A DNA stretch of 64,000 nt from Clostridiales bacterium. GTDB taxonomy: Bacteria; Bacillota; Clostridia; Oscillospirales; CAG-272. Location of the stretch: contig JAAWDG010000011.1 in the NCBI GenBank assembly GCA_022793655.1, positions 37,729 through 101,728 of the forward strand, in the 5' to 3' direction. Position 1 is the first letter of the stretch; each line of letters starts with the position of its first letter. Below, one piece after another: positions 1 to 64,000 of the stretch. The position numbers were made by a program, and so were the translations under genes. The notes beneath the pieces were generated by a model. The model saw nothing but the letters and a program-made list of their open reading frames with translations, was not told the DNA's origin and did no database searches.

Positions 1-679
1 AAATTTAGTGCTTAGCAGCGTGGCTGCCCGTATTGGTATTCAAAGTGTAGAAGATTTATACAATACCGTGGGCTATGGCGGACTTTCCATGAGCAAGCTT
101 TCGCCCCGTATCAAGGATGAATTTGATCGGACCGTGCGCGAAAAGGCGAGCAGTCCAGAGATCATATCGGTCGATCAAGTCTACACAAAACCGGCCGGCA
201 AACGAAGCCTTGGCGGGGTTGTGATTGATGGCGTTGAGGGATGCAGTGTTAAATTTGCTAAGTGCTGCAATCCATTGCCGGGCGACGCAATCACTGGCTT
301 TATTACAAAGGGGTATGGCGTTTCTATTCATAAAATTGACTGTCCTAATGTAAAACGGCTTTATGATGATGGAGAGAATCGCGAGCGATTTATCACCGCG
401 TATTGGCAAAACCATGGCGGCGTGTCATCGAGCGAAAGTTTATTTGAGGCTTACCTTCAGATTTATGCCAATGATTCTATTTCACTGGTGTCTGATATAT
501 CGACAGCGCTGGCTGATATGCATATTGCACTGCATCAAATCAATATGCAGAAAAAAGAGGGGGCGATTATGCTTAATTTAGTCATCAGCTGTAAGAATTT
601 AGAGCATTTTCATTCGATTGTTTCGAGAATCAAAAAGATTCCAAACGTCAACAGTGTTGTCAGGGGGTTCACGCAATGA
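1..679 (+). CDS. relA: (p)ppGpp synthetase/hydrolase RelA/SpoT family, C-terminal part (5' truncated by window)
   Basis: VKFAKCCNPLPGD..ITKGYGVSIHKIDCPNV zinc-finger motif and C-terminal ACT-like domain; overlaps dtd as in the conserved rel-dtd pair. Confidence 0.93.
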   Translation, partial: NLVLSSVAARIGIQSVEDLYNTVGYGGLSMSKLSPRIKDEFDRTVREKASSPEIISVDQVYTKPAGKRSLGGVVIDGVEGCSVKFAKCCNPLPGDAITGFITKGYGVSIHKIDCPNVKRLYDDGENRERFITAYWQNHGGVSSSESLFEAYLQIYANDSISLVSDISTALADMHIALHQINMQKKEGAIMLNLVISCKNLEHFHSIVSRIKKIPNVNSVVRGFTQ

Positions 680-1131
680 TTGCAGTGTTACAGCGGGTAA
701 AACAGGCCTCCGTGACGGTAAACGAGCAATGTGTCGGTGAAATTAACCATGGTCTTTTAATCCTTTTAGGCGTCAAAGCAGGGGACACAGCGCGGGATGT
801 AAACGCGCTGTGTGCCAAAATTGCAAAGCTTAGAATTTTTGAAGATGAGTCCGGCAAGATGAATTGTTCGGTGCGCGATGTAGGCGGTGCGTGCTTGGTT
901 ATTTCTAATTTTACGCTGCTGGCCGATTATCACCATGGGAACCGTCCGGATTTTTTAAACGCCGAAAAGCCAGCGCAGGCAAACGTACTCTATGAATCTT
1001 TTATCGAGAACTTGTCAGCGCTTTTAGAGGGGCGGGTGCAATGCGGAGAATTTGGGGCCGATATGCAGGTGTCTTTGGTGAACGATGGACCCGTAACGAT
1101 TGTCATGGACAGTGAAATTTTAAAAAAATGA
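676..1131 (+). CDS. dtd: D-aminoacyl-tRNA deacylase
   Basis: MIAVLQRVKQASV, SNFTL and NDGPVT motifs; downstream of rel. Confidence 0.96.
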   Translation: MIAVLQRVKQASVTVNEQCVGEINHGLLILLGVKAGDTARDVNALCAKIAKLRIFEDESGKMNCSVRDVGGACLVISNFTLLADYHHGNRPDFLNAEKPAQANVLYESFIENLSALLEGRVQCGEFGADMQVSLVNDGPVTIVMDSEILKK

Positions 1132-1142
1132 AGTAGATAATT

Positions 1143-2603
1143 ATGATTGTTAATATTACAGGAAATACAAATCGAAATTACGTTGAAAATTTATGTCTTA
1201 TATTTTTCCCTGGTTCTAAGTTTGCAAAGGATGAAATATATACAGAAGAAACACCGGTATTAGAACTGTTGGTCGAGGAAGACGATGAATGGGTGCGGGC
1301 AAAAGCATCCATGAAAATAGGCGAGCAGAGTGCTTCTGGTTCGGGTGAACGTCGGCTGACTGTCCAGATGGCCAATAAAAAGGCCGTGGGTGAGGCCGTG
1401 CTGGAGGCTGGCCGCCGTCTTTGCGGTTATCAGCCGGCGTGGGGTTTTTTGACCGGTATACGCCCTGCAAAAATTGCTTCTGATATGTTGGCCGAAGGCT
1501 GTGATGCGGCTACTGTGCGGCGTCGACTGCGCAATGAATACTTTTTAATTCCGAAAAAAGCGGCGCTGCTCACGAATATTGCTGTCAATGAACAGAATAT
1601 TATTGCTTCACTTGCGGAAAATAGTTGCAGCGTCTATATTTCGATTCCCTTTTGCCCAACTCGCTGTGCCTATTGTTCTTTCGTTTCCTATTCGACCAAA
1701 AGACTGCTTTCCATGATTCCTGATTATATCGAACGATTAGTGCGGGATATTGATGATACCTTTGCTATGATTCAAAAGCTTGGCAAAAAAGTAGTGACGG
1801 TATATATTGGCGGCGGTACGCCCACAACGCTTAGCGCTGATGAATTATCGATCCTATTAAGTGCTGTGGAAAGAAATGTTGATGTTGGCCAGTTATTAGA
1901 ATATACAGTTGAAGCTGGTCGGCCGGATACGGTGACAGCCGAAAAAATGAGCGTGCTGTTAGCGCATGGCGTAACCCGTGTGAGCATTAACCCACAGACT
2001 TTTAATGAGGCGGTCTTGGATCGAATTGGTCGGTGCCATACCGTAGAAGATTTTTACCGTGCTTATGATATTGCGCGCAACTCGGGCGTAAAATATATTA
2101 ATGCGGATTTGATTGCCGGCTTGCCTGGCGAGGGGTTCCGCACGTTTGCCAAATCGGTCGATGCCATTTTGGCGCTGCGTCCGGATAATATTACCTATCA
2201 TACATTTTGTGTAAAGAAAGCGGCCGATATATTGCGTTCAAACGCGGATATTTATTCCAGAACTGGCGGCGATACGTTCAAGAGCGTTGATTATACACAG
2301 CTTAAGAGCAAGGCGGCTGGCTATATACCTTATTATATTTACCGACAGAAAAATTCCATGGGCAATCTTGAGAACGTTGGCTTTGCACTGCCTGGCGCCG
2401 AGGGACTTTATAATATTTTTATTATCGAAGAAGTTCATAGTATTTTTGCTATAGGCGCGGGCGCCTCGACCAAGATGGTTGGCGGGGGTAAGATTAAACG
2501 GGCGTTTATGCCTAAATATCCATATGAGTATTTGGCGATGAGCGAAGAGGCTATCACGAGTTATTATGAAAAAATAGATGAATTTTTCACAGAGAATGGG
2601 TGA
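1143..2603 (+). CDS. hemZ: HemZ-type radical SAM protein (HemN-like family)
   Basis: WGFLTGIRPAK N-terminal motif, CPTRCAYC radical SAM motif, PYYIYRQKN. Confidence 0.88.
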   Translation: MIVNITGNTNRNYVENLCLIFFPGSKFAKDEIYTEETPVLELLVEEDDEWVRAKASMKIGEQSASGSGERRLTVQMANKKAVGEAVLEAGRRLCGYQPAWGFLTGIRPAKIASDMLAEGCDAATVRRRLRNEYFLIPKKAALLTNIAVNEQNIIASLAENSCSVYISIPFCPTRCAYCSFVSYSTKRLLSMIPDYIERLVRDIDDTFAMIQKLGKKVVTVYIGGGTPTTLSADELSILLSAVERNVDVGQLLEYTVEAGRPDTVTAEKMSVLLAHGVTRVSINPQTFNEAVLDRIGRCHTVEDFYRAYDIARNSGVKYINADLIAGLPGEGFRTFAKSVDAILALRPDNITYHTFCVKKAADILRSNADIYSRTGGDTFKSVDYTQLKSKAAGYIPYYIYRQKNSMGNLENVGFALPGAEGLYNIFIIEEVHSIFAIGAGASTKMVGGGKIKRAFMPKYPYEYLAMSEEAITSYYEKIDEFFTENG

Positions 2604-3517
2604 ATTGCATGATCATATTGCGAAATCAGTTTTTGAGCGAAGCAGATAAAATGAAATATATTGGCGATTGTGAGAGGGCGTTTGAGCAAAAGCTTCGTTA
2701 TATTTCGCAAAAAATTATAACCAGGCAAGGGGTAAAAATTGTCACCTTGTCTGGGCCTTCTTGCTCCTGCAAAACGACGGTGGTTAAAAAGCTGGTTCGG
2801 GATGTGAGCGAAGCGGGCAAGAGTATCAAAATTATTTCAATAGACGATTTTTTTCTCTCTCGCATTACCAATCGAGAAGAAGCGTTAAAAAAAGGGGAGA
2901 AAATCGACTTTGACTCGATTGACGCCATTGATTTTGCGTATTTTTGCGAATGTTGTAATCAATTATTCGCTGGACATCCGGCTCGTTTGCCTGTGTTTGA
3001 TTTTGTGAGCGCTACGCGAACCGGTTATATCGAGTGTAATCCCGCTGATTATGATATTATCGCTTTTGAAGGCATACAGGCTATTTATCCAGAGATTCGA
3101 GCTAAACTTTCCGAATATGGTTTTATGAGTATATTTATTAGTGTAGAAGGGCCAGTGCAAATTGGCGGCGAAATATTTACAGGACGGGATATACGCTTTG
3201 CAAGACGGATGGTAAGAGACTATTATTTTCGCAATGCCAAGGCCGAGTTTACCATGTTTCTATGGGATAGCGTCATTGAAAATGAAGATAAAAATATGCT
3301 GCCCTATGCACACTTATCTGATATTCGTATCGACTCTTTTATTCCCTATGAACTCAATATGATTAAAGAACCGCTGGCGGCCATTCTTTCTACGGTGCCA
3401 CCGGAGGATCAGCATTATAAGCAGGCTTGCGCCTTTATGGCACGGTTTGCCGATATTGTACCAATCAGCAGAAATTATTTGCCGAAAGATTCTATGTACA
3501 GGGAATTTTTGGGCTAA
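2600..3517 (+). CDS. uridine/nucleoside kinase family protein
   Basis: LSGPSCSCKTT P-loop variant, SIDDFF, FEGIQA, RRMVRDYYFRN, C-terminal SMYREFLG. Confidence 0.8.
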   Translation: MNCMIILRNQFLSEADKMKYIGDCERAFEQKLRYISQKIITRQGVKIVTLSGPSCSCKTTVVKKLVRDVSEAGKSIKIISIDDFFLSRITNREEALKKGEKIDFDSIDAIDFAYFCECCNQLFAGHPARLPVFDFVSATRTGYIECNPADYDIIAFEGIQAIYPEIRAKLSEYGFMSIFISVEGPVQIGGEIFTGRDIRFARRMVRDYYFRNAKAEFTMFLWDSVIENEDKNMLPYAHLSDIRIDSFIPYELNMIKEPLAAILSTVPPEDQHYKQACAFMARFADIVPISRNYLPKDSMYREFLG

Positions 3518-3569
3518 TAAACCATTGGCGGCAAGCCAGTTAGTTTTTAGAAAGGCGTGATCTTATTTT

Positions 3570-5210
3570 ATGGCAAAGAAAGCAAAGAATTTATTTTTAT
3601 CAGGTGTATTTATCCTGTCGATATCCAATATCATCATTAAAGTTATTGGGCTTATGTTTAAAATTCCCCTTACCAATATTATTGGAGACAGCGGTATGGG
3701 CTATTTTAATTCGGCCTATACCATTTATGTATGGTTTTATATGATTAGTACCGCCGGCCTGCCGGTCGCTGTTTCGATTATGATCAGCGAGGCAAGAGCC
3801 AAAGGCAACCTGTTAGAAGTAAAACGTATCTATAAAGTGACAATGGGCTTGTTTTTGCTGATTGGCGCGGCCGGCACGGCTGTGATGATGTTAGGGGCTG
3901 GCGGCTTTGCTTCGCTTATCGGTAATGACGGAGCTCGTTTATCTATTTTGGCGATCGCTCCTACTTTGTTCTTTATCTGTATTTCCAGTGCGATCAGGGG
4001 CTATTTTCAAGGCTATCAGTACATGGTGCCTACTGCCATTTCGCAATTAATTGAGGCGGCGGGAAAACTGATATTTGGTATTTTGCTGGCATCCTATGCG
4101 GTATCTCGGTTTACCGAACAGTCGGCGCTGCCAACGGTTTCTTCTTATGCAATTTTTGGTCTCGATATTGCTGTTTTTCTCGGCATGCTGTACTTAATTT
4201 TTGCAAAGTTTCGTTTTAAAAGTGAGCAATTCGACAAAGATGTTGTTGCAAAAGAGACTGGTGTAGTGCGTAGCAATGGGCGTATTGCGGCGACGATTGC
4301 CAAAATTGCCATTCCGGTTACGATTAGCTCTTCGGTCATGAGCTTGACCAATTTAATTGATCTTTCGATTGTTATGCGGCGGCTGCAGTCAATCGGCCTT
4401 TCACAGGCGATGTCAAATGCGGTGTGGGGGAATTACTCCTCGCTTGCAGTGCCTATGTTTAATTTACCGCCTGTTTTGATTTATCCGATTTCTTATTCAC
4501 TGGTTCCTTTGTTGTCTGGTTATTTTGCGGATGGCAGACAAGAGAAAGCGAATAAGACTATGCATAGTGCTATTCGCATTTCGGCTATTATCATTATTCC
4601 TATGGCGCTCGGCCTCTCTGTGATGGCGGAACCAATCTTGAAGTTGCTGTATAACCCGCATTCGGCCGAAATGGCGGCACCGCTGCTCTCGATATTAGCG
4701 CTTTCGGTTTTCTTTGTCGGTATGATTGCCATCACAAATGCCATTTTGCAGGCGTCTGGTCATGAAAAACTGCCCATTTTGTCAATGGTGGCAGGTGCTG
4801 TTGTCAAAATCATTTCCAGTTTGATTTTAATTGGTATACCTTCGATTGGTATCTATGGTACGCCGATTGGCACATTCTTGTGTTATATGACAACCACAAT
4901 TATTAATTTTTATTATATTGCGAAGTACACCGGCGTGGTGCCCAAATTGGTTCAAACCTTTCTTAAACCATTGGCCGCGGGCTTTGTCTGCTGTATGGGC
5001 GCGTATGGCACGTATTTTGTTGCGAGTCGTTTTGTGGATGTATCAAGCCGTGTTGGCAACGGGATTGCTACGCTGGCGGCTATTATGATTGCTTGCATTC
5101 TTTATCTTACTTTGCTATTATTGTGTAAAGGACTTGATAAAGAAGATATTTGCATGTTGCCAAAGGGAAATAAAATCGCAGGCCTTTTACATAAAATGAG
5201 GCTTATGTAA
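3570..5210 (+). CDS. MOP-superfamily flippase, YabM/SpoVB-like polysaccharide biosynthesis protein
   Basis: KVIGLMFKIPLTNIIG, STAGLPVAVS, RGYFQG..PTAISQLIE motifs; many TM helices; upstream of yabO-yabP-yabQ. Confidence 0.88.
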   Translation: MAKKAKNLFLSGVFILSISNIIIKVIGLMFKIPLTNIIGDSGMGYFNSAYTIYVWFYMISTAGLPVAVSIMISEARAKGNLLEVKRIYKVTMGLFLLIGAAGTAVMMLGAGGFASLIGNDGARLSILAIAPTLFFICISSAIRGYFQGYQYMVPTAISQLIEAAGKLIFGILLASYAVSRFTEQSALPTVSSYAIFGLDIAVFLGMLYLIFAKFRFKSEQFDKDVVAKETGVVRSNGRIAATIAKIAIPVTISSSVMSLTNLIDLSIVMRRLQSIGLSQAMSNAVWGNYSSLAVPMFNLPPVLIYPISYSLVPLLSGYFADGRQEKANKTMHSAIRISAIIIIPMALGLSVMAEPILKLLYNPHSAEMAAPLLSILALSVFFVGMIAITNAILQASGHEKLPILSMVAGAVVKIISSLILIGIPSIGIYGTPIGTFLCYMTTTIINFYYIAKYTGVVPKLVQTFLKPLAAGFVCCMGAYGTYFVASRFVDVSSRVGNGIATLAAIMIACILYLTLLLLCKGLDKEDICMLPKGNKIAGLLHKMRLM

Positions 5211-5239
5211 ATCAATAAATTAAAGAGAAGGAAAAATAA

Positions 5240-5482
5240 ATGAGACTTGATAAATATTTGAAGGTTTCGCGGCTTATTAAGCGAAGAACAGTCGCCAATG
5301 ACGCTTGCGACGGATCGCATATCATGGTAAATGGCCGATCGGCCAAGGCGTCTTATCAGGTGAAAATAGGCGATGTGATTGAAATTAAGTTAGGGGCTAA
5401 AACATCGAAATTTAAAGTGCTGGATGTGCGTGAGCATGTGCAGAAAAATGACGCTTCAGATATGTATGAGGTTATAGAGTAA
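5240..5482 (+). CDS. yabO: S4-domain RNA-binding protein YabO/RqcP
   Basis: MRLDKYLKVSRLIKRRTVA signature; synteny. Confidence 0.93.
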   Translation: MRLDKYLKVSRLIKRRTVANDACDGSHIMVNGRSAKASYQVKIGDVIEIKLGAKTSKFKVLDVREHVQKNDASDMYEVIE

Positions 5483-5500
5483 AGATTTTTCGCATATAAT
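5472..5500 (+). promoter_or_regulatory. putative sigma-E promoter of yabP-yabQ
   Basis: TTATAGA-14 nt-CATATAAT resembles the sigma-E consensus; yabPQ is sigma-E controlled in B. subtilis. Confidence 0.55.
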
Positions 5501-5534
5501 CCAAATGGATCATCCATATAGGGGGTATATGCAC

Positions 5535-5804
5535 ATGAGTGAACAAACTATGACCGAAAAGCCACACGCCATCGCGGTGAAAAATCGCGAGATTGCTACG
5601 GTAACCGGTGTGAGCGAGGTTTTAAATTTTGATGAAGAGGGAATTATGCTGAAAACCAGCATGGGTACCCTTGGCATTGATGGAGAAGACCTGCGAATTA
5701 CAAGACTTGATTTAGATCGCCAAGAGGTAGATTTTGAAGGCAAAATCAACGGTTTCATGTATGCACAGCAAGCCAAACGAAAAGGGCTCTTTCGGAAAAA
5801 CTAA
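5535..5804 (+). CDS. yabP: sporulation protein YabP
   Basis: HAIAVKNRE..VTGVSEVLNFDEE..LGIDGEDLRITRLDL..FEGKINGFMY pattern; start chosen from GGGGG RBS. Confidence 0.88.
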   Translation: MSEQTMTEKPHAIAVKNREIATVTGVSEVLNFDEEGIMLKTSMGTLGIDGEDLRITRLDLDRQEVDFEGKINGFMYAQQAKRKGLFRKN

Positions 5805-6316
5805 TGGATATTACCGATCGCAGAGTTCTTTTATTAACGGCTTATTCACTTGTTTTAGGTGTATTTCTGGGCCTGTGCTGGGGTGTGTTGTCATTTATTC
5901 GCATTGTCTTGACCCCTTCTGCTAAGACAGATGTAAAATCGCGCATTATGTGTGATATGATCACCTTCTTTTTTGATGTGTTCTTTGCACTGTTTTCATC
6001 GGTGGCGGCTGTGTTTTTGTTTTTTGGCGCGAATAATGGGCGCATACGTCTTTTGGGTTTAGTGGGCTGCGGTGTAGGTTTCGTTGTCTATCACACGCTG
6101 ATTGGCAAGCGGCTCTTGAAGGCGGCCGAGCGTTTTGTTCATATCGTTCGACGGGGTCTTATATTTATTTATCGCAAAACATTGGGACGCGTATTTACTA
6201 TGTTCAAAAATATGTTTATGGCTCCTTGGCGTTTTGCGAAGCGAAAGATGGGACAAAGAAAGAAGAAAGTAAAGGCAGTCAAACGACGCAAATCTACAGA
6301 AAAATTTACGATATGA
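5804..6316 (+). CDS. yabQ: spore cortex biosynthesis protein YabQ
   Basis: hydrophobic, DVFFA and NNGRIR motifs, overlaps yabP stop. Confidence 0.82.
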   Translation: MDITDRRVLLLTAYSLVLGVFLGLCWGVLSFIRIVLTPSAKTDVKSRIMCDMITFFFDVFFALFSSVAAVFLFFGANNGRIRLLGLVGCGVGFVVYHTLIGKRLLKAAERFVHIVRRGLIFIYRKTLGRVFTMFKNMFMAPWRFAKRKMGQRKKKVKAVKRRKSTEKFTI

Positions 6317-6317
6317 C

Positions 6318-6429
6318 AAGAATAACCCTAAAGGGTTATTCTTACGAAATTTAACTGGTCGTGCGGATGCACGACCTGCCGGATTATCCGGCACCGTTAA
6401 ATTTCAAGGTAGCTGAAACTTTATGATAC
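6318..6429 (+). repeat. structured intergenic repeat, copy 1
   Basis: AAGAATAACCC-taaa-GGGTTATTCTT hairpin; P1 GAAATTTAAC/GTTAAATTTC enclosing GGTCGTGC/GCACGACC and TGCCGGA/TCCGGCA; tail AAGGTAGCTGAAACTTTATGATAC. Confidence 0.9.
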
Positions 6430-6540
6430 AACAAAAACCCTGGCGGGTAATTCTTGGAAAGATTGACTTGTCACCTAAAAAGGTGACATTCCGGCAGTGC
6501 CGGAAACGCCAATCTTTATGGTAGTTAAAACCTTTATAAC
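6430..6540 (+). repeat. structured intergenic repeat, copy 2 (tandem)
   Basis: degenerate 5' hairpin; P1 AAAGATTGAC/GCCAATCTTT; TGTCACCT/AGGTGACA; TTCCGGC/GCCGGAA; tail ATGGTAGTTAAAACCTTTATAAC. Confidence 0.88.
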
Positions 6541-6654
6541 AAGAACACTCCTAACGGATTGCTCTTAGAAAGTTCATCTTTTTGCTTTCTTAAGCGAAAT
6601 TCCAGCGAAGCTGGAAACGATGAATTTTTCGTTAGCTGAACGGTTGCGCGATAC
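6541..6654 (+). repeat. structured intergenic repeat, copy 3 (tandem)
   Basis: AAGAACAC..TTGCTCTTA; P1 AAAGTTCATC/GATGAATTTT; TTCCAGC/GCTGGAA; tail GTTAGCTGAAC..GATAC. Confidence 0.85.
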
Positions 6655-6686
6655 ATAGAATCATCAATAGATTGAAAGAGGACGTA

Positions 6687-6962
6687 ATGAAAAACTGGAA
6701 TTTTTTTATGAAAATAGCCGTGCTTGTGTTCCTTTTATTTGGTATTATCACGACGGTACAGTTAAATTTACAAATTTCTGAACTGAAAAAAACAGCTACC
6801 GCGTCTCGCAGTGAAATTGATTCATTGAATGACGATATTGATGAATTAATCGATGAAATCGAGCAGCCCATTGACGAAAATTATATCATGAAATTTGCAA
6901 GAGAAAGTTTAAACTATCATTTGCCGTCTGAAATTGTATATTATAATGATATGACCAAATAA
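6687..6962 (+). CDS. divIC: septum formation initiator DivIC/FtsB family
   Basis: short N-tail, TM helix, coiled coil, YIMKFARESLNYHLPSEIVY motif; downstream of yabQ. Confidence 0.85.
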   Translation: MKNWNFFMKIAVLVFLLFGIITTVQLNLQISELKKTATASRSEIDSLNDDIDELIDEIEQPIDENYIMKFARESLNYHLPSEIVYYNDMTK

Positions 6963-7072
6963 GAATAAGCCTTACGGCTTATTCTTATAAAATTTGACTT
7001 TTAATGAAAACAGCATTCTGCCTTAAGGCAGAATCGTCAAATTTTAAGTTAGTGGAAAGTTTGAAATTAAAT
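6961..7072 (+). repeat. structured intergenic repeat, copy 4
   Basis: AAGAATAAGCC-ttac-GGCTTATTCTT; P1 AAAATTTGAC/GTCAAATTTT; TTCTGCC/GGCAGAA; overlaps divIC TAA. Confidence 0.87.
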
Positions 7073-7213
7073 AAGAACAATTCTAACGGATTGATCTTAA
7101 AGAATAAGCCATGCGGCTTGGCCTTAGAAAATTAAACTTGCCGCGTAAGTAAGCGGCATTTTTGTAAAACCGAAACCGTTTAATTTTCAGATAGCTAAAA
7201 AAATGAGAAAAAT
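7073..7213 (+). repeat. isolated 5' hairpin (7073-7099) followed by structured repeat copy 5 (7100-7213)
   Basis: AAGAACAATTC..GGATTGATCTTA then AAGAATAAGCC..; P1 GAAAATTAAAC/GTTTAATTTTC; TGCCGC/GCGGCA; tail GATAGCTAAAA. Confidence 0.83.
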
Positions 7214-7263
7214 AAGGGCAAGTTCGCATCTTAGTCCAAGATATAAAAAATGAGGAAGTTGCT

Positions 7264-8109
7264 ATGAGAGAAATAAGCGCACAACAAATTACAATGGAAG
7301 TGAAAAAATTATTAATGCAGGCGAATTATGTTTTACCTGCTGATGCTGAAGCGTTGATTGGCAAGGCGCAGCAAAACGAGACCAATGGGTTAGCAAAAGA
7401 AGTACTTGCCGCTTTAGAACAGAACTTGTGCGCGGCAAAGGAAATGGAACTTCCTATTTGTCAGGATACGGGCATGGCGGTTCTTTTTGTTGAGCTGGGC
7501 AGGGAGGTTTGTATCGTGGGCGGTGAATATGAAGAGGCCATTCATGAAGGGGTCAGACAGGCCTATACCCAAGGCTTTTTGCGCAAAAGCGTGGTAAGAG
7601 ACCCTTTGTTTGATCGGGTCAATACGAATGATAATACACCGGCCATTATCCATACCAGAATTGTGCCCGGCGATAAAGTGAAAATAACGGTGGCGCCCAA
7701 GGGATTTGGCAGCGAGAATATGAGCGCGATCAAGATGTTTACGCCATCAGCCAAACGAGAGGATATTATTCAATTTGTGTTAGATACCGTAAGAAATGCC
7801 GGCGGCAATCCTTGTCCTCCTCTATTGGTGGGCGTGGGTATTGGCGGCACCTTTGAATATTGTGCGCTGCTTGCTAAAAAGGCTTTAACACGGCCGGTGA
7901 GCCAGCACAATGCCTCGCCTGAATATCAAGCGTTAGAAGAAGATCTGCTTACACAGATTAATCAACTTGGTATTGGTCCGCAGGGCTTTGGCGGCGATAC
8001 AACGGCTTTGGCGGTAAATGTAGAGTGGTATCCAACCCATATTGCGGGTCTGCCGGTGGCGGTTAATATAAACTGTCATGTTATGCGGCATGCAGAAACA
8101 ATCCTGTAA
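7264..8109 (+). CDS. class I fumarate hydratase / tartrate dehydratase, alpha subunit
   Basis: [31 protein letters not shown] motifs. Confidence 0.92.
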
Positions 8110-8126
8110 ATCAAATCACGATTGTG

Positions 8127-8155
8127 AAATCTCTCTTTAATTAGAGAGATTTTTT
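8127..8155 (+). terminator. intrinsic terminator after fumarase alpha gene
   Basis: AAATCTCTCT-ttaatt-AGAGAGATTT followed by T run. Confidence 0.7.
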
Positions 8156-8178
8156 ATGATTGCTTTTTAATATTCAAT

Positions 8179-8295
8179 AAGAATAATCTTTACGGATTAT
8201 TCTTGGAAAGTTTGTCTTGTTACCCACAAGCGGGGGATATTTCGGCTGTGCAGAAACCGCCAATCTTTTTGGTAGCTAAAACTTTATAATACAAT
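8179..8295 (+). repeat. structured intergenic repeat, copy 6
   Basis: AAGAATAATCT-ttac-GGATTATTCTT; GAAAGTTTGTC..GCCAATCTTT; tail TTGGTAGCTAAAACTTTATAATACAAT. Confidence 0.85.
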
Positions 8296-8338
8296 AAAAG
8301 ATTCATGAGCAAAATATGACAATTATTTTGATTTTCCA

Positions 8339-8368
8339 TTGACATAACAATACAATATATGGTATCAT
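8339..8368 (+). promoter_or_regulatory. sigma-A promoter of xpt-nucleoside ABC operon
   Basis: TTGACA-18 nt-TATCAT, preceded by TG. Confidence 0.55.
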
Positions 8369-8399
8369 TTTACAGTAAAGCCAATGTGGAGAAGATAGA

Positions 8400-8969
8400 A
8401 TGAAAGCACTGGAAAAGAGAATATCTGAGGAAGGCGAGGCACTTTCATCAAATGTTTTGAAAGTGGGCTCTTTTTTAAATCAAAAAATTGACACAGCCTT
8501 TATGTTTGAAATGGGACAAGAAATTGCCTGTTTATACAAAAATGAGCCGATTACTAAAATTATAACGATCGAGGCATCTGGTATTGCCCTTGCATTAGCG
8601 GCGGCGTACTATATGAAGGTTCCGGTTGTCTTTGCGAAAAAAAGCAAGACAAGCAATGTGTCGGGCGAGGTTTATAGGGCGGCTATTCATTCTTTTACGC
8701 ATAACTGTGATTATAATGCCGTTATTCCCAAAGCGTATCTTTCATCAGATGATACCGTATTAATCGTAGATGATTTTTTGGCCGATGGCAATGCGGTGAT
8801 TGGTTTAGCCAGCATGATTGGACAAGCAGGGGCGGCGCTTGCTGGTGCGGCCATTGGGATTGAAAAAGGTTTTCAAGGGGGTGGCGACGCCCTTCGCGCA
8901 AAAGGCGTGCGAGTGGAAAGTTTAGCCATCATTGAAAAAATGGAGCCGAATAAAATTGTTTACCGGTAA
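8400..8969 (+). CDS. xpt: xanthine phosphoribosyltransferase
   Basis: LKVGSFLNQKID, TIEASGI, VLIVDDFLADG, IEKGFQGG. Confidence 0.93.
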   Translation: MKALEKRISEEGEALSSNVLKVGSFLNQKIDTAFMFEMGQEIACLYKNEPITKIITIEASGIALALAAAYYMKVPVVFAKKSKTSNVSGEVYRAAIHSFTHNCDYNAVIPKAYLSSDDTVLIVDDFLADGNAVIGLASMIGQAGAALAGAAIGIEKGFQGGGDALRAKGVRVESLAIIEKMEPNKIVYR

Positions 8970-9016
8970 GGTAAGCATGATTTTATAAAATATTGCCTAA
9001 AGGCAGGAGGAAAAAC

Positions 9017-10291
9017 ATGAAAAGACTGATTTCGTTTTTACTGGTTCTTGCAGTTGCCATTACAGCAGGCATGGCTTTGTCTGGCTGCGGCAACAAAGAG
9101 AATCAAGAGGGAGAGGGCCAGACTAATCCGTCTGAGGTGCAGAAAGATCTCAAAATAGGCGCTATTTTGCTTGGCGATGAAAACGAGGGTTATACCTATG
9201 CGCATATCGAAGGTATTCGAACTGCAGCAGCAGCGCTGAACATTCCAGAGGATCAAATTATTTTCTATTATAATATTCCGGAATCGGATGAATGCTATGA
9301 TACAGCTGTTAAATTAGTAGAAGCTGGTTGCAACCTGATTCTCTCGAACAGCTATGGTCACCAAACTTATATGCAGGAAGTAGCAGAGACCTATAAGGAT
9401 GAGGATATTACTTTTATTGCAATGACCGGTGATACAGCAAAGAAGAGCGGTCTTGCACATTTTAAGAATGCATTTACAAAGATCTATGAATCAAGATATG
9501 TGTCTGGCGTTGCTGCCGGCATGAAAATTGCCGAACTGGTTAAAGACGGTAAACTTACCGACAAAAACTATGATGCAGACGGCAATGTTAAAATTGGTTA
9601 TGTAGGCGCACATCCGTTTGCCGAAGTGGTTTCCGGTTACACCGCTTTCTATTTAGGTGTAAAGAGTGTGTTTGAAGATGTGGTTATGGAAGTATCCTAT
9701 ACCAACTCTTGGTTTGATATTATTGAAGAGGGCGCAGCGGCCGAAGCTATGGTTTCGGATGGTTGTGTTATCATTGGTCAGCATGCCGATTCTACCGGTG
9801 CGCCGGCGGCTGTTCAGGCCTTGAATCAAGCAGGCACAGTTTGTTATAGTGTTGGTTACAATATCAGCATGTTAGAGGTGGCGCCTGACGCCGCGCTCGT
9901 TTCGGCAACCAACAACTGGGCTGTTTATTATGAATATGCGTTTGGCCAAATGTTAAAGGGTGAAGAAATTGATACAAACTGGGCCGAAGGTTATGAAAAA
10001 GATGCTGTTAGAACAACAGAGCTTGGCACAGCCTGTGCAGAGGGCACTAAAGAAAAGATTGAAGAAGTAGAGAAAGCCCTGAAAGAGGGAACACTGCATG
10101 TGTTTGATACTTCTAAATTCACAGTTGGCGGTGAAACAGTTACTTCTGCTTTTGCTACTGATACGGATGGAGATTTTGTGAACGATGCTGATGAGGCGAT
10201 TATTGATGGTTATTATCATGAGTCTTATTTCCAGGCGGCACCTTCTTTCTCCCTGCGGATTGATGGTATTACAGAGTTAACTAAAAATTAA
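9017..10291 (+). CDS. BMP-family ABC substrate-binding lipoprotein (nucleoside/purine)
   Basis: signal peptide with LSGC lipobox; GYTYAH, GYVGAHPFAEV, QHADS motifs; GGAGG RBS. Confidence 0.9.
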   Translation: MKRLISFLLVLAVAITAGMALSGCGNKENQEGEGQTNPSEVQKDLKIGAILLGDENEGYTYAHIEGIRTAAAALNIPEDQIIFYYNIPESDECYDTAVKLVEAGCNLILSNSYGHQTYMQEVAETYKDEDITFIAMTGDTAKKSGLAHFKNAFTKIYESRYVSGVAAGMKIAELVKDGKLTDKNYDADGNVKIGYVGAHPFAEVVSGYTAFYLGVKSVFEDVVMEVSYTNSWFDIIEEGAAAEAMVSDGCVIIGQHADSTGAPAAVQALNQAGTVCYSVGYNISMLEVAPDAALVSATNNWAVYYEYAFGQMLKGEEIDTNWAEGYEKDAVRTTELGTACAEGTKEKIEEVEKALKEGTLHVFDTSKFTVGGETVTSAFATDTDGDFVNDADEAIIDGYYHESYFQAAPSFSLRIDGITELTKN

Positions 10292-10313
10292 ATAGAGAAG
10301 TGAAATTCGAAGT

Positions 10314-10346
10314 GTGACGGAAGCTGCCATCAGCAGCTTCCGTCAC
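10314..10346 (+). other. strong intercistronic hairpin after the binding-protein gene
   Basis: GTGACGGAAGCTGC-catca-GCAGCTTCCGTCAC, 14-bp perfect stem; probable mRNA stabiliser or attenuator. Confidence 0.6.
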
Positions 10347-10423
10347 CGGATTTCTAACCTTTTGTTTGTATAAGAGGCGAGAGGAACTCTCGCTTGTTCT
10401 ATGAGCAAAAGCAAAGGAAGTGA

Positions 10424-12043
10424 GTGGAAATGGAACAGTCAATTGCGGTGCAGATGCAGCATATAAGCAAACGGTTTGGCGCCGTGCAGGCCAACCATCA
10501 GGTGACGCTTGAAATTAAGCGTGGAGAGATTCTTTCGCTGCTTGGTGAAAACGGAAGTGGCAAGACCACGCTTATGAATATGCTGGCAGGTATATATTAT
10601 CCCGACAGCGGCGAAATCTATGTCAATGGTCAAAAAGCCTCGATTCGTTCACCAAAAGATGCACTGGCGCTGGGCATAGGTATGATTCATCAGCATTATA
10701 AGTTAGTGGATGTATTTACCGCTGCCGAAAACATAGTACTTGGACTCAAAGAATCGCTTAATAAACGGCAGATTATAGAAAAAATTCAATCAATATGTGA
10801 AAAATATGGGTTTCAGATCGATCCGAATCAAAAAGTGTATAATATGTCTGTTTCTGAAAAACAGACATTAGAAATAGTCAAGGTGTTATATCGCGGTGCT
10901 GATATTTTGATTTTGGATGAACCAACGGCCGTGCTGACCCCGCAGGAGGCTGAGCGGTTATTCACCGTGATCCGCAACATGCGGGATGATCGAAAGGCCG
11001 TTGTGATTATTACCCATAAACTGCAAGAGGTGCTTTCGGTTTCTGACCGTGTGGCTATTCTTCGTAAAGGGGAATATGTTGGAACCGTGAAAACCAAAGA
11101 GGCTACTGAGCTTTCACTGACCGAAATGATGGTGGGCAAAAAAGTAGCATTAGATATAACGCGTACACAGGTCAAACAAAAACAACTTCGTTTGCAAGTG
11201 GAAAATTTGAGCTGTTATAATCAAGAAGGTATCAAGGCGTTAGATAATGTTAGCTTTGACATATACAGTGGTGAGATTCTTGGTGTTGCCGGTATTTCAG
11301 GCTGTGGGCAAAAGGAACTCTTAGAAACGGTTGCCGGTCTTACACCGCCCGCAGAGGGCAGTACGATTACCTATTATCCGCCGAGAGAACAACCGCCAAA
11401 GTCGCTTATTGGCTTAAGCCCTAAAAAGATCAGACAAAATGGTATAGCGCTTTCTTTTGTTCCTGAGGATCGCTTGGGTATGGGTCTTGTGGGCAGTATG
11501 GGTATGTCCGACAACATGATGTTAAAAAATTATGGACAAGGTCGACCGTTTTTCACTTCTTCCAAAGCGCCGAAGGCCTTGGCCGAGAAGATTCGCGATG
11601 AGCTTGAGGTGGTTACACCGGGTATTAGTACGCCGGTGCGCCGTCTTTCAGGCGGAAATGTGCAAAAAGTGCTGGTGGGACGCGAAATTGCAGCAGAACC
11701 AACCGTGTTAATGACCGCCTATGCGGTGCGCGGGTTAGATATTCACACGTCTTACACAATTTATCATTTGTTGGACGAGCAAAAGAAAAAGGGTGTCGCT
11801 GTTCTTTATGTGGGAGAGGATTTAGACGTTTTGTTGGCCCTTTGTGACCGCATCATGGTGCTCTGTGCGGGGCAGGTGACTGGCATTGTGGATGCCAAAT
11901 CGACCACGAAAGAAGAACTTGGCTTGTTGATGACAGGGCAAAGAAATGATACCCAGGAATTATCAGATACATGTGAGCAAGACAAAGGCAATCATCTGCA
12001 ACAGCAAACCCAGCAAGATGAGCAGAAAGGGGAAGTAGAATGA
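10424..12043 (+). CDS. nucleoside ABC transporter ATP-binding protein (two NBDs)
   Basis: GENGSGKT, LILDEPT, LSGGNVQK. Confidence 0.93.
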   Translation: MEMEQSIAVQMQHISKRFGAVQANHQVTLEIKRGEILSLLGENGSGKTTLMNMLAGIYYPDSGEIYVNGQKASIRSPKDALALGIGMIHQHYKLVDVFTAAENIVLGLKESLNKRQIIEKIQSICEKYGFQIDPNQKVYNMSVSEKQTLEIVKVLYRGADILILDEPTAVLTPQEAERLFTVIRNMRDDRKAVVIITHKLQEVLSVSDRVAILRKGEYVGTVKTKEATELSLTEMMVGKKVALDITRTQVKQKQLRLQVENLSCYNQEGIKALDNVSFDIYSGEILGVAGISGCGQKELLETVAGLTPPAEGSTITYYPPREQPPKSLIGLSPKKIRQNGIALSFVPEDRLGMGLVGSMGMSDNMMLKNYGQGRPFFTSSKAPKALAEKIRDELEVVTPGISTPVRRLSGGNVQKVLVGREIAAEPTVLMTAYAVRGLDIHTSYTIYHLLDEQKKKGVAVLYVGEDLDVLLALCDRIMVLCAGQVTGIVDAKSTTKEELGLLMTGQRNDTQELSDTCEQDKGNHLQQQTQQDEQKGEVE

Positions 12044-13215
12044 AAAAGGATAAACAAAAATCCGTATTGGCTAAAGAACCGCTTTTTCGCCTTTCTCGCC
12101 GGGCGCAGATGGTTTGGTATAAAGCGTGGTTGATTCGTGCTGTGGCTTTGTGTATCGCTTTAATACTAAGCGCGCTTTTGATATATGCGATCACGAAAAT
12201 GAATCCGTTCAAAGTATATGGCACCATGTTGAAAGGTGCTTTTGGTGATTCACTGTTTGTTAAGAGGGCCGGCCACCTGTCATTAAACCGTACGGCATGG
12301 ACTACCCTTAGGGATGTCATGACCCTTCTTTGCATCAGCGTGGGTCTGGCGCCTGCTTTTAAAATGCGCTTTTGGAACTGTGGTGCCGAGGGACAAGTGT
12401 TAGTGGGCGGTATCGCTACCGCGGGCATTATGATCTATTTTGGCGGCACGCTGCCTACCCCCTTGCTCTTTGCTTGTATGGCCGGTGCCAGCCTTTTGGC
12501 CGGCGCGGTGTGGGGGCTGATTCCAGCCTTGTTTAAGGCGAAATGGAATACAAATGAGACCCTTTTCACACTCATGATGAATTATATCGCCATTCAGCTT
12601 ACCTCTTATTTTGTAGCGATGTGGGAAAATCCATATGGCTCGAATACGGTAGGGGTAATTAATCGAGATACCAAGATTGGCTGGCTGCCTAATTTTTTCT
12701 CGTCCGGTGCTAATAACGATTTTATGTGGAATGTAATCATTGTCAGCGCGCTCACGATTGCCATGTTTATCTATTTAAAGAAAAGCAAGCAGGGGTACGA
12801 GATCGCCGTTGTAGGTGAAAGTGAGAATACGGCAAAATACGCGGGTATTAACGTGAAAAAAGTGATCATTCGCACCATGTTGCTTTCAGGAGCCGTGTGT
12901 GGTTTGGCCGGTTTTATTGCAGTGAGTGGTTCAAGTCATACCATTTCGACTGCTACCGCAGGGGGGCGTGGCTTTACAGCGATCATTGTGGCATGGCTTT
13001 CTAAATTCAATACCTTCGTTATGGCATTTGCCTCTCTTTTAATTGTGTTTTTGGAGACAGGCGCAAATGAAATTGCTTCTCAGTATAATTTTAATACCTA
13101 TGCTTCTAAGATGGTAGAGGGCATTATTCTTTTCTTTATTATCGGTTGTGAGTTTTTTATACAGTATAAGGTGCATTTGCGTGTGAAGCGTGATACTAAG
13201 GAGGTGGCCGACTAA
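12040..13215 (+). CDS. nucleoside ABC transporter permease
   Basis: FWNCGAEGQ, NETLFTLMMNYIA, GFTAIIVAWL. Confidence 0.9.
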   Translation: MKKDKQKSVLAKEPLFRLSRRAQMVWYKAWLIRAVALCIALILSALLIYAITKMNPFKVYGTMLKGAFGDSLFVKRAGHLSLNRTAWTTLRDVMTLLCISVGLAPAFKMRFWNCGAEGQVLVGGIATAGIMIYFGGTLPTPLLFACMAGASLLAGAVWGLIPALFKAKWNTNETLFTLMMNYIAIQLTSYFVAMWENPYGSNTVGVINRDTKIGWLPNFFSSGANNDFMWNVIIVSALTIAMFIYLKKSKQGYEIAVVGESENTAKYAGINVKKVIIRTMLLSGAVCGLAGFIAVSGSSHTISTATAGGRGFTAIIVAWLSKFNTFVMAFASLLIVFLETGANEIASQYNFNTYASKMVEGIILFFIIGCEFFIQYKVHLRVKRDTKEVAD

Positions 13216-14342
13216 TGGATTCTATCATTGCGTGGCTGCAAGCAGCTATTGCTTTTGGTACGGTAATTTTATTTGGATGCATGGGCGAAATTTTAACCGA
13301 GCGTTCGGGCAATTTGAATTTGGGCGTACCAGGACTTATGTATTTTGGCGGTATTGCCTCTTTAACGGGCGTGTTTTTATATCAGAATGCGGTGCAGGCG
13401 GCTATTCAAGCGCAAATAGAGGCTTTTACTGCCACAGGCGGCGCAGCACAGGATTGGCGCCCAACGGGAATGTTTTCGCTTTTGGTTCAGCAAAATGCTT
13501 CTGCCTCGGCTACACAATATTGGGATGCTAATGGCGTGCTTGGCATAGTGATTGCCTTGGTGTGTGGTTTTAGCGCGGCGGCGCTTGGAGGTTTGCTCTA
13601 TAGCTTTATTACCATTACGCTGCGGGCCAACCAAAATGTGACTGGCTTGACACTGACTATTTTTGGCACTGGCGTAGCTAACTTTTTTGGCGGTTCGCTC
13701 GTAAAACTCTCGGGCGGTGTGGGACAAATTTCGGTGGCAACCACCAGCCAGGCTTTCAGAACAGGCTTGCCTTGGCTTTCTTCACAAGGCGTCATTGGTA
13801 AAGTGCTTTTTTCGTATGGATTTTTGGTATATGCGGCGGTTATTTTGGCGATATTGCTTCATCTCTTTTTGTTTAAAACGCGCAAGGGCCTCAATTTACG
13901 AGCTGTTGGCGAAAATCCGGCTACAGCCGATGCAGCAGGGCTTTCCATTACCAAGCATAAATATTTGGCCACCTGCCTTGGCGCTGGTATTACAGGCCTT
14001 GGCGGAGTCTATTATGTCATGGACTATATTAAGGGGACTTGGGCGAATGACGGCACCATTGAAAAACTTGGCTGGTTAGCCGTGGCGCTGGTTATTTTTG
14101 CTACATGGAAATCGGTGCATGCTATTTGGGGCGCCTATGTTTTTGGATTTTTGTATTGGGCTTATTATTACGTGCCAAAGGTGTTCCCGTTTATTCAACT
14201 TTCCCGAAAAAGCAGCGAGTTATTTAACATGCTGCCCTATGCCGTGACGATTTTGGTTCTGATTGTGGTGAGTTTACGCCGTAAAAAAGAAAATCAAGGG
14301 CCGGGTTCTTTGGGTTTACCTTATTTTAGAGAAGAACGATAA
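13215..14342 (+). CDS. nucleoside ABC transporter permease
   Basis: GEILTERSGNLNLGVPG, LRAVGENP, MLPY, PGSLGLPY. Confidence 0.9.
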   Translation: MDSIIAWLQAAIAFGTVILFGCMGEILTERSGNLNLGVPGLMYFGGIASLTGVFLYQNAVQAAIQAQIEAFTATGGAAQDWRPTGMFSLLVQQNASASATQYWDANGVLGIVIALVCGFSAAALGGLLYSFITITLRANQNVTGLTLTIFGTGVANFFGGSLVKLSGGVGQISVATTSQAFRTGLPWLSSQGVIGKVLFSYGFLVYAAVILAILLHLFLFKTRKGLNLRAVGENPATADAAGLSITKHKYLATCLGAGITGLGGVYYVMDYIKGTWANDGTIEKLGWLAVALVIFATWKSVHAIWGAYVFGFLYWAYYYVPKVFPFIQLSRKSSELFNMLPYAVTILVLIVVSLRRKKENQGPGSLGLPYFREER

Positions 14343-14362
14343 TATATTTTAACTTTAGCCAG

Positions 14363-14400
14363 GCAAGAAGCGATTGTTAAGACCGCTTCTTGCTTTTTCT
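14363..14400 (+). terminator. intrinsic terminator of nucleoside ABC operon
   Basis: GCAAGAAGCG..CGCTTCTTGC followed by TTTTT. Confidence 0.75.
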
Positions 14401-14429
14401 TTCCCCCTTTTATTACCAATTCATTTTTT

Positions 14430-14459
14430 GTTTATGCTTTGTACCTGCCGTCAATACTT
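14430..14459 (+). promoter_or_regulatory. putative forespore (sigma-F/sigma-G) promoter of sigG
   Basis: GTTTA-15 nt-GTCAATACTT resembles the GYWTA..GGNMAWACTR consensus. Confidence 0.45.
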
Positions 14460-14485
14460 GTTATAGTAACCTTTGGGAGTGTAAC

Positions 14486-15280
14486 ATGTATTATAGCAAG
14501 GTAGAAATATGCGGGGTGAATACGGCGAAACTGCCGACTTTAACCGATAAAGAGAAAATAGAATTGCTGCAAAAAGCGCAGTCCGGCGATGAGTGTGCCA
14601 GAGAACGGTTGATCAGCGGAAACTTGCGATTGGTGCTGTCTGTGATACAGCGTTTTTCGGCACGGGGTGAAAATCCAGATGATTTATTTCAAGTGGGTTG
14701 CGTAGGGCTGATTAAATCCATTGACAATTTTAATACTGAATTAGATGTAAAATTCTCAACTTATGCCGTACCAATGATTATTGGCGAGATTCGGCGTTAT
14801 TTGCGGGATAATAATTCCATTCGCGTCAGCCGATCAGTGCGTGATTTAGCCTACCGCGCGTTAAGTGCGCGGGATGTATTGTCTAAAAAGATGGCGAAGG
14901 AGCCGACCGTAGAGGAAATTACCAAACAAATTATAGAAGAAGGGTTCGATTGTACGTCAGAGGATGTCGCTGCAGCCTTAGAGGCGATTATTGAACCGGT
15001 TTCGTTGTTTGATCCTGTCTATAACGATGGTTCTTCTGGCGAGACGCTCTATGTGATGGATCAAGTCAAAGACGCCGAGAATACCGATGAAAGCTGGCTT
15101 GAGAATATTGCTATTAATGAAGCTATGAAAAAATTGGGCGAGCGGGAGCGTTCAATCATTGACAAACGCTATTATAAGGGAAAAACACAAATGGAAATTG
15201 CCGATGAAATGGGCATTTCCCAAGCGCAGGTTTCCAGATTAGAAAAAGGGGCGCTTTCACGTATTCGCAAAAGTCTGTAG
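14486..15280 (+). CDS. sigG: sporulation sigma factor SigG
   Basis: KVEICGVNTAKLP N-terminus, DDLFQVGCVGLIKSIDNF, GKTQMEIADEMGISQAQVSRLEK; start from GGGAG RBS. Confidence 0.95.
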   Translation: MYYSKVEICGVNTAKLPTLTDKEKIELLQKAQSGDECARERLISGNLRLVLSVIQRFSARGENPDDLFQVGCVGLIKSIDNFNTELDVKFSTYAVPMIIGEIRRYLRDNNSIRVSRSVRDLAYRALSARDVLSKKMAKEPTVEEITKQIIEEGFDCTSEDVAAALEAIIEPVSLFDPVYNDGSSGETLYVMDQVKDAENTDESWLENIAINEAMKKLGERERSIIDKRYYKGKTQMEIADEMGISQAQVSRLEKGALSRIRKSL

Positions 15281-15282
15281 TC

Positions 15283-15311
15283 TTGACAGGGAATCCAAAA
15301 TAGCATATAAT
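15283..15311 (+). promoter_or_regulatory. sigma-A promoter of coaX-ECF operon
   Basis: TTGACA-17 nt-TATAAT. Confidence 0.75.
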
Positions 15312-15331
15312 AAGAAAAAAAGAGGCTGCTA

Positions 15332-16153
15332 ATGGAATCAGCCTCTTCTTTGAGTAAGAAAGCGAATGAAAGCATGATTTTTGCAGCGGATATTGGCAAT
15401 TCCAGCATTTCGGTGGGGATTTATACGCAAGAGGGTACCCTTGCGCTGAGTTTTAAACTCTCTTGTGACCGTGCTAAAAGTGAAGATGAATATGCGGTCA
15501 TGCTGAAAAATATCTTTGATATCTATGCTTTTGAGCAAACATTGGTGCATCATGTCATTATCGGCTCGGTTGTGCCGGCGCTTACGTTTGTGCTTTGCTC
15601 GGCGACACAAAAATTGTTTAAAGGCGTAAGGCCGCTTGTGGTGGGGCCAGGCATTAAAACTTCGCTTGATATCAAAGTGGATCATCCGTCTGAATTAGGA
15701 GCCGATATTGTGGCGAATGCGGTGGCGGCTATCAAGCGCTTTCCCGCCCCGATTGCGATTGTCGATTTGGGCACAGCGACTACGGTTACCGTCATTAACA
15801 AGAAAAAGCAGCTCACCGATGTGTTTATTTACCCGGGTGTTCAGTCATCCCTTCGTGCGGTGAGCAGTGACGCGGCCGAGTTGCCGCAGATTGCTTTGTC
15901 GGAACCGAAAGCTTTTGCGGGTAAAAACACAGCGGTGAGTATGAATGCAGGTATTTTATATGCCAATGCCTTTGCCGTAGATGGCTTTATAAAGAAAATA
16001 AAATTGACTTATCAGATGGAGAAACTCAGTGTAGTGGCCACCGGCGGCATGGCTGAACTTGTGACGCCGATTTGCGAAACACTCGTTACGGTGCGTAAGC
16101 ATTTAACCTTAAAAGGACTCTACTATATTTACTTAAAAAACAGTACAAACTGA
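15332..16153 (+). CDS. coaX: type III pantothenate kinase (true start may be ATG 15374)
   Basis: ADIGNS, GSVVP, ELGADIVAN, VDLGTATT, VATGG. Confidence 0.93.
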   Translation: MESASSLSKKANESMIFAADIGNSSISVGIYTQEGTLALSFKLSCDRAKSEDEYAVMLKNIFDIYAFEQTLVHHVIIGSVVPALTFVLCSATQKLFKGVRPLVVGPGIKTSLDIKVDHPSELGADIVANAVAAIKRFPAPIAIVDLGTATTVTVINKKKQLTDVFIYPGVQSSLRAVSSDAAELPQIALSEPKAFAGKNTAVSMNAGILYANAFAVDGFIKKIKLTYQMEKLSVVATGGMAELVTPICETLVTVRKHLTLKGLYYIYLKNSTN

Positions 16154-16248
16154 CTGAAGCTGCACCCAGTGGGGCGGTATTTGGTCTTTTGTAAATAAAT
16201 TTTTGTACGCTGTATCCAGAAAGTGGAACGGCAGTAAGGAGGCCTATT

Positions 16249-16836
16249 ATGGCAACAAACACACAAGCAAAAACAATGAAAATGGTGCAGATGGCACTGC
16301 TCGCCGCGATTGTGGTGGTATTGCAGCTGTTAAGCTACTCCATCAAACTGGGGACGTTTAATTTGACGTTGGTTTTAATCCCTGTGGTATTAGGCGCTGT
16401 TTTGTTTGGCCCAAAAGAAGGGGCGTTTTTAGGCGGCGTTTTTGGGGTGGTCGTATTGATCGCCTGTATTTCCGGCATGGATGCCGGCGGTAATATACTG
16501 TGGAATGTCAATCCCTTTTTAACAGCCGTTGTTTGTATACTAAAGGGCGCAGCAGGCGGTCTTGTTTCTGCCTTAGTTTATCGGGCACTGTCTAAAACAA
16601 ATGATTTTGTAGGAACTATGGCAGCGGCGATCGTGTGTCCGGTTGTGAATACAGGTTTATTTTGTCTTTGCCTGTTTCTCTTTTTCCGTGATACGCTTAC
16701 GGCTTGGGCCGGTGGAAACGATCTTGTGACTTATATTTTTGTTTCTTTAATTGGCGTTAACTTTTTGATTGAACTCGGCGTGAACGTTGTGTTTGGACCG
16801 GCGATTAAAACAATCTTAAAAGCAATTAAAAAATGA
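16249..16836 (+). CDS. ECF transporter S component, PanT-like (probably pantothenate)
   Basis: hydrophobic, LTLVLIPVVLGA..GPKEGAFLG, VVNTG motifs; adjacent to coaX. Confidence 0.75.
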   Translation: MATNTQAKTMKMVQMALLAAIVVVLQLLSYSIKLGTFNLTLVLIPVVLGAVLFGPKEGAFLGGVFGVVVLIACISGMDAGGNILWNVNPFLTAVVCILKGAAGGLVSALVYRALSKTNDFVGTMAAAIVCPVVNTGLFCLCLFLFFRDTLTAWAGGNDLVTYIFVSLIGVNFLIELGVNVVFGPAIKTILKAIKK

Positions 16837-16968
16837 GATTGACTTGAAAAAATTTACATGAATAAGCGGCAGGAAAATGTCCTGCCGTTTATTTTCTCTG
16901 TTTACATAAATATACAGATGTGGCTAACCGTATGTAAATACGAGAACCAAAAGAAAATGGGAGGAGCC

Positions 16969-17463
16969 GTGGAAAAAATAATTGTGATTGGATGTCCTGG
17001 TGCAGGCAAAAGCACTTTTGCCAGAGGTTTAAGAGAGCGAACAGGGCTGCCTCTCTATTATTTAGATAGGATCTGGCATAAGCCAGACCGCACCAATGTG
17101 TCAAGAGAAGAATTTGACGCACAGCTGAAAACGATGATAGCAGGGGAGCGGTGGATTATTGACGGCAATTATATACGCACGATGGAAATGCGTCTCGAAG
17201 CGTGCGATACGGTGTTTTTCTTAGATTATCCGCTTGCGCTTTGTCTGGCGGGTGTAGAGGCTCGTATTGGCAAGCCGCGGGAGGATATGCCCTGGATAGA
17301 AACAGAATTTGATGAAGAGTTCAAACAATGGATACTTGATTTTTCTGAAACGCAACGGCCAAAGATCATGGATTTAATAGCAAAATATCAAAAAGAGAAA
17401 CATATTATGATTTTTACTTCCAGAGAAGAGGCGGATCAATATTTAACTGCATTATTATCGTAA
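16969..17463 (+). CDS. adenylate-kinase-like P-loop protein (FlaR/topology modulation family)
   Basis: KIIVIGCPGAGKST, WIIDGNY; GTG start after GGAGG. Confidence 0.82.
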   Translation: MEKIIVIGCPGAGKSTFARGLRERTGLPLYYLDRIWHKPDRTNVSREEFDAQLKTMIAGERWIIDGNYIRTMEMRLEACDTVFFLDYPLALCLAGVEARIGKPREDMPWIETEFDEEFKQWILDFSETQRPKIMDLIAKYQKEKHIMIFTSREEADQYLTALLS

Positions 17464-17465
17464 AC

Positions 17466-17496
17466 AAAAAAGACGCTTTTAAAAAGCGTCTTTTTT
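17466..17496. terminator. bidirectional terminator
   Basis: AAAAAAGACGCTTTT-a-AAAAGCGTCTTTTTT between convergent genes. Confidence 0.8.
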
Positions 17497-17507
17497 ATGG
17501 GATTTTA

Positions 17508-18371
17508 TTACCGTACCGAACCATAATAGAATAAAGCTAACGTGCCGGGTCCTGAGTGTGCGCCGATGACTGGTCCTACCGGATTAATTTCGATGCGCTC
17601 GGGATGAAAATGCTCCTCAATCATGTCGGCTAAGCTCTGCGCGTCCTCGATACAATCGCCGTGTGAAATGAAAACGGTTTTGTACTTTTCCATACGGGCG
17701 GTTTCTTTCATTTTGTCAAACATGGCGATAATCGATTGTTTTCGCCCTCTGGCTTTCCCAATATTGATGAGCCGTCCCTCGTCGTCTACATGCAAAACTG
17801 GCTTAACGCCCAACATGGAACCAACAATCGCCGTCGCTGCGTTGACGCGTCCACCTCTTTTTAAGAAAAACAGATCGTCCACCGTAAACTGGTGACAGAT
17901 ATGCAGTTTGTTTTCTTCACAAAAACGGGATACTTCGTCAATTTCGCATCCTTCATCTCTCATTTTGGCTGCATAATAGATGAGCAGGCCTTGCCCTAAA
18001 GAGGCGCATAAGGAATCAACCGTGCAGATTTTACGGTCGGGAAATTCAGACGCCAGCTCATCGGCGGCTAATTTACCATTATTGTAGGTGGCTGAGAGGG
18101 CAGAGGAAAAGCCGATATATAAAATATCGTTGCCGGATTCAAGGCTTTTTTTCATTTCGTCTTTAAAACATCCCATGTTTACAGCAGAGGTCTTGGCGCT
18201 TTTCTTGTTTCTGAGTTCGGCATAAAACTGTTTAATATCGACCTGATCATTTGGCTTTGCCGGCTGGTCTTCTACAATGACATCTAACTGCAATACATGT
18301 AAAGACAATTCTTGAATCATTTCTTGGCTCATATCGCAGGAAGAATCGGTAAAAATTTCGAATTTGTTCAT
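17508..18371 (-). CDS. DegV family fatty-acid-binding protein
   Basis: TDSSCD, KTSAVN, SSALSATY, LKRGGR, VIGAHSGPG. Confidence 0.93.
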   Translation of the reverse strand: MNKFEIFTDSSCDMSQEMIQELSLHVLQLDVIVEDQPAKPNDQVDIKQFYAELRNKKSAKTSAVNMGCFKDEMKKSLESGNDILYIGFSSALSATYNNGKLAADELASEFPDRKICTVDSLCASLGQGLLIYYAAKMRDEGCEIDEVSRFCEENKLHICHQFTVDDLFFLKRGGRVNAATAIVGSMLGVKPVLHVDDEGRLINIGKARGRKQSIIAMFDKMKETARMEKYKTVFISHGDCIEDAQSLADMIEEHFHPERIEINPVGPVIGAHSGPGTLALFYYGSVR

Positions 18372-18540
18372 AGGCGTAAAGTCCTTTCTGTGAAATATAG
18401 TGATTGAAAAAACAGAATATTTATGGTAAGATAATTATAATATATTATGCGGTTTTGATTCAATAACAATTTTGTAAAATCGCTCTATTTTAGCAAAGAG
18501 AGTTTCTACTGATGGTAGAATGCGGTGATATAAGGAAATA

Positions 18541-19131
18541 ATGGACGAAACAACGATTAAAAAAACGATTGCAGAAAATATAGCATATTATCGAAAAAAG
18601 ATTGGCTTGACACAATCAGAACTTTCCGAGAAGATTAATTATTCAGATAAATCAGTTTCAAAATGGGAGAGGGGCGATGGCCTGCCCGATGTGCTTGTGT
18701 TAAGCGAATTAGCCGAATTGTATGGCGTCACCTTAAATGATTTGGTTTCAGCCGGTCATAAAAAAGATCCAGCGAAAAGGCGAACGCGTATAAGAGTTTT
18801 TATTACGCTTTTGTCAGCGGGTCTGCCGTGGTTAGTGGCGGCCGTTGTTTATTTTATTATCAAGTTAGCTGCACCGGAATATGCCTATGCAGAGCATTTT
18901 TTTCTCTATGCGATTGCTGTCTGCGGCATTGTCTCCACCGTTTTAACGACTCTTTGGTTTTCATATCTTTGGCAAATGTTATCAGTATCCATGATTGTGT
19001 GGGGCGTGGCGGTATCAGTTCACTTTACCTGTCGCATTCCGGAGGCGATTTATATTTACATTATAGCCGCGGTCATGCAGATTTTAACCTTGTTTTGGTT
19101 TACCATGAAAAAATTGGGTAATAAAAATTAG
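18541..19131 (+). CDS. XRE-family HTH regulator with C-terminal TM helices
   Basis: GLTQSELSEKINYSDKSVSKWERGDGLPD followed by four hydrophobic segments. Confidence 0.85.
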   Translation: MDETTIKKTIAENIAYYRKKIGLTQSELSEKINYSDKSVSKWERGDGLPDVLVLSELAELYGVTLNDLVSAGHKKDPAKRRTRIRVFITLLSAGLPWLVAAVVYFIIKLAAPEYAYAEHFFLYAIAVCGIVSTVLTTLWFSYLWQMLSVSMIVWGVAVSVHFTCRIPEAIYIYIIAAVMQILTLFWFTMKKLGNKN

Positions 19132-19143
19132 AATGTAATAGGT

Positions 19144-19184
19144 AAAAAACGACTTTTCTGCGATAGCAGAAAAGCCGTTTTTTT
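19144..19184. terminator. bidirectional terminator
   Basis: AAAAAACGACTTTTCTGC..GCAGAAAAGCCGTTTTTTT between convergent genes. Confidence 0.8.
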
Positions 19185-19190
19185 AGTTCT

Positions 19191-21122
19191 TTACTTTATT
19201 TTATCATTGACTTCTTTTAGGGCTTTCTCAATGAAAGCGTCAACTGACATAGCGCCTAAATCTTCGCCTTTGCGGTTGCGTACCGAAACGGTGCCAGATT
19301 CCATTTCTTTTGCGCCGATAATCAGCATGTAAGGCAGCTTTTCAAGCTGTGCCTCACGAATTTTATAGCCAATTTTTTCATTTCGATCGTCAACGCTAAC
19401 TTTAAGTCCTATAGCCGTACAGCGGTTTGCAATTTCATGCGCGTAGTCAGCCTGTTCATCACCAATCGGCAGCAAACGAATTTGTTCAGGACTAAGCCAC
19501 ATGGGCAGTGCACCGGCATATTTTTCAATTAGCAGTGCCAAGGTTCTTTCGTAACAGCCGATGCTGGTACGGTGAATAATGTAAGGTGTTTTGGCTTTGC
19601 CATCCGAATCTGTATACTTCATGTCAAACTTTTCAGCTAAAAGCATGTCAATTTGAATGGTGATAATCGTATCTTCTTTGCCATGGACGTTTTTCATTTG
19701 AATGTCAAGTTTGGGGCCGTAGAATGCAGCTTCACCAATGCCGATTTCATAGTCAATACCCATGTTGTCTAAAATCTTACCCATAACAGCTTGGGCATGA
19801 TCCCATTGTTCGGTTGTTCCTTCAAATTTTTCTGTGTTCGTGGGATCCCATTGCGAGAAACGATAGGTACAGTCATCGGCAAGTCCCAGTGTTTCAAGCA
19901 TATGTTTTGCTAATGCGAAACAGCCTTTAAATTCTTCTTCTAACTGGTCAGGGCGGATGATGAGATGCCCCTCTGAAATCGTGAACTGCCGCACCCGGAT
20001 GAGGCCATGCATTTCACCTGAATCCTCATTACGGAATAGCGTAGAGGTTTCACCAAATCGCATGGGCAGATCACGATAGGAGCGTTTGCGGTTTAAATAT
20101 GCCTGGTATTGAAAAGGGCAGGTCATAGGTCGCAGGGCAAAACATTCTTTTGTTTCATCGTCTGGATCGCCTAAAATAAACATACCATCGCGGTAATGAT
20201 CCCAGTGTCCTGAGATTTTATAGAGATCTCTTTTAGCCATGAAGGGTGTTTTGGTGAGCAGGTAGCCTCTTTTTTCCTCTTCATCCTCTACCCAGCGCTG
20301 CAATGTTTGAATGACTCTAGCGCCTTTAGGTAAGAGAATTGGCAAGCCTTGGCCAATTACCTCTGAAGTCATGAAAAATTCAAGTTCACGTCCTAATTTA
20401 TTGTGATCTCTTTTTTGTGCCTCTTCGACTTGTGTTAAATAGGCATTTAATTGATCTTTGGCTGGAAAGGCCGTGCCATAAATACGCTGCAGCTGCTTGT
20501 TTTTGGCGTTGCCTTCCCAATAAGCGCCTGTACACTGGGTTAGCTTCAGCGCTTTAATGGCACCCGTGGAAAATAGGTGAGGACCTGCGCAAAGATCGAT
20601 AAAATCTCCTTGTTTATAGAAGCTGATCTCTTCGCCTTCCGGCACTTTTTCAATTAATAATACTTTATAGGGTTCGCCTTTTTCCTGCATCAGTTTAATG
20701 GCCTCATCGCGGGGCAGGCAAAAGCGTTCTAAACGTTGATTTTCTTTGACGATTTTTTTCATTTCTGCTTCGATTTTAGCAAGGATATCAGCCGAAAAGG
20801 GAACTTCTGAATCAAAGTCGTAATAGAATCCGTTGTCAATCGCAGGGCCAATGGTCAACTTTACTTCGGGAAATAAACGTTTGACTGCTTGCGCCAATAC
20901 ATGAGAGGCGGTGTGCCAAAAAACTTTTTTGCCGCCGGTCGATGCAAAAGTAAGCGGAACAAGTTCGCAATCGGTATCAATGGTGGTTGTTAAATCACAT
21001 GTTTTACCGTTTATTTCACAAGCAAGAATATCACGGCTGACCGGACCTTGCGAAGCAAGTGCTTCGTAAGCGGTAAGAGGCTGTTCGAAGCAAAGCTCTT
21101 TTTGTTCTACGTTGATTTTCAT
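19191..21122 (-). CDS. thrS: threonine--tRNA ligase
   Basis: HTASH, DLCAGPH, RDHNKLG, RPMTCP, GLIRVRQF, AFYGPKLD. Confidence 0.97.
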   Translation of the reverse strand: MKINVEQKELCFEQPLTAYEALASQGPVSRDILACEINGKTCDLTTTIDTDCELVPLTFASTGGKKVFWHTASHVLAQAVKRLFPEVKLTIGPAIDNGFYYDFDSEVPFSADILAKIEAEMKKIVKENQRLERFCLPRDEAIKLMQEKGEPYKVLLIEKVPEGEEISFYKQGDFIDLCAGPHLFSTGAIKALKLTQCTGAYWEGNAKNKQLQRIYGTAFPAKDQLNAYLTQVEEAQKRDHNKLGRELEFFMTSEVIGQGLPILLPKGARVIQTLQRWVEDEEEKRGYLLTKTPFMAKRDLYKISGHWDHYRDGMFILGDPDDETKECFALRPMTCPFQYQAYLNRKRSYRDLPMRFGETSTLFRNEDSGEMHGLIRVRQFTISEGHLIIRPDQLEEEFKGCFALAKHMLETLGLADDCTYRFSQWDPTNTEKFEGTTEQWDHAQAVMGKILDNMGIDYEIGIGEAAFYGPKLDIQMKNVHGKEDTIITIQIDMLLAEKFDMKYTDSDGKAKTPYIIHRTSIGCYERTLALLIEKYAGALPMWLSPEQIRLLPIGDEQADYAHEIANRCTAIGLKVSVDDRNEKIGYKIREAQLEKLPYMLIIGAKEMESGTVSVRNRKGEDLGAMSVDAFIEKALKEVNDKIK

Positions 21123-21139
21123 GATGCATACTCCTTAAT

Positions 21140-21482
21140 ATAAAATAAACACCCCGGACACATGTGTCCGGGGTGTAGATTGCGGTATCGTTCAATCTGC
21201 ACGGTTCCACCCGAGCTTTTCTCTCATTTCATATAATGAAGACACCATAAAGCAAATACAAACATAACAAGGTGTCTTCTTGAAAATTCACCGCTAAAGC
21301 AGTGCATTTTCCAACGCTTACTCGTTTAACGAAGACACCATAAAGCAAATACAAACATAACAAGGTGTCTTTACGCTTTATGGTATAATATAAAAATGGT
21401 AAGTGGTATTTTTATAATGTCTACCGCGGTTTCACACCCACGCCGCTCTCTTGAGGCGACCTTTTATAAAAACATATCTTAC
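21140..21482 (-). ncRNA. T-box riboswitch leader (Thr) of thrS
   Basis: minus strand: TTGACA-17-TAAGAT promoter (21517-21489); stem I with AGAGA and GGTGTGAA loops; ACC specifier (21407-21405); T-box GGGTGGAACCGTG (~21212-21200); terminator ACACCCCGGACAC/GTGTCCGGGGTGT plus U tract. Confidence 0.88.
21238..21371. repeat. two identical 41-nt direct repeats (21238-21278, 21331-21371) with 52-nt spacer
   Basis: GAAGACACCATAAAGCAAATACAAACATAACAAGGTGTCTT read twice; self-complementary ends AAGACACC/GGTGTCTT. Confidence 0.93.
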
Positions 21483-21579
21483 AATAGCATCTTACCATAT
21501 GCGTATTTTTTTGTCAAGGGCGAGTTGACAAAAAAGTCGCGCTGTGCTAAAATAGCGCCTGAAAATGGGGGGCGACGTC

Positions 21580-22383
21580 ATGGCGAAATATGCGTTTTTT
21601 CTGGATATAGACGGCACACTGCTCGACACGGCTTCGGTTGTGTCAGAAGAGAACAAAGCGGCTTTATGCTATGCAAAAGAGCAGGGATGTAAGATCTTTG
21701 TGAATACAGGACGCGGATATGCTTGTATTCCCGATGAAATTTTATCTTTGCCGCTTGACGGTATTGTGGCCGGTTGTGGTTGCACTGTTTTGTATGGAGG
21801 CAAAGTCGTTCATTCCGAAGTGGTGCCGAACGAGGCAATTTATTCCTATTTAAAAGGTATTGAAAAGCGTAAACAAAGTGCTTTTTTAGAAGGAGAAAAT
21901 TGTCTGTTTCGGATGAATTGCGAGCCGACTGATGCGAAGATAGGTACTCCGCTTGGTGAATACTGCCATGCTGCACGCTTAGATTTTTCGCTTTGGCAGC
22001 CGCTTGTCGGCGCCGGTGACTTTTTGAAGTATCCGCAGCCGCGTATCCCTAAACTTAACTTAGTTGGTTCATTTAATAAAGAACTGCTGTTAGATTATCA
22101 AGAACATTTTGACGGTGTCATTGATGAAGTTAAATGTGAAATGTACACAAAAGGTCACAGCAAAGCGACGGGTTTACGTCTAATCATGCAAGATTATCTG
22201 CCTGGCTTTTGTAGCGTGGCCATAGGTGACAGCGTAAATGATATTGATATGTTTCGTGCAGCTGATATTTCGGTGGCTATGGGCAACGCGAGTGAAGTTG
22301 TCAAGCAGCTATGCATAAAACAAACGGCTGCTGCAGATGATAATGGCGTAGGAAAAGCGATTATGCAGCTGCTTCATGGATAA
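21580..22383 (+). CDS. Cof-type HAD-superfamily hydrolase
   Basis: FLDIDGTL, NTGR, SKATG, GDSVNDIDM, AMGNA. Confidence 0.92.
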   Translation: MAKYAFFLDIDGTLLDTASVVSEENKAALCYAKEQGCKIFVNTGRGYACIPDEILSLPLDGIVAGCGCTVLYGGKVVHSEVVPNEAIYSYLKGIEKRKQSAFLEGENCLFRMNCEPTDAKIGTPLGEYCHAARLDFSLWQPLVGAGDFLKYPQPRIPKLNLVGSFNKELLLDYQEHFDGVIDEVKCEMYTKGHSKATGLRLIMQDYLPGFCSVAIGDSVNDIDMFRAADISVAMGNASEVVKQLCIKQTAAADDNGVGKAIMQLLHG

Positions 22384-22486
22384 AAATTCCTTGACAGGGT
22401 AAACTTGTTATGGTATACTGAATAGGCAAGTGTAGTCATAATATCGATAAATATTATTTTATTGAGTTTGATAACGCCCAAGATAC

Positions 22487-22579
22487 GGAGAAGTCGCGTA
22501 GCCTGGTCGAGCGCGCGCGATTGGAAATCGCGTAAACGGCAAAACCGTTTCGAGAGTTCGAATCTCTCCTTCTCCGCCA
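22487..22579 (+). tRNA. tRNA-Ser (anticodon GGA)
   Basis: GGAGAAG/CTTCTCC acceptor, CGCGA-TTGGAAA-TCGCG anticodon arm, long variable arm, GTTCGAATC T loop, encoded CCA. Confidence 0.96.
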
Positions 22580-22619
22580 AAAAGCGACGATTTTCGACAG
22601 AGAATTGTCGCTTTTTTTG
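22579..22619 (+). terminator. terminator after tRNA-Ser
   Basis: AAAAAGCGACGATTTTC..GAGAATTGTCGCTTTTTTT. Confidence 0.75.
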
Positions 22620-22693
22620 TTTTTATCGAGTTGTAGTTTGTTGGCTGATATAATATATTTTTGCATAAGATAAAATGGAAATGGGTGTCACTA

Positions 22694-23113
22694 ATGAAAA
22701 GAATTTTAAATTGTATAGTATCTGTATTTGTGATCTTAGTTATCATTTTTTCTTTTGTTGGGTGTTCGGGTGGTATCAGCAATAATGATGCCAAGGCATA
22801 TACCAGGGATTTTTTAGATGCAATAGAGGCGAAAGATTATGAACATGCAGCGACTTTTCTTCATCCTGAAAGACCAGTTGACCTTGAACCCTTTTTTGAA
22901 GGTTTGAAAAGCGAGGAAAACATGGACTTTTCAACCATTGAGATAACAAAATATACCGGTTTTTCATCTTCTTATTATGACAGTACTGTTGAAGGCTCCG
23001 CTTATAGTTTGAGCATGAATGTCAAAGTGGGCGATGATGAAATCAAAATGGAAATAGAAATTGTCAAAAACGACAATGGATATGGCATCTATAACTTAGA
23101 TATTGACATCTGA
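22694..23113 (+). CDS. small lipoprotein of unknown function
   Basis: MKR + hydrophobic signal + FVGC lipobox; acidic alpha/beta body. Confidence 0.75.
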   Translation: MKRILNCIVSVFVILVIIFSFVGCSGGISNNDAKAYTRDFLDAIEAKDYEHAATFLHPERPVDLEPFFEGLKSEENMDFSTIEITKYTGFSSSYYDSTVEGSAYSLSMNVKVGDDEIKMEIEIVKNDNGYGIYNLDIDI

Positions 23114-23120
23114 AAATTGA

Positions 23121-23619
23121 GTACGGGAGTTCAAATCATTCAGCCCCGTGGAACAATTTTTTGTGCTGGATGCGGAAAGAATCGTGTGCATTTAGACTAA
23201 CACAAATCGGCAAATTGAAGCTTTACAGTCTCCCAAAAACGAAAAGATGAAATGCAACGTTTGTTATACCATTCGTATGTTTTGCCTCGAAATTGCAATA
23301 AAGTATTTTTTCTTGCTTATATACGCTGTCTATGTTTTCTGCAATGCTGTATAACAGCTGTTTTTCACGTGTCAGTTCATATTTGATGGCATTTTGGTCC
23401 ATTTTGAAAATCGATTGCAGCAAGCGTGGTATGAGCGAGTTAGAGAAAGCATTAGATGCAAGCGGATTTGTCAAAATCAACGCAAGTCAGCTTATTCATG
23501 TGAAATATATAGAGAAGCTGAAAAACAATTCGATTACATTAACAACAGGCGATGTTTTAAACGCTTCAAGACAGTGCAGTGCAGCGCTGAAACGCAAATG
23601 TAAAATGTATATGCGCTAA
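23121..23619 (+). pseudogene. LytTR DNA-binding domain remnant
   Basis: C-terminal MSELEKALDASGFVKINASQLIHVKYIEKL..ITLTTGDVLNASR is LytTR-like; possible N-terminal piece VLDAERIVCI*TNTNRQI in another frame with an in-frame stop; no credible start. Confidence 0.6.
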
Positions 23620-23694
23620 GCGGGACATGAGTGAAAACACCATTGATATCTGAACTCATAAAGTTTGGACTCAATGGTGTTTTTTGTTGCGCTC

Positions 23695-23730
23695 TTGACA
23701 AAAGTTCGACATGTAATTATAATTATTACA
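23695..23730 (+). promoter_or_regulatory. sigma-A promoter with overlapping palindromic operator for the Rrf2 gene
   Basis: TTGACA-17-TATAAT; TGTAAT-N7-ATTACA palindrome (23712-23730) centred on the -10. Confidence 0.75.
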
Positions 23731-23742
23731 GGTGATAAAATT

Positions 23743-24174
23743 ATGAGAATCAATACACGATTTACAGTTGCGGTACATATTCTTGCTTTAATTGCGCTAA
23801 ATGGTGATAGCCCCACGGCATCGGTCATGATGTCTATGAGCGTAGGCAGTCATCCGGTTGCCATTAGACAAGTGATGTCTTCCTTGAAAAAAGCAGGAAT
23901 TATTGAAACACAGAATGGGCTTCCCGGCGGGCGATTATTAAAATCGCAGGAAGAAATAACTCTGTATGAAATATATCAATCAGTTAAGAAAAAGGATTCC
24001 ACCTTGTTTGATTTTCATCCGAAGCCAAATCCCTTATGTCCTGTCGGAAGAAACATTAAAAGAGCAATGACCCCTTCGCTTTGCGCTGCTCAGACGGCAA
24101 TGGAAGATGCGCTGAAAACGTATAGTCTTAAAGACATTACAAGCAGCATTTTAGCAGATGTGCGTGGAGAGTAA
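23743..24174 (+). CDS. Rrf2-family regulator (YwnA/HypR-like)
   Basis: MRINTRFTVAVHIL, SVGSHPVAIRQVM, ITLYEIY, HPKPNPLCPVGRNI. Confidence 0.9.
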   Translation: MRINTRFTVAVHILALIALNGDSPTASVMMSMSVGSHPVAIRQVMSSLKKAGIIETQNGLPGGRLLKSQEEITLYEIYQSVKKKDSTLFDFHPKPNPLCPVGRNIKRAMTPSLCAAQTAMEDALKTYSLKDITSSILADVRGE

Positions 24175-24207
24175 ACGATATACTATTATAATAAAGAGGC
24201 AGATGAA

Positions 24208-25065
24208 ATGAGCAATATAGAAAAAGTCGGAATTATTGATGTTGGGGGTGGATTTCGCGGCATTTATGCGGCCGGGATATTTGATCGCTGCATGGATGAG
24301 GCGCTCACCTTTGATGTTTGTATCGGTGTTTCAGCTGGCAGTGCAAATACTGTGTCGTTTTTGGCAAATCAAAAGGGGAGAATACACAAGTTTCTCACGG
24401 AATATGCTTTTCGAAAGGAATGGATGGGTTTTCATATTTGGCTAAAAACAGGGTCATATGTCAATTTGCCATATATGTATAGCACACTTTCTAATCATGA
24501 TGGAGAATACCCTTTAGATTATCAGAAGATTGCAGAAAATCCGTCAGGGCTTGTGATTGTCGCAACCGATGCGAAAACTGGTATGCCAAAATATTTTGAA
24601 AAAAGCAATCTTCAGCAAGACCATTATGAAATCTGTATGGCTTCTTCTACCTTGCCTTTTGTGAATAAACCCTATGGAATAGACGGTGTTTTATATTACG
24701 ATGGCGCACTTGGTGATCCTGTACCAGTGAAGAAAGCATTTGAAATGGGCTGTGAAAAGATTGTTCTCATCTTGACTAAGCCTGTCAATGTTCCCCGGCA
24801 GCAGGGGCATGATAAAAGAATTGCCAAAGCGATTCAAAAGAAATATCCCAAAGCTGCTGAAGCCCTGTTACGTCGTGCTGAAAACTATAACAAAGGGGTT
24901 GAACTGGCAAGGAAATACGAAAATGAAGGAAAAGCGTTGATTATTGCGCCGGACGATACCTGTGGGATAGACACAATTCGCCGGGATAAAGCGGCCATGG
25001 AACGTCTCTATCAAAAAGGATATCAAGATGCGCAGCGGATTAAACAATTTATCTACAAAGGATAA
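24208..25065 (+). CDS. patatin-family phospholipase
   Basis: GGGFRG, GVSAG, DGA motifs. Confidence 0.92.
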   Translation: MSNIEKVGIIDVGGGFRGIYAAGIFDRCMDEALTFDVCIGVSAGSANTVSFLANQKGRIHKFLTEYAFRKEWMGFHIWLKTGSYVNLPYMYSTLSNHDGEYPLDYQKIAENPSGLVIVATDAKTGMPKYFEKSNLQQDHYEICMASSTLPFVNKPYGIDGVLYYDGALGDPVPVKKAFEMGCEKIVLILTKPVNVPRQQGHDKRIAKAIQKKYPKAAEALLRRAENYNKGVELARKYENEGKALIIAPDDTCGIDTIRRDKAAMERLYQKGYQDAQRIKQFIYKG

Positions 25066-25094
25066 ATTGCTCATCATTTGAATGATTTTGTGAG

Positions 25095-25856
25095 GTGGTA
25101 AGTATGAAAATTTGCAAGATTTTATTTAGTCCTACAGGCGGCACCGCCAAAGTCGCCGATATTCTGTCGAGTGCGCTTGGCACAGAAGTTGAAACAATCG
25201 ATTTATCAAAAGCGGCATTTGCAGGCTGCCGCTTGAATGGCGATCAGATTGTTGTAATCGCCATGCCTTCTTTTGGCGGTCGTGCCCCCAAGGTTGCGAT
25301 TGACCGATTGAAAATGGTACAGGCAAATGGCGCCAAGGCCGTTGTAGTTGCCGTTTACGGGAATCGAGAGCAGGAGGATACCTTGATTGAGATGGCAGAC
25401 ACTGCAAAAGAATGCGGTTTTGAAGTGATAGCGGGAATATCGGCTATTGCAGAACATTCGATTGCTCATCAGTATGCCACGGGTAGACCGGATCAAACGG
25501 ACGAAGAGCAACTGAAGCGCTTCGCAGAAATCATTACCCAAAAATTGGATAGCGGTTCCATGATTGCCCCTAAGATTCCTGGAAATCGTCCATACAAGAA
25601 AGCGGGCGTTGGAATGGTGCCGAAATCTTCTGCTGCCTGTGTGTCTTGCGGCCTTTGTGCAGAAAAATGCCCTGTGGGAGCGATAGACAAGAACGATCCA
25701 AAAAAGACGGATAAAAATGCTTGTATGAATTGTATGCGTTGTGTTGCTATTTGTCCGCAGCAGGCAAGAACGGTGAGTCCTCTAATGGTCAAGGCTGTAG
25801 GCGCAGCGCTGAAAAAAGCTTGCAGCGAAAGAAAGGAAAATAAGCTGTTTGATTGA
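25095..25856 (+). CDS. flavodoxin-like plus 2x[4Fe-4S] ferredoxin protein (EFR1-like)
   Basis: FSPTGGT, YGNR, CVSCGLCAEKCP and CMNCMRCVAICP. Confidence 0.88.
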   Translation: MVSMKICKILFSPTGGTAKVADILSSALGTEVETIDLSKAAFAGCRLNGDQIVVIAMPSFGGRAPKVAIDRLKMVQANGAKAVVVAVYGNREQEDTLIEMADTAKECGFEVIAGISAIAEHSIAHQYATGRPDQTDEEQLKRFAEIITQKLDSGSMIAPKIPGNRPYKKAGVGMVPKSSAACVSCGLCAEKCPVGAIDKNDPKKTDKNACMNCMRCVAICPQQARTVSPLMVKAVGAALKKACSERKENKLFD

Positions 25857-26153
25857 GGATAGGCACTTGCTTCCTTAAAAGCAAAAATGGACCTTATCGA
25901 TATAATTTTTGCTGAAATAAAGATTACTTATCAATAAAACACCGCCTGAATTGAACTCGCTGTGGTTTGAATCTGGTGGTGTTTTGTTTTATAGTGCAGA
26001 ATGAAATCGGCATTTTGGGGCTATTTTCGCGATTTGGGTTCAAAAAGGAAAGTTTCAATATTTGCAGACAAGTGAATGATTTACAGATCGACAAAAATGT
26101 AAGAGACGCATATGATGATAGCAACCAGTAATCGTATAAGGGGAGAATCATAT

Positions 26154-27110
26154 ATGAAACGATGTGTTCCATTAGAACCTGCCGCAGAGATGGTCTGCGA
26201 TCAAAACGCTGTGCCTCCGTTGATTTTTCAACTGCCGCCTGAGCAGGGCAGAATGATATTGGAAAAAGCGCAGGATGCGCCGGTATATAAATATCCCGCC
26301 CATATATCGTCCACTTGCATAACTACCGGGAATTGGGGCAGTATACCGGTGTATTTTATTACACCGAAGGAGGTAGAGGTAAGAAATATCATCTTTTATA
26401 TTCACGGTGCGGGATGGGTGTTCGGTAGTTTCCATACGCATGAGAAATTGGTGCGAGAGCTTTCGGCAAGGACAAACTCATTAGTTGTATTCCCAGAATA
26501 CAGCCGCTCGCCCGAAGCAAAATATCCGACAGCGATTGAACAATGTTATTTTATACTTTCTCATTTATGGGAAATCATTGGCAATCACTATCCCATGATC
26601 AATCCTTCTGCACTTACGGTTGCAGGCGACAGTGTCGGCGGCAATATGGCAGCCGCCATGGTGTTGATGTCCATGATGCGTCATGGTCCTGACATTCACA
26701 AACTGCTCTTGTATTACCCGGTAACAAATGCGTTTTTTGATACGCCCAGCTACCGTCAGTTCGCCGTGGATTATTATTTGTACCGCGATGGAATGAAATG
26801 GTTTTGGCGGCAATATACAACTTCGATGGAGGATCGAAATCAAATCACCGCATCGCCTCTTTGTGCAAGCATAGATTGTTTGAAGCGTTTTCCCCAAACA
26901 ATGATTATTAACGGTCAGGCAGATGTTTTGCGCAGTGAAGGCGAAGCCTTTGGCGAAAAACTTCGCTGTGCGGGTGTAGAGGTAACCGCGGTAAGAGTGC
27001 AGGGGACAATTCATGATTTTGTCATGTTAAATGCGCTTGATCAAACCAATGCATGCCGTACGGCCATGGACATTTCAACTGGGTGGATAAACCGCAAAAA
27101 TTCTTTCTAA
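26154..27110 (+). CDS. alpha/beta hydrolase (HSL-family esterase)
   Basis: HGAGW, GDSVGG, DVLRSEG, HDF. Confidence 0.9.
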   Translation: MKRCVPLEPAAEMVCDQNAVPPLIFQLPPEQGRMILEKAQDAPVYKYPAHISSTCITTGNWGSIPVYFITPKEVEVRNIIFYIHGAGWVFGSFHTHEKLVRELSARTNSLVVFPEYSRSPEAKYPTAIEQCYFILSHLWEIIGNHYPMINPSALTVAGDSVGGNMAAAMVLMSMMRHGPDIHKLLLYYPVTNAFFDTPSYRQFAVDYYLYRDGMKWFWRQYTTSMEDRNQITASPLCASIDCLKRFPQTMIINGQADVLRSEGEAFGEKLRCAGVEVTAVRVQGTIHDFVMLNALDQTNACRTAMDISTGWINRKNSF

Positions 27111-27127
27111 CAGACTACTTAATTAAT

Positions 27128-27169
27128 AACAATAATAAAAGAAGCCTTGGGGCTTCTTTTATTATTGTT
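27128..27169 (+). terminator. intrinsic terminator
   Basis: AACAATAATAAAAGAAGCC-ttgg-GGCTTCTTTTATTATTGTT. Confidence 0.8.
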
Positions 27170-27362
27170 TTATATATGGCAAGGACCATAAAAAAGAATG
27201 ATGGTTATCATTTGTTGCATTTTGACGAAAAGCAAAGTTAAAATGAAAACTTTTATATGAATTTATATTTTTTTGATTAGAAATAAAAAAGAAGCCATAA
27301 TAATAACAGAAAATAAGATCATTCCAATCAAGGAATTTGTGTTTTACACCGAGGAGGCAAAA

Positions 27363-28448
27363 ATGAAAATTAAATGTTTATGTTTGGCTTTAGCGATATG
27401 CGCCGGCCTTGCTTGTTTGACAGGGTGTGGTTGCAGTAAGGAGAACAAAAGCGGTGCCGATGTGCATGTTTTCTATTACACCTATAGTGATCCGTATATT
27501 TCCAGTGTGCGCAGTGCGCTGAGCAAAAAGTTGCAAGAGGCGGGGCTTAGCGTACAAGAGTATGACAGCAATAACAGCCAGACCACGCAAACCGAACAAG
27601 TGCAGACGGCGATCACCAAAGGCGCCAAAATGATCGTGGTAAATATTGTGACAACCGGTTCTGATGATGCGTCATCTGGTATTGTGAGAATGGCGAAGGA
27701 CGCGGGTATACCAGTTGTCTTTTTCAACAGAGAGGTTTCAGACAGTGTGGTAAACAGCTATGATAAATGCGCGTTTGTTGGAACCAACGCCGCCGAAGCC
27801 GGCTATTTGCAGGGCGACATGGTGGGTGATTATGTTGCAGAAAATTATGACAAAGTTGATTTAAACGGCGACGGCCGTATATCCTATGTTCTTTTTATGG
27901 GAGAACAGGGAAATAATGAAGCGATTTATCGGACAAAATATTCAGTAGAAAATGCCAATAAAAAATTGACCGCTGCTTCGAAAAATGAATTAGTGTTTTA
28001 TGACAGCAGCAATACTGATGGCTATTTGCTTGACAAAGAGGGCAAATGGTCGGCGCAAGCGGCGAACGAGTATATGACAACAGCGCTTACCTCTTACAAC
28101 GCGGCGAACGACAATATGATTGAGTTAATTATCTGTAATAATGATAATATGGCCGAGGGGGCTATTACTGCTTTACAGACATCCGGATTTAATACAGGCG
28201 TAGAAGGGGCGACCACGATTCCCGTCTTTGGCGTTGATGCGACCGATGCAGCGAAAGAATTGATTAAAGCCGGCAAAATGGCTGGTACGATTAAGCAGGA
28301 CGCCGATGGTATGGCAACCGCACTTGCTAAAACCGCCAAAAACGGAATTGAAGAAAAAGCGCTGCTTGATGATATGAACGATTATACAATTGATCAGAAT
28401 ACAGCCAAAGTGCGCATACCATACGGAATTTATTTAGGTGAAGAATAA
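27363..28448 (+). CDS. galactose/glucose ABC binding lipoprotein (MglB-like)
   Basis: LTGC lipobox; PVVFFNRE, DLNGDGRI Ca-binding loop, NNDNMAEGA, FGVDAT. Confidence 0.87.
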   Translation: MKIKCLCLALAICAGLACLTGCGCSKENKSGADVHVFYYTYSDPYISSVRSALSKKLQEAGLSVQEYDSNNSQTTQTEQVQTAITKGAKMIVVNIVTTGSDDASSGIVRMAKDAGIPVVFFNREVSDSVVNSYDKCAFVGTNAAEAGYLQGDMVGDYVAENYDKVDLNGDGRISYVLFMGEQGNNEAIYRTKYSVENANKKLTAASKNELVFYDSSNTDGYLLDKEGKWSAQAANEYMTTALTSYNAANDNMIELIICNNDNMAEGAITALQTSGFNTGVEGATTIPVFGVDATDAAKELIKAGKMAGTIKQDADGMATALAKTAKNGIEEKALLDDMNDYTIDQNTAKVRIPYGIYLGEE

Positions 28449-28492
28449 CGCGGTAAGCCAAATGGATAAAAAGCGGCGGAAGGGGAATTTTA

Positions 28493-29995
28493 ATGAGTGA
28501 CAATATATTGCTGGAAATGAAAGAAATCAGCAAGGAATTTCCTGGGGTAAAAGCCTTAAATCGTGTAACCCTGCGTGTTAAAAAGGGTACTGTGCACGCC
28601 CTGATGGGAGAGAATGGCGCCGGTAAATCGACGTTAATGAAATGTTTATTCGGCATGTATGCCAAAGATAGCGGACAGATTTTTTTGGAGGGTAAGGAAG
28701 TATCTTTCAAAAACGCAAAAGAGGCATTGGAGCATGGGGTAGCCATGGTGCATCAGGAACTGAACCAAGCGCTCAAACGCAGTGTCATGGACAATCTTTG
28801 GTTGGGACGGTATCCGACAGTGCTTGGAGGTTTAGTGGTTTCCGAGCATCAAATGAAAGAGGAAACAAAACGCATTTTTGAAAGTATGGAGCTCCGCGTT
28901 GACCCCAAGGCGATTATGAGTACGCTGCCGGTAGCGACGCGACAGATGGTGGAAATTGCGAAAGCAATTTCCTACCATTCTAAAATCATTGTGTTTGATG
29001 AGCCCACCTCTTCGCTGACTGAACAAGAAGTAGCCCATCTTTTTCGCATGATTCGTATGCTAAAAGAAGAAGGCTGCGGCATTATTTATATATCCCACAA
29101 AATGGAAGAAATTCTCAGTATTTCGGACGAGGTCACCGTCATGCGAGACGGCACATGGGTGGCTACTGAGCCTGCGTCGGCATTAGATATGGATCAATTA
29201 ATCCGCTTGATGGTGGGGCGGACTTTGACAGACCGTTTTCCGCCTAAGACTAATCAGCCATCAGAGCCGATTTTAGAGGTACAGGGACTCACGGCGATGC
29301 ATTCGCATGTGAAAGACGTATCCTTCACTCTGCGCAAAGGCGAAATTCTTGGATTTGCCGGTCTTGCTGGTGCTGGCCGCACCGAGGTATTAGAATGTCT
29401 TTTTGGTGTAGCGGCAAAAAAAGAGGGTCGCATTACAGTGGATGGCCGCAACGTGCGCAATCGAAATGCAAGAGAGTCGATACGAAATGGGTTTGCTTTG
29501 CTAACCGAAGAACGACGGGCAACCGGTATATTCGGCATCTTAGATATAACCGAAAATGTAGCAATTTCCAGCCTTTCTAAATATAAAGTGAAAGGATTGT
29601 ATTTGAGCAATCGTCGTATGCGTGAGGATACCGCATGGGCTATCAAGGCGATGCGTATTAAAACGCCTTCACAAAAGACAAAAATTCGTTCGCTGTCAGG
29701 CGGTAATCAGCAAAAGGTTATTTTGGGTCGCTGGCTTATCACCGATCCAGATATTCTCTTATTGGACGAGCCGACGCGTGGCATTGATGTAGGCGCTAAG
29801 TTTGAAATTTATCAATTGATTTTAGATTTGGCGAATAACGGAAAATCAGTCATTATGGTCTCAAGTGAAATGCCCGAATTGCTTGGCGTGTGCGACCGCA
29901 TTGTTGTTATGTCAGGCGGCCGGATCGCCGGAACGGTGGAAGCAAAAAACACATCACAGGAAGAAATTATGGCTCTTGCAGCCAAATATGTATAG
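28493..29995 (+). CDS. mglA: galactoside ABC ATP-binding protein
   Basis: [44 protein letters not shown]. Confidence 0.88.
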
Positions 29996-30146
29996 AGGAA
30001 AACGCCAAAACTTGGTTTCATATGGTCTTGGCCACCATTTAAAAAACCAATTTAGCTTTTCTTAAGAAGGGGTCAAGTTTTGTGCTGCGCCAAAACTTGA
30101 ATCGCAAACAGTTCTCTAAGAAGTAGTCGCAGCATGGAGGCTAATT

Positions 30147-31217
30147 ATGAAAGAAAAAACAGGCTTTGGCGGTCGTATTCAGGCCTTTAAAAGTTTAGAA
30201 CCAAAGGACCGGCGACTATGGTATAAAGAATTTTTTATCAATAATTCGCTTTATTTATTTTTATTTGCGGCGATTATTGCCATAGAAATTGTCGACCCTA
30301 TGTTTTTGTCCGTGCCGTCTATTGTGAACATTATTTCGCTGTCGGCGGCCAACTTGCCGATTGCGCTTGGTATAGCAGGTTGTATCATCTTGACGGGTAC
30401 AGACCTTTCAGCCGGCCGTATCGTTGGCTTTACGGCTTGTGTAGCTGCTTCCTTATTACAGGCAAGCGGCTATCCGAATAAAATGTTTCCGGGGCTTGCT
30501 ACTATGCCGATTTGGCTTGTGTTTTTGATTGTTGTGGCGATTGGCGCGCTTGTTGGTACAGTCAACGGTTTTTGTACGGCCAAATTTCATCTTCATCCGT
30601 TCATTGTGACGCTTGCTACCCAATTAATTTTATATGGCGTCCTTTTGATGTATTTAATGAATGGCAATAACAATGGTCAGTCGATTTCTGGTCTTGATGC
30701 CGGTTATGATCAGTTTATTAAAGGCAGCTTTTTGAAAATCGGAAAAACGCCCATTCCTAATTTTGTTTTTTACGTGATGATCATTACGTTGATTATGTGG
30801 TTTATTTGGAATAAAACCAAATTCGGTAAAAATATGTTTGCGGTTGGTTCCAATCCCGAGGCTGCCAATGTTTCGGGCGTTAATGTAACGGCCACGATTA
30901 TTTTGGTCTTTATGCTGGCCGGTATTATGTATGGCGTTACCGGATTTATCGAGGCAGCCCGCATTGGCTCAAACTCAGCGACAACAGGACTTAATTATGA
31001 ATTAGACGCGATTGCGGCCTGTGTTATTGGCGGCGTTTCGTTTGTGGGTGGTATTGGTAAAATTCGAGGGGTCATTATGGGCGTGGTACTGCTTCGCATC
31101 ATTTTCGTGGGACTTACGTTTCTCTCGATCGATGCGAATATGCAGTATGTGATCAAAGGCCTCATCATTTTAATTGCTTGTGCGATTGATATGCGCAAAT
31201 ATTTGGTGAGAAAATGA
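30147..31217 (+). CDS. mglC: galactoside ABC permease
   Basis: GTDLSAGR, HPFIVTL, YELDAIAACVIGGVSF. Confidence 0.88.
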   Translation: MKEKTGFGGRIQAFKSLEPKDRRLWYKEFFINNSLYLFLFAAIIAIEIVDPMFLSVPSIVNIISLSAANLPIALGIAGCIILTGTDLSAGRIVGFTACVAASLLQASGYPNKMFPGLATMPIWLVFLIVVAIGALVGTVNGFCTAKFHLHPFIVTLATQLILYGVLLMYLMNGNNNGQSISGLDAGYDQFIKGSFLKIGKTPIPNFVFYVMIITLIMWFIWNKTKFGKNMFAVGSNPEAANVSGVNVTATIILVFMLAGIMYGVTGFIEAARIGSNSATTGLNYELDAIAACVIGGVSFVGGIGKIRGVIMGVVLLRIIFVGLTFLSIDANMQYVIKGLIILIACAIDMRKYLVRK

Positions 31218-31579
31218 ATGCCGACACGATGCAGACAAAAAAAGATGCAGGCGGTCTTTATCAAAATCTACGCGTTCCAGTAAAAGCGCTCAATGGCTTT
31301 ATATTCGTTTGCTTACTGCTGTTGTTATTGGTTAGCGTCGTACTGACGCTGAGGGGCGGCTATACAGTATCTTTTTGTACCAATGGCGGCACAGCAGTAG
31401 ATTCCATTCGTTTACGATACGGCGATGACATTCCGTTTCCAGCGGTGCCTGAACGCACTGGCTATCGGTTTGGCGGCTGGTATACAGACCCAGATTTAAC
31501 GGTGCGTTGGAATTTTGCAGAAGACCAGATAGAGCAGGCAACGATTCTTTACGCAGCATGGATTCCTGAGAAAAAATAA
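31214..31579 (+). CDS. membrane-anchored InlB B-repeat (Flg_new-like) protein
   Basis: TM helix then YTVSFCTNGG..PERTGYRFGGWY..WNF..ILYAAW. Confidence 0.8.
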   Translation: MNADTMQTKKDAGGLYQNLRVPVKALNGFIFVCLLLLLLVSVVLTLRGGYTVSFCTNGGTAVDSIRLRYGDDIPFPAVPERTGYRFGGWYTDPDLTVRWNFAEDQIEQATILYAAWIPEKK

Positions 31580-31629
31580 ATGTGCCGGCGCTCTTGCGCG
31601 TTTTGCGGCATCATTAGTTGGTCAATCAC

Positions 31630-31658
31630 AAAAAGGGCTGTTTGAGGCAGCCCTTTTT
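31630..31658. terminator. bidirectional terminator
   Basis: AAAAAGGGCTG..CAGCCCTTTTT. Confidence 0.78.
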
Positions 31659-31666
31659 AAAAGATA

Positions 31667-33001
31667 TTAGTTTGTGTTTAGTTTCGTTCTAAAAAGTCGC
31701 AAAAAGCAAATAGCCGATAAAATCACGCTAAGCAACTCAGCCAGCGGAACAGCCAGCCAAATGCCGTCTGCTTTTATGATATGCGGCAGCAGAAGCAGTC
31801 CTGGCAAAATGAAAACAAATGTTCGCATAAGAGACAGCGCTGCCGACGTTGCACCATCTGACAGGGCGGTGAAAAGGCTGGAGGCAAAAATATTGATGCC
31901 TCGGAAAAGATAGCATGCCGCATAGATATAAAATCCGTGTACCGCGAGTGCGAAAACCTCTCCGGCAGTCGGTGCAAAAAGGCCGACTAACGGCTTGGCG
32001 AATCGAATGGATATCAAAAAGGAAAGGGCTTGGCAGAGAATGATAAATAAAATGCTGATACGAAAGAGCCTTTTTAAGCGGAGAATATTTCCTTCTCCAT
32101 AGTTGTAGCTTAAAATGGGTGCAATTCCTGATGAAAAACCGACATAAACCGCGCTTAAAAAGAATTCAATATAGAGTACAATGGTAATGGCGGCAACACC
32201 GTTTTCGCCTAAATACCGCATCATCATGATATTGAATAAATAGGTGATGATTGCAGCAGAAAGATTGGTTACCATTTCAGAAGAACCATTTAAAAATGTA
32301 TGCAGAATGACGCCTTTGTTTTTCGCTGGGCACACAAAACACAGAGTGCCTTTTCGGTATAGGCTGAACCATATGATGCCAAATAGCGAAGGAATAAGAT
32401 AGCCAATGCCGGTGGCGATGGCGGCGCCGGCGATGCCCAAATGGAATAGGGCGATAAAAAGATAATCAAAAAGCATGTTGGCGCAGCCAGCCAAGATAGT
32501 AACCGTAAGACCGAGGGTTGGTTTGCCGGCGGTGACAAAAAACATTTGAAAAAGCATTTGCAAAATAGAGGGTATGGCAAAGAGCAACATAATACCGGCA
32601 TATTGCCGGCCGAAGTCATAGGTGGCTTCATTGGTGCCTAAAAATCGTAAAATCGGTTCTAAAAATAACAGGCCCGTTATTGTTAATAGGCTGCCGAGGA
32701 CAACTCCCAAAATCACAAGCAGTGTGAAATCTTGTTTTGCTTCGCTTTGGCTGCCTTCTCCCATTTTACGGGCTATGATAGCACTGCCGCCTGTGCCGAT
32801 CATAATGCCAATCGCCATGATAACATTTATAATCGGAAAGACAATATTAAGAGCCGCTAACGCGTCGGTGCTGACAAATTTAGATACGAAGATACCATCG
32901 ACAATAGTATACATAGACATAAAAACCATCATGATGATAGTTGGAAAAGCATATTTCAGCAAAGATAGAAAATGAAAATCTTTGGCTAATTGATTCTGCA
33001 T
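31667..33001 (-). CDS. MATE family efflux transporter
   Basis: YTIVDGIFV, NMLFDYLFI..GIAGAAIAT, GIWLAVPLAE. Confidence 0.92.
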   Translation of the reverse strand: MQNQLAKDFHFLSLLKYAFPTIIMMVFMSMYTIVDGIFVSKFVSTDALAALNIVFPIINVIMAIGIMIGTGGSAIIARKMGEGSQSEAKQDFTLLVILGVVLGSLLTITGLLFLEPILRFLGTNEATYDFGRQYAGIMLLFAIPSILQMLFQMFFVTAGKPTLGLTVTILAGCANMLFDYLFIALFHLGIAGAAIATGIGYLIPSLFGIIWFSLYRKGTLCFVCPAKNKGVILHTFLNGSSEMVTNLSAAIITYLFNIMMMRYLGENGVAAITIVLYIEFFLSAVYVGFSSGIAPILSYNYGEGNILRLKRLFRISILFIILCQALSFLISIRFAKPLVGLFAPTAGEVFALAVHGFYIYAACYLFRGINIFASSLFTALSDGATSAALSLMRTFVFILPGLLLLPHIIKADGIWLAVPLAELLSVILSAICFLRLFRTKLNTN

Positions 33002-33108
33002 ATAACCTCGCTTTCAATTTGTTGATTGTTTTTTTATGAGGGGAGGGGGCCAAATATTATAGCTGAAACTGTTGGTATTGTCAAGTTTGGAAAGTCCGGA
33101 GGCTAAAA

Positions 33109-33348
33109 ATGAAGCATAATGCGTTAATTGAACGCCCTAAGTGTGTAAGGCATCATGTGTATATGAATTTACGTGCGAAAAATCATTTGTCGAAAGAAGC
33201 GGATTTGTGCGGGGCTTGGTATGATTGTCCGGTTTATGGCTGTACTTGTTCGGTGCTTATACCTTCTGCATTGTTAAATACATTTGTGAATACAAAGGCG
33301 GCGTTGCCTGATTGTACCATGAGAACTGCGCATGGTATGGGTGATTAA
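33109..33348 (+). CDS. small Cys-rich hypothetical protein
   Basis: GGAGG RBS at good spacing; CGAWYDCPVYGCTCSVLIPS cluster. Confidence 0.5.
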   Translation: MKHNALIERPKCVRHHVYMNLRAKNHLSKEADLCGAWYDCPVYGCTCSVLIPSALLNTFVNTKAALPDCTMRTAHGMGD

Positions 33349-33512
33349 AACAAAGACACATAGCGTTGCATTTTCTATTTTCTTGTGGTACAATAGCAAA
33401 ATAAATTCTGGTTTTGCCAATTGAAAACCGCCTTTTTAATGGTTTTTCCATGTTTGAGACTGTTTTTGATTACGCAGAAGAGAAAAAATATACATAAAGG
33501 CAGGTTCCCCCC

Positions 33513-35396
33513 ATGATTCTTTCAAAAAACAAAAAAACACATATTATTTTGCCAAAAGAGCCGACGGCACGCGAACAGTTTGCGGCCGAGGAATTAGTCG
33601 TTTATTTGAAACGTATGTTTGGCATAGATGCCGCATTTGCAAAAACAGCAGAAGTATCGGCCAATGTATTTTTGATTGGCGGCCCAGCGCGGAATGCAGC
33701 ATCGGCCGTTCATTTTTCTGAAGTCCAGTTTAATGAGTTGTTGACCGGTGCGGAGGGAATGCTGATTGATATAAAAGGCGATACAGTACTTTTAGCCGGC
33801 AGTGAAGGATATGATGACGCGCAGCGTGGTACTGTATATGCAGTCTATGAGTTTTTAGAGCGTTATCTTGGCTGCACATTGGCGGCTTATAGCGCACCAG
33901 GGGTTTGTGCCGGTGAGAGGGTGCCGGTGTACGATATGTTGACGATTGAGGATGATCGTTATGTGAAAGCCGGTGCCGATCGTCCGTATCGTACGGCCAT
34001 TATTCAATATGGCGAAGCAGCCGGCAATCCCTATCATCAATTAAATAAGCCGTTTATCGATTGGCTGGCCAAAAACCGATATAATCGTATTTTAACCTGG
34101 GCAAGTGTGTACGAAGCATACAAAAAGATGGGACTGCTTGAGGAGTTTGAAAAGCGGGGTATTCGACTGAGTGTTGGCCATCATGAATCTTCCCGAATGT
34201 GGCTGCCTTATTTCGGCAATGAATATTTTACCGAAGCCTATGCCGAAACTCATCCCGAATATTATCGATTAAATGCGGACGGCACGCGCTTTACGCCGCA
34301 GAATAAGGATGATCATACCGGCCAGTGGATTTATTGTTCTCGCAATACTGATTGCATTGAACAAATTAGTCAAAACCTGATTCGCTGGGTGAAGGAAAAT
34401 CCATTGGTGGATACCATTGCTTTTTGGCCGAACGACGGCATCTTTGAACAGTGCTCTTGTGAGAAATGTGCGGCGCACAGCAAAGTGGAAAACTATACAT
34501 ATTTCCAAAACGAAGTAGCGAAACGAGTAAGCGCCGCTTGTCCGCAAATCAAAATTGATATGTTGGTTTATGTTGATTTATGGGAATGCCCCGAAGACGT
34601 TAAACTTGAGAATTGCCTGCAAATTGACGAGGCCGCTTGGGCTAAAGAGCAGAGAAAGTGCGGTAAACCAGACGGCACTTGTTTATCGGAAACCGAGTTT
34701 GAAACCAATATCATGCGTTGGAGAAAAGCCGGTGCCGATGTCGTTTATTATGATTATTATATGGGCGTCTATGGGAATCGCCAGCGCATTATTCCCATGG
34801 CGGATGAAATTCAGGCTATTTGGCAACGCTTTGCGGCGCTTGGTATCTCGGGCGCTGGCACGCAAATTGAGTGTTTTAATTTGTGGAACCACTTGATGAA
34901 TCTTTATACCTTTGGACGTACGGCTTATGATGCGACTCTGTCTTTCGAGGACAATTTGAATGCATTATGTAAATTGTTTGGCGCTGGCGGCCCGGCCGTC
35001 GCCCAGGCAATTCGTTTGATGGAGGCGGCGCTTGACGGCGAAGAAATCATTGGCTTTGCTGGAAAATATATGATTGAGCATGTTGATAAAGCGAAAGTAT
35101 ATGATTTGTTTGAAAAAGCGTTGGCAGCAGCTGAGGATGTACAATCCCGCAATAATATTCGTCTTGTGCGCATGGCGTTCCGTTATTCAGAAATAGAAAC
35201 AGCGGATCCGGCAAATCTGAATCGAGAGACGGTGCAGCGTTTCCAGGCGTATGAGGATGCTTCGGGTGAACTCGCTTATATGGCGGTGCATTTTGATAGT
35301 TTCCGTCACAATGACCCTGGTTATGGAATTGCGTTTCCGATTTTGAACACTGATGTGAAGGAATTTAAACCAGACAAGTGGTTTATTTTTGAATGA
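33513..35396 (+). CDS. putative glycoside-hydrolase-like protein (DUF4838-like, alpha-glucuronidase-type N-domain)
   Basis: FAAEELVVYL, RGTVYAVYEFLERYLGC, HPEYY, PND..CSCEKC motifs. Confidence 0.7.
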   Translation: MILSKNKKTHIILPKEPTAREQFAAEELVVYLKRMFGIDAAFAKTAEVSANVFLIGGPARNAASAVHFSEVQFNELLTGAEGMLIDIKGDTVLLAGSEGYDDAQRGTVYAVYEFLERYLGCTLAAYSAPGVCAGERVPVYDMLTIEDDRYVKAGADRPYRTAIIQYGEAAGNPYHQLNKPFIDWLAKNRYNRILTWASVYEAYKKMGLLEEFEKRGIRLSVGHHESSRMWLPYFGNEYFTEAYAETHPEYYRLNADGTRFTPQNKDDHTGQWIYCSRNTDCIEQISQNLIRWVKENPLVDTIAFWPNDGIFEQCSCEKCAAHSKVENYTYFQNEVAKRVSAACPQIKIDMLVYVDLWECPEDVKLENCLQIDEAAWAKEQRKCGKPDGTCLSETEFETNIMRWRKAGADVVYYDYYMGVYGNRQRIIPMADEIQAIWQRFAALGISGAGTQIECFNLWNHLMNLYTFGRTAYDATLSFEDNLNALCKLFGAGGPAVAQAIRLMEAALDGEEIIGFAGKYMIEHVDKAKVYDLFEKALAAAEDVQSRNNIRLVRMAFRYSEIETADPANLNRETVQRFQAYEDASGELAYMAVHFDSFRHNDPGYGIAFPILNTDVKEFKPDKWFIFE

Positions 35397-35409
35397 GATA
35401 TTGTTTATA

Positions 35410-35445
35410 AAAAAAGTCTGCATGGAGAATCCATGCAGACTTTTT
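35410..35445 (+). terminator. intrinsic terminator
   Basis: AAAAAAGTCTGCATGGA-gaa-TCCATGCAGACTTTTT. Confidence 0.82.
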
Positions 35446-35455
35446 AGCGTTTGAT

Positions 35456-35538
35456 TGTAAACGGTTACATTTATTTCTGTATTTCTCTTGACATGATATG
35501 AGAAATATTGTAATATGTAAATGTAAACGCTTACATTT
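35456..35538 (+). promoter_or_regulatory. promoter flanked by two LacI-type operators
   Basis: TGTAAACGGTTACA (35456-35469) and TGTAAACGCTTACA (35522-35535) around TTGACA-17-TAATAT. Confidence 0.8.
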
Positions 35539-35693
35539 TAAAAGTGCGGTGTGGGAAATACGGCCGTGTTAAAAGGCAATGAAGCTGTTTTACATGTAAA
35601 TTTATCCTAAAACGAAAAAACGCCGCTTTTGCCGGCGCGGATAAATTTCATAACGATTTGTACCGCCGCTTTGGCAGTGGGATGGAGATTATT

Positions 35694-36671
35694 ATGAATA
35701 TTTATGATATAGCCAGGCTGGCCGATGTTTCGACCGCGACTGTATCGCGGGTGATCAATGGTGGGCCAGTGAGTCGAAAAACTCGTGCGCGTGTTAATGA
35801 AGTGCTGAAAAAAACAGGATATCAGCCGAATCCATATGCGCAGGGCATGAACATTGGCAGTATGAAATTAGTGGGCATTTTGGTCGCCCAGATTGATGAC
35901 CTTTACTATATGCGTGCTGTTTCAGTTTTAGAACAGCGGCTTCGCGCGATGGATTATGATATTATCTTGTATAGCGTAGGGGAAGAAATGACGGGTGTAA
36001 AGCGATATATCCGTTCACTTTGCTCCCGCAAAGTTGATGCTATTTTTACAATTGGTTCTATTTTCCGCAAAGCGGAAAAAGATTTGTTTGCGCCTGACGG
36101 CATTCCTATTTTGACGATCAATTTAGAGACAGAGAACGAGGCTTGCTATAATATTTTTTGCGATGATGCCTCGGCAGTGGAACAAGCTGTCTGTAAGCTG
36201 TATGCAAAAGGCCGGCGTACTTTTTTGTATTTGAACGACTCTGATACGGCCAATGGCACGGCTAAGCTGACCGGTTTTTATCGGGGACTTGCTGCTTGTG
36301 GATTATCGAAAAAAGACCAATTTGTTTATAATTGTCCGCGAACCATTGAAGCTGCGCACTGTGAAGGCAAACGTATACTAAGTGAAAATCCGCATATCTC
36401 GGCTGTGCTTACCTCGGTGGATGAGTTGGCGGTGGGCGTGATAAAGGCCGCTTTTGATTTGGGCAGAAGCGTGCCTGACTCCCTTAGTGTAATGGGATAT
36501 GATAATTCGATTCTTTCCGAATGTTCGACGCCGCGTATTAGTACCGTGGATAATAAGGTTGATGAATTATGTATCTTAGGTGCTTCTATGATGTTAGATC
36601 TTTTGTCTGGCAAACCGGTGGCTAAAAAATATATTCTGAATAGTGAATTCATTGAAAAAGAAACAACATGA
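35694..36671 (+). CDS. LacI-family transcriptional regulator
   Basis: IYDIARLADVSTATVSRVIN HTH; VPDSLSVMGYDN. Confidence 0.94.
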   Translation: MNIYDIARLADVSTATVSRVINGGPVSRKTRARVNEVLKKTGYQPNPYAQGMNIGSMKLVGILVAQIDDLYYMRAVSVLEQRLRAMDYDIILYSVGEEMTGVKRYIRSLCSRKVDAIFTIGSIFRKAEKDLFAPDGIPILTINLETENEACYNIFCDDASAVEQAVCKLYAKGRRTFLYLNDSDTANGTAKLTGFYRGLAACGLSKKDQFVYNCPRTIEAAHCEGKRILSENPHISAVLTSVDELAVGVIKAAFDLGRSVPDSLSVMGYDNSILSECSTPRISTVDNKVDELCILGASMMLDLLSGKPVAKKYILNSEFIEKETT

Positions 36672-37852
36672 GAACAAAAATAATTAATGCACGTGTCATT
36701 ACACAGGGAAAAGAGTTCGATCGTCATACGATCGTAGTTGAGAATGATAAGATTGAGGCAGTTCTTCCTGCGACGGCGGTCGGTGATGGCTGTTTTGATC
36801 AGATCATTGATGCAAAGGGCGCTTATGCCAGCGCCGGTTTTATTGATTTGCATACGCACGGAATTGGCGGCTATGACTTTATGGACGCTGAAGGGGACGG
36901 AGTTTTAAATGCCTTGCGTATGTATGCACGTTTTGGGGTAACAGGTGTATATCCTACTACTATGAGCGCGCCGTTTGTGCAGGTGCGCGCCGCGCTAGAT
37001 TCTTTGGCCAAAGTTGATTTTACCATTGCTCAAGGCGCTGCTTTTTTAGGCGCGCATTTAGAGGGACCTTATTTTAGTCCCGCGCAGTGCGGCGCACAGC
37101 CGCCTGATCAATTGTGCGCGCCTTCAGATGAAGAGTATAAAAAGCTAATCAACGAATATTCATTTGTTCGCCGTATTGACGCTGCGCCTGAACTCTCCGG
37201 CAGTATGCAGATGGCAAAAGATTTGGCTTTAAAGGGCGTTATAAGTGGAATAGCGCATACCGATGCCGACGCACAAACAACGTTGTTGGCGGCTGATGCG
37301 GGCTATCGGATTGCGACTCATCTCTATTCAGGCATGTCGGGCGTACATCGAGAAAATGGATTTCGCAAGGGCGGCGTGGTAGAGGCTTGTCTTTTGCGGG
37401 ATGATGTTTATTGTGAAGCCATTTGCGATGGAATTCATTTGCCGGCTGAGTTATTAAAGCTCATTTATAAAGTAAAGGGAGCAGATCGCATGATATTAGT
37501 GACTGATTCCATGCGGGGGGCTGGTCTGAAAGAGGGAAGCAGATGTGTGTTAGGCAATAAGGATACGGGCACGCCTGTTGTCATTGCTGAAGGGGTGGCT
37601 TGGCTGCCTGATCGCAGCGCTTTTGCCGGTAGCGTTGCTACCTATGATGTTTTGATTCGCAAAGCAAGGGATTATGCGCATATTCCATTGCCGGATGTGA
37701 TTAAAATGGCGTCTGAAACACCGGCCCGAGCCATGAGGCTTTCAAACAAAGGAGTATTGGCTGCAGGCTATGATGCGGATATTACTCTATTTGATGAAAA
37801 TATAGAAATTCAGCTTACTATGGTAGGCGGAAAAACACAGTATGAAAGGTAA
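36668..37852 (+). CDS. nagA: N-acetyl-amino-sugar deacetylase (NagA family)
   Basis: GFIDLHTHG, HLEGPY, THLYSGM, DGIHL, LVTDS. Confidence 0.85.
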   Translation: MRTKIINARVITQGKEFDRHTIVVENDKIEAVLPATAVGDGCFDQIIDAKGAYASAGFIDLHTHGIGGYDFMDAEGDGVLNALRMYARFGVTGVYPTTMSAPFVQVRAALDSLAKVDFTIAQGAAFLGAHLEGPYFSPAQCGAQPPDQLCAPSDEEYKKLINEYSFVRRIDAAPELSGSMQMAKDLALKGVISGIAHTDADAQTTLLAADAGYRIATHLYSGMSGVHRENGFRKGGVVEACLLRDDVYCEAICDGIHLPAELLKLIYKVKGADRMILVTDSMRGAGLKEGSRCVLGNKDTGTPVVIAEGVAWLPDRSAFAGSVATYDVLIRKARDYAHIPLPDVIKMASETPARAMRLSNKGVLAAGYDADITLFDENIEIQLTMVGGKTQYER

Positions 37853-37862
37853 GGTAACCAAC

Positions 37863-38609
37863 ATGAAAATTACATTGTCTGAAAATGCGCTTGAACTGGG
37901 CAAACGCGCTGCCGATTTAACCGCAAAGCTGTTAAATGAGGCGATCGCGAATAATGGAAGCGCCAGATTAGTTTTATCAACGGGCGCGTCTCAGTTTGAG
38001 ACGATTGCCGCGCTTGTCAAAAAGGAAATCGATTGGTCAAAGGTAGAGGTATTCCATTTAGATGAATATGTCGATCTGCCGATTACGCATCCGGCATCTT
38101 TCCGCAAATATATCAAAGAGCGTTTTGGCGATTTTGTCAACGCAAAAGCAATTCATTACGTGAATACGGATGGCGACATTGAGGCCAACATTGCTTCGTT
38201 AACGGATGAGCTTCGCAAAGCCCCGGTTGACGTAGCCCTGATTGGTATTGGCGAGAATGCACATATCGCGTTTAATGATCCACCAGCTGATTTTGAAAAT
38301 GAAAATGCTTATATTATTGTAAATCTGGATCAGAAGTGCCGCCAGCAGCAGCTTGGCGAGGGCTGGTTCCCGACCATTGACGATGTGCCGAAACAGGCTG
38401 TTTCTATGACCGTTAAAGAGATTATGAAATCAAAAGTGATTGTTTCCAGCGTGCCGCATAAAGTGAAAGCGCAGGCCATCAAAGATACACTCGAAAATGA
38501 TTTAACACCGAATATTCCTGCAACAATGCTGAAACAGCATGAGAATTTCAATTTGTTTATTGATAAGAATTCTGCCTCCAGCGTTGATATTGATAAATAT
38601 CTCGCATGA
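37863..38609 (+). CDS. nagB: amino-sugar deaminase/isomerase (NagB family)
   Basis: STGASQ, FHLDEY, GIGENAHIAFNDPP, PATML. Confidence 0.82.
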   Translation: MKITLSENALELGKRAADLTAKLLNEAIANNGSARLVLSTGASQFETIAALVKKEIDWSKVEVFHLDEYVDLPITHPASFRKYIKERFGDFVNAKAIHYVNTDGDIEANIASLTDELRKAPVDVALIGIGENAHIAFNDPPADFENENAYIIVNLDQKCRQQQLGEGWFPTIDDVPKQAVSMTVKEIMKSKVIVSSVPHKVKAQAIKDTLENDLTPNIPATMLKQHENFNLFIDKNSASSVDIDKYLA

Positions 38610-39958
38610 AATCAATGAAAATATTACAATTTGGCGAGGGTAATTTTCTGCGTGCATTTGTTGATGCCATGGTAGACACCGCTAATGAAAAAGGCGTTAT
38701 GAATGGCGCTGTTACGATTGTTAAACCAATTGCCGCAGGCGACCTTTCGCCGCTTCGTGCGCAGAACTGCGTTTATACGCTACTTGTGCGAGGCATGCAG
38801 AGTGGAAAGGTAATTGACGAGAAGAAAACTATTCGTTCTGTCAAAGAAGCTTTGTGCTGTTATCAAGATTTTGACGCAGTGTTGTCATTAGCATGTGATG
38901 AAGCCTTGGCGCTTGTTGTCTCGAATACAACTGAAGCAGGCATTGCGCTTTCGTCCGATGACTGTTTGGCGGATTGCCCGCCGGTCAGTTATCCGGCCAA
39001 ATTAACCAAACTGCTATGGGCGCGTTATGAACACTTTGCAGGCGCACCGGATAAGGGACTGTATATTTTGCCCTGCGAGTTAATTTCCGATAATGCGCGC
39101 GAATTGGAACGCTGTGTGTTGGAGACGGCAAAATGTTGGCATTTACCCGATGCTTTCGCTAACTGGATACAGGAAGCCTGCTATTTCTGTACAACGCTGG
39201 TTGACAGTATTGTAACTGGTTATGATAAAGAGTTAAGTGAAAAATACGGCGATCCGATGATTGACATTCGCGAGCCGTTTGCCCTTTGGGTGATCGAAGA
39301 AAAGGGCGATATTCGTTCGGTTCTGCCGCTTGACCAAGCGGGACTTCCCGTTGTGTTTACAAAGGATGTTACACCGTATCGTGAACGCAAGGTGCGCATA
39401 TTAAACGGCGCCCATACGGCAACCGTGCTTGCGGCTTATCTTTCGGGCAAAAAAATTGTGCGTGAGTGTATGCAGGACGAAGTCATTTCCTCTTATATGA
39501 GAAAATTGGTTTTTGAAGAAATTATTCCCACTCTGTCGTTAGATAAAGAAGAACTTTCGGCTTTTGCCGAACAAGTGTTCGAGCGGTTTGAAAATCCCTT
39601 TATTGACCATAGTTTGTTGTCAATTTCACTCAATTCTGTATCCAAATTCCGTGCCAGACTGCTTAGCAGTTTTCAGGATTATGTTCGCATCAATCAGTTT
39701 ATACCCCGTCGAATCACCTTTGCTTTTGCCGCGCTACTTGCGTTTTATTGTGATACGGACAAAGCAAACGATGACGCGGCCGTGCTGACTTATTTTGCAG
39801 ATCATAAAGAGGATACGGACTTTGTTCGCATAGTTTGTGCAAACGAGGCTTTTTGGGGCGAGGATCTTAGCCGTTACGATGGATTTTGTGAAACCGTGCA
39901 GCGTGATCTTGATGATATTCGCCAAAGAGGCGCTTATGAGGTGATGAAATGCTTGTAA
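38606..39958 (+). CDS. uxaB: tagaturonate reductase (altronate oxidoreductase)
   Basis: LQFGEGNFLRAF, VSNTTEAGI, LPCELI, KVRILNGAHT, NSVSKF. Confidence 0.93.
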   Translation: MKSMKILQFGEGNFLRAFVDAMVDTANEKGVMNGAVTIVKPIAAGDLSPLRAQNCVYTLLVRGMQSGKVIDEKKTIRSVKEALCCYQDFDAVLSLACDEALALVVSNTTEAGIALSSDDCLADCPPVSYPAKLTKLLWARYEHFAGAPDKGLYILPCELISDNARELERCVLETAKCWHLPDAFANWIQEACYFCTTLVDSIVTGYDKELSEKYGDPMIDIREPFALWVIEEKGDIRSVLPLDQAGLPVVFTKDVTPYRERKVRILNGAHTATVLAAYLSGKKIVRECMQDEVISSYMRKLVFEEIIPTLSLDKEELSAFAEQVFERFENPFIDHSLLSISLNSVSKFRARLLSSFQDYVRINQFIPRRITFAFAALLAFYCDTDKANDDAAVLTYFADHKEDTDFVRIVCANEAFWGEDLSRYDGFCETVQRDLDDIRQRGAYEVMKCL

Positions 39959-41340
39959 TTGATGAAAGAGATAATGTAGCGGTAGAGACCGAGGGCCCTT
40001 GCGCCGGACATAAGATTGCAAGACGAGATATTGCACTTGGCGAAGCGGTGATTAAATATGGTTATCCAATTGGGCTTGCCTCGGCCGCGATCAAAAAGGG
40101 TGAGTGGGTGCATTCGCATAACTTAAAAACGGGTTTAGGTGATATTTTAGACTATACCTATGAGCCAATTGCCGCTCCTGCGCTTAGTGGTTCGGATACG
40201 TTCATGGGTTATGCACGTGCTGACGGCAGAGTCGGTGTTCGTAATGAAATTTGGATTATTCCGACCGTCGGTTGTATGAATGACGCCGCGCGCTCTCTCG
40301 CTAAACGAACAGGTGCCTATGCCTTTTGCCATCCGTATGGCTGTTCACAGTTAGGAGAAGATCATCAGAATACCCAACGAGCGCTGGCCGGTTTGATTTG
40401 TCATCCGAATGCCGGCGGCGTATTAGTGCTGGGCCTTGGCTGTGAAAACAATCGAATTGAATTGTTGAAAAAGGTGTTAGGCGATGCTTATGACCCCGAA
40501 CGGGTTCGTTTTTTAGAGGGGCAGAGCGTTAGTGACGAGCTTGCCGAAGGCGAACGGCTGATCGAAGAATTACAAGCAAGAGCCGCTCAGGACAAACGCA
40601 CCGAACAGCCGGTTTCAAAATTGGTTGTGGGATTAAAGTGCGGCGGTTCAGATGGTTTCTCGGGCATTACAGCCAATCCGCTTGTGGGCGTGTTTTCTGA
40701 CTTGTTTATTCAAAAGGGCGGCAGCACAATTTTGACTGAGGTGCCGGAGATGTTCGGCGCCGAGACAATCTTGATGAATCGCTGCAAAGATCATGCAACC
40801 TTTGAAAAAACGGTGTCTATGATCAACGCGTTTAAAAATTATTATAAAGCAAATGGACAGCCGGTTTACGAAAATCCTTCTCCAGGAAACAAGGATGGCG
40901 GTATTACCACGTTAGAAGAAAAGTCGCTTGGCTGCACACAAAAGAGCGGCAATGCAGCGGTTGTGGATGTGTTGGCCTATGGAGAAAGAGTCAAGTGCGC
41001 AGGTCTCAATTTGCTTAACGCCCCTGGCAATGATTTAATTGCGGCGACAGCGCTTGCTGCCAGTGGGGCACAGATTGTGCTGTTTACCACAGGACGAGGG
41101 ACGCCGTTTGGATGTCCAGTGCCTACGATGAAAATTGCGACCAATTCAGCTTTGGCCAATAAAAAACAGAATTGGATTGATTTTAATGCAGGTGTTCTTC
41201 TGGAAGGTGAGAGCATGAGCGAGGTGGCCGAGCGATTCTATCAAACCGTCAAAGAAATCGCAAACGGAGAAAGACAGACTCGAAACGAAGAAAACGGGTA
41301 TCGAGAAATTTCTTTGTTTAAAACAGGCGTTATATTATAA
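39949..41340 (+). CDS. uxaA: altronate dehydratase
   Basis: SAF domain GHKIA..KYG..VHSHN, HPYGCSQLG, LKCGGSDG, FTTGRGTP. Confidence 0.93.
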   Translation: MLVIDERDNVAVETEGPCAGHKIARRDIALGEAVIKYGYPIGLASAAIKKGEWVHSHNLKTGLGDILDYTYEPIAAPALSGSDTFMGYARADGRVGVRNEIWIIPTVGCMNDAARSLAKRTGAYAFCHPYGCSQLGEDHQNTQRALAGLICHPNAGGVLVLGLGCENNRIELLKKVLGDAYDPERVRFLEGQSVSDELAEGERLIEELQARAAQDKRTEQPVSKLVVGLKCGGSDGFSGITANPLVGVFSDLFIQKGGSTILTEVPEMFGAETILMNRCKDHATFEKTVSMINAFKNYYKANGQPVYENPSPGNKDGGITTLEEKSLGCTQKSGNAAVVDVLAYGERVKCAGLNLLNAPGNDLIAATALAASGAQIVLFTTGRGTPFGCPVPTMKIATNSALANKKQNWIDFNAGVLLEGESMSEVAERFYQTVKEIANGERQTRNEENGYREISLFKTGVIL

Positions 41341-41528
41341 GGTAGATAAAAAGTATACCTTTGTTTTCGGGTATGCTGTCAAACAGTCGGAATAGGCGTG
41401 ATGTCATGTTCATCAGCTATCCCGGCTGTTTATATATAATAGGATAAATAAAACGTTTTTTAAAATAAGCGAATAAGGTATATAGTAGGAGAATATGCTG
41501 TATTAACTTAGAAAAGGAGCGTTTTATT

Positions 41529-42812
41529 ATGAGAATTCATGTGGTGCAGCCCGGCGAAACTATTACGGGTATCGCCCAGATTTATGGTGTGTCAGCGGCT
41601 CGAATCATCAGCGATAATGCGATTTCCGATCCCGGCCGGCTGGTGGTTGGACAGGCGCTAATTATACTCATTCCAGAAACAACGTATACAGTCATGCCTG
41701 GCGATACGTTGTTTTCTGTTTCAGAGCGTTTTGGCGTAGATCCGCTTGTGTTAGTGCAGAATAATCCTGAACTTGCCGTGAATGCACAGCTTTATCCAGG
41801 GCAGGTTTTGATAATCAAGTTTGAAGGGGCCAAACGTAGAAGTATTGCGACAAACGGTTATGCCTATCCTTTTATTGAGCGTACCATTTTGCTGCGTGCT
41901 CTGCCTTTTTTAACTCGTCTCACCATTTTTGGCTATGGGTTTGATTTGAATGGGAATTTAACGGTGATTGACGATCAGCCCCTTATTAATTTAGCTTACC
42001 AATTCCGCACAGCACCAGTTATGCTGTTGTCGGCTATTGATCAAAATGATGTTTTTAATAGTTATTTAGCGAGTGCGTTGTTTCAGGATGCCGCTTTGCA
42101 GGATAAAGTGCTTGACAACGTGGTTGCCGTCATGGCGCAAAAAGGATATTTAGGCTTGGATATCGATTTTGAATTTATTCCGCCTGAAAGCAGAGAAGGC
42201 TTTATTGGTTTTGTGCAAAAAGCAACGACAAGATTAAATTCGCTCGGCTATTTTGTCAATACGGATTTAGCACCTAAAACATCGGCGGGGCAAAGCGGCC
42301 TTCTTTATGAATCACACGATTATCCAGCCATTGGCGCCGCGTCTAACACGGTTTTGATTATGACGTATGAATGGGGCTATACCTACGGTCCGCCTATGGC
42401 GGTGGCGCCGCTGAATCAGGTGAGAAAAGTGGTGGAATATGCAGTGAGCGAGATTCCGGTAAGCAAAATATTTATGGGAATTCCGAACTATGGTTATGTA
42501 TGGCCACTGCCGTTTGAGCAGGGGGTTACGCAAGCCACTACGATTGGCAATGAATATGCGGTGCGTTTAGCTTTGCAGAATGGCGTGAACATTCAGTTTG
42601 ATGAGTTAGGGCAATCTCCCTGGTTTGAATACCAAGCGTTTAGCGAAAGCAGGGTCGTTTGGTTTGAAGATGTCAGAAGTATAGAAGCGAAGTTTAATTT
42701 GATTGATGAATTTAATCTCTTTGGCGGGGCCTATTGGAATTTGATGCGGCCTTTTCATCAAAATTGGGCTTATCTCAGCGCTGTATATGATATTTTAAAA
42801 ACAGTATCATAA
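41529..42812 (+). CDS. 2xLysM plus GH18 spore protein (YdhD/YaaH-SleL-like)
   Basis: IHVVQPGET and YTVMPGDT LysM repeats, DIDFE catalytic motif, MTYEWG..PPMAVAP. Confidence 0.9.
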   Translation: MRIHVVQPGETITGIAQIYGVSAARIISDNAISDPGRLVVGQALIILIPETTYTVMPGDTLFSVSERFGVDPLVLVQNNPELAVNAQLYPGQVLIIKFEGAKRRSIATNGYAYPFIERTILLRALPFLTRLTIFGYGFDLNGNLTVIDDQPLINLAYQFRTAPVMLLSAIDQNDVFNSYLASALFQDAALQDKVLDNVVAVMAQKGYLGLDIDFEFIPPESREGFIGFVQKATTRLNSLGYFVNTDLAPKTSAGQSGLLYESHDYPAIGAASNTVLIMTYEWGYTYGPPMAVAPLNQVRKVVEYAVSEIPVSKIFMGIPNYGYVWPLPFEQGVTQATTIGNEYAVRLALQNGVNIQFDELGQSPWFEYQAFSESRVVWFEDVRSIEAKFNLIDEFNLFGGAYWNLMRPFHQNWAYLSAVYDILKTVS

Positions 42813-42817
42813 GCCTC

Positions 42818-42962
42818 TAAGAACAAGTTATCAGGCTTGTTCTTATTGGTTTATAAATGTTTCAGCAACCAAAAAGATTGACGTTTCCGGCATCGCCGGA
42901 ATGTTACCCTAAACGGGGAACAAGTCAATCTTTCTAAGAACAAGCTATCAGGCTTGTTCTTA
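42818..42962 (-). repeat. structured intergenic repeat, copy 7, with the 5' hairpin present at both ends
   Basis: 28-nt TAAGAACAAG(C/T)TATCAGGCTTGTTCTTA at 42818 and 42935; P1 AAAGATTGAC/GTCAATCTTT; TTCCGGC/GCCGGAA; tail TTGGTTGCTGAAAC on minus strand. Confidence 0.9.
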
Positions 42963-42976
42963 TGAGTTCATATATA

Positions 42977-43023
42977 AAAAACACAGAGAAGCAATCTTAA
43001 TTTAGTTGCTTCTCTGCGTTTTT
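42977..43023. terminator. bidirectional terminator
   Basis: AAAAACACAGAGAAGCAA..TTGCTTCTCTGCGTTTTT. Confidence 0.75.
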
Positions 43024-43748
43024 TAGCTGTTGTATGGGCTGGGCAAGCTGAAATCCCAGACCTCACCTTTTAGGCCGCCTACGCGGAAAAGGTTGCGCAT
43101 GCCGTTGCCTGAAAAGTGACAGCAGTTTGCAGGAATAACGCGGCCGACTTCGGTAAATCCTGCTTGTTCGGCTTGCCATCGGATATAGACGTCTTTGGCT
43201 AACAATTTATTTTCTTCTGTGCATTCCTGCCAATCGCCCCAGCCGTAAAAGGCACCGCCTGTCACAACCTCAGATAATGTGCCGTATCCGTTGTCGATGC
43301 GGTTAAATACCACCCATACAATGGCGGCTTTTTGTGTGAGCCCACTGCTTCCCGCTTCTCCTTGTATCAATTGGGCCAAGAGTATGAGTTCTTCTTCGTT
43401 TATTTCTTCGTAAGTAAAAGACCAGTCGAGTGAGGAAGAGAGAGGGTCAATCACAGGTTCAATGGACACGGGTTCGTCAGATCCGTTTGACTCATCGTCC
43501 TTTTGTGCTTGTGAAACAGTTATTTCTTCCTTTGGTATATCGGCTGCGGATGTATAGATTGTGAAAGGAGAAATACCGTTGACGGCATGCGATTGATACG
43601 TGTTTTCATAGCTAAATACAGTCAAAAGAAAGGTTGTGCATAATAATAGACTGACGGCGACACTGAGGTTAAAAAACAAAATAGCGCGTTTGCCTTTTTG
43701 AATCTTGATGGTGGTGACACCAAGATGTTTTAAACAATGCAATTTCAT
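43023..43748 (-). CDS. membrane-anchored cell wall hydrolase (SleB/Hydrolase_2-like)
   Basis: N-terminal TM helix; LLAQLIQGEAG..AAIVWVVFNR motif. Confidence 0.72.
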   Translation of the reverse strand: MKLHCLKHLGVTTIKIQKGKRAILFFNLSVAVSLLLCTTFLLTVFSYENTYQSHAVNGISPFTIYTSAADIPKEEITVSQAQKDDESNGSDEPVSIEPVIDPLSSSLDWSFTYEEINEEELILLAQLIQGEAGSSGLTQKAAIVWVVFNRIDNGYGTLSEVVTGGAFYGWGDWQECTEENKLLAKDVYIRWQAEQAGFTEVGRVIPANCCHFSGNGMRNLFRVGGLKGEVWDFSLPSPYNS

Positions 43749-43791
43749 ATGAATTATAATTGCCTCCGTATGCGGTATTAAAACAAAACAA

Positions 43792-43820
43792 ATTCTATGC
43801 GAATCTTGATAAAAATATGA
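43792..43820 (-). promoter_or_regulatory. putative sigma-E promoter of the hydrolase gene
   Basis: minus strand TCATATT-14 nt-CATAGAAT, near consensus. Confidence 0.68.
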
Positions 43821-43962
43821 ATTTTTTGTTGACTTTTACGCCTGATATGCTTTATAATAAAAAAGATATATGTTTGCAGTTATTATATAATATGACAGTC
43901 ACCGAAAAAAACGACTGTTGATTGACTGGAAATTTATTTTTAATCATTATTTGGAGGATCAG

Positions 43963-44772
43963 ATGAAAAAAATTGTAAGCATTTTGTTGGCAGCGCTCAT
44001 GCTTTTTAGCATGATTTCAGTGTTTTCTGCTTGTGCAAAGAAAGAGGAAGGCACTTTAATTTGTGGTGTAACTATTTTTGAGCCTATGAATTATAAGACC
44101 GATGATGGCGAGTGGACTGGATTTGACACTGAGTTCGCACGGTTAGTCGGCGAAAAAATTGGTATGGATGTCAAGTTTGAACAGATTGAGTGGAAAGCAA
44201 AATATTCTGAACTCGAAGCAGGCACGATTTCTTGCATTTGGAATGGTTTTACTGCCAATGCAGAGGATGAAGGTCGGGCCAGAAAAGAGTATGTAGATTT
44301 CAGTTATAGTTATATGACGAATCGGCAGTGTGTTGTGATTCGCTCTGATAAGGCAGAAGAATATACATCACTGGATGCGCTTGCAGGCAAAAAAGCTGCC
44401 GCTGAAACGGGCTCTGCTGGTGAATCTGCTGCTAAAAAAGCAGTGGGCAGTGAAACCAACTTCATAGGTGTGCCGGCCCAGATTGATTCTTTAGCGGAAG
44501 TAAAGTCGGGCGCTGTGGATTTTGCTGTAATTGATATCCTGTTAGCCGAAAGATTGACCGGTAAGGGCAATTATAATGATCTTCAAATTGCCGATATTGA
44601 CCTTGCTTCGGATACGGAAGTATATGCGATTGGCTTTAAAAAGGGCAGCGAGCTGACCGAAAAAGTGAATCAGGCTATCAAAGAACTGTACGATGAGGGC
44701 AAATTGACAGAACTTGCTGAGAAGTATAATATTACTAAGGCGTTAAAGTTGGATACCAATTTTAAAGGCTAA
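43963..44772 (+). CDS. polar amino acid ABC binding lipoprotein
   Basis: FSAC lipobox; GFDTEFA, IWNGFT, YAIGFKKG. Confidence 0.9.
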   Translation: MKKIVSILLAALMLFSMISVFSACAKKEEGTLICGVTIFEPMNYKTDDGEWTGFDTEFARLVGEKIGMDVKFEQIEWKAKYSELEAGTISCIWNGFTANAEDEGRARKEYVDFSYSYMTNRQCVVIRSDKAEEYTSLDALAGKKAAAETGSAGESAAKKAVGSETNFIGVPAQIDSLAEVKSGAVDFAVIDILLAERLTGKGNYNDLQIADIDLASDTEVYAIGFKKGSELTEKVNQAIKELYDEGKLTELAEKYNITKALKLDTNFKG

Positions 44773-44830
44773 GATAACGTAATGAGTAAATAGAGCTTTA
44801 AGGAACTGCATAAACAAGGGGAAGAAAAAG

Positions 44831-45478
44831 ATGGGATTTACCGATGTAACGCTTCGATTATTGGGCGGGTTTGAGACAACCTGTATGATTTTTGTTTTGA
44901 CGCTGCTGCTGGCTCTTCCCGCAGGGTTATTGATTTCCTTTGGCTCTATGTCAAGCTTTGCGCCGCTGCGTGTGTTTGTTAAAACTTTGGTGTGGATTAT
45001 CAGGGGCGTGCCGCTGATGCTGCAGATCTTTATTGTATTTTATGTACCAGGTTTTATCTATGGTTCGCCTGTCTTTGCTCGTTTTACAGCAGTAATTATC
45101 GCTTTTGCGATCAATTATGCCTGTTATTTCAGTGAAATTTATCGGGGCGGTATTGAGAGCATCGCAAAAGGGCAGTATGAGGCGGGCCAGGTGCTTGGCT
45201 TGACTAAGTCCCAGGTTTTTTTCAAGGTGATTTTGCTACAAGTCATCAAACGCATTATCCCACCGATGGCCAATGAGATTATTACATTGGTAAAAGACAC
45301 TGCTTTGGCCAGAGTCATTATGGTGGTGGAAATTATCAAAGTGGCTGAAGAGATGATGAGCAGCCACGCGATTATATGGCCGTTGTTTTATACCGGCGCG
45401 TTTTATCTTTTGTTTGTGGGTGCGCTTACTCTGCTTTTCGGAGTTGCCGAAAAAAAATTGAGTTATTTTAAAGTATAG
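44831..45478 (+). CDS. polar amino acid ABC permease
   Basis: RGVPLMLQ, SEIYRGGI..GQYEA, LVKDTAL. Confidence 0.92.
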   Translation: MGFTDVTLRLLGGFETTCMIFVLTLLLALPAGLLISFGSMSSFAPLRVFVKTLVWIIRGVPLMLQIFIVFYVPGFIYGSPVFARFTAVIIAFAINYACYFSEIYRGGIESIAKGQYEAGQVLGLTKSQVFFKVILLQVIKRIIPPMANEIITLVKDTALARVIMVVEIIKVAEEMMSSHAIIWPLFYTGAFYLLFVGALTLLFGVAEKKLSYFKV

Positions 45479-45487
45479 GGGTTTATT

Positions 45488-46267
45488 GTGTCGATATTAG
45501 AAGTAAACAATTTGGCGAAACGCTTTGGCCAAACCGAGGTGTTAAAACATATTAGCTTTTCGTTAGAAGAGGGCGAATGTCTTTCGATTATCGGTTCTTC
45601 AGGAAGCGGTAAAACAACGCTGCTTCGGTGTTTGAATTTTTTAGAACGGGCCGATGCTGGCCAAATTGCCGTTCGCGACGAAACATTATTTGATGCAAAA
45701 GCACCTGGTGCGGGAATTGACAGTCGGGATAAACGTTTACATTTTGGCTTAGTATTTCAATCTTTTAATTTATTTCCGCAGTATACAGCCTTAGCGAATG
45801 TGACGTTAGCAAATTGTCTTTTGGCTAAAAAGAGACCTGATTATAAAAAGCATAAAAAAGAAATTTTAGCCAAGATTACAGAAAATGGCAAACAATTGTT
45901 AGATCAGGTGGGGCTTTTATCCAAGATGGATTTATATCCGCATCAGCTTTCAGGCGGACAGCAGCAGCGGGTGGCGATTGCCCGCGCGTTAGCGATGAAG
46001 CCGGATATTTTGTGCTTTGATGAACCAACCTCGGCGCTGGATCCTGAGCTGACCGGAGAGGTGCTCAAGGTCATTCGTTCGTTAGCGGACAAAAAAACAA
46101 CCATGGTTATTGTAACGCATGAAATGCAATTTGCCCGAGATGTGTCTGACAAGGTTTTGTTTATGGATGAAGGCCTTGTTGTTGAATACGGCACGCCAGC
46201 GGAGGTATTTGAGCATCCCACAAATGAAAGAACCAAGCAATTTTTAGAGCGGTATATGGCAGGATAA
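45488..46267 (+). CDS. polar amino acid ABC ATP-binding protein
   Basis: GSSGSGKT, LSGGQQQR, FDEPTSALDPEL. Confidence 0.93.
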   Translation: MSILEVNNLAKRFGQTEVLKHISFSLEEGECLSIIGSSGSGKTTLLRCLNFLERADAGQIAVRDETLFDAKAPGAGIDSRDKRLHFGLVFQSFNLFPQYTALANVTLANCLLAKKRPDYKKHKKEILAKITENGKQLLDQVGLLSKMDLYPHQLSGGQQQRVAIARALAMKPDILCFDEPTSALDPELTGEVLKVIRSLADKKTTMVIVTHEMQFARDVSDKVLFMDEGLVVEYGTPAEVFEHPTNERTKQFLERYMAG

Positions 46268-46279
46268 TTAGATGAACGC

Positions 46280-46311
46280 AAAAAAGCAATCAGTGAATTG
46301 ATTGCTTTTTT
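46280..46311 (+). terminator. intrinsic terminator
   Basis: AAAAAAGCAATCA..TGATTGCTTTTTT. Confidence 0.75.
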
Positions 46312-46413
46312 AAATGAGTTACTTTTGTTTTGTCTGTAGAATCAGCTCTTGATAAGCGGGCATCATGATAGTATAATGAGTAAATAGATATGATTAAAGG
46401 AGGATGGCGAGCG

Positions 46414-46941
46414 ATGAATTTATTGCTGCATACTTGCTGCGCGCCTTGTTCAATTAAGTGTATTGAGACTTTGCGTGAGGAAAACATTGAACCCACCTTA
46501 TATTGGTATAACCCGAATATTCATCCTTTTACTGAATATAAAATGCGAAAAGAAACCTTGATTGATTATGCGAAACAAATAAACGCCTCTCTTATCGTGC
46601 AGGACGAATATGGTTTGCGCCCGTTTATTGAGAAGGTGTACCCAGATTTTGAAAATCGCTGTCAGGTTTGCTATGAAATGCGTTTAGAGGCTACGGCTGC
46701 TGCGGCGGCTGAACAAGGATATGATGGTTTTTGTACAACACTTTTGATCAGTCCTTATCAAAATCATGATCTTATCTGCCAAGTGAGTGAAAAATTGGCT
46801 GAGCGCTATGGTGTTTTATTTGTTTATCGTGATTTTCGTCCATATTTTAGAGAAGGGCAAAACAAGGCCAAAGAATTGGGCTTATATAGACAAAAATATT
46901 GCGGTTGTATTTTTAGTGAGGAAGAACGATATCGCAAGTAA
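46414..46941 (+). CDS. queH: epoxyqueuosine reductase QueH
   Basis: LLHTCCAPC, YNPNIHP, RCQVCY, LYRQKYCGCIFS. Confidence 0.93.
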   Translation: MNLLLHTCCAPCSIKCIETLREENIEPTLYWYNPNIHPFTEYKMRKETLIDYAKQINASLIVQDEYGLRPFIEKVYPDFENRCQVCYEMRLEATAAAAAEQGYDGFCTTLLISPYQNHDLICQVSEKLAERYGVLFVYRDFRPYFREGQNKAKELGLYRQKYCGCIFSEEERYRK

Positions 46942-47139
46942 TATAAAAAGTATGTTTTTTCGATTTATTTTTTGATTTCTGTTGACATTTTGTATATTAT
47001 TTGTTATCATATTGCGGGAATAAAAATTATAGTTTAAAAGACAAAATATTCATAAATTGATGATGTAAAGTAGCTGCAGGGAAATATTGCAGAATGCTTT
47101 TACATATAATAAAACAGAATTTAATCTGGGAGGAAAACA

Positions 47140-47640
47140 ATGACAAAACTAAGAAGAAACATTGCTTGTGTGGCAGCAGCTATGCTGCTTTTGTGCAGCT
47201 TTATGCTTTGCGCTTGCGGCGCAGCAAAAGACAAAGAGTTTTCAAAAGCCGGCTTTACGATTACGTTAACGGATGGCTTTACAGAACAAGACATCGTATC
47301 GCAAACCGCTGCTTATGTATCAACGAAAGTAAGCGTTACCGCGCTGAAAGAAGAATTATCTATTTTAGAAGATAATGATATCGATGCAGATCTTTCGTTG
47401 TCAGACTATGCAGATTTAGTGATTGCGGCTAATAATCTTGATTCTAAGACAGAAGAAAAAGACGGCCTTTTGTGCTTTACCTATAACAAGAGTGTATCTG
47501 GTAAGAATTTCACTTATTTTGCAACCGTATTTAAAGGTTCAGATGCATTCTGGCTGGTACAATTTGCCTGCGAAGATAGTCAATATGACGCTTTGAAAGA
47601 AGACATTTTGAAGTATGCTAAATCGGTAAAAGTAGACTAA
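47140..47640 (+). CDS. lipoprotein of unknown function (PsbP/Mog1-like pattern)
   Basis: GGAGG RBS, signal peptide with LCAC lipobox. Confidence 0.72.
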   Translation: MTKLRRNIACVAAAMLLLCSFMLCACGAAKDKEFSKAGFTITLTDGFTEQDIVSQTAAYVSTKVSVTALKEELSILEDNDIDADLSLSDYADLVIAANNLDSKTEEKDGLLCFTYNKSVSGKNFTYFATVFKGSDAFWLVQFACEDSQYDALKEDILKYAKSVKVD

Positions 47641-47727
47641 TCTCTTTCATAGACAAAAAGACAGCGCCTGTTAAAAAACAGGCGCTCTGTTTTTTGGTGT
47701 AAGATAAAAGAAAAGGAGGCGAAATAT

Positions 47728-48177
47728 TTGATCAACTTTCGAAAAATAGCAAAAGAAGATGAGGCTTGCTATCTAACTATGGCAGCTGATTTTTATGCTT
47801 CAGACGCAGTTTTGTTTCATGTAGATGCATCTCATTTAACAGCTGCCTTTCATGAATTAATGCGGTCAGATGAATATTTAGAGTGTTATATTTTGGAATA
47901 TGATGGTAAGACAGCTGGCTATGCGCTGCTTTGTAAAAGCTATTCACAAGAGGCGGGCGGTATGGTGTTGTGGATTGATGAACTTTATGTTTTGCCCGCT
48001 TATCGTTCTAAAGGGATTGGCGGCGCATTTTTTGATTTTCTCTTTGCACAAAAAGGCGGACAATTTAAACGGTTCCGTTTAGAGGTAGAAAAGGACAATG
48101 CAAGAGCGGCTGCTCTTTATCAAAAAATGGGATTTGATTTTCTGGCTTATGAGCAAATGATAAAAGACTATGAATAA
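47728..48177 (+). CDS. GNAT acetyltransferase
   Basis: WIDELYVLPAYRSKGIG, NARAAALYQKMGF. Confidence 0.9.
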   Translation: MINFRKIAKEDEACYLTMAADFYASDAVLFHVDASHLTAAFHELMRSDEYLECYILEYDGKTAGYALLCKSYSQEAGGMVLWIDELYVLPAYRSKGIGGAFFDFLFAQKGGQFKRFRLEVEKDNARAAALYQKMGFDFLAYEQMIKDYE

Positions 48178-48236
48178 ATAGAAACGGAAGTGGCTAACGG
48201 CCAAGTCCCATAAGGAAATAATTCCCATATAAGTTA

Positions 48237-48274
48237 CGGTGTAATCCCTAAAAGAGATTGCACCGTTTCTTTTA
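48237..48274 (+). terminator. probable terminator
   Basis: ACGGTGTAATC..GATTGCACCGT followed by TTCTTTT. Confidence 0.6.
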
Positions 48275-48450
48275 TGCCGTAACACAGTGGTGCTGCGGAT
48301 TTGGATTTTGGTATCAAAATCCGATGTTTGTTATCCCTGCGGACTTTTCTGTTGCTGTGTGATTTAAACAACAAAAAACGATGGCAAGTGTTTTTACACA
48401 AGCTATCTGTTTAAAAACTATGATTTCCCATCATTACAAATTTGCATTTG

Positions 48451-48957
48451 CTAAATAAGTTGTTTAGAAAGATAAAGTATAAGTTCATCATCATTCATGC
48501 AAGGCGCATACTGTTCCAATTGTTTGCCATTAAACCACACTCCACTGCCGTCGGGAATATATCCACGCTTGACATACATCCTTTGTGCAGCACCATAGCC
48601 ATAGTGAAGTCCGACTCCAAGACAGATTGTAGATGAATATTCCTTGACATAATTTTCGATAGTGTCCATGATTGCAGTCCCAATGCCATTTCGTTGGTAC
48701 TTTTCCAGTACATTGAAATCCACAATTACAGGAATATTTTTATCCTTGAACGGTCCCGATATATCATGAGAAAGAAGAGTAGCATATCCCACCGCATTTC
48801 CGTCAACTTCAGCCACAAATAATTTTCTTGTACCATTTTTCTGCTCATTATAATACATCTGATATTGTTCTACAGATGTGTGCCAGCCTTGTTTTTTAAA
48901 CTCAGTAGGAAATTCAGTTATATCTGATTCTATCATTTTTCTAATTTTGATTTTCAT
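48451..48957 (-). CDS. GNAT acetyltransferase (AT-rich)
   Basis: DFNVLEKYQRNGIG, LGVGLHYGYGAAQRMYVKRGY. Confidence 0.9.
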   Translation of the reverse strand: MKIKIRKMIESDITEFPTEFKKQGWHTSVEQYQMYYNEQKNGTRKLFVAEVDGNAVGYATLLSHDISGPFKDKNIPVIVDFNVLEKYQRNGIGTAIMDTIENYVKEYSSTICLGVGLHYGYGAAQRMYVKRGYIPDGSGVWFNGKQLEQYAPCMNDDELILYLSKQLI

Positions 48958-49163
48958 AAGTCCCCCCATTTAAAGTTGTTGTATTGTAATACAAAACTTT
49001 TTTAACAATTGTATCAAAGACTCCTGCTTTTTCAACATTCCTGCAGGTTCTTTCATGAATCGATAAATAAGAAAATACCAAGAAAAACTTTTTGCAGTTC
49101 TTCTTAGTATTTATCTTGTGCGGTTGCCTTTGAAACGCCCGATAATTTGAATTTAGTACATTT

Positions 49164-49277
49164 ATTGTACCATAAAGTTTCAGTTACCTTAAAGCTCATC
49201 GTTTCCGGCTCTGCTGGAATGCTGCCTGATAGGCTGCAAGATGAACTTTCTAAGAATAAGCCGTAAGGGTGATTCTT
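49164..49277 (-). repeat. structured intergenic repeat, copy 8
   Basis: minus strand AAGAATCACCC-ttac-GGCTTATTCTTA; P1 AAAGTTCATC/GATGAGCTTT; TTCCAGC/GCCGGAA; tail AAGGTAACTGAAACTTTATGGTACAAT. Confidence 0.9.
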
Positions 49278-49333
49278 ATTGTATCCTAAAATACTGCCTT
49301 GTGAGCGTTAACAAAGTCCATGGCCGTTTCTAT

Positions 49334-50794
49334 TTATTCGTTTTTTCCTGCTTTCACTAACATGTCATGTTTAATATCCCATAACTTTTGAGAAAGGTCG
49401 ACATAATAATGATGCGGATTTTCAAAGCGTTTAACTTCATCCCATAACAAATCAATTTGCTCTTGACAATATTGTTTGATTTGTTCGGTAGAGGGTAGAT
49501 CATAGACTAATTTACCGTCTTTGAAAATTGTTTTTTGTAAGGCTACTGCCGTATAATTTTCAAAGGTCTTTTCTTTCCATGTGAAATCGGGATCAAAAAT
49601 AGTCAGCGGTTTGGTCTCATCAATGGTCTCATCATGTACACAGATAAGGTCCGCACTGGCTTTGCCCGTCTCGTTATCGTAGATGCGATATACCTTTTTA
49701 AAATGCGGCGTTGTAATTTTGGCTGTGTTTTCAGATATTTTGATTTTGGGTATGATTTTGCCGTTTTCTTCGACAGCCGCTAATTTATATACACCGCCGA
49801 ATACCGGCTCACTCTTAGAGGTAATCAGCCGTTCACCCACACCAAACGAGTCAATGATAGCGCCTTGCATCAGCAAATCGCGAATGATATATTCATCTAA
49901 CGAATTGGAAATGACAATTTTGCATTCATCAAGCCCCGCTTTGTCTAACTCTTTACGAATTCGTTTGGTCAGATAAGTAATATCGCCTGAATCGACACGA
50001 ATGCCGCATTTTTTAATTCCCATTGGCCACAAAACTTCTTTAAACGCTTTGATTGCGTTAGGCAGTCCGCTTTTGAGTACATTATAAGTATCAATTAAAA
50101 GAATGGCATTGTTAGGATATAGCTTGCAATAAGTGGTAAAGGCTTCGTATTCGGTGGGGAACATCTGCACCCATGAATGGGCCATAGTGCCGCCGGCCGG
50201 CACGCCGTATCGCTGTTCAGAAATGGTGCAGGCGGTACCAGCGCAGCCGCCGATATAAGCGGCCCTTGCTCCGAGGATGGCGCCTTCAACACCTTGCGCT
50301 CTTCGGGAGCCAAATTCGGAGATGGGACGGCCTTCCGCCGCTCTTACAATACGATTTGCTTTTGTTGCAATCAAAGACTGATGATTGAGTGTTAATAAAA
50401 TAAAGGTTTCAATAAATTGAGCCTCCATAGCGGGTGCACGGACCGTTAGAATGGGTTCGCCCGGGAAAATCGGCGTGCCTTCTGGCATAGCATAAATATC
50501 ACCGGTGAAATGAAACCCGCGTAAATAGCTTAGAAAATCTTCATTGAACACTCCTTTTGCCCGTAAAAACTCGATATCGTCGGCGGTGAAGTGCAGATTA
50601 TCGATATATTCAACCACTTGTTCTAGGCCGCAGCAAATGGAAAAACCGCCTTCATCAGGCACACTGCGATAAAATACATCAAAATAAGCGATTTTATCTT
50701 TCATTTCGGTGTTGTAATACCCGTTGGCCATGGTGAGCTCATAAAAGTCGCACAAAAGGGTGTAGTTATCTTTTAAAATGTTTTTGCTTGTCAT
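49334..50794 (-). CDS. pncB: nicotinate phosphoribosyltransferase
   Basis: LLCDFYELTM, EFGSRRAQ, GTMAHSW, IDTY, RVDSGD, GGVYKL; start from GGGAGA RBS. Confidence 0.95.
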   Translation of the reverse strand: MTSKNILKDNYTLLCDFYELTMANGYYNTEMKDKIAYFDVFYRSVPDEGGFSICCGLEQVVEYIDNLHFTADDIEFLRAKGVFNEDFLSYLRGFHFTGDIYAMPEGTPIFPGEPILTVRAPAMEAQFIETFILLTLNHQSLIATKANRIVRAAEGRPISEFGSRRAQGVEGAILGARAAYIGGCAGTACTISEQRYGVPAGGTMAHSWVQMFPTEYEAFTTYCKLYPNNAILLIDTYNVLKSGLPNAIKAFKEVLWPMGIKKCGIRVDSGDITYLTKRIRKELDKAGLDECKIVISNSLDEYIIRDLLMQGAIIDSFGVGERLITSKSEPVFGGVYKLAAVEENGKIIPKIKISENTAKITTPHFKKVYRIYDNETGKASADLICVHDETIDETKPLTIFDPDFTWKEKTFENYTAVALQKTIFKDGKLVYDLPSTEQIKQYCQEQIDLLWDEVKRFENPHHYYVDLSQKLWDIKHDMLVKAGKNE

Positions 50795-50875
50795 TGTTTT
50801 CTCCCATATTGCAATCATTTTCAATCTATTATATAATATAACAAATATGCGAAAAAGTAAAGGGAGAGCAGGTAT

Positions 50876-52798
50876 ATGAAAAACGGATTTATTAAAATAG
50901 CAGCCGTCAGTCCTTCGCTGCAGGTGGCGGATTGTCAGGGCAATGCGGCGCAAATCATCAAGGCAATTGAACAGTATGCAGCCGAGGGTGTTCATGTGCT
51001 GACTTTTCCGGAGCTTTCGATTACAGGCTATACTTGTGGCGATTTGTTTTTACAAAAGACTTTGTTAGAGGGCGCTTTGCAGGCTCTTTGGGCGATTGCG
51101 TCGGCTACAAAGGATAAAAATATGTTAGTGGCGGTGGGGCTGCCTCTTTGTTATCAGGACAAGCTATATAATTGTGCGGCTGTCTTGTTTAGAGGAGAAA
51201 TACTTGGCTTTATACCGAAACAGCATATACCGAATTACAGCGAGTTTTATGAGGCCAGACATTTTACAAGCTGGCATGGCGAAAACCAAACGATTGCTAT
51301 CGGCAAAAACGCAGTTCCCATTGGTAATAAGCAGTTATTTTCTTGTCCGGAAATTGAGGGTTTTACGGTCGCCTATGAAATTTGTGAGGATGGATGGGTT
51401 CCTTTCTCTCCCAGTGAACGTCATGCGGCGGCCGGCGCGACGATCATTTGCAATCTTTCAGCTTCAGACGAAGTGATCGGAAAAGCTGACTATCGGCGTA
51501 ATCTAATCAAAATGAAATCAGGCGTTTGTTGCTGTGCGTACGTATATGCCGATGCAGGCAATGGGGAATCAACAACCGATATGGTGTTTGCTGGTCATCA
51601 TCTTATTTGCGAGAACGGCAGCCTCCTTGCAGAGAGCGCTCCGTTTGGCAAAGGGGTGGTGGTGACCGAGGTGGATGTGCAGCGTCTGACGGCTGATCGG
51701 CGCCGAATGAATACGTTTATGGCAACCAATACGATTGATTATAAGATCCATTCGCTTTCGTTTGCGGTACATGAAACGATAATCACCAGACTGTATTCTA
51801 AAACGCCTTTTGTCCCGCAAAATCAAGCACAGCGGAATGAACGGTGCCAGGCTATTTTAGCGATGCAGGCACATGGCTTGGCCAAAAGGCTTAGGCACAT
51901 TGGCAAAGCTGGTGTGGTGTTAGGTATTTCGGGCGGTTTAGATTCTTGCCTTGCGCTGCTGGTTTGTGTAGAGGCTATGAAGATATTAGAGCGCCCTTAT
52001 ACCGATATTTGTGCGGTAACGATGCCTTGTTTTGGTACTACCCGCAGAACCCGTACCAATGCGCAACGTTTGTGCGAACAGCTTGGCGTTTCTTTTCGTT
52101 GTGTGGATATTTCTAAGAGTGTTCGCAGTCATTTTTCGGATATTGGACAGCAAGAGGATGTTCATGATGTCACTTATGAAAATGCGCAGGCCAGAGAACG
52201 CACCCAAGTGTTGATGGACTTGGCAAACAAACGAGGTGATATTGTGATTGGCACGGGTGATTTGTCTGAGTTAGCGCTTGGTTTTGCGACGTATAACGGT
52301 GATCATATGTCGATGTATGGTGTGAACGGTTCGATTCCGAAAACGTTAGTGCGGCATTTGGTTGCGTATTATGCAGAAATTTCCGAGTCTACGCTTTCTT
52401 CGATTTTACTTGATATTTTGGCTACACCTGTTTCGCCCGAGTTAATTCCGCCGACAAATGATGAAATTGCCCAGGTAACGGAGGAGATAGTCGGGCCTTA
52501 CGAACTGCACGATTTTTTCTTGTATTATTTGGTTCGCTTTGGTTTTACCCCCGCTAAAATTTATCGATTGGCTCGGTATGCATTTGGCGATGAATATGAC
52601 GGCAAAGTGATTCAAAAGTGGCTGTTTATCTTTATGAAACGCTTTTTTGCGCAGCAGTTTAAACGCTCTTGCCTGCCGGATGGCCCTAAAGTGGGCACGG
52701 TCACCCTTTCGCCGCGTGGTGATTTCCGCATGCCGTCCGATGCGGTGGGCCGCCTGTGGCTTGACGAGATTGAAACGCTTGGTAATATGTTTTCTTAA
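50876..52798 (+). CDS. nadE: glutamine-dependent NAD+ synthetase
   Basis: nitrilase domain (FPELSITGY, EICED) plus SGGLDS, ENAQAR, QFKRSCLPDGPKVG. Confidence 0.95.
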   Translation: MKNGFIKIAAVSPSLQVADCQGNAAQIIKAIEQYAAEGVHVLTFPELSITGYTCGDLFLQKTLLEGALQALWAIASATKDKNMLVAVGLPLCYQDKLYNCAAVLFRGEILGFIPKQHIPNYSEFYEARHFTSWHGENQTIAIGKNAVPIGNKQLFSCPEIEGFTVAYEICEDGWVPFSPSERHAAAGATIICNLSASDEVIGKADYRRNLIKMKSGVCCCAYVYADAGNGESTTDMVFAGHHLICENGSLLAESAPFGKGVVVTEVDVQRLTADRRRMNTFMATNTIDYKIHSLSFAVHETIITRLYSKTPFVPQNQAQRNERCQAILAMQAHGLAKRLRHIGKAGVVLGISGGLDSCLALLVCVEAMKILERPYTDICAVTMPCFGTTRRTRTNAQRLCEQLGVSFRCVDISKSVRSHFSDIGQQEDVHDVTYENAQARERTQVLMDLANKRGDIVIGTGDLSELALGFATYNGDHMSMYGVNGSIPKTLVRHLVAYYAEISESTLSSILLDILATPVSPELIPPTNDEIAQVTEEIVGPYELHDFFLYYLVRFGFTPAKIYRLARYAFGDEYDGKVIQKWLFIFMKRFFAQQFKRSCLPDGPKVGTVTLSPRGDFRMPSDAVGRLWLDEIETLGNMFS

Positions 52799-52982
52799 AT
52801 CAGAACCTTTTTTATCGGTTCTGATTTGTACCGCTCATTAATAAGATAATATAAAAGAAACGTCTGAAATAAAGGAAAGCAGAAATTGAAAGAAAAGTAT
52901 TTTCAGACGCGGTTTGTGTTATCCGCTGCAAGCGGGGGCGTATTTTACTGACTAAGAAACTGACGCAAATCCAAAGAAAGAT

Positions 52983-54500
52983 ATGGTCAAAAGTATGAGT
53001 ACATTTTTAGACGGTTTAAATAAATTAAATCTGATTGTTTATACCTTTATTTGGGAACGTGCCGGCCTGATTCTTTTAATTGGCACCGGTGTTTTTATTA
53101 CACTGCTGACAAAGGGGTTTCAAATTACCCATTTTCGTTTTTGGATGAAAAAAACTATCGGCAGTATTTTTCAAAAGGATGTCTATCGCCATACAAAGGA
53201 AAAAGGGGCTATATCACCTTTTCAGGCTATGTGTACGTCACTTGCGGCTACAGTAGGTGTGGGCAATATAGCGGGTGTAGGCACGGCGATTGTTTTTGGC
53301 GGTCCGGGCGCTGTTTTTTGGATGTGGATTGCCGCTTTGTTCGGCATGATGACCAGCTTTGCTGAAAATGTGTTAGCTGTCTATTATCGTTCGACAAACG
53401 AAAAAGGTGAATTAGTAGGCGGTGCAATGTATTATCTGCGCAATGGTCTTGGCGGCAAGCCAGGTTGTAAAAAAATCGGGCAAGCGTTAGCCGTATTGTT
53501 TTCCGTTTGCTGTTTGCTTGCCTCCTTTGGCATCGGGAATATGAGTCAAATTAATACCATTGCGGTTAATTTTTCGGATGCGTTTCGTTGCCCGCCTTTA
53601 GAAAAGATCGCAATCGGCTCCAGCAATCTTTATATGTTGGTCATCGGACTTGTTTTGATGATTGTGGCGGCATTGGTTATTTTAGGAGGACTCCAGAGAA
53701 TTTCAAATGTAACCGAAAAGGTTGTTCCTTTTATGGTTCTATTCTATTTGCTTGGTTCGGGTGTTATCGTAGTATTAAATTATCAGAATATTTTACCAGC
53801 GTTTGCCGCTATTTTTAAAGGGGCATTTGGCGCGCAGGCGGCTGTGGGCGGGGCTGTCGGCATTTCGGTGCGAACAGTCATGACATGGGGCTTTAAACGG
53901 GGTGTTTTCTCGAATGAAGCGGGCCTTGGGTCGACAACGATTATCAATGCGGCCTCGAGTAATAAAGAGCCGGTTGGACAGGGGCTGTGGGGTATTTTTG
54001 AGGTGTTTGTTGACACGATTGTTGTTTGTTCGCTTACCGCGCTTGTTATATTAACGTCTGGTTTAGTCGATTTTACAACGGGTGAGATGCTGACTGATTC
54101 TTGTTCTACCACATTAGTATCCGAAGCCTTTTCGCAATCGTTCGGTTCTTTTGGCGGTTCTTTTATGGCCATCTCTATTCTTTTGTTTGCTTTTTCAACG
54201 GTGCTTGGCTGGTCATATTACGGTACAAAGGCATGGGAGTTTTTGTTTGGCACTAAATCGACAAAAATATATAAGATATTGTTTATTATGGTGATTGCCA
54301 CAGGTGCTGTTTTGTCATTAGAAAGTGTGTGGTCTATATCGGATACGTTCAACGGCATGATGATGCTGCCCAATTTAGTAGGTGTGCTGCTGCTTTCAGG
54401 GCAGGTATTGAAAATCACTAAAAATTATATTGACCGTGAAATAAAAGGGATCTCCAAAGAACCAATTTTGTCATATAAGAGTGATAAGCAGGAAAAGTGA
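52983..54500 (+). CDS. alanine/glycine:cation symporter (AGCS family)
   Basis: VGVGNIAGV..GGPGAVFWMW, RGVFSNEAGLGS, VFVDTIVVC. Confidence 0.93.
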   Translation: MVKSMSTFLDGLNKLNLIVYTFIWERAGLILLIGTGVFITLLTKGFQITHFRFWMKKTIGSIFQKDVYRHTKEKGAISPFQAMCTSLAATVGVGNIAGVGTAIVFGGPGAVFWMWIAALFGMMTSFAENVLAVYYRSTNEKGELVGGAMYYLRNGLGGKPGCKKIGQALAVLFSVCCLLASFGIGNMSQINTIAVNFSDAFRCPPLEKIAIGSSNLYMLVIGLVLMIVAALVILGGLQRISNVTEKVVPFMVLFYLLGSGVIVVLNYQNILPAFAAIFKGAFGAQAAVGGAVGISVRTVMTWGFKRGVFSNEAGLGSTTIINAASSNKEPVGQGLWGIFEVFVDTIVVCSLTALVILTSGLVDFTTGEMLTDSCSTTLVSEAFSQSFGSFGGSFMAISILLFAFSTVLGWSYYGTKAWEFLFGTKSTKIYKILFIMVIATGAVLSLESVWSISDTFNGMMMLPNLVGVLLLSGQVLKITKNYIDREIKGISKEPILSYKSDKQEK

Positions 54501-54558
54501 GCAGAACAGATTATGATGGCAGTATATTGTATAGAAAAGATAAGGAAGTGATAGTATC

Positions 54559-55092
54559 ATGATTCAATATAGAGAGGTGTACGCGCAGGAAATTGACCGG
54601 TCGTTGTTTGCGCATTTCACGCGCCGGCAAGCGGTTGTCAATTGTGTGCGCAGAGAAGCGGGAGAATGGAAGATCAAAGAGGATCCTTTCATTGACGATT
54701 GGTCGGAGGAAGATTATCAAACATTGGTTCGTTGTTTAAGAAACACGGTGCAAACGGGCGGATTTGTATACGCCGCTTTTGATGAAGACGTTTTAAAAGG
54801 CTTTGTGTCAGTTGAGGCAATGCCCTTGGGGAATAAAAAGGAATATCTTGACCTTTCGTCTCTTCATGTGTCAGCCGATTGGCGCGGAAAAGGCATTGGC
54901 AGGAAGCTGTTTGTGGCGGCCAAAAGGTGGGCGAAAGAGAAAGGCGCCAAAAAGCTGTATATTTCTTCTCATTCGGCCGTAGAGACACAGGCGTTTTATC
55001 GAGCCATGGGGTGTGTGGAAGCGATGGAATATAATCAGAAACACGCCGAAGCAGAGCCATATGATTGTCAGCTTGAATGTGCTGTTGAATAA
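54559..55092 (+). CDS. GNAT acetyltransferase
   Basis: LHVSADWRGKGIG, KLYISSHSAVETQAFY. Confidence 0.9.
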   Translation: MIQYREVYAQEIDRSLFAHFTRRQAVVNCVRREAGEWKIKEDPFIDDWSEEDYQTLVRCLRNTVQTGGFVYAAFDEDVLKGFVSVEAMPLGNKKEYLDLSSLHVSADWRGKGIGRKLFVAAKRWAKEKGAKKLYISSHSAVETQAFYRAMGCVEAMEYNQKHAEAEPYDCQLECAVE

Positions 55093-55110
55093 GGATATTA
55101 TAGCGAGAAA

Positions 55111-55151
55111 AAAGACCATACCGTGTTTTGATTAAGCATGGTATGGTCTTT
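55111..55151. terminator. terminator-like hairpin between convergent genes
   Basis: AAAGACCATACC..GGTATGGTCTTT. Confidence 0.65.
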
Positions 55152-55342
55152 AAAGTTTACTTTTAATATCGTTTGCCATAATGCGCTGTGGTCGCTTTAA
55201 TAGGCCTAGGCGCAAAAATGCATTTAGCGTTCTATGGTCATTCAATATTGTTTAATATTTTATGGAAAAATTAATTTTATCGATTAGAAACTCGCGCTTT
55301 TTTACTTTTGGTTTCTTTCTATATTTAATCAGTTATTATGAG

Positions 55343-55813
55343 TTAAAAATGTAAGAAATTGATAAGCGAAATCAAAACGGCAGTTGCAACAAAAATCATG
55401 GCTGCACATCCAACAGGTTTTCGAGAAGTATTTGACGGATAATCATATGAAAATGTGTATTTTGTTGTTTGTGATGGCTTTGCTTGGGTAGATTTATTAG
55501 TAATGTGTTGTCTTGTTGCTTTGTAGTATAGCGCTAATGGATCATTTTGGTTTATAATGCGCTGGTAAAAGTCTTCAAGCCATTCTATATCCTCGTCAGA
55601 ACACATGTTTTCTTCATTAGCATAAGTTTCGTGCGCGATTTGATTGCGGATATGGCGATAGTGCTTTAATTGCTGATAATCACTGTTCCAACTCTTAACA
55701 TAATATGATCCGGTGGTTATTTGTTCCATATCCTTAATATAGCCGGTAATGCCGATGCCGTTCATATCTTTGCACAGATTGTCAAGATGCTTATAAGCAC
55801 TCATAAAATTCAT
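55343..55813 (-). CDS. hypothetical protein with Rx4H (HEPN-like) motif and C-terminal TM helix
   Basis: GGAGA RBS; YRHIRNQIAHE; helical composition; hydrophobic C-tail; AT-rich. Confidence 0.65.
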   Translation of the reverse strand: MNFMSAYKHLDNLCKDMNGIGITGYIKDMEQITTGSYYVKSWNSDYQQLKHYRHIRNQIAHETYANEENMCSDEDIEWLEDFYQRIINQNDPLALYYKATRQHITNKSTQAKPSQTTKYTFSYDYPSNTSRKPVGCAAMIFVATAVLISLINFLHF

Positions 55814-55883
55814 AATTTTCTCCGAAAAAAACAAGCCGCAAAACATTTCTGCTTTGCGGCGTTTTAATGCGGCTGTGCCGCAA

Positions 55884-55959
55884 TGGTCTGAGTGACTGGA
55901 CTTGAACCAGCGGCCTCTACCACCCCAAGGTAGCGCGCTACCATCTGCGCCACACCCAG
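55884..55959 (-). tRNA. tRNA-Pro (anticodon GGG)
   Basis: CTGGGTG/CACTCAG acceptor, CTACC-TTGGGGT-GGTAG, GTTCAAGTC T loop, CCA; TTGACA-17-TATAAT promoter at 56000-55972. Confidence 0.96.
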
Positions 55960-56171
55960 ATACAGTTTAGAATTATAGCATATGCAAAGAATAATGTCAA
56001 GTTTTTTGTTTGAAATTTAATCGTTAATCGCAACATCCTGCCTGTAATAGAAAATGAAAAAAAAGTGATCGATCCATAACAACATTTTAAATAAGCCAAA
56101 GAGCTATTGAAATAGAAGGGAAAATTTGTTATCATTATAATGAATATATATAATGTATAAATGAGGTTTAT

Positions 56172-56648
56172 TTGATGATTATTGAGATGAATATTGAAAA
56201 TTACGGAACGATAAAAGCTGAATTGTATCCGGAATTTGCGCCAAAAACCGTAGAGAATTTTTTGGCTTTAGTGGATAAGGGTTTTTACGATGGTTTGATT
56301 TTTCACAGAGTTATTCATAATTTTATGATTCAGGGCGGCGATCCGACCGGCACTGGTATGGGCGGTGCTGAGGAAACCATCCCAGGTGAGTTTTTATCAA
56401 ATGGCTATAAGAATCCGTTAAAGCATAGTAAAGGTGTTCTTTCTATGGCGCGCAGCCAGAACTATAATTCGGCATCTTCGCAGTTTTTTATATGCCAGGC
56501 GGATTGCTTTTATTTGGATGGAGAGTATGCGGCTTTTGGCAAGGTCACTGAGGGACTTGATATCGTTGATTTAATTGCCAAAACAGATACCGACCAGCGG
56601 GATCGACCGCTAAATGACGTGGTGATTCATTCGATTAAACGGGTATAA
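56172..56648 (+). CDS. ppiB: cyclophilin-type peptidyl-prolyl isomerase
   Basis: APKTVENF, FHRVI..FMIQGGDPTG, SMAR, SQFFI. Confidence 0.9.
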   Translation: MMIIEMNIENYGTIKAELYPEFAPKTVENFLALVDKGFYDGLIFHRVIHNFMIQGGDPTGTGMGGAEETIPGEFLSNGYKNPLKHSKGVLSMARSQNYNSASSQFFICQADCFYLDGEYAAFGKVTEGLDIVDLIAKTDTDQRDRPLNDVVIHSIKRV

Positions 56649-56778
56649 CAAGCTCTTGCGCTTGTGCGCGTGTTTCGTTGCATTTAGGGTGTATTTGTGA
56701 TATAATTAATCTGTGTTATTATCTGTGCTAAAGTTTTTTGGAGCATAGAATTCTTGTGTGAAGATAGAGTAAAGAAAC

Positions 56779-57819
56779 ATGCAAAACAGGGTCAATTTAC
56801 TTGATTTAAGTTTATCAGAAATAACCAGTGTTTTTGAAGCGGCTGGTATTCCTAAATACCGAGCTGGTCAAGTATATCAGTGGCTGATGAAAGGCAAAGG
56901 ATATGAGCAAATGGGCAATTTGCCCAAAACACTGCGCGAACAGCTGCAAGAGATGTTTCCGCTGTCATTTCCTGTGATTGCTAAAAAGCTTGTTTCTAAG
57001 TTAGACAGCACGGTAAAATATTTATTTAGGCTGCATGACGGGCAGTGTATTGAAAGTGTTGTTATGCAGTATAAACACGGATACTCTATTTGCGTTTCAA
57101 GTCAGGCTGGTTGCCGCATGGGTTGTGGGTTTTGCGCGTCCACACTGCGTGGCTTGGTCAGAAATTTGACGCCCGGTGAAATCTTATCACAGATCATTGT
57201 GGCGCAGGCTGATCTTGGTATCCGTATTTCCAATGTGGTGATGATGGGCATTGGTGAACCGTTTGATAATTTTGAAAATGTAGTTCGTTTTTTGCAGCTT
57301 GTCAATGCAGAAGAAGGGTTGCAAATTGGTTATCGCCATATTTCGCTTTCTACTTGCGGTGTGGTGGAGGGGATTGAGCGTTTGTCCGCTTACAATTTTC
57401 CGATTACGCTGTCCATATCCCTACATTTTACTGACAATGAGCAAAGAAGTAAAATCATGCCGATCAATCGCAAATGGAATATTGAGACATTGCTTACAGC
57501 CTGTTCCGCTTATTTTGCCAAAACAGGCCGCCGTATTTCATTTGAATATACATTAATTAAGGGAATAAACGATACGCCGGGCGAGGCAGAGAAACTCGCA
57601 AAGTTATTAAAAAAACATATGGGGCGGGATGTTCCGTTTCACATCAATCTGATTCCGGTGAATGAAGTTACCGAAAGCGGAATGAAAAAAGCAGACAAAA
57701 GCAGTGTAGAGCGCTTTTGTCAGGTGCTGACGCGCTTTGGCTGCAATGCAACGGTGCGAAGAACTTTGGGCGCTGATGTGAATGCCTCCTGCGGCCAGTT
57801 AAGACTCAACGAAGGGTGA
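56779..57819 (+). CDS. rlmN: 23S rRNA/tRNA m2A methyltransferase RlmN
   Basis: CVSSQAGCRMGCGFC, MGIGEP, ASCGQL. Confidence 0.96.
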   Translation: MQNRVNLLDLSLSEITSVFEAAGIPKYRAGQVYQWLMKGKGYEQMGNLPKTLREQLQEMFPLSFPVIAKKLVSKLDSTVKYLFRLHDGQCIESVVMQYKHGYSICVSSQAGCRMGCGFCASTLRGLVRNLTPGEILSQIIVAQADLGIRISNVVMMGIGEPFDNFENVVRFLQLVNAEEGLQIGYRHISLSTCGVVEGIERLSAYNFPITLSISLHFTDNEQRSKIMPINRKWNIETLLTACSAYFAKTGRRISFEYTLIKGINDTPGEAEKLAKLLKKHMGRDVPFHINLIPVNEVTESGMKKADKSSVERFCQVLTRFGCNATVRRTLGADVNASCGQLRLNEG

Positions 57820-58628
57820 CTTGTATGTATTTTAGTGGAAAAACAAATGTGGGAATGAAACGACAAGTGAATCAAGATCGTTTTGCATGGACGCGTATTG
57901 GTACCAATGCATTTCTTTTCGTTGTTTGTGATGGCATGGGCGGTGCCAACGGCGGCCATGTCGCCAGTTCTTTGGCGTGCAAAACATTTACAGAGAATGT
58001 GAAAGCAGAACTGGAAAAAGATATGGGCGAGGATACAAAGTGTATTCTTACACCTGAGCGGGCGGAAGTTTTGCTCGTCAAAAGCGTACAATTAGCCAAT
58101 CAGATTGTTTATAGAGAGTCTTTTAAAGACAGCGAGCTTGCCGGTATGGGCACCACGCTTGTTGGTGCGCTTGTGGTAGATGATACGGCGTATGTTGTTA
58201 ACGTGGGGGATAGCAGAGGCTATTTGATTTTTGGCGAAATTATTGACCGTATTACGCATGACCATTCATATGTACAGTTTTTGGTGGATATAGGACAGCT
58301 TTCAGAAGAGGAAGCACGTTCGAATGTGAATAAAAATATTATTATGAAAGCGATTGGCATTAACGAGGCGGTTGAGCCGGATACGTTTCGTGTGGAATTT
58401 GGCGCCCGTGCCTTTTTGCTGCTCTGTTCAGATGGCCTTACGAACTTTGTGGAAGAAGAGGTTATAAAGCAAACCGTATTGTCATTTGATTATGAAAAGA
58501 AAATCAGCCTTCAGGAAGATGTCGAGAGGGTATGCGATCAGTTGATTGCGCTTGCGAATGAAAATGGCGGGGCAGATAATATAACAGTAGCGCTCTATTT
58601 GCATGAAAACACAGAGAAGCTTTCTTAG
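57816..58628 (+). CDS. stp: PP2C-type Ser/Thr phosphatase (Stp1/PrpC)
   Basis: NQD, VCDGMGG, VGDSR, LCSDGL, GGADNIT. Confidence 0.92.
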   Translation: MTCMYFSGKTNVGMKRQVNQDRFAWTRIGTNAFLFVVCDGMGGANGGHVASSLACKTFTENVKAELEKDMGEDTKCILTPERAEVLLVKSVQLANQIVYRESFKDSELAGMGTTLVGALVVDDTAYVVNVGDSRGYLIFGEIIDRITHDHSYVQFLVDIGQLSEEEARSNVNKNIIMKAIGINEAVEPDTFRVEFGARAFLLLCSDGLTNFVEEEVIKQTVLSFDYEKKISLQEDVERVCDQLIALANENGGADNITVALYLHENTEKLS

Positions 58629-58787
58629 CTGTGTTTGCTTTTGTTGCGTGGGTTTTCGTTTTTGGGATGTCAACAAAGCCTATTTGGTTTTTTGTGCTAA
58701 ATAGCATAACACATCTTTGCATCTAAGAAAGTAAGAATAGTGATGAATATTAGAAGCCGTTTGGCGATGTATTGGGGATAGATTTTT

Positions 58788-60476
58788 ATGTTTGAAAGTT
58801 ATATTGGGCAGATCTTTGACAGGCGATACCAGATATCAAAAGTGATTGGCGTAGGCGGTATGTCGGTTGTCTTTGAAGCATATGACAATGTGATGAAGCG
58901 CACCGTGGCTGTAAAAATGCTTAAAGATGAAATTGCGCATGACACACAATCGGTAAAACGATTTATCAATGAATCAAAAGCGGTGGCTATGCTTTCGCAT
59001 CCGAATATCGTGAAAATTTACGATGTATCGGTAAAGGAAAACCGCAAATATATTGTTATGGAGCGCGTCGAGGGCATTACCTTAAAAAACTATCTGAATA
59101 AAAAAGGTACGCTTGGTCTACGTGAAATGCTGCAATATACCGAGCAAATTTTGCTGGCCCTCGAGCATGCCCATGCCAAGGGCATTGTGCACAGAGACAT
59201 TAAACCGCAGAATATTCTTTTATTGAAAAACGGCGTGATTAAAGTAGCGGATTTTGGTATTGCTAAGCTGCCGAATGTAGAAACAGTGACGATGACTGAT
59301 AAAGCGATCGGCACGGTATATTATATCAGCCCAGAGCAGGCGAGCGGTAAAAAGGTAGACCGCCGAAGCGATATTTATTCGCTTGGCGTGTTGATGTATG
59401 AGATGTGTACAGGCCAGCTCCCGTTTATGGCAGAATCACCTGTTTCGGTCGCGCTGATGCATGTTAAAGACCAACCCAAAAGGCCATCAGAGCTTTCGCC
59501 GGCGCTGCCTAAAGGATTGGAACAAATTATTTTAGGAGCTATGGAAAAGAAGCCGGACAAGAGAATTCAAAGCGCTTCTCAGATGCTAAGACTGTTAGAG
59601 AGAGTGAAAAAAAATCCGGATTTAGTGTTTAAAACAAAGAAAAATCCAGGTGAAATTACCAAACTGGATATGTCGTTAAAAAAGAGTAACACGGTTATGC
59701 AAAAAAGAGTTCGTCGTTCGATGTTTCCCATTATCGCAGGTGTTACCTGTGCGTTTTTGATTGTCGCGTCGGTCACAATGATTTATATGGTGCAGCAGCT
59801 GTTAACCGAGGATAAGGCAATATCCATTGTGGTGGACAATTTTGTGGGGCAAAAGTATACCGATGAAATGGCCGCTCAGCTGCGAAGCAACCGTTATGAC
59901 GTTACGGTGAATTATATTAATTCGCATGAAGCGGTAGATACCATTATTAAACAATCCATTACACCAAATAGCAAAAAAAAGGTACAAGAAGGGGGCTCGC
60001 TCTCGATCCAATTTGATGTTAGCTTGGGCGAAAAAACAATTCAATTAGAAGATTACAAAGGACAATTAAAAAGCGATGTTATCAATCAGCTGCGTGAACT
60101 TGGCTTAATTGTGCAAGAGGCAGAAATTGTGACGAAAAATGATGATGAAATAAGCAGCGGCCGTGTTATTTCTACCAGTCCATCAGCCGGCAGTGTGGTA
60201 ACCGAGGGAGATAAGATCACGTTAACGGTCAGCCTTGGTAAAGCGCTGACAAGAGTACCGATTGGCTATTATGTAGGCATGGACCTTAAAGAAGCGAAAA
60301 AAGAAATTGAAAAATTAAACCTGAAAAAGGTTGAATATGAAGAAGAATATTCATCGACGGTTGAATCGGGCAAAGTAATGGCTCAGAATTTCAATAACGG
60401 TGCCGAAGTAGTGGCTGAAACAACTACGCTTATTATCACTGTTAGCAAAGGGCCCGACCCCGCAAAGGATGAATGA
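58788..60476 (+). CDS. pknB: PASTA-domain Ser/Thr kinase (PrkC/PknB)
   Basis: IGVGGMS, HRDIKPQN, DFGIA, SPEQ; TM helix; three PASTA-like repeats ending SLG/SKG. Confidence 0.93.
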   Translation: MFESYIGQIFDRRYQISKVIGVGGMSVVFEAYDNVMKRTVAVKMLKDEIAHDTQSVKRFINESKAVAMLSHPNIVKIYDVSVKENRKYIVMERVEGITLKNYLNKKGTLGLREMLQYTEQILLALEHAHAKGIVHRDIKPQNILLLKNGVIKVADFGIAKLPNVETVTMTDKAIGTVYYISPEQASGKKVDRRSDIYSLGVLMYEMCTGQLPFMAESPVSVALMHVKDQPKRPSELSPALPKGLEQIILGAMEKKPDKRIQSASQMLRLLERVKKNPDLVFKTKKNPGEITKLDMSLKKSNTVMQKRVRRSMFPIIAGVTCAFLIVASVTMIYMVQQLLTEDKAISIVVDNFVGQKYTDEMAAQLRSNRYDVTVNYINSHEAVDTIIKQSITPNSKKKVQEGGSLSIQFDVSLGEKTIQLEDYKGQLKSDVINQLRELGLIVQEAEIVTKNDDEISSGRVISTSPSAGSVVTEGDKITLTVSLGKALTRVPIGYYVGMDLKEAKKEIEKLNLKKVEYEEEYSSTVESGKVMAQNFNNGAEVVAETTTLIITVSKGPDPAKDE

Positions 60477-60518
60477 GAACCAATGATACCGCGTGAGGCA
60501 GGAGAAGCAGAGTCATAA

Positions 60519-62324
60519 ATGAATAATCAAGAAAAAATACGGAATTTTTCCATTATCGCACATATTGATCATGGCAAATCAACACTCGCCGATCGACTTT
60601 TAGAGTATACGCAGGCTGTTTCAAAAAGAGAGATGGAAGAACAGCTCTTGGATAATATGGAGTTGGAGCGTGAGCGCGGCATCACGATTAAGGCGAGAGC
60701 GGTGCGGCTTCGCTATACTGCGCCGGATGGCGAAACTTATGTTTTTAATTTAATCGACACACCCGGACACGTTGACTTTAATTATGAAGTTTCGCGCTCG
60801 TTGCAAGCCTGTGAAGGGGTGCTGTTAATTGTAGACGCTACCCAAGGCATCGAAGCGCAGACGTTAGCGAATGCATATCTTGCGTCTGACTGCGGCCTTG
60901 AAATTATTCCTGTCATCAACAAAATTGATTTGCCGTCGGCGGATGTGGCCGGGGTCAAAGACGAGATTGAAGAAATTATTGGGATTCCGGCTGAAGATGC
61001 TCCCGCTGTTTCTGCCAAGACGGGTGAGAATATTGCGGCCATTTTTGATCAAATTATTCAGGCAGTTCCGGCGCCTTCAGGTTCAGTCGATGCACCGTTA
61101 AAGGCGCTGATTTTCGATTCTTATTATGATTCTTATCTTGGCGCTGTGGTGTATATGCGTTTGTTTGAGGGAACCGTGCGCGCAGGCGACAAAGTCGTTA
61201 TGATGAGCACTGGTCAGACCTTTGAGGTGGCTGAGGTGGGTTATATGGGCGCTTTTGGTCTTGAAAGAGCCGAGGCGCTTACCGCTGGCGAGGTGGGCTA
61301 TTTGACAGCCAGCATTAAAAATGTTTCGGATACGCGTGTTGGCGATACGGTTACTTTGGCCGACCGACCGACCGATACGCCGCTGCCCGGCTTTAAAAAA
61401 GCGCTTCCTATGGTTTTTTCAGGTATTTATCCAGTGGATGGTGCACGTTATACCGATTTGCGGGATGCTCTTGAAAAACTGCAGTTAAACGATGCGGCGC
61501 TGACGTTTGAGGCCGAGACCTCGGCCGCTCTTGGCTTTGGCTTTCGATGCGGCTTTTTGGGCCTTTTGCATATGGAGATTATTGAAGAACGCATTGAACG
61601 GGAGTTTAATTTAGATTTGATTACTACCGCTCCCAGCGTGGCCTATAAAATTGAAAAGACGGATGGCAGTATGATTTTGGTGGACAATCCTTCTCATTAT
61701 CCGTCGCCAGATGAAATCAGTGCGTCTTATGAGCCTATGGTGAAAGCGTCTATTATTTCGCCATCTGAATATGTGGGCAGCATTATGGATTTGTGTCAGG
61801 AACGGCGGGGCGTATTCATTGATATGAAATATATTGACACGACACGTGCCGAACTTCTTTATCACTTGCCATTAAACGAGATTGTTTACGACTTTTTTGA
61901 TGCGCTAAAGAGCCGCAGCAAGGGCTATGCCTCTTTTGACTATGAGCTTTTTGATTATGTAAAAAGCGATTTAGTGAAATTGGATGTGCTGCTAAAGGGA
62001 GACGTAGTGGATGCGCTATCCTTCATTGTGCATCGAGATAAAGCCTATGCAAGAGGACGTAAAATCACCGAAAAACTCAAAGAAAATATTGCAAGGCAGT
62101 TGTTTGAAATACCGATTCAGGCAGCGATTGGCGGTAAAGTTATCGCCCGCGAAACGGTAAAAGCGCTGCGCAAAGATGTGTTAGCGAAATGCTATGGCGG
62201 TGATATTACCCGTAAAAAGAAGCTGCTTGAAAAACAAAAAGAAGGCAAAAAGAAAATGCGTCAGTTAGGTTCTGTGCAGGTTACGCCAGAAGCTTTTATG
62301 GCGGTATTAAAGCTGGATGAATAA
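60519..62324 (+). CDS. lepA: elongation factor 4
   Basis: [34 protein letters not shown]. Confidence 0.98.
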
Positions 62325-63390
62325 GTTAGGGCTTTATATACACGTTCCGTTTTGTCTTCAAAAATGCGCTTATTGTGATTTTTATTCGGTTACGGATCAA
62401 AATTTACAGTCTGGTTATGTAGATTCACTGCTTTGCCAGATGGAGCGGGAAAGCAAAAGGTGCGAATCGTATCTTGTTGATACGATTTACATAGGCGGCG
62501 GGACGCCTTCTTTACTGAGAGCGGATGATATAGAACGAATTTTTAAAACAATTCATGCGCAATTTTGCGTCTCGGATCAAGCAGAGGTTACCATTGAGGT
62601 CAATCCCTCCAGTGTTACCCAAGAAAAGGTTGGGGTGTATGCTGCTTGCGGCGTGAACCGGGTAAGCATAGGACTGCAGTCAAGCCATGATGAGGAACTG
62701 GCTATGCTTGGCCGGTTGCATGATCGCTCTTTATTTGAAAAAGCGTATGACTTATTGCGCTATCAATTTCAAAATATCAATATAGATATCATGTATGGCT
62801 TGCCGTACCAAACGCTTACACAGCTTGCAAAAACGCTTGATTATATAGCCGTTCTTCAGCCCGAGCATGTTTCGGCCTATTGTTTGAAGGTGGAAGAGAG
62901 AACGGCTTTGGCAGACTTAGGTTTTGCACAGCCAGATGAGGATATGCAGTTTCGCATGTATGCAAGCGTTGTAGAACAATTGCAAACGTTGGGACTATGG
63001 CAATATGAAATCAGCAATTTTGCGCGTAAAGGTTTGGTCTCCAAACATAATATGAAATATTGGTCAGGCGAGTCGTATCTTGGCTTTGGACCGGGGGCAT
63101 ATTCCTATTTTACCGGCAAACGATATGGTTTGCCAAGAGATTTGAACGTTTATATGCAGCGTCAGTATAAGACCATCGATGAAGAAATCATTACAGAACA
63201 AGAGGCCGCGCAGGAAAAGATCATTTTCGGACTTCGGTTAACCGATGGTGTGTCGGTGAATGTGCTGCCAAAAGACCGATTGCCTTTCTATCTTGAAAAT
63301 GGGTTTGCTGTAATTGAAAACGGACAATTTAAACTAACAACCAAGGGATTTTTTGTCAGCAATTCCATACTTTGTGATTTGATTGACTAA
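62317..63390 (+). CDS. hemW: radical SAM heme chaperone HemW
   Basis: [28 protein letters not shown]; lepA-hemW synteny. Confidence 0.92.
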
Positions 63391-63487
63391 AACTTTCCAA
63401 ACAAGGCAATCATAGCCTTGTAATTACCAAATATTATCCATTGAAACTGGGGGATTGTTTTGGTATGATGTGTTTGGGAGGTTTATC

Positions 63488-64000
63488 ATGAAAAAAATAT
63501 TCATACTTATTTTATCCGTGTGCATGGCGCTTGCTATGTGTGTTCCTATCTTTGCACTGAATGCTGATATGGTGAATATTTCGTATGACGGAAAAATACT
63601 CTATGAAGAAAAGCCTTGGCTTGTTGGCGGCGCGACGTATATTCCGTTCCGAGAATTTTTCTCCAAAATAACAAACAGCGAAATTCGTTGGGATGCCGAA
63701 TCACAAACAGCCGCAGCTGAGGTAAACGGCCTGATTGTCAGTGCCAAGATGAATGATGCTTATATCATTGCGAACGGCAGATACCTTTATACCGGAAATA
63801 AAAATTTAGTTCTTAATGGCACTATGTATGTACCCGTTCGCCCTGTGGCAAAGGCCATTGGTGCGAATGTGGCGTGGAATGGAAGCAAACGATTAGCGTC
63901 TTTGCAGAAGGCGGGCGCTTTTATCGAACCAGGCAGTACGTATTATAATGAAAATGATGTTTACTGGTTAGCCAGAATCATTCATGCCGAAAGTAATGGC
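63488..64000 (+). CDS. secreted protein: copper-amine-oxidase N-terminal (stalk) domain plus start of SleB-type cell wall hydrolase (3' truncated)
   Basis: not in ORF track; own translation MKKIFILILSV..TYIPFR..TMYVPVR..YWLARIIHAES; GGGAGG RBS. Confidence 0.82.
   Translation, partial: MKKIFILILSVCMALAMCVPIFALNADMVNISYDGKILYEEKPWLVGGATYIPFREFFSKITNSEIRWDAESQTAAAEVNGLIVSAKMNDAYIIANGRYLYTGNKNLVLNGTMYVPVRPVAKAIGANVAWNGSKRLASLQKAGAFIEPGSTYYNENDVYWLARIIHAESNG

What the first reader, a model, noticed from the sequence alone, without database searches (positions are those of the whole stretch)
6318..8295. Unrecognised family of ~112-117 nt structured repeats with covarying three-way-junction fold (8 copies in window)
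Seen: copies start at 6318, 6430, 6541, 6961, 7100 and 8179 (+) and at 42961 and 49277 (-). Each has hairpin A (AAGAAYAA-NNN-4 nt loop-NNN-TTRTTCTTA), a 10-bp stem P1 enclosing a hypervariable hairpin P2 and a 7-bp hairpin P3 with fixed junction lengths (about 1, 0 and 2 nt), then a tail like GGTAGCTGAAACTTTATGATAC. Stems change sequence but mostly keep pairing. P1: GAAATTTAAC/GTTAAATTTC, AAAGATTGAC/GTCAATCTTT, AAAGTTCATC/GATGAATTTT, AAAATTTGAC/GTCAAATTTT. P3: TGCCGGA/TCCGGCA, TTCCGGC/GCCGGAA, TTCCAGC/GCTGGAA, TTCTGCC/GGCAGAA. P2: GGTCGTGC/GCACGACC, TGTCACCT/AGGTGACA, TGCCGC/GCGGCA. Some arms are degenerate in copies 4-6. Inference: selection acts on structure, so this is a multi-copy structured ncRNA (arrayed and possibly processed to units) or a REP/BIME-like ssDNA element moved by an enzyme encoded elsewhere. 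I do not recognise it as a known family. Both G-U and A-C mismatches occur, so the functional strand, and RNA versus DNA, is unresolved.
Basis: partly seen in the sequence, partly recalled or inferred. Interest (0 to 1): 0.9.

Follow-up and report, generated by a model that had tools for sequence, protein, structure and literature searches.

The report
Promoter-hugging structured repeat family in gut Clostridia
The eight copies belong to a family of over 100 short intergenic repeats that fold into a hairpin plus a three-armed junction, sit just after promoter -10 boxes and come and go between related gut bacteria, so they look like an undescribed selfish DNA repeat rather than a working RNA gene.

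Summary
All 8 window copies are real and share a hairpin (hpA) plus a three-way junction (P1 enclosing P2 and P3). The 1.84-Mb genome gives 135 covariance-model matches. I used 111 of them, which form 77 intergenic arrays. Pairing is far above the controls: 90.6% of cells paired against 73.7% when shuffled, and 36 of 37 pairs show double changes. Rfam has no match.

G-U and A-C mismatches are equal (136 vs 129), the antisense RNA fold is no weaker, and P2 falls into a few subfamilies. Copies decay, and they differ in number or presence between strains and species. That fits a selfish, DNA-level repeat of the REP, bcr1 or BOX kind better than a selected ncRNA.

Two points are new. Arrays start within 3 nt of a -10 hexamer in 48 of 75 cases (15% for control positions), and 29 of 75 also have a -35. 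Two clean sites that are empty in a sister species show the promoters belong to the host. Each unit ends in its own TRTGnTAYAAT-like motif.

The fold recurs sparsely across the order. No Y1, TnpB, IS110 or RT gene was found, so the way it moves is unknown. I rate it a new variant of a known kind, interest 0.6.

The parts
6318..6430 (+). Copy 1, the best-preserved unit. Hairpin A 6318-6343; P1 6346-6355 with 6396-6405; P2 6357-6376; P3 6377-6393; tail 6406-6430 ending in a TATGATAC..-type -10-like motif.
   Evidence: R1 118.9 bits. ssDNA fold -33.2 kcal/mol, z -10.3.
6430..6542 (+). Copy 2, head-to-tail with copy 1. Hairpin A is partly degenerate.
   Evidence: R1 105.7 bits at G000:C22:44158-44270. 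ssDNA z -5.7. A strain in run X5 has one unit fewer here.
6541..6653 (+). Copy 3, the last unit of the first array. It lies upstream of the small gene at 6672-6962.
   Evidence: R1 105.6 bits. ssDNA z -4.0.
6961..7070 (+). Copy 4. Its first bases overlap the TAA stop of the gene at 6672-6962. Its P2 is decayed relative to the orthologous copy in G003.
   Evidence: R1 93.9 bits. Comparison with G003.
7073..7099 (+). Hairpin-A-only module between copies 4 and 5.
   Evidence: Repeat family D1; sequence.
7100..7212 (+). Copy 5, with a degenerate P3. It lies upstream of the gene at 7264-8109.
   Evidence: R1 104.7 bits. One metatranscriptome contig lies on 7087-7255.
8179..8293 (+). Copy 6, a solo unit with degenerate P2 and P3. 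It sits between a terminator-like hairpin (8126-8153) and the promoter-like site of the next gene (8339-8368). It is absent at the syntenic site in G003.
   Evidence: R1 103.2 bits..
42848..42961 (-). Copy 7, a solo unit.
   Evidence: R1 113.2 bits. ssDNA z -9.2.
42819..42844 (.). Solitary hairpin A directly after the tail of copy 7. Arrays often end in such a hairpin.
   Evidence: G000:C22:80547-80572; sequence.
49166..49277 (-). Copy 8, a solo unit preceded by ..GGATACAAT.
   Evidence: R1 106.8 bits. Flank.

Best explanation
This is a non-autonomous, selfish intergenic repeat family of the same broad kind as REP/BIME, bcr1, BOX and IS200/IS605-derived palindromic elements. It is not a family of working RNA genes.

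A unit of about 112 nt has three parts: a 26-nt palindromic hairpin (hpA), a three-way junction (P1 enclosing P2 and P3), and a tail that ends in an extended -10-like motif (TRTGnTAYAAT).

Shown:
- The fold is kept by compensatory change among subfamilies and across genera.
- Individual copies decay.
- Copies are gained, lost and change in number between strains and species.
- Arrays are always head-to-tail.
- Arrays start directly 3' of a ..AAT/TAYAAT sequence, very often the -10 box of a genuine host promoter, and point towards the downstream gene.

Inferred:
- The fold is needed for propagation as folded single-stranded DNA, recognised by a strand-specific enzyme that inserts the unit 3' of a short TAYAAT-like target.
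- Because the unit itself ends in that target, new units can land behind old ones. Together with tandem duplication this builds arrays.
- Recombination between flanking hpA copies leaves solitary hpA modules.
- The element-borne -10 lets the downstream gene keep a promoter-like signal, so insertions between the -10 and the transcription start are tolerated.

The enzyme is unknown.
For: Copy number and structure. R1 gives 135 matches in the genome. I used 111, which form 77 arrays: 50 solo, 21 of two units, 5 of three and 1 of four. None of the 27 multi-unit arrays has mixed orientation. Of cells, 90.6% pair against 73.7% in shuffles, and 36 of 37 pairs have double changes.

No RNA-strand signature. 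G-U/U-G 136 vs A-C/C-A 129. Across genera it is 7 vs 9, with 94.6% of cells paired. The antisense RNA fold is more stable in 52 of 83 copies and the sense fold in 30. The same fold forms with DNA energy parameters.

Turnover. Copies fall into subfamilies. Of 9 G000 arrays in syntenic stretches, 5 have no counterpart in G003 and 3 of the 4 shared ones differ in copy number. The 19-kb G003 stretch syntenic to C18:1-20000 has no model match, against 4 copies in G000. G003 has at least one array that G000 lacks. G001 has short intergenic regions with no element at the three window sites. A strain in run X5 has one unit fewer in the first array. One G000 copy has a decayed P2, and one G003 copy has an internal deletion.

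Patchy distribution. By DNA search, 1 of 6 other same-genus genomes carries the family. With R1, 6 of 149 other genomes of the family have a match. With R2, 4 of 150 other genomes of the order have one, including two further families.

Placement. 48 of 75 arrays start within -2..+3 nt of a TAnnnT hexamer (control intergenic positions 15%). 38 of 75 also have the TG extension (control 1.2%), and 29 of 75 also have TTG at 16-18 bp (control 1.5%). Only 3 of 76 terminal tails and 3 of 34 internal tails have such a -35. At C18:6565 and C7:70185 the same -35/-10 promoter stands in G003 without the element. At C18:6565 the tails do not repeat the host -10, so the tail motif belongs to the element.

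Orientation, by array. In co-directional intergenic regions, 30 are sense and 7 antisense. 26 lie in divergent regions and 7 in convergent ones. 47 vs 21 lie on the G-rich strand.
Against: No partner enzyme was found. There is no PF01797 (Y1/RAYT) or PF07282 (TnpB) in G000, G003, G001 or G006. There is no PF01548 (IS110) or PF00078 (RT) in G000, G003 or G080. The genomes are 82-100% complete drafts, and other transposase families were not searched.

No fresh insertion with exact junctions was seen. The sister species is only about 82% identical, so only the left boundary is sharp.

The strong sense bias and promoter adjacency mean the units must be transcribed, so an RNA-level role cannot be excluded. 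One metatranscriptome contig covers 7087-7255. A fold, with the P3 sequence, kept across an order is also what a functional RNA would show.

The sense bias could come from selection rather than targeting. 6 of the 8 terminator-like sites in 6200-8450 are on the antisense strand, 5 of them inside units and one in the gene at 6672-6962.

Gene calls were crude (longest ORFs of at least 90 aa), and leading and lagging strands were inferred from local GC skew.
Confidence: 0.6

Rival explanations
1. A cis-acting RNA module. The unit spreads like a mobile element, but its fold is kept because it works in the mRNA, as a 5' leader or intercistronic element. It might stabilise the message, mark a processing site, or bind a conserved host protein through P3 and the junction.
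For: The units sit between the -10 and the gene, or right after stop codons, in sense orientation, so they are part of mRNAs. The P3 sequence (ATTTCGGC-NNN-GCCGAAA) and the junction letters are conserved across genera while the other stems covary. One RNA-library contig lies on 7087-7255.
Against: G-U equals A-C, and the antisense fold is at least as stable as the sense fold. Copies decay and are lost without any visible constraint. 5 of 6 other same-genus genomes lack the family by DNA search. Units flank unrelated housekeeping genes. A start 7 nt after the host -10 would remove most of the 5' arm of hpA (inference).
Confidence: 0.2
2. A DNA-level regulatory site carried by the repeat. The hpA palindrome (8-bp arms, AAGAAYAA..TTRTTCTT) lies over the transcription start, as a repressor operator does, so the family could wire many promoters to one DNA-binding protein.
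For: hpA lies at about +1 to +26 behind the -10 boxes. Solitary hpA modules also sit directly after -10 boxes. The outer arms are conserved.
Against: The inner three pairs of hpA covary (CG 32, GC 25, AU 22, UA 19 at one pair), which points to a hairpin and not only to arm recognition. hpA sequences differ completely in other genera while the fold stays. No candidate regulator was sought or found. This reading does not explain the three-way junction.
Confidence: 0.08
3. A family of independently transcribed small RNAs. Each tail promoter drives the next unit, and arrays are cut into units of about 112 nt, possibly by self-cleavage.
For: Each unit is preceded by an extended -10-like motif, either the host promoter or the previous tail. 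Units are arrayed head to tail.
Against: No terminator-like site falls at a unit end on the sense strand in 6200-8450. No ribozyme or sRNA family matches, even at E<=10. There is no G-U signature. Tails rarely have a -35. The only RNA evidence is one contig that runs on into the next gene's leader.
Confidence: 0.06

Closest known systems
bcr1 repeats of the Bacillus cereus group
   Same: A small interspersed repeat of a Gram-positive bacterium. Its genomic distribution is not conserved between relatives. Compensatory changes keep a 'cruciform-like' stem enclosing two stem-loops. Copies lose structural stability over time. No transposase is assigned (review PMC3184786, section 8 read whole).
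   Different: bcr1 is about 155 bp and is flanked by 5-bp direct repeats, and its structure is argued at the RNA level. Here the unit is about 112 nt with an extra 5' hairpin. It forms head-to-tail arrays, shows no demonstrable target duplication, sits next to -10 boxes, and has no G-U excess. Sequence relatedness was not tested, because no bcr1 sequence was at hand.
REP/BIME elements with RAYT transposases
   Same: High-copy extragenic palindromes, clustered into arrays, thought to act as folded single-stranded DNA and to be selfish. A GTAG-containing motif (GGTAGC) stands next to the foot of P1.
   Different: REPs are 20-40-bp single hairpins. According to the abstract of PMC3733652 (passages seen) they often sit in opposite orientation and mostly lie between unidirectional and convergent genes. 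Here units are always head-to-tail, 26 arrays are in divergent regions against 7 in convergent ones, the fold is a three-way junction, and no Y1/RAYT gene was found.
IS200/IS605-derived palindrome-associated elements
   Same: No terminal inverted repeats. A hairpin at the left end. Insertion apparently 3' of a short specific sequence, in one orientation and without an evident duplication. A bias to the G-rich strand (47 vs 21).
   Different: No TnpA (Y1) or TnpB in 4 genomes. The unit's own 3' end resembles the target. The three-way junction is not a feature of these ends (recalled, not tested).
Pneumococcal BOX elements, and the Neisseria Correia and REP2 repeats
   Same: Modular and partly tandem (BOX). 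Promoter-like sequences are carried by the repeat and placed upstream of genes (Correia, REP2). All are transcribed with neighbouring genes (passages of PMC10969869 and PMC3184786).
   Different: Correia has inverted terminal repeats and a TA duplication. BOX has A, B and C modules. None is described as landing between the -10 and the start site, or as a covarying three-way junction kept across an order. No sequence comparison was made.

Membership tests
Any Rfam 15 RNA family (including ribozymes and sRNAs) | A covariance-model match at the gathering score | tested here: not met
   Only two tRNAs pass in the 64-kb window. On 6200-8400 at E<=10 there are only chance-level matches, all far below their gathering scores (best 21.3 bits against 90).
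REP/BIME (RAYT-mobilised) | A cognate Y1 (HUH) RAYT gene in the genome | tested here: not met
   PF01797: 0 of 4 genomes (G000, G003, G001, G006). The same search rings in 6 of 14 control genomes. These are draft genomes, 82-94% complete.
REP/BIME (RAYT-mobilised) | A 20-40-bp palindrome tagged by GTAG or CGTC at one end | tested here: inconclusive
   hpA is a 26-nt palindrome without such a tag. GGTAGC follows the 3' foot of P1 in the consensus.
REP/BIME (RAYT-mobilised) | Mostly between unidirectional and convergent genes; units often in opposite orientation | tested here: not met
   26 arrays in divergent regions against 7 in convergent ones. 0 of 27 multi-unit arrays have mixed orientation.
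IS200/IS605-derived non-autonomous element | TnpA (Y1), or at least TnpB, present in the genome | tested here: not met
   PF01797 and PF07282: 0 of 4 genomes each.
IS200/IS605-derived non-autonomous element | No inverted terminal repeats; insertion 3' of a short target, without duplication and in one orientation | tested here: inconclusive
   The left boundary is directly 3' of ..AAT/TAYAAT in most arrays. At C18:6565 the tails do not copy the host -10. Flank-to-tail identity is only slightly above the cross-copy level (7.9 vs 7.2 of 11). No fresh insertion was available.
Classical MITE (DDE transposase) | Terminal inverted repeats and a fixed-length target-site duplication | tested here: not met
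   The 5' end (AAGAAYAA..) and the reverse complement of the 3' end share no convincing repeat. No consistent duplication was found.
bcr1-type repeats | A stem enclosing two stem-loops kept by compensatory change; non-conserved positions between relatives | tested here: met
   (fold). (positions). This shows likeness of kind only.
bcr1-type repeats | Sequence homology to bcr1 and 5-bp flanking direct repeats | not tested
   No bcr1 sequence was available from any tool. Direct repeats were not demonstrable here.
CRISPR array | Identical short repeats separated by unique spacers, with cas genes | tested here: not met
   Units abut one another with no unique spacers. The variable part (P2) is a palindrome that falls into subfamilies. 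cas genes were not searched.
Retroelement-borne repeat (retron, group II intron, DGR) | A reverse transcriptase gene in the genome | tested here: not met
   PF00078: 0 of 5 genomes.
IS110/IS1111-borne or bridge-RNA-like element | A DEDD transposase gene in element-bearing genomes | tested here: not met
   PF01548: none in G000, G003 or G080. The only match is in G006, which lacks the repeat.

The most novel reading that the evidence does not exclude
This would be a new class of structured mobile element, widespread but sparse in one order of gut Clostridia. It would be mobilised by an enzyme outside the usual suspects (no Y1, TnpB, IS110 or RT). It would insert as folded single-stranded DNA into the melted region just downstream of the -10 box of active promoters, in the direction of transcription. 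It would bring its own extended -10, so the host gene stays expressed. In effect it would be a repeat that homes to open promoter complexes.
Probability: 0.15. Interest if true: 0.85.

Novelty: new variant of a known kind. Interest (0 to 1): 0.6.

Why it matters
Small structured repeats such as REP, ERIC, BOX and bcr1 are common, yet for most of them neither the way they move nor the reason for their fold is known.

This family offers unusually clean handles on both questions:
- a covarying three-way junction kept across an order;
- lineage-specific bursts (at least 111 copies in 1.84 Mb, about 0.7% of the genome);
- a sharply defined landing place between the -10 box and the transcription start of host promoters;
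- a promoter-like motif of its own.

If targeting is real, it points to a mechanism that reads promoters or their melted DNA. It would also have rewired the 5' ends of dozens of operons in a mouse-gut bacterium.

There is a practical side. These repeats break short-read assemblies: copies lie within 150 nt of five contig ends. They could also be mistaken for ncRNA genes by covariation-based screens.

Tried and rejected
Rfam. The gathering-score scan of the window and the E<=10 scan of 6200-8400 gave nothing relevant.

Partner genes. Y1/RAYT, TnpB, IS110 and RT are absent from the element-bearing genomes searched. Other transposase families were not searched. A self-BLAST of the genome showed no multi-copy insertion sequence, only paralogous gene families. 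Neighbours of 20 copies in other genomes are unrelated housekeeping genes, with no recurrent partner.

DGR-like or random hypervariability of P2. Rejected: P2 falls into about 5-6 subfamilies, and there is no RT.

Target-site duplication of the -10. Flank-to-tail identity is only slightly above the cross-copy level (7.9 vs 7.2 of 11, with 3 of 46 perfect), and it is contradicted at C18:6565. I left this open.

The promoter as part of the element. Rejected: the spacers and -35 boxes differ between sites, and the same promoters stand in G003 without the element.

Of the 80 loci listed, only 6 (all Clostridia-type MAGs) matched R1 (7 matches). The others are chance hairpins and served as a specificity control. 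Two viral-contig scans found nothing.

Sequencing runs. All four runs laid are Logan contigs, so they give no starts, ends, strand or level of RNA. The RNA run gave one 169-nt contig on 7087-7255 and otherwise only pieces of other organisms on a conserved gene stretch. Parts without cover mean nothing. Two joints in X11 across repeats may be assembly artefacts.

G001 and the two other C18 sites in G003 were too diverged for exact junctions.

I separated gene direction from replication direction only weakly: among arrays beside lagging-strand genes, 7 were sense and 5 antisense.

For the genome-wide counts I kept 111 of the 135 matches. I dropped 22 with E>5.1e-5 and 2 reverse-strand matches that overlapped better ones.

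Supplementary files of papers were closed and not requested. Those of PMC3733652 may list further REP families. Literature searches found no description of this family, but most subscription journals are not in the library.
Full report
OBSERVATION.

The sequence at 6318-8295 holds the six plus-strand copies exactly as described, and two more lie on the minus strand. A covariance model built from the eight copies (R1) places them at 6318-6430, 6430-6542, 6541-6653, 6961-7070, 7100-7212, 8179-8293, 42848-42961 (-) and 49166-49277 (-).

It has an 11-bp hairpin A (hpA), then P1 enclosing P2 and P3 with junctions of 1, 0 and 2 nt. Of its 37 pairs, 23 have a compensatory change.

With DNA energy parameters the copies fold with z-scores of -2.9 to -10.3. 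Seven of 8 give hpA (partly melted in 3) plus a branched P1/P2/P3 domain, though P3 is misformed in 7100. The copy at 8179 is degenerate.

There is also an hpA-only module at 7073-7099 and a solitary hpA at 42819-42844.

Rfam 15 has no match. Only two tRNAs pass in the window, and a permissive scan of 6200-8400 gives only chance-level hits.

SCALE.

The window is part of a 1.84-Mb draft genome of 25 contigs at about 43% G+C. Public-run labels place it in the mouse gut.

R1 finds 135 matches at E<=0.01. I kept 111: all with E<=5.1e-5 except two reverse-strand overlaps. They form 77 arrays, of which 50 are solo, 21 have two units, 5 have three and 1 has four. None of the 27 multi-unit arrays mixes orientations. 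By crude ORF calls, 97 of the 111 copies lie wholly between ORFs. Copies lie within 150 nt of five contig ends, so the count is a lower bound.

STRUCTURE.

On 115 model-aligned matches (112 distinct), 90.6% of cells form standard pairs. Shuffled partners give 73.7%, and slid partners give 37-56%. 36 of 37 pairs show changes on both sides, and 0 of 500 shuffles reach any of the five measures. That alignment was fitted to the model and the copies are paralogues, so cells are not independent events.

Independent support comes from other genomes. R1 finds full-length matches in six other genera of the same family (6 of 149 other genomes at E<=1e-4). In these, hpA, P1 and P2 have quite different sequences but still pair. 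P3 (ATTTCGGC-NNN-GCCGAAA) and the junction letters are conserved. In 20 such copies from other genomes, 94.6% of cells pair. Part of that set was found through a P3 pattern, so the conservation of P3 is partly built in.

A second model (R2) finds the fold in 4 of 150 other genomes of the order, including two further families. One genome has at least 16 copies. Only 25 candidates per genome were scored in these wide searches.

As a specificity control, 80 loci picked only for a P3-like hairpin gave R1 matches in 6 loci, all Clostridia-type MAGs, and in none of the others.

RNA OR DNA.

Three results argue against selection on the sense RNA.
- G-U/U-G cells equal A-C/C-A cells: 136 vs 129 in the genome, and 7 vs 9 across genera.
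- The antisense RNA fold is on average 1.6 kcal/mol more stable than the sense fold. It is the more stable one in 52 of 83 copies, against 30 for the sense fold.
- Individual copies decay. The copy at 6961 has lost half of P2 relative to its orthologue in the sister species G003, and G003's copy in the first intergenic region has an internal deletion.

P2 is not freely hypervariable. It falls into about 5-6 subfamilies that partly go with particular P1 and P3 types, while hpA variants are shuffled among them. So the fold looks like a property of the propagating master sequences, with perfect Watson-Crick stems, and mismatches look like neutral noise. This favours recognition as folded DNA, but it does not prove it.

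TURNOVER.

By DNA search, only one of six other same-genus genomes (G003, about 82% identical in genes) carries the family.

I compared 9 G000 arrays with G003 in three syntenic stretches.
- Five have no counterpart: the third window site, three sites on C18, and C7:70185.
- Four are shared, three of them with a different copy number (3 vs 1, about 2.5 vs 4, 1 vs 3, and 2 vs 2).
- One G003 array is made of a duplicated two-unit block.
- G003 has at least one array that G000 lacks.

The more distant G001 has short intergenic regions (46, 20 and 200 nt) with no element at the three window sites. A contig of another strain (run X5) has one unit fewer in the first array, with a P2 variant.

PLACEMENT, the main new finding.

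The 11 nt upstream of first or solo units read TRTGnTAYAAT, the extended -10 of Gram-positive promoters. Often there is a TTGnnn 17 bp further up.

- 48 of 75 arrays start within -2..+3 nt of the end of a TAnnnT hexamer (control intergenic positions 15%).
- 38 of 75 also have the TG extension (control 1.2%).
- 29 of 75 also have TTG at 16-18 bp (control 1.5%).

The unit's own tail carries a similar extended -10-like motif but almost never a -35: 3 of 76 terminal tails and 3 of 34 internal tails.

Two sites are clean. At C18:6565 and C7:70185 the same -35/spacer/-10 stands in G003 and is followed directly by the native leader. In G000 the array begins 0-3 nt after that -10. So the promoters are the host's, and the element sits between the -10 and the start site. 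At C18:6565 the tails do not repeat the host's -10, so the tail motif is element-borne and not a target duplication. A genome-wide test gives only a slight excess of flank-to-tail identity (7.9 vs 7.2 of 11).

Of 205 TRTGnTAnAAT motifs in the genome, 54 are element-associated.

In other genera the units often follow a stop codon embedded in ..ATAA... This suggests a short A/T-rich target rather than promoters as such (inference).

ORIENTATION.

By array, with crude ORF calls: in co-directional intergenic regions 30 are sense and 7 antisense; 26 lie in divergent regions and 7 in convergent ones; and 47 vs 21 lie on the locally G-rich strand. Gene direction and replication direction are confounded. 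Beside lagging-strand genes, 7 arrays are sense and 5 antisense.

A fixed orientation relative to an asymmetric target (TAYAAT) would explain the sense bias. Selection could also explain it, because 6 of the 8 terminator-like sites in 6200-8450 lie on the antisense strand, 5 of them inside units and one in the gene at 6672-6962.

ARCHITECTURE OF ARRAYS.

Many arrays end with a further hpA after the last tail, and about ten solitary hpA modules sit directly behind -10 boxes. This fits hpA as a flanking repeat, with solitary copies left by recombination (inference).

MECHANISM.

No enzyme was found.
- No Y1/RAYT or TnpB in G000, G003, G001 or G006.
- No IS110-type or RT gene in G000, G003 or G080.
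- No multi-copy insertion sequence in the assembly.
- No recurrent neighbour gene.
- No copy in viral contigs, by two patterns.

The proposal of strand-specific insertion of folded ssDNA 3' of a TAYAAT-like target, with reinsertion behind the unit's own tail, is therefore an inference from the anatomy.

RNA DATA.

All runs available were contigs. One 169-nt contig from a metatranscriptome lies on 7087-7255 with one mismatch. This is compatible with transcription of the copy at 7100 but shows no start, end or strand.

COMPARISON WITH WHAT IS KNOWN.

- Closest in kind is bcr1 of the Bacillus cereus group: a stem enclosing two stem-loops kept by compensatory change, non-conserved positions, decay of copies, and no assigned transposase (PMC3184786, section 8 read). 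Homology was not tested.
- REP/BIME membership fails on the RAYT gene, on orientation and on genomic placement (PMC3733652, passages).
- IS200/IS605 derivation fails on TnpA and TnpB.
- Classical MITE membership fails on inverted repeats and target duplication.
- Promoter-bearing repeats (Correia, REP2) are a functional parallel (PMC10969869 and PMC3184786, passages).
- Three literature searches found no description of this family.

VERDICT.

This is a real, unannotated and abundant structured repeat family. It is most likely a selfish DNA-level element (0.6) with an unusual landing place at promoter -10 boxes and an unknown mobilising enzyme. An RNA-level role in cis remains possible (0.2).

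Noticed in passing
L221:8329-8955 (G000:C7:63828-64454); also G000 C15:93656-94389, C15:66928-67638, C7:99951-100657 and C15:87135-87840: A second repeat family of about 700 bp (82-92% identical copies). It is partly non-coding and carries a small conserved ORF of 81-96 aa. Several copies lie next to arrays of the structured repeat. It has no Rfam match.
   Followed up: partly
G000:C1:233195-236424 and C12:38632-39649: RHS/YD-repeat protein paralogues (about 94% identical stretches) at contig ends. They are probably polymorphic toxin cassettes that break the assembly.
   Followed up: no
window 6200-8450, minus strand: Read on the antisense strand, the P2 and P3 hairpins are followed by T-rich runs and score as terminator-like sites. 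6 of the 8 sites found are on the minus strand, 5 of them inside units, against 2.3 expected overall. This may select against antisense insertions.
   Followed up: partly
window 8126-8153 and 8339-8368: A terminator-like hairpin follows the gene at 7264-8109, and a strong promoter-like site (TTGACA, 18 nt, TATCAT, with TG) precedes the gene at 8400. Copy 6 sits between them, so it is not in that gene's leader.
   Followed up: no
L091:1430-1500 and L096 (G080): In another genus the units are flanked by a (CAATGTG)n microsatellite and by extra stand-alone hairpin modules. This shows the same modular build with different sequences.
   Followed up: no
L093:170-804 (G135, about 60% G+C): Three units are embedded in a longer repeat with a period of about 175-350 nt that also carries a terminator-like hairpin. 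This is a G+C-rich version of the family.
   Followed up: no
L087/L082 (G003:C44, syntenic to window 6961-7264): The four units there are a duplicated two-unit block (units 1 and 3 are alike, and units 2 and 4 are alike). This is direct evidence that arrays grow by tandem duplication.
   Followed up: yes
window 22487-22576 (+) and 55887-55959 (-): Two tRNA genes, the only Rfam matches at the gathering score in the window.
   Followed up: no
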